This document shows positions 1-19,546 of a stretch of DNA of 19,546 bases, piece by piece. Origin of the DNA: Prasinococcaceae sp. CCMP 1430 (taxonomy: Eukaryota; Plantae; Prasinodermophyta); NCBI GenBank assembly GCA_013416795.1, contig RQSC01000034.1, forward strand, positions 32,274-51,819, in the 5' to 3' direction. The notes below the pieces were generated by a model. It searched no databases and was not told the DNA's origin. It saw only the letters and a program-made list of their open reading frames with translations. Made by a program: the position numbers and the translations under genes. Each line of letters opens with the position of its first letter. The first letter of the stretch is position 1.

Positions 1-731
1 TCGCCCCCGTCGCCGCCGGCGCGCGCGCACGCGCGCGCGCGCAGCCGGTCGCGCGCCTCCCGGCCCGCGGCGCGCACCGTCCACGCGTTGTAGTCCTCCA
101 CGTCGCACTCCATGGCGGCGTCGAGCTGGCCGAGCGCCTTGTCCAGATCCCCGGCGGCCTCGTACACCTTGGCGAGCTCCACCTTGTGCACCAGGCGTCC
201 GGGCGCTATCTCGATCGCCTTGAGGTACGAGCGGATGGACACGTCGCGGCTCGCGTTGAAGACCGAGCCCTGGTAGTAGAGCTTGATGACGAGCTTGGCC
301 GCGAGGTTCATGCGCGACATCTCGTGGTGCCAGCGCCCGAGCGAGTGCCAGCCGTAGTCGTCGTCCGGGTTGGTCGCGATGATGTCCTCGGTGGCTTCGA
401 GCACCTCGTTGGACATCTTCACCTTGGTGCGGTTGTCCGAGTACATGGCCAGCCGGCCGAGCGCGGCGGCGACGGCCAGCCGGCACTTGGAGGAGTGCGG
501 GTACGTCGCGCCGGCCTCGCGCGCGAGCTCGAGGGCCCGCAGGGCCAGCGCCCGCCCCTCCCGCTCGGTGTCCGGCGGCGGCGGGACGATGTGCGGGCAC
601 CAGATGAGCTCCGCTCGCTTCGCGTACGCGTTCCAGCCGAGGTCGCAGTACTGCTTGGACAGCCGCGCGAGCGCCGGCGCGGCGATCGCCCCGTCGGGCC
701 CCGCCGCCGCGCGCTCGAATCGCGCCGGCTC
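1..731 (-). CDS. RMDN: RMDN/FAM82 (regulator of microtubule dynamics)-like TPR protein, partial; 3' end runs off the window and the start is not found
   Basis: Hand translation of a minus frame absent from the ORF track (no stop before the window edge): ...LARLSKQYCDLGW...LAMYSDNRTKVKMSNEVLEATEDIIATNPDDDYGWHSLGRWHHEMSRMNLAAKLVIKLYYQGSVFNASRDVSIRSYLKAIEIAPGRLVHKVELAKVYEAAGDLDKA... This matches the RMDN pattern (NPxDxxxWHxLGRWHxE; AxxxYxKAxExxP; ELAKxY). Very high GC3. Confidence 0.75.
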
Positions 732-992
732 GAATCCGCGCCGAAGCCCGCAGCCCGTTTGACACACTCTACAAACCCTACAAACTCTACCGAGGTTTGA
801 CCCTAATAAACGCCGCACGCCGATCGGCGCGCGCGGCGCGCGTGGGCTGTTGCTGTTGACCGGCACGCCCGCCTTCGCTTCGCACGTGAAATCGAGTAGA
901 GGAGTCGCCCGTGGGTAAAAGTACCACACTTTGCGATTGCCTGTGCCCGCGTGCCCCTTCGACCGCGGCGCCCTGCGCGGCGCGCGCGCGTC

Positions 993-1256
993 CCTCTTTG
1001 GGGTTCAATCGCAACCCCTAACCCGACGGCGCGCGGGTCAGGGCGTTCGCAAAGGCTTTCGAATGGGGTCGTTTCTGTTTCTGGACCCTCTTTGATGGCG
1101 AGCGCGCACTGCGATTCGCACCGCTTCGCGCGCGTGCCTCTTTGGGGTTCAATCTCAAACCCTAACACGACGGCGCGCGGATCAGTGCGTTCGATAAGAC
1201 CTTCAAATCGTTTCTGGACCCTCTTTGATTGCGAGCGCGCACTGCAATTCGCACCG
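993..1256. repeat. Degenerate tandem duplication, about 144-bp period, two copies (993-1123, 1137-1256)
   Basis: Both copies read CCTCTTTGGGGTTCAATC..AA(A/C)CCCTAAC.CGACGGCGCGCGG.TCAG.GCGTTCG...GTTTCTGGACCCTCTTTGAT.GCGAGCGCGCACTGC.ATTCGCACCG; copy 1 has about 11 extra nt. Confidence 0.9.
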
Positions 1257-1282
1257 TTTCTTTCGCGCGGTTTCCCACCAGA

Positions 1283-1302
1283 GCGCGCGCGCGCGCGCGC
1301 GC
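1283..1302. repeat. (GC)10 microsatellite, potential Z-DNA former
   Basis: Perfect GC dinucleotide run seen directly. Confidence 0.85.
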
Positions 1303-1490
1303 ACCGACGCGCGCGCGTCTCAAAATTCCTTTCTGCGTTTTTAGGTGGTTGTACTCATAATGCGGAATCGCGGGGACGCGCGCGCGAAATGCACGCGCAC
1401 CGAACGGGCGCCAGTGTGCGGCCCCCGCTGCGCGCGCACGCTGCCCCTTCGCGCTCGAGTGGACGCCGGGGGCGGGCGCGGCGGCGCCAC

Positions 1491-1590
1491 NNNNNNNNNN
1501 NNNNNNNNNNNNNNNNNNNNNNNNNNNNNNNNNNNNNNNNNNNNNNNNNNNNNNNNNNNNNNNNNNNNNNNNNNNNNNNNNNNNNNNNNN
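1491..1590. other. Scaffold gap (100 N)
   Basis: Exactly 100 N, a usual placeholder for a gap of unknown size. Confidence 0.99.
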
Positions 1591-1754
1591 GGCGGGGCGG
1601 GGAAGAGCCCGCACAGCGCGCACCGCCGCGCGCGCGCGGTCTGCGGAGAGCGCACCGCCGTCGCCCGCCGGCGAAGGACGCCCACCTCATCAAAACGCAA
1701 GGCGCGGCAGTGTTTGAAATCGACATCGAAATCCTTATTAGGCGTGTATTGAAT

Positions 1755-1763
1755 AAACCCTAA
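1755..1763 (+). promoter_or_regulatory. Telobox AAACCCTAA in AT-rich island upstream of the AKR gene
   Basis: Exact plant-type telobox in a locally AT-rich stretch (about 1710-1803) directly 5' of the coding frame. Confidence 0.55.
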
Positions 1764-1803
1764 TCAAGAAATCCAGCACATTACCTCAAAGGAAAACCCA
1801 AAC

Positions 1804-2408
1804 CTGGCGGGCCGCGACGCTCGTGCACCTGGCCGGGTGCGCCAGAGTGCGAGCGGATGGCGCGCCGCCGTGCGCGCGGCGGGCCGAGCGCCGGCAACTG
1901 AGGAGCCGTACGTGCTCGGCGGCACGCACGCCGCGGCGGGCGCACAGCCGCTCGTGGAGCTGCCAAATGGACCCATGGGACTCGGCTGCTGGAGCTGGGG
2001 CAACACGAGTTTCTGGAACGACGGCGACTGGACGCCCGAGATGCGCGCCGCCGCCAGCGAGACGTACGACGCAGCGTCCGCAGCCGGACTTCGCTTCTGG
2101 GATACTGCGGAGGCGTGTACGTGCTTGGTTGCTCAGTGCCGCCTGACTGAGGATGCGACAAGCGCGCTGCCTCTGTGTTCTCGGTGCTGACAGAGTGCCC
2201 CCTCGCAACGCTAGATGATTGGCCGCAGGGCGTCGAGAGTTCGGAAGTGATGCTCGGCGAGTTTGCCGCGAAGGCCGGCGACAAGCCGGTCATTGTGACA
2301 AAGGTGCGGGCCCAGCGCGCGCGCGCGTCCGTGCGCCCGTGCGAACACGCGCTGTGGGTGTTCAGAGGCAGGCGAGTTTGTGCTGACCCCTCACCCCACG
2401 CACGCACG

Positions 2409-2443
<35 letters not shown>

Positions 2444-3202
2444 CCTTGGCTACGCCGTGCGCCACGGCAGTTCGCGCCGTTGCCGTACAAGCTCGGCGCT
2501 GCAAAGGTGGTTGAGAGCCTTCAGAGCTCCAACAAGAAGCTCGGCGTTGCGGCCACCGACGTCTACCTCCTGCACTGGCCATTCCTCGGCCAGAGCGGAC
2601 ATCTGGATGGTCTCGCAGACGCTTACGACCGCGGACTGTGCAGGAGCGTGGGGGTTTCGAACTACAGCGCTGAAATGCTGCGCGAGGCCCACGCGCAGCT
2701 CGCAAGGCGCGGCATTCCGCTCACCGTCGCCCAGAGTCAGTATTCGCTGCTGTGGCAGAACCCCGAGCGCAATGGCCTCCTCGCCGCGTGCGAGGAGCTG
2801 GGTGTGACCCTAATGGCGTACAGCCCGCTGTGCCAGGGTCTGCTCACGGGCAAGTACGGGCCTTCTGCTCTGCCGCAGGGACCGCGCGGACGCATCTTTG
2901 AGCCGCTGGCCAAGCACCTGCAGCCCCTCAATGAGTGTATGCGCGAGGTGGGCGAGGCTCATGGCGGTGCCTCGAACACCCAGGTGGCGCTCAACTGGCT
3001 ACTCGCTTCATCGGCCAGCGTCGTGCCCATACCTGGCGCAAACCGTCCGGGCCACGCGACCGAGGCCGCGGGCGCGCTCGGTTGGCGGATGGAGGACGCC
3101 GAGCGCGACGAGCTGCGCCGCGTCGCGACGAAGGTGCGCGAGGCCGCTGTCGACGGCAACGTGCTTGGACAGCTGCTAGACAAAGCCCTCGTTAACGTGT
3201 GA
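1804..3202 (+). CDS. Aldo-keto reductase, plant PLR1 (pyridoxal reductase)/At1g06690-like subgroup; 3 exons
   Basis: Exons ?-2116, 2215-2303, 2471-3202; introns GTACGT..TAG (98 nt) and GTGCGG..CAG (167 nt) restore the frame. Motifs MGLGCWSWG, FWDTAEAY, IVTKFAPLP, DVYLLHWP, VGVSNY, QSQYSLL, AYSPLCQGLLTGKY, VPIPGA; catalytic D/Y/K/H all present. Start uncertain: CTG 1804 or ATG 1975. Confidence 0.9.
2397..2442. repeat. Compound (CACG)n(CA)n microsatellite in AKR intron 2
   Basis: CACGCACGCACGCACACACACACACACATATACACACACACACACA seen directly. Confidence 0.9.
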
Positions 3203-3259
3203 AGAGCCCGATGCGCGGCATCGCTGTATGCGGCGGCCCCGAACCCGACAGTGACGACG

Positions 3260-3360
3260 AATAATTTATAAACCCTGATTTTCGCCGAGCGACCCTAACT
3301 TTTATTTTTTTGTCGCCGCGCATTTTTCGTTCGGAAAATATCGCCGTCAAAAAACTGTTC
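3260..3360 (+). promoter_or_regulatory. AT-rich intergenic island with telobox variants (AAACCCTGA 3270, GACCCTAA 3291) and T/A tracts; probable AKR 3' end and ycf20-like promoter
   Basis: Sharp GC drop, TTTATAAA, poly-T tracts and two telobox-like motifs between two + strand genes. Confidence 0.5.
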
Positions 3361-3579
3361 TCACTTGTCCAGGACTGTACACGTACATGTTGTTGCCCCC
3401 ACCGCCCGCCTGGCTGAAAATGAAAAGCGCTTGGCGCCTCGAAAAGCGCCTGCCACGCGGGCCGCGATATTTGCGCACGCCACAGCGGCGCACCCCAGCG
3501 GTGCCCCCACTCTTCCCCCCTTCCCTCCCCCTTCTCCTTCCGCCCCGCCCGGTGTACCTTCCGCCCAGCCAGCGCGGCC

Positions 3580-4213
3580 ATGGCGCTCGCAGCGGTTGCA
3601 CGCGCCGTGCGGGCAGGCACAGCCGCGCGGCGGGCGGGTGACGGTGCTGGTGCGCGGCGACGGGGGCGCGACGGCGGGCCGGGCTCGCGCGCCCGTGCGG
3701 GCGAGCGCGAGCGCGCCGCGGCGCACAGAGAGGGGCAGGACGACGCTGCCGGGCGGCGGGGAGGGCGCATCGCAGACACGGCTGCAGGGCGCGATCGCGA
3801 GCGCGGTGGCCAACGTCAAGGACAGGCTGGTGCGACGCAACGCACTCTACTCGTGGATGTGCATCTTCTCCGGATTTCTGCTGTCCGCGTTCATCCCTCA
3901 CCCGCAGTCGCCCGCGGACTGCTTTATCGCGCTGGGCATTGTCTTCCTCTCGGAGGCGATCAATATGGTACGTTGTGCGACCATGGGGCACCACGTTCCT
4001 CTCTCGCGCGCGCTGGCTGCCCTCCCGCTGACCCTCAGCCCTCACCCGCCACGTGCGCGACCGCTCTCGCAGGTGCTGAACGCCCCCAACTTTGTCAACC
4101 GCGGCGTCGTCAAGTTCCTGCGCAAGTACACCAACATCATTGTCATCGTGAACAACTTCCGCATGGGGCTCATCCTTGGGCTCCTCAACGACGGCATCAA
4201 GGTCGGCAGCTGA
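3580..4213 (+). CDS. ycf20: Ycf20/DUF565-like plastid membrane protein, nucleus-encoded; 5' structure unresolved
   Basis: Domain starts QTRL and ends NNFRMGLILGLLNDGIKVGS*, matching the Ycf20 C-terminus (LNxFKIGLLYGLFVDAFKLGS); hydrophobic helices; intron 3968-4072 (GTACGT..CAG, branch CGCTGAC); Ala/Arg-rich transit-like N-terminus. ATG 3580 is one base out of frame with the domain. Confidence 0.8.
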
Positions 4214-4393
4214 GCGCGCGCAAGCCCAAGGATGCAGCGCGCTTTTTTGGTAATTGAATGAATCCGAAGAGAAAAAACAGTCTTAGCATGTCCTTCGCAC
4301 CACCTGCTGCAGGGCCGCAGCGGGCGCCAGCGCCATAGGGTGTCCGTGCTGCATCACGCAGCTTTCGGGCGCCCCGCCCGTCGCTGGGGCGCG

Positions 4394-6143
4394 ATGGTCG
4401 CCGCAGCGGCGCTCGGAGCGCGTCTGCTGCGTGGCGCGGCTGTTGCCGCTGCGCTGGAGGGCAACGCGCGCCGCGCGTTTGCTGCGGCAGCTGCGCCGGC
4501 GCTCAAGGCGCCAGAGCGCTCCGGGCGGTACGCGCGGCTGACTGACGCTGACGTGTCCGCACTGAGCGAGATCGTGGGCGGCGGGTCGGCGGTGGTCACG
4601 GACTCCGACGAGCTCGAGCGCTATAACGTCGACTGGATGCGCAAGTACCGTGGCGCATCGCGGCTTGCGCTGCGGCCAAGCGACGCACAGTCCGCTGCCG
4701 CTGCGCTGCGCTACTGCTCGGACCGCAGACTCGCCGTGGTACCCCAGGGAGGCAACACGGGGCTCGTGGGAGGCTCTGTGCCCGTCTTTGACGAGGTCGT
4801 GCTTTCGGTCTCGGCGATGAATGCCGTGGAGTCTATCGACGCCGACACGGGTGTCGCCGTAGCGCAGGCTGGTGTTGTGCTCGAGACGCTGGACGGCGCG
4901 CTCGCCGAAAAGGGGCTCATGGCGCCGCTGGACCTGGGCGCCAAGGGCACCTGCATGATCGGCGGCAACGTGTCAACAAATGCTGGTGGTCTGCGCCTGC
5001 TACGCTATGGGTCGCTGCACGGTTCGGTGCTCGGCGTCGAGGTTGCGCTTGCAGACGGCTCCGTGCTTGACCTGATGAGCGAGAACCGCAAGGACACCAC
5101 CGGTTACGACCTCAAGAATCTCTTCGTTGGCGCTGAGGGCACGCTCGGCGTGGTCACCCGCGTGGCGCTCCAGGGTGCGCCGCGGCCGGCAGCGGTCAAC
5201 GTCGCGTGGCTCGCGTGCCCATCGTACGCTGCGGTGCTCGACGCGCTGCGCGAGGCACGCGCATCGCTTGGCGAGGTGCTCAGCGCGTTCGAGCTCATCG
5301 ACTCGGCCAGCCTGAGCATGGCGCTTGCGCACCAGCCGCAAAACCGCGACCCCTTGCCCGAGGCGGAGTCGCCTTTCTACGTCCTGGTGGAGACCTCGGG
5401 CTCGGTCAACGACCACGACGTTGCTAAGCTGGAGGCCTTTGTGGAGGCTGCCGTCGGCTCTGGCGCTATTTCTGACGGCGTGCTGGCGTCGAGCGCGCGC
5501 GAATCGGCCGCGCTGTGGGAGCTGCGAGAGGGCATCAGCGATGCGCTCACCGCGCGCGGGGGCGTGCACAAGTATGACGTGTCTTTGCCACTGCGTGACC
5601 TCTACGCTATGGTGGATGATTGCCGAAACACGATGCGCGTCACGGGCCTCGAAGCCGAGGGCGTCACCGTGTGCGGCTATGGACATTGCGGCGACGGAAA
5701 CCTGCACCTCAACATCTCCGCGCCGGGCGTGGATGCTGCGCGTGTAAAGGGCGCGCTCGAGCCCTGGGTCTACGAGTGGGTTCAGGCGCGAAAAGGTGCG
5801 CGAATATTGGTGAGCGCGCGGGTGCGATTGTGCGTCGCTGCTGGAACGCGCGCTCTGCGGGTGCTGACGCAGGCAACACACGCCCAATGCGATGCTGCGC
5901 GACCTTCCGCACGCGCGCGTGCTCACGCACGCAGGCTCGGTTTCCGCCGAGCACGGCCTGGGCCTCATGAAAGCTGAGGCCATTCACTATACCAAGAGCC
6001 CACAGGCAGTGGCCATCATGGCGGCGCTCAAGCGCGCCTTCGATCCGAACCTGATCCTGAACCCGTACAAACTGTTGCCCGCTGCTGCGCTCGAGGAGGC
6101 AGCAAGTTTCCCCATGCCGCAGGTTGTCGGCGTGGGGACATGA
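4394..6143 (+). CDS. D2HGDH: Mitochondrial D-2-hydroxyglutarate dehydrogenase (FAD-linked, VAO/PCMH family), 536 aa, 2 exons
   Basis: Exons 4394-5795 and 5935-6143 (intron GTGCGC..CAG, 139 nt). Motifs [89 protein letters not shown]; Ala/Arg-rich presequence. Confidence 0.93.
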
Positions 6144-6387
6144 TTCCACACTTCACGTCCGCGGAGCGTGCGTCGCTGCTGCTGCCGTCGATGGCGCGGG
6201 TCATCCATGCGCGTGCGCGCATTCGCGCTGCGCGTGTATGGCTGTGCGAGCGCGTACACTGAGCCCACGCTGTACACCTATTTTTGTAACACGATGCCAC
6301 TGAGAATATTACGGCCCTGCCCTACGCTGGCCTGCGCGCATCCTGTGCGAACGCGAGCGCGTGCGCGAGAGGGAAGGCCTCCCGAGC

Positions 6388-7288
6388 TTAACGACGCTTG
6401 GTGAGGCCTTCGCCACTGGGGGCAGTGGCAGTGGTAGCGGCGTCGCCGTCGGTCGTGAGCACACTGCCGGCAGGCTTCACTACGTCCGTCTCCACCGACG
6501 TGGCGGGTTGAGTGCCGTTGAGTGTGGCCTCGATGCGCTTCAGCGAGAGCTCAAGTTTGGCGATCTTCCTGCTAAGCTGATCGTGGTAGTTCTTGTCAGT
6601 GCGCAGCTTGAGGGCCCACTCGTCGGACACGACAAAGTACACACCCGCGCAGATGATGATCATCATGACCAGGTTCCTGCGCACGCGCGAGTGCATGGGA
6701 GAGACGAGCGGCCGATGCACGCGTCAGAGTGCATCCACAGGGAAGACACTGGGCGAGCCTCTTGCACGCGCGCGCAATCCACGCGGCAAAAATCGCACTC
6801 TCAAGCATCCGAGGTTGCACACGCACGCGGGTGCAGCACGCACATCACCACGCCGATGCCGGACGTGAGTATGCCTGGGTCGAGTATGTAAGCATGCCGG
6901 TGGGCATAGGCGCGCGCATGCGAGTGTGCGTGAGAGCACACACGATTGCGCGCGTGTGCGACGGTTGGGTCAGCGCGTAGGTGAGGGCGGCGGTAAGTCT
7001 TGCATACTCAGTCCCTCAGGTTCACCTGCCGGAACGCGGCATGCTACGCTGCGCCCACGCGCGAGTGGCCGCAGCGATTCGCATGGTGCTGCCATCGCGA
7101 CCGATCGAAGGCGTGCGCGCTGATGTGCGCGTATTGCTGGTCGCGTGCGCCCTGCGTTCACAGGCGTGCGCGCGCGCACGCGCGGAGAGCCGAGGGATCG
7201 CCCAACCACCACCACCACCACAACCGCCCCCTGCGCGCGTTTGCCGCGACGCACCGATGACGACGGGGTTGGGCCCCGAGCTGAACAT
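6388..7288 (-). CDS. Small membrane protein with C-terminal coiled coil (about 117 aa, 3 exons); tentatively Pkr1-like V-ATPase assembly factor
   Basis: Model 7288-7255, 6874-6844, 6676-6388 with GTGCGT donors and CTGAC branch sites gives MFSSGPNPVVIGILTSGIGVVMNLVMMIIICAGVYFVVSDEWALKLRTDKNYHDQLSRKIAKLELSLKRIEATL...TKRR*. ATG is in GCCGCCATG context. FSSGPNP and ICAGVYF resemble Pkr1 FTPGPTP and LCAGLWW from memory; that assignment is weak. Confidence 0.6.
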
Positions 7289-7799
7289 GGCGGCGCCGAG
7301 CGTGGGAGTCGTTCCGCGAGCCCGTGCGCGGGGCCGCGGCAACCGTCCGTGGAGTGGCGGAGCCTCGCGCGCGGGGCGGCCCCCGCAGCTCCATTGGGCG
7401 GCTCCCGGCAGCTCCGCGCGGGCGCGCGCCGCAGCAGGCCGCTGCGCTGCAGCGCAGGCAGGACGCGCGCTCGGTCGGTGCGCACCCGCCACCTCTGCAT
7501 TCGCGCTCTGCATTCGCGCGCGCGCGCTCGGGGAACGCTTCCCCGTTGATGCTGATGCGGCGAGCCACACTGGGCAACGGATGGAAGCGTTCCCCCGCGA
7601 TGCGGGGCGTGGCGGCGGGGGGGAACGGAGCGTCCCTCTGCCGCGGACCCGGATTTGTGCGGGAGGAGCCCGATCCGTGAGCTTGGGCCCGGACGGTAGT
7701 GGACGGTGGCCACCTGCGCCGCAAGGCCGGCGCTGCCATGCCGATGCCAGACAGAGTCCCCACCGACGACCGCGCCGGAACGAGCCAAATGGCGTGACG

Positions 7800-7870
7800 T
7801 TTGCATTGCGAATCAAGTATGATGTATACCCTATACCCTAATTACGTGTACAGTGTTGATAAACCCTAAC
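7800..7870. promoter_or_regulatory. AT-rich bidirectional promoter island with (ATACCCT)2AA and AAACCCTAA
   Basis: Lies between divergent genes; ATACCCT tandem at 7826-7839, exact telobox at 7861-7869. Confidence 0.55.
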
Positions 7871-8045
7871 GTGCCCGCACGAGCGTTCCCGTGCCAGCCG
7901 CGCGCGCCGACGCAGCGGCGCGTGTGAGGGCACTAGCAGCGGCTGCGCGCACCAGGGGGCAGCGGCGACGGGCGCGTCAGGAGGCGGTCACAGGCGGCGC
8001 AGGGCGCGGGCTGTGGGCCTCGGGCCGCGGGCTGCGGGCGGCGCC

Positions 8046-10173
8046 ATGCCGAAGGCGCGGGGCGGGGCGTTTGGCGTGCGCGCGTTCGGCGCGCCCCGCG
8101 CGAGCTCGGACGGGGCGGTGCCGCAGAAACATGGACAGGCAACGAAACACTACGCCGTCGTCTGGCGCAAAGCGCCGCCTCCCTCCGGCGTGCAGGCTGC
8201 AAGGCGCGCAGCGAGGCGCGCGACGTTGTGTGCTGCAGCCGCCTTTGCGTTCGTGATGGTGACGTCGTCAGCAGGGTGGTGGTTCTTCGCGCATCCTAGG
8301 GACCATCAACAGCCTGACATTAGTGCGCAGCAGGCATTGCGGCGGCAGCGGCGACAGAGCGCGTGCGTCTCGAAGGCCAGCGGTGGCCGGGTCGCTGCAC
8401 TCGCTGCAACAGCAGCAGCAGCTGTGGCGGGGTACGACGGGGAGATTGACGATGGTGTGGAGGATTCCTCCGTGTCACCAGATGCGGTCGAGTACGCGCG
8501 GCTTCTCGCTGCCGAGGATTTGCAGCTAGATGCATGCGCAGTCCCGGCGTCGTCGTTGTCTCTCTGGAGCAAACTGCCGCCTGCGCCTGACGCACCATCC
8601 ACCGAGCGATTCGTCGGGAGTTCCTTGCTGCCGGGTTCGAAGACAAGAGCCACCCCAATCACTGCGTATGAGATGCGTGATGTGTGTCTCACAACGATCG
8701 ACAATGGGCCATACACGCGAGACCATCCACGCGACCCGGGCGAGGACGCCCAGCGCGTCGTTGTCGAGCTGACAGGGGACATCACCGAGGGACCCGCTGT
8801 ACCGACCTACGCGAATTATGCTAAGCGTTGCGTGACCTGCTATAATCCAATTGGTGGCGACGGATGGGCATGGGATGCTGCATCGGACTTTGACGGAGAC
8901 CATCTGCGCCCACTGCCGGCGAAATGGAGGCACGATGGGGGAAGGCTCAGCGTGGAAGGACACGCAGCGGGCAAGCGCTGTGGAATGATGTGGACAGCAC
9001 ACGCGACTGCTGCAAATCTAACAGACTACGCCAAATGCGTTCAGCACAACGAAAGAGAGCTCCATGATCGTGCTCAGCACCCTCGCGTACCGCCCCAGGG
9101 ATTCGACGCAGCCGTGTACGTTCGCAATACGACCGTGTCCCTTGCGTGGTATACTGGAAACGTGGGCCATCAATTTTTCGACAGCTTCCTTCCGCTCGTG
9201 TCGCTCCTGAATTCCTCCACCTCTGTGCGTGCTGCTGTAGCCTTGCAGGGCCATGGCGACTGTCCCGAGGACGACGTCTACATCTGCTACTTGCTTCAAG
9301 CGCTCGGTCTGCTGCCGCCCGTCACAGATGGTGCACGACACAGCCCGCACGCCATGACACTGATTCCTGCGCCACCGCCTGGCACTATATTGTGCTTCGA
9401 GCGGCTCATCCTCCCAAAGCATCGTTCGCACACTCGCACAGCCGTCCCTGTGCACGCCCCGAGCGTGCGCGCCGTGCGCTCAGCGCTCACGCAACACATC
9501 TTACCAAGCATTGCTTCCGCAAAGGACGAACGCGGACCCAAGACTGTCCTCCTCTACTCACACGCAGCCTCATCTCGCAGGGTGTGGATTGACGCCGGTG
9601 TGGCTGCGGACAGTGCTCGTGCAATGGGGTTCGATGTGCGCGTGGAGCACGACTTCGGCAGGCTCAGCTTCTCCGAGCAGGCAAGGGCTTTCATGTGGGC
9701 AGACGTGGTCGTCACGGCCCATGGGGCGCCCAGCGCCCACGCGATCTACATGCGCGAGGGCGCCCTGCTGGCAGAGCTAAGGTACGCATGCACGTCCTTG
9801 AGTCAGTGGCGGTGGCGGTGCTCTAGCGAATACGAATGCTTGGCGCGAATTGCTGACACGTAGACGCATGTTGTGTTCACGCCTCCGCCCCAGCTGCGAT
9901 GGGTATACAGTGGTAGGGTGCGGCACGAAAAGCGTGCCATCTCCCGCCGGCCCCGGCATCCTCGCAGCACTCGATGTTGATTTCAGACTCGTGTCGAGAT
10001 GTGACGTGGGCGCCTCTGTCGACGCTTTGTGCGTGACGTGCGAGCCCCCCCCGGGCACGGAGCTGACGTACGCCAACTTCACCTTCAGCGGTGATCGCCT
10101 TGACGCACTGCTCAGACCGATGCTACGCGAACGGCGGCCACGGCAGCGGCCACGGTGGCAGCTGGGATGGTAG
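8046..10173 (+). CDS. Type II membrane glycosyltransferase, GT61/DUF563-like, 671 aa, 2 exons
   Basis: Exons 8046-9781 and 9894-10173 (intron GTACGC..CAG, 112 nt). N-terminal TM TLCAAAAFAFVMVTSSAGWWFF; NVGHQFFDSFLPL; LCFERLILP; SFSEQARAFMWADVVVTAHGA...YMREGALLAEL, matching the GT61 C-terminal signature (sfxEQvxlfxxAdvlvgxHGA..nxxFMxpGavviEi). Confidence 0.8.
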
Positions 10174-10199
10174 CAACAATCGTAGACGATTTTTCTGTA

Positions 10200-12347
10200 T
10201 TACGCGGCAGCAAGCACGCTCTCGACGCACGCGCGCAGGTCGGCGTGCACGCGCACGGGCAGCGCCTCGACAGGCAGCCCAAGTGGCACAGCGGCGTCCG
10301 CCGTGCACGGGAGCTCCATCCCCACCGCGCGCGCCGCTTCCCCGGCGGCCCTACCGTAGCCCGTCGTCACCAAATGCCCCGCAACGCCCGCATGCCTAGC
10401 AGCCAGCATGTCCGTATGTGTATCGCCCACGTACACGGCGCGTGAGCGCGGTATGGCGAACTGCGTGATCGCCTCCTCGAGCATGCGCGGCGACGGCTTG
10501 CGCCGCGACGTGGCCGACGCGGCCGTCTCCGTGGAGAAGATCACCTCGTCGATGTGGGCGCCGCTGGCCTCGTGCAGCAGCTCTCTGAGGCGGTCATGGA
10601 TCTCCTCCAGCTCACGTTCTGAGAGCAGCCCCTTGCCGACGCACGACTGGTTTGTGACGACGCACACTGCCCAGCCGGCATCATTGGCAAGCTTGAGGGC
10701 TTGTGCGGCTCCAGGGATCAGCTGAAGGTCGCCCGCGCGCACGACTCCGGGCGAACCCACATCGCGGTTGATTGTGCCTGCATGTGCGCGCGCGCGCGTG
10801 CCGTGCGCGCGCGTGATGTACGCGCGCGCGCGCGTTCGGCGAGCGAGAGGCACAAGGCGACAAGCGCGACAGTTAGCACGCTGATCCACACCTGGCTCTC
10901 GCATCGCGCGCATCCCAGCGCCTGCCGCGCCCGTACGCGCACGTGCGCACCGTCGCGGTCGACCATCAACAATCCCGCGGGCGCAGGAAGCACCTCGCGC
11001 GTTCCTTCGGCGCTCGCGTCCAGGGCGGCATTCACTGCTCGCAACGCTTCCGTATGTACCGCACCGTTGGATACGCACACCCCACCCCTCGCCGGGTACA
11101 TCTCGCGGCCGACTAGAAGTCCCTCAGACAATGCGTCGTCGGCGCAAGAGCCCACGAGCTGCGGCGCGAGCCTGTCCTCCTCGGCGAAGCCCGTCACCCT
11201 TCCCCCCGCGGCCTCGACGCAAGCTACGCCGGCGGCGTGATCCCAAGTCTTTAGCTTGCTCGCCCAGCCCACCGGGTGCTGGAAGAAGGCGTCTGCGGCG
11301 CCCATCGCCACGAGCGCGTATTTGCACAGGCTGCCGCAGCACTGCCGACGCAGGAGCGGCAGCGCGCCGCCAGGCAGCGCCCACGTCGGTGTTTCGTGGT
11401 CGCTGATGGCCACCACGCCGTCAGCGAGCACCTTGGTGCTCGACACACACACGCGCCACGCGCCGCCGGTGGAATGCAGCGCGTGCGCCGTGCATCCGTG
11501 GCCACGCCTCGAGGCCAGCATCACGCCCATGGTGCCAACCGCGCCACCGGCGGAGGCGGCCGGGTCCAACGGCTCCCACGTGGAGGTCGGCTCAACTTCG
11601 AGGCCCGGCATGCCCATGTAGCCCAGCAGGGGCTCCCCTTCGCCGCCAATGAGCGCAAGGCCGATGACGTACTGCGCGCCGCAGCCGCGAAGGAAGCCCG
11701 CCGTCCCGTCGATGGGGTCGAGGATCCAGCGCGCGCCTTCGACCGGCTTCCCGCGCTCGGTCGGCGCACCGAGGTCAATGGCATCGAGCGCGGCACTCAC
11801 CGAGAGCTCGGGCTCGCCGAGCTCGCGCAGCGCGGCATTTGCCTCCTCCGCGACGGCGCAGGCGAGCGCCTCGCTCGCCGGCAGCCTGAGCGTGTCGGCG
11901 CCCTCCTCTGCCACGAGCGACAACGCCGGGTGGGTGTCGCCGCTGCCGGTACACAGCGCCGCCGCGAGCACGGCTTGGCACGCAAAGTCCGCGACCGTCA
12001 CGGGCGTGCGGTCGCCTTTCTCCAGCACCCCCACGCTCTCCCTCGCGCGCGCGACCATGCGGCAGCACGCTCGCACGGCTGCTTCCGCGCGCTCGGCGAG
12101 CGCCTCCAGCCCGCCATCTCCGCCGCCAATCAGGCGCCCCACGCGGCCGTAGCCACGCGCCCCGCAGGGCACGAGGCTGCGCCCTCCGCCGCCGCCGCCA
12201 TCGCCAGCCGCGCCAGCCGCACCGCGTGCGCGCTGTGCCCCCTCGCACACCCCGACGCCGCTCACCGCTCGCTCGAACCGTTGTGGATGACGCTCCGCAA
12301 ACTCCGCCCAGTCTGGCTGGAGCCCACACAGCGCCGGAGCACCCCAT
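10200..12347 (-). CDS. Fusion protein: SAL1/HAL2-type 3'(2'),5'-bisphosphate nucleotidase (IMPase superfamily) plus C-terminal GmhB/HisB-N-like HAD class IIIA phosphatase; start unresolved
   Basis: Exon ?-10951, intron 10950-10778 (GTGCGC..CAG, branch TGCTAAC), exon 10777-10200. IMPase motifs KGDRTPVTVADF, LVAEE, WILDPIDGT (DPIDGT at 11719-11702), GSLCKY, WDHAAG. HAD motifs LMVDRDG|TIN, VVTNQS, RRKPSPRM, YVGDTHTD. Confidence 0.87.
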
Positions 12348-12653
12348 CAATCAAACAAGGCCTTCTTCGGGTTCCTCCGATGATGAGACCCGGGTCTGCC
12401 GCTCCCTCATCCGGCTCGAGCTCGATCTCTCCGCCATTCGACCCCCGCACTCACCCGTGGCCTTTGGTTCGTTCGGGGCTGGCCGGCCGGGCCCGCCGAG
12501 CTTTGCCTCTGCCGCGCCTCCAATCCACAGGAGCGTGCGACGGATGCGCTGGTCGGTCGGCGCCGCGCCGCGGTCGCATCGCGGCCCGACCCACGGGCCC
12601 AGCAGCAGGGGACGGAGACCGCCGACCCTCCCTCCTTCGCCTTCGTCGGCGCC

Positions 12654-12746
12654 TCGCCTCTCGCCTCTCACCTCCTCTCGCCTCTCGCCTCTCACCTCCT
12701 CCCGCCTCCCGCCTCCTCTCGCCTCCCGCCTCTCGCCTCTCGCCTC
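12654..12746. repeat. Heptamer tandem array (YCRCCTC)n, about 12 units with CTC spacers, in the SAL1-HAD/MRG divergent region
   Basis: TCGCCTC TCGCCTC TCACCTC CTC twice, then CCGCCTC CCGCCTC CTC TCGCCTC CCGCCTC TCGCCTC TCGCCTC. Confidence 0.9.
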
Positions 12747-12983
12747 CGGCGGGGCGGCGTGAATTCGAACGGAATTGGAGCCGATCGATTCGACGCCCGG
12801 CGGCGCGCCGGCGGAGCGCGCGCGCGGCACAGGGGGGGCGGCGAGCGAGCGCCCGTGCGACGCTCGCGCGGCCGAGTCCTTTGCCCTTGTCTCGCCCCTT
12901 CCCCCCCACCCCGTCCGAGACCTCCGACCCACGGTGGCCCTCTCGCCCTCGCTGCTCTTCGTGTCTGCGCTCGTCGCGCGGCG

Positions 12984-14292
12984 ATGGCCGGCGGCGGCGC
13001 GCTCGCCGTCGAGGCCGGCGGCGGCGCGCAGCCGCCGTGCCGCTTTTCGCTCGGAGCGTCGGTGCTCGCGTTCCACGGGCCGGCCATCTACGAGGCAAAG
13101 GTGCGCGCCGCCTCGACGGCCGCGCGGGCGACGCGATTGCGGTCCGACGCCGCCACCAGCCGCCGCGCCGCCGCCGCAACTGTCGCTCGGCAGGCGTGCA
13201 CTGACGCCGCGGCGACCCGCCGCCGCCGCTGCCGCCAATGCCAACACCGCGCGCCAATCGCCCGCGCTCGCTCAGGTGATCGCTGCGCAGTACGGCCTGG
13301 ACGCGCCACCCGCCAAGAAGCGCGCCAAGAAGGAGAGCAAGAGCGGCGGCGCGTCCGCTGCGGCGGACAACGGGGCTGGGAACGGGGGCGGCAATCGCCG
13401 CTGGTTCGTCAAACTGCACTGGAAGGGCTGGTCGGCGCGTTGGGAGCAGTGGCAGCCGGAGGATCAAGTCCTCGAGGTGAATCCCGAGAACCGGAAGCTG
13501 CAGAAGCAGACTGAGAAGGGGCTTGTGAAAAAGGGTGTGATTGAGCAAGTGCTCGCAAAGAACGCGGAGGAGGTGAGGCGCAACGCGAGCTCAGTGGCGG
13601 CGGCATCAGCGCCGAGCGGTGGAGCGGCTGCGAGCTCGCCGGCGGCGAACAATAAGCGCAAGGCCGAGCCAACGCCCGCGAAGGGCGGCGATTCAAAGCA
13701 GGGGGGCACCGCCAAGGTCAAGTGCAGCAAGGGCGAAACGCCGGAGAAAGTCAACGCCGACCTGGAAGTCACGCTCGGGCAGCAGCTGAAGAAGCGCATG
13801 CTCGACGACTACAACCGGAGCAAGGGCACCCTGCTCCCGCTGCCGCGCCCCCACAGCGTCCGCGACGTGCTGCAGGCGTATGTGGACACCAAGGCAGCCT
13901 CGCGGAAGAGGGCAGAGGCGAGCGGGCAGCCCGATACGGTCGGCGAGCTGCAGGAGGGCCTGCTGTCCTACTTTGACGCGGCGCTGCCCAAGATCCTGCT
14001 CTACAACAGCGAGCGCGCGGAGCACGCGGCCGCGATTGATCGCGCGCGCGGTGGAGCGACCCCGTCGGACATCTACGGCGCTGAGCATCTCCTGCGGCTG
14101 TTGGTGAGGCTGCCGGACCTGCTCAAGTACTCGCAGGTCGAGGCGGCGGTCGCCGAGCTGCTCCAGGCGAGCGTGGCAGACCTGCTCAAATTTCTGCACA
14201 GCAACAAGGGCCTGGAGATGTTCGCGCCGGCGGACAAGGCACCTGGCAAGGACAAGGACAAGGGCGCTGCCGCTGCCGACGCCGCGGTGTAA
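12984..14292 (+). CDS. MRG1: MRG15/EAF3-family chromatin reader (chromo-barrel plus MRG domain), 377 aa, 2 exons
   Basis: Exons 12984-13100 and 13276-14292 (intron GTGCGC..CAG, 175 nt). VLAFHGPAIYEAK|V...LHWKGWSARWEQWQPEDQVL; MRG domain LKKRMLDDY, LLPLPRPHSVRDVL, SYFDAALPKILLY, PSDIYGAEHLLRLLVRLP. Confidence 0.93.
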
Positions 14293-14551
14293 GATGACGT
14301 GCGCATTCGCCATGCCGCGGCCGCCAACGCAGTGCGCCGTCGAGTGCAGCGAGGGCGGCGAGCGCGTGCGTGGTAGCGACGAGCGCTGTGGTCGCGTGAT
14401 GCTTTTTGGTGCGAGCGTGGGGAGCGAGGTCGCGCTACTCAACCAGAGACTCTGCGGGCGATGTGCTATCAAAATAGCTGAAAACGGGGTTGTCACGGCA
14501 TGGTGGCTGTGCCAGACAGCGCGCGCGAGCTGTACGGCGCAGTGGGGAGCC

Positions 14552-15826
14552 ATGGGCGACCACGGCGATCGCAGCGAACGTGATATGGGCGGCGGTGATG
14601 ACAGCCGCCGCGAGCATAAACGCAGCCGCAGGGACCGCGACCGCGACCGCGACCGCGACCGCGACCGCCACGATCGCAAGCACTCGCGCTCGCACAAGTC
14701 GTCGCACAAGTCTCATAGGCGCGAGCGTGACAGCGTCGACGCGAAACTTGCCGAGGCGCGCGCGTTTCTGGAGGCAGAAGGCGCGGAGCAGCCCGGCGGG
14801 AGCAGCGGCAGGCAAAGGGAGCGCGAGCGCGACTCGCGCGGCCACAAGCACAGCAAGCGCGACAGGGAGCACCGCTCGCGTGAGAAGAGGGAACGCAGGC
14901 ACGAGCGCAGTCGCAAGCCCGAGTCCGAACCAATTCCCGAAATTGACCTCGGACCGAGCGCTGGTGCACCTCCCGTTGGCGAGCCTGCAGCAGCTGACAG
15001 CTACTTTCAGCTCAACCTCGAGTTCTCCGTGTACCTTGTCGCGGTGCGCAAACCGCCAGCGTTCTTCACGGACCTATCAGCCGACAGCGCGCGTGGCGTG
15101 TTCGAGCGCGAATTTGTGCCGGCATACAACGCGGGCGAGCTGCCCGCATGCCTCTACCGCGGCTTCGACGAGGCCATGGGACGCGCCTCGAGGACGCCCG
15201 CGACTTGGCGCAAATGGGCAGAGGCGCGTGGTGGAGGGGGTGGCGCGACGGCGGGGACCTCGGGACGGCCACAGCCACAGCAGCAGCAGCCTGGGCAGCG
15301 CGTGGGGCCAATGGGACCTTCCCAGGCACGGCCGCACCTACCGTCCCAGCCTCAGGGCGAGGCAGGGGTGCCGATGACCGTCGCCGAGCGCTTCGACGTA
15401 GCGCACGAGCGTCGCGGTGCGGAGCGCGCAGCGCAGCGTCACGAGCGCTCAGCGTTCCGCCGAGAGCAGCGCGAAACTTTCGAAGAGCTCGTGCCCAGAG
15501 CCGACGCCGGCACGTTCGCGGCGCGGCAGGAAAAGGCCGCGGGCCGCCGTGAGGCGCGCGCTGCGGCGGAAGGTGATGCCCAGGGGTTGGATACAGCCGG
15601 CGTCGACGTCATGGGAGGCGCGCAGGACAGCTTTGCCGCGGCCATGGGCGCCCGCGCGCGGAAGGAGGGGCGACGCGCAGCACGCGAGGGCGCGAGGCGA
15701 GAACACGCGCAGGGCCTGCTCGCCGCGCACAGGGCGAAAGAGGAAGACACAATGGCCCAGATGCGCGCACTCGCGGCCGGTGCTGCTGCGCGCGGCATTG
15801 CGCCTCGCGCGCCGCCGCCGTCGTAA
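14552..15826 (+). CDS. RD/RS-rich nuclear protein with SCI1 (style cell-cycle inhibitor 1)-like domain, 424 aa, intronless
   Basis: Arg/Asp/His/Ser-rich N-terminus; DSYFQLNLEFSVYL...FFTDLSADSARGVFEREFVPAYNAGELPACLY resembles SCI1 DDYFxKNNEFxxWL...FxDLSSESARxxFxxFVxxWNxGxL; C-terminal charged helix with EELVPR and VMGG..DSF. Confidence 0.7.
   Translation: MGDHGDRSERDMGGGDDSRREHKRSRRDRDRDRDRDRDRHDRKHSRSHKSSHKSHRRERDSVDAKLAEARAFLEAEGAEQPGGSSGRQRERERDSRGHKHSKRDREHRSREKRERRHERSRKPESEPIPEIDLGPSAGAPPVGEPAAADSYFQLNLEFSVYLVAVRKPPAFFTDLSADSARGVFEREFVPAYNAGELPACLYRGFDEAMGRASRTPATWRKWAEARGGGGGATAGTSGRPQPQQQQPGQRVGPMGPSQARPHLPSQPQGEAGVPMTVAERFDVAHERRGAERAAQRHERSAFRREQRETFEELVPRADAGTFAARQEKAAGRREARAAAEGDAQGLDTAGVDVMGGAQDSFAAAMGARARKEGRRAAREGARREHAQGLLAAHRAKEEDTMAQMRALAAGAAARGIAPRAPPPS
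14633..14668 (+). repeat. (GACCGC)6 coding repeat encoding (DR)6
   Basis: Six perfect hexamers inside the SCI1-like CDS. Confidence 0.95.
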
Positions 15827-15894
15827 AGGGCAACATGTCAATGCTCAGGATTGGGGTTGTGTATTGCTACTCTCTCGAGTGTGCAGAATGCGGA

Positions 15895-18800
15895 TCATCT
15901 TCGAGCTGGCTGGGCCAATCTCTTGGCGGCCTTCTTGGCGAGAAACACCTCCATCATGCCGCCGCCCGAGCTGGCGACGTTCATTGCGGAAGCGCCACCA
16001 CTCTTGAAATTTTTGTTGTACGTCTCTTCGCGATTCATGGCCTCGTTGCGGATGTTGCGCGCCTCCGACATGAGGCCCTCATATTCCTCGTCCTTGGCCT
16101 TGATGGTCGCCTCAAGCGCGCGAATAGTCTCAACATCTTCTGCACGGCTCTCGCGCGCCTCGAAGCGCTCCGTCACATCCTCGAGCCGCGCTACCGTCTC
16201 GGCCTGAAGCTCATCAGCCTCCTTCTTCTCCGCCGCACGCTCAGAGCGCTCGAGCTCCAGCGCAGCTAAATGCTCCTGCTCAAGATGCGCACGAGCTGCC
16301 TCGGCCTCCGCGCGTATGGCTTGCGCTGAGAACTCGCGCTCCGAGGCCATGCGTTCAATCGTGTCCGACAGCTCGACAGTCTTGGCACCGAGGGCTGACC
16401 TCTCATCGTTCAGATCAGACGCGAGCTTCGCGACCTCGCTCTCCAGGTCTGAGATGTTCTTTGCACGCGCATCCGAGAGCTCCTGGAGCTCCTCGATGCG
16501 CTTGTCGCGCACTGCCTTCTCGGTCTCGGCTTTCTTGGTCGCGCTTCGCTCGCGGTCGTCAAACTCCTCACGCAGGGCGGCTTCTAGAGAATCGAGCGCC
16601 CGCCTGCGCTCGCCATCAAGTCGCTCCTCGAGCTTGGCGTTCGCCTCGGTCCACTCAGCCACGGTGGCTTTCACTTCCTCCCAGTGCGCGCGCTTGCACT
16701 CATCAACCTCCCTCGCGCGCTCGGTCCTCTCCTGGCTGAGATCGGCCTCACGTTTGAGCGCCGCCGCGGCGGAAGCTGCTTTCGTCTCATCGCGTAGCGT
16801 CTGCATTGCGTCGGCGTGAACCGCAGCGGCCTCCTCCGATCGGCGAGAGGCCTCATCGGCGGCAGCCGCCGCCTTCTCTGCAGCGTCGGCAATAATCTCA
16901 GCCTTTTCTGCCTCCTTCGTGTTAATCGCGGTCTTGAGCTCCTCAGCGTGCCGCTCCCGCTCAGCCTGGGCGTTCGACCGCTCCTCGTCTATTATGCCTT
17001 GCAACCGCTCACGCTCAGCATGAACCGCAGCCTGCAGGCTGTCACGCTGCTCATTGAGCGCGTCAGTGCGCTCCTTTTCGATCCTCATCATTGTCGACTC
17101 AAGCTCCAAGTTGTGCGCCTCCACCAACTCGGCTGTCAGCTCCTTGCCACGATCCTCAGCCCGCCTTGCCCACTCCTCGTCACAACGCCTGAGCTCTGCC
17201 GCCAGCGTTTCCTTGAAGCCCGCCTCGCGAGCATCCGCCTGCTTCTTATGTGTCTCGACATCCCTCTTCAGCGCCTCGACCCTCGCAGCGGCACCGACCA
17301 TTTCGGAGCGCGCAGTTGCGGCCTCTTCCCTCGCAGCCCTGGCCTCCGCTTTCGATCCGTTGATCTGATCCATGAGCACACTGACTTGGTCCTGCACAAG
17401 GCTGAGCTCGGCCTCGGCGCGCCTGCCGGCGCTTTCGAGCTCGGTCTCCACCTTGCGCGTCTCTTCGTTCGCGCGTGTGACCATGACGTCCTTGTCCGCG
17501 AGCTGCTGCATGAGCTCGGCGATCTCCATCTTGAGCTCGTTCCTAGCCTTGTTGTATTCTTCCGCGCGACCGATCAGCTTCTTCTCCACAGCACTCAACG
17601 CGCTGGCCAATTCCTCGTCCGCTTTCTTCTTCATGTCAGCCATGGTCGCACGTAGGTGCTCCTCGCGGTTTGCGAGGCGCGTGGCGGCCGCCTTCTTGTT
17701 CTCCTCCAATTGGACCTGGAAGTCACGCTCCGCCTGCTCGCGCCGTTTCTTGAAATCAGCCCTCATCTCCTCTGCGAGCTTAGTGTTTAGCCGTTTGACC
17801 TCGGAGTCCTTCGAAGCTTTTGCGCTCTCGAGCTCTCTGCGGAGTGCCTCATGCTCGGCCTCCAGCTCCTTGACGCGCTTCGCCGCGCGGTCCTTGTCTC
17901 CCTTCGAGCTGCCAAGCTCCTTCTTGAGCGCCGCCAGCTCGGCAGCATGCGCGTCCTTGGCAGACTTCAAATCCTTATTCGCCGCGCCCGCTGCCTTCTT
18001 GAGGGCAGCCTCAAGCTCCTGAGCAGCAGCCTTACTCCTTTGCTCCATCTCAATCTCAGCAGCCTTCGCTACGCCCGCCGCCTTCTCAAGCTCAACGATG
18101 AGGTCTGCTGAGCGTTCCGTTTCGCTCGAGAGCAGCGCCTCCGCGGCATGTGCCCGTGTCACAGCAGCCTCCAGCTCGCTCTTGTCCGCGCTCACAGCAC
18201 GCAGCTCCTTCAGTGCTGACACAGCCTGCGAAGCCTCGTCCTCTGCCGCTTCCGCGCGGCGGCAAGCGTCGGCAGCCTGGTCCTTTGACTCGGATGCTGC
18301 CGCATCAGCACGGGCGAGCGCCTCCTCCGCCGCTGCCGCCCGCCGCCTGGCCGAGTCGGCGTGTGCCCTGACATCCTCCAGCTCCTTGATGGCATTCGTC
18401 GCGCGCAACGCAGCGCCGTCGCTCTCTCGGCGCAGCTCCTCGAGCTCGCTCTTCGCCCGGGCAATCTCTGCACCCGCGCGCTGGGCCTCCTGGTTCGCCC
18501 TCTCCTCGGCATCTTTCAGGGACTCCACGCCAGCCAGGCGGGCCGAGCTGGCAGCCAGCTCGGCATCCTCGAGCGCCGCCTGCGCCTGGCGCAGCGCACC
18601 CGCAAGCCGCGCACTTTCTCTCGAGGCTTCGTCAGCTCGCCCCACATGCGTTGCCAGGTCGTCACAGCGCGCCTTCATCGCGTCAAGCTCGGCGCGCAGG
18701 TCGTCCTCGGCGTTGAGCCTCTGCTCGAGCATGCTATTGTACTTCGAGTTGTGTTCTTTGACCACGCTGGCCACCTCATTCTGGTACCTCTCTGCTTGCT

Positions 18801-19502
18801 TTGCCATCGCCGCCTTGGTCTCTGCCAGGTCCGCCTGTGCGGCCTCCAGCTCGGCCTTGGACGCGCTGCTGCCATGCTTCAGCTTGCCCTCGAAGTCCTT
18901 GAGGCGCTTCGCGAACTCCTCCTTCGCAGCCTCGATGTCGTCTGCGGCCGAGGTCAGGCGGCTCTCGTAGTGTTTGACCAGCGCGGTCTCCCGCTCTTCG
19001 CAGCGCGCCTTTGCGGCCTCGGCGTCTGCCTCCAGCTCCCTCTTCGCTTTCTCGAAGCGCTCGCTGAGCTCCTTGACAGCATCGGCTGCTCGGCCGCTCA
19101 CACGCTCGCGCTCAAGCGCCGTTTTGAAGCGCGCGATGCGCCCAGCCGCGTCTGACATGATGGCGTCAATCTCACCCTCGTACGCATCCGCGACATCAGC
19201 GAGCGCGAGGTCGTGATCTTCACCCTTCGAGTTGAGGTGGTAAATGACTGCGGGAGGCGTGGCAGGCGTGGTCAGCGCGAGCGCCAGGCCACCGTGCGTG
19301 CGCGTGTGCGCAGCGGCTTCCACACGAGCGCGCCCGCGCGCAACCACGCGCCCGCGCCCCTCGCACCCTTTGTCAGCTGCGCGATCTTGCGCGACATCTT
19401 CGCGTGCAGCTCCGAGAACGCTGCAGGCACCGCGCCCCCGCCTCCATCGCCCGCGCCCCTGCCGCCGCCCCCGCGCGGGTCGGCGCCATTGGCGAGCGCC
19501 AT
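15895..19502 (-). CDS. FAM184: FAM184-family long coiled-coil protein, 1162 aa, 2 exons
   Basis: Exons 19502-19367 and 19247-15895 (intron GTGCGA..CAG, 119 nt) join MSRKIAQLTK|VIYHLNSKGEDHD, the FAM184 N-terminal signature; about 1000 aa of Glu/Ala/Lys/Arg heptad sequence; C-terminal MNREETYNKNF motif. Confidence 0.85.
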
Positions 19503-19546
19503 ACGCGCACCCCTTCCCCGCTCGCCCGCTCGCCAGCGCGGGAGCG

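Follow-up and report, generated by a model that had tools for sequence, protein, structure and literature searches.

Gene structure of the locus

The window analysed here is a 19,546-nt stretch of contig RQSC01000034.1 with a high GC content (0.60-0.75). Two overlapping ORFs on its minus strand, a 515-codon ORF (10718-12265) carrying an inositol-monophosphatase (IMPase)-family domain and an ORF at 10200-11078 carrying a HAD domain, belong to one two-exon gene of Prasinoderma coloniale, the product of which is about 635 residues long after the two model corrections described below (Table 1). The first exon ends in ...LLMVDRD followed by G|GTGCGC, and 173 nt later the sequence continues as ...CAG|GC ACA ATC. 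Splicing from 10951 to 10777 therefore reads DRDG-TINRDVGSPG, and HAD motif I (DxDGT) is restored across the exon boundary.

A previous interpretation based on the letters of the window (hereafter the sequence-only reading) had placed the start of the HAD nucleophile motif, DRDG, in the exon and frame of the IMPase domain and had joined it to TINRDVG through a canonical 173-nt intron. The former is seen directly in the sequence, and the latter is confirmed by the GT..AG ends of the intron and by a spliced contig from run X1. The extent of 10200-12346 that it gave was correct at the stop end, while the start has to be moved to the ATG at 12201, which matches the N-terminus of the published protein. 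The ATG at 12347-12345 (-) is out of frame with the domain, and a trial intron at 12265-12177 fails to mend the frame. A reading of the intron as a repeated "introner" element is not supported, as only short (CG)n-type stretches match it elsewhere in the window. Low-complexity sequence would account for a depth peak of X10 at 10736-10852.

Table 1. Positions of the features of the fused phosphatase gene in the window.
Feature	Position	Strand	Remarks
Exon 1	10951-12201	-	Arg/Ala-rich presequence, IMPase-family domain, short, conserved linker and HAD start
Probable start ATG	12199-12201	-	Reads MAAAAEGAASCPAGR, the first 15 residues of published PRCOL_00001073
Assembly discrepancy, coding 5' region	12126-12155 (30 nt)	-	109 nt in the X10 DNA contig and in locus L005
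IMPase-superfamily, SAL1/HAL2-like domain	11040-12106	-	KGDRTPVTVAD, VAEE, DPIDGT..GFLRG, CCGSLCKY, WDHAAG
Alternative donor of the published model	codon GGT 11063-11065, exon end 11065, GT 11064-11063	-	
HAD DxD nucleophile motif, exon 1	Asp codons 10960-10958 and 10954-10952	-	
Intron	10778-10950	-	173 nt, GT-AG, phase 1; splits HAD motif I (DRDG/TIN)
Exon 2	10200-10777	-	Remaining HAD-IIIA domain (TNQS, RRKP, GDTHTD) and clade-specific C-terminal tail
Stop TAA	10202-10200	-	End of exon 2

Support for the splice junction

RNA reads spanning 10951/10777 had been named as one way to verify the fusion, and record 2 of run X1 carries exactly that junction: this 490-nt contig aligns to 10320-10776 and 10950-10982, leaving out exactly the 173 nt, with gap ends CT..AC on the plus strand, equivalent to GT..AG on the gene strand. 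Because spliced junctions of both neighbouring genes are also present in X1 (one joint from 13098 to 13274, and one contig that leaves the window at 9892 into the upstream exon of the plus-strand gene), X1 is RNA-derived.

Relatives of the gene read LLLMVDRDGTINRDVGSPGV uninterrupted, both in metagenome DNA (P0002) and in Tetraselmis transcripts (P0004 and P0431). In the marine metagenome protein P0002, 67% identical, a single genomic ORF runs from within the IMPase domain, of which it covers the C-terminal half, through the entire HAD domain. Its locus (L001:3471-5508) is intronless at the DRDG site and has an intron inside the IMPase domain, at about 4300-4400; intron positions therefore differ between close relatives. 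The same order of the two domains was identified in transcript proteins of Tetraselmis astigmatica (MMETSP0804), in a gene model of T. striata and in several single ORFs of 548-599 residues on eukaryote-like metagenome contigs. The spliced contig, the uninterrupted motif in relatives and the shared domain order are three independent lines of evidence that bear out the earlier claim that the fusion is not a gene-merging artefact.

The locus might instead make mainly an IMPase-only protein through intron retention, with the fused form as a minor product. Contigs of RNA type, X2 (10424-10958) and the metatranscriptome contig X3 (10916-10989), run unspliced over the splice sites, and the retained frame stays open for 76 further codons, past the hydrophobic stretch VWISVLTVALVALCLSLA, to a stop at 10720-10718. 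However, X2 and X3 may represent DNA or pre-mRNA as well as intron retention, and X1, X2 and X3 are all assembled contigs that give no proportions of spliced to unspliced transcript. Given a spliced contig, fused orthologues that lack an intron at this position and HAD motifs that are clearly constrained, a predominantly IMPase-only product appears quite unlikely.

Published gene model and assembly discrepancy

The EukProt protein PRCOL_00001073-RA (P0434, 597 aa) is identical to the translation of the window over 354 + 191 residues. It joins ...VCVSNG to TINRD, with 38 residues dropped, and owing to this wrong donor (11065|11064) it lacks the HAD DxD nucleophile. Donor 11065|11064 is not supported by RNA contigs (X1 records 2 and 3) or by any of the orthologues, all of which back donor 10951|10950.

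At the site of the 30-nt discrepancy (Table 1), the insert is likewise longer than the window's in L005, an independent contig of low coverage, and the published protein has 37 extra residues, an exact fit to 1+109+1 nt. It is because 30 nt replace 109 nt that the frame of the window from ATG 12201 meets a stop. A segment of 33 nt at 12122-12154 of the window recurs within unrelated contigs of three runs. The difference is probably a local assembly (patch) error in the window. The practical gain of these comparisons is the recognition of a public gene model that lacks the HAD nucleophile and of a coding 5' end that is probably misassembled in the window. L005 itself (ENA ERZ28548065, contig chicken_3, about 1x coverage) is near-identical to the Prasinoderma locus and occurs in a chicken-labelled assembly, likely through contamination or environmental carry-over.

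The N-terminal half is a SAL1-like paralogue

The N-terminal half is a member of the Pfam family Inositol_P (PF00459), which matches 10952-12265 (-) at 1.2e-27 (97.6 bits versus a cut-off of 27), and both the window and every fusion contain the metal-binding motifs DPxDGT and WDxAAG. Among curated models, TIGR01330 (HAL2-type bisphosphate nucleotidase) fits best. The window scores 136 bits and the domain of the orthologue P0142 scores 186 bits, below the cut-off of 267 bits though far above the scores of the CysQ, HisN and IMPase models. The best solved relatives are Arabidopsis SAL1 (8f9y), yeast Hal2p and the PAP phosphatase of Entamoeba.

A tree of 50 IMPase domains is split into two clades with 100% SH-aLRT. 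Plant SAL1 and bacterial members of the HAL2 family make up one clade, marked by the motif DSQxKY. The other is characterized by CCGSL[CV]KY and unites all fusions with stand-alone proteins from a grass, a liverwort, Spirogloea, Closterium and Chloropicon. By this placement the N-terminal half is a SAL1 paralogue and not SAL1 itself. The identity proposed by the sequence-only reading, SAL1/HAL2 PAP phosphatase, is thus retained as far as an IMPase-family, PAP-phosphatase-like domain is concerned and has to be given up for SAL1/HAL2 proper, considering both the sister-clade position and the TIGR01330 scores.

Compared with Arabidopsis SAL1 and yeast Hal2p (8f9y, 1ka1), the algal domain has the same fold (31% identity; TM 0.82 by target) and retains VAEE, DPIDGT and WDHAAG, which bind metal, as well as the family-typical GT.GFLRG..QY segment. 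It differs in having CCGSLCKY in place of (I/L)DSQxKY, one extra residue in GFLRG..QY and an added C-terminal HAD domain, in addition to its separate clade and its score below the TIGR01330 cut-off. In GSLxKY, both Ser and Lys of the HAL2/SAL1 motif DSQxKY are retained, and the motif resembles that of CysQ, GSSLKF.

The stand-alone green paralogues (Urochloa, Riccia, Spirogloea, Closterium and Chloropicon) share the clade, the CCGSLCKY motif and an N-terminal extension with the fusion; unlike it, these proteins of the "putative PAP-specific phosphatase, mitochondrial" type have no HAD domain. The ESM Atlas cluster nearest to the N-terminal domain of the fusion, by features and shape, is a streptophyte cluster with this same annotation. 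Arabidopsis At4g05090 is presumably a member of the CCGSLCKY paralogue clade. A literature search found no functional study of this CCGSLCKY-type paralogue, and one paper lists At4g05090 and AHL as the two SAL homologues (PMC11638000).

The C-terminal half belongs to an algal HAD-IIIA clade

Membership of the C-terminal half in the HAD superfamily is indicated by Pfam matches on 10203-10775 (-) to Hydrolase_like (3.7e-14), Hydrolase (7.9e-13) and HAD_2 (1.5e-11) and by four HAD motifs that are present after splicing (DRDGT, TNQS, RRKP and GDTHTD) and are kept in all complete fusions. Two HAD-IIIA models are passed, TIGR01662 (71-95 bits versus 44.6) and TIGR01656 (92-113 versus 84.15). More specific models fail, both those for GmhB (PRK08942, 100-136 bits versus 178; TIGR00213, 52-82 versus 149.6; NF050049, 36-65 versus 250) and that for HisB-N (TIGR01261, hisB_Nterm, 35-53 versus 140), and the scores remain below the cut-offs when complete orthologous domains are used.

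The best solved relatives are GmhB structures (4pnh, 3l8h and 2gmw), with a TM of 0.92 and 33% identity to 3l8h. Together with bacterial GmhB (3l8h, 4pnh, 2gmw) and HisB-N (2fpr), the algal domain adopts a HAD-IIIA fold of the C0 type, with all four HAD motifs and an Arg-Lys pair preceding Pro (RRKP); it differs from them by an extra conserved C-terminal tail (LP.E.LP..HADL) and by the absence of the CxH/CxC zinc cap, a unique mark of GmhB and HisB-N (PMC9798254). The corresponding loop of the window reads FSTETAASATSRRKP, and the Cys/His set was found in no orthologue, nor anywhere in the algal clade.

In a tree of 74 HAD domains, the HAD domain of the fusions groups, with 94% SH-aLRT, with stand-alone proteins bearing N-terminal extensions. 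Named stand-alone members are from diatoms and other MMETSP organisms, and the clade also takes in a small group of bacterial proteins in which the HAD domain is fused to DUF218. The ESM Atlas, too, has a Chlorophyta cluster of HAD proteins that stand alone. The stand-alone algal proteins (Thalassiosira, Conticribra, MMETSP taxa and the Chlorophyta cluster) and the bacterial HAD-DUF218 proteins share with the fusion the DRDG.IN.D.G.PGV start, the C-terminal tail and the lack of the zinc cap, and differ from it in having no IMPase domain. In the closest non-algal relatives (bacterial proteins P0147-P0149 and P0151), a membrane segment links the HAD domain to DUF218 (PF02698). Judged from its sequence, the C-terminal half is neither a genuine GmhB nor a genuine HisB-N and represents a member of an algal clade that usually stands alone. 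The earlier assignment to a GmhB-like HAD phosphatase accordingly holds at the level of a GmhB-like HAD-IIIA domain and fails for GmhB or HisB-N proper.

These data bear on two more specific assignments. If the HAD half were a true D-glycero-D-manno-heptose-1,7-bisphosphate phosphatase (GmhB), it could belong to a heptose-nucleotide pathway that supplies algal surface glycans, while the PAP phosphatase served sulfation. The best NCBIfam model is indeed the GmhB equivalog PRK08942 and the best solved structures are GmhB, but that score is under the 178-bit cut-off and the zinc cap is missing throughout the algal clade. Moreover, NDP-heptose enzymes outside bacteria have been reported for protostome animals and not for algae, and according to the same reports no such phosphatase turned up in eukaryotes (PMC11461863, PMC11573728); a link to these enzymes is not supported for algae, as the commentaries name protostomes and no phosphatase. 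We regard a true GmhB as unlikely.

It is very unlikely that the fusion is the histidinol-phosphate phosphatase of the alga by one or both halves. Both superfamilies include such enzymes, and TIGR01656, named "histidinol-phosphate phosphatase domain", is passed. This model, however, describes a subfamily domain that covers GmhB too, and the specific models fail for the HAD half (hisB_Nterm, as above) and for the IMPase half (HisN, 51-79 bits versus 275). HisB-N is a compact, young subcluster that arose from beta-GmhB in Proteobacteria (PMC9798254), and HisN and HISN7 are far more distant from the N-terminal domain than PAP phosphatases are.

Distribution of the fusion

A fusion profile searched against 1.84 billion protein representatives matched about six clusters (50% identity) over both domains, and a word-indexed search returned about a dozen fusion clusters at 90% identity. 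None of the ESM Atlas clusters of at least 50 members contained both domains. Named carriers are Prasinoderma (Prasinodermophyta) and Tetraselmis (Chlorodendrophyceae), and the others are picoeukaryote contigs from lakes and seas; the picoalgal fusion contigs are eukaryote-like and poor in introns. In the IMPase tree, the fusions form one group except for Tetraselmis, and in the weakly resolved HAD tree they form three groups; starred branches of both trees leave room for a single origin of the fusion.

A widespread architecture would have spoken against the novelty claimed earlier, and the survey instead found a rare one, confined to about six clusters and a few green algae. No description of an IMPase + HAD-IIIA fusion or of a Prasinoderma SAL1 was found in the literature covered, which lies mostly outside subscription journals. 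The earlier view that the architecture was not known to have been described agrees with this literature, but the fusion had not gone entirely unseen, as public gene models of Prasinoderma and Tetraselmis display it. This fusion of two known kinds of phosphatase is real, rare and undescribed in the papers found.

Catalytic motifs and predicted structure

All nine motifs scored, catalytic or on the substrate side (K.D..PVT.AD, VAEE, DPxDGT, GSLxKY, WDHAAG, DxDGxxN, TNQS, RKP and GDxxxD) are kept in every complete full-length fusion, in agreement with the earlier statement that the catalytic motifs of both domains are intact. The sole exception of complete length is the mis-spliced published model, which has no DxD, and two metagenome fusions truncated at the C-terminus miss just the last HAD motif. 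The locus thus very probably encodes a genuine fusion of two active phosphatases, activity being predicted from the conserved motifs.

The AlphaFold model of the orthologue P0142 has a mean pLDDT of 91.3 and a pTM of 0.87, with disorder at residues 1-25 only. The model suggests that the two domains hold a fixed mutual orientation as one rigid unit. No solved structure chain covering both halves was found. The N-termini of the orthologues are similarly rich in Arg, Ala and Ser.

Proposed function

IMPase-fold enzymes employ a metal-activated water and are sensitive to Li+. HAD enzymes depend on Mg2+ and attack with an Asp nucleophile (PMC9798254). Since both halves come from well-known phosphatase superfamilies, the chemistry is not new. 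The explanation that we favour as a whole, with somewhat better than even confidence, is a fused enzyme of the PAP-phosphatase and HAD-IIIA kinds acting on bisphosphates. Judging by its composition, the putative Arg/Ala-rich presequence may direct the protein to an organelle. The N-terminal domain would strip PAP of its 3'-phosphate, using the Li-sensitive two-metal mechanism typical of the family. PAP is the moderately probable substrate of this domain, a prediction drawn from the closest family match and from the Ser and Lys that GSLxKY keeps; against it, the sister clade has an altered substrate-side motif. The Mg-dependent HAD domain would cleave a phosphomonoester via a phospho-aspartate, possibly on a small bisphosphorylated metabolite of the GmhB-substrate type. 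Any particular substrate for this half is doubtful at best, and the missing zinc cap, which shapes the substrate site of GmhB and HisB-N, argues against a substrate of the GmhB type.

The fusion might couple the two steps such that one class of bisphosphate loses both phosphates, for example from PAP to AMP to adenosine, or from a sugar bisphosphate. Given that both parent families are bisphosphate specialists and that a rigid unit is predicted, double dephosphorylation would be the most likely form of coupling; alternatively, two toxic by-products may be handled at one site. Land plants keep a protein of the N-terminal type with no land-plant name among the matches of the HAD clade, and the HAD protein is encoded by a stand-alone gene in diatoms and many algae. 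Both families thus occur separately, so the two activities need not be coupled. The coupling to sulfated scale or wall glycans, heptose or histidinol phosphate suggested by the sequence-only reading finds no support beyond the names of the families.

A natural fusion is one of the few clues from sequence that enzymes work together. As a tentative reading, which we would sooner doubt than accept, the fusion may serve as a Rosetta stone: the land-plant-type "mitochondrial PAP-specific phosphatase" paralogue and the zinc-less GmhB-like algal HAD protein would act consecutively in one organellar pathway. If true, such a pathway would amount to a new step of metabolite clearance in plastids or mitochondria, the full dephosphorylation of a bisphosphate, with candidates including PAP from phosphopantetheinyl transfer and sulfation, converted to adenosine, and a damaged or regulatory sugar bisphosphate. 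The fusion also suggests which two activities could be assayed for the plant SAL-like paralogue and for the widespread algal HAD family.

Neighbouring genes

The plus-strand neighbour at 8013-10283 encodes a GT61-type glycosyltransferase (Pfam match on its copy in L005). Splicing from about 9790 leads to a last exon at 9892-10283, and the 3' end of the gene overlaps that of the phosphatase gene by about 80 nt in convergent orientation. The divergent neighbour on the other side, at 12775-14292 (+), encodes an MRG/MSL3 chromodomain protein, and an RNA contig of run X1 backs its GT..AG intron at 13099-13273.
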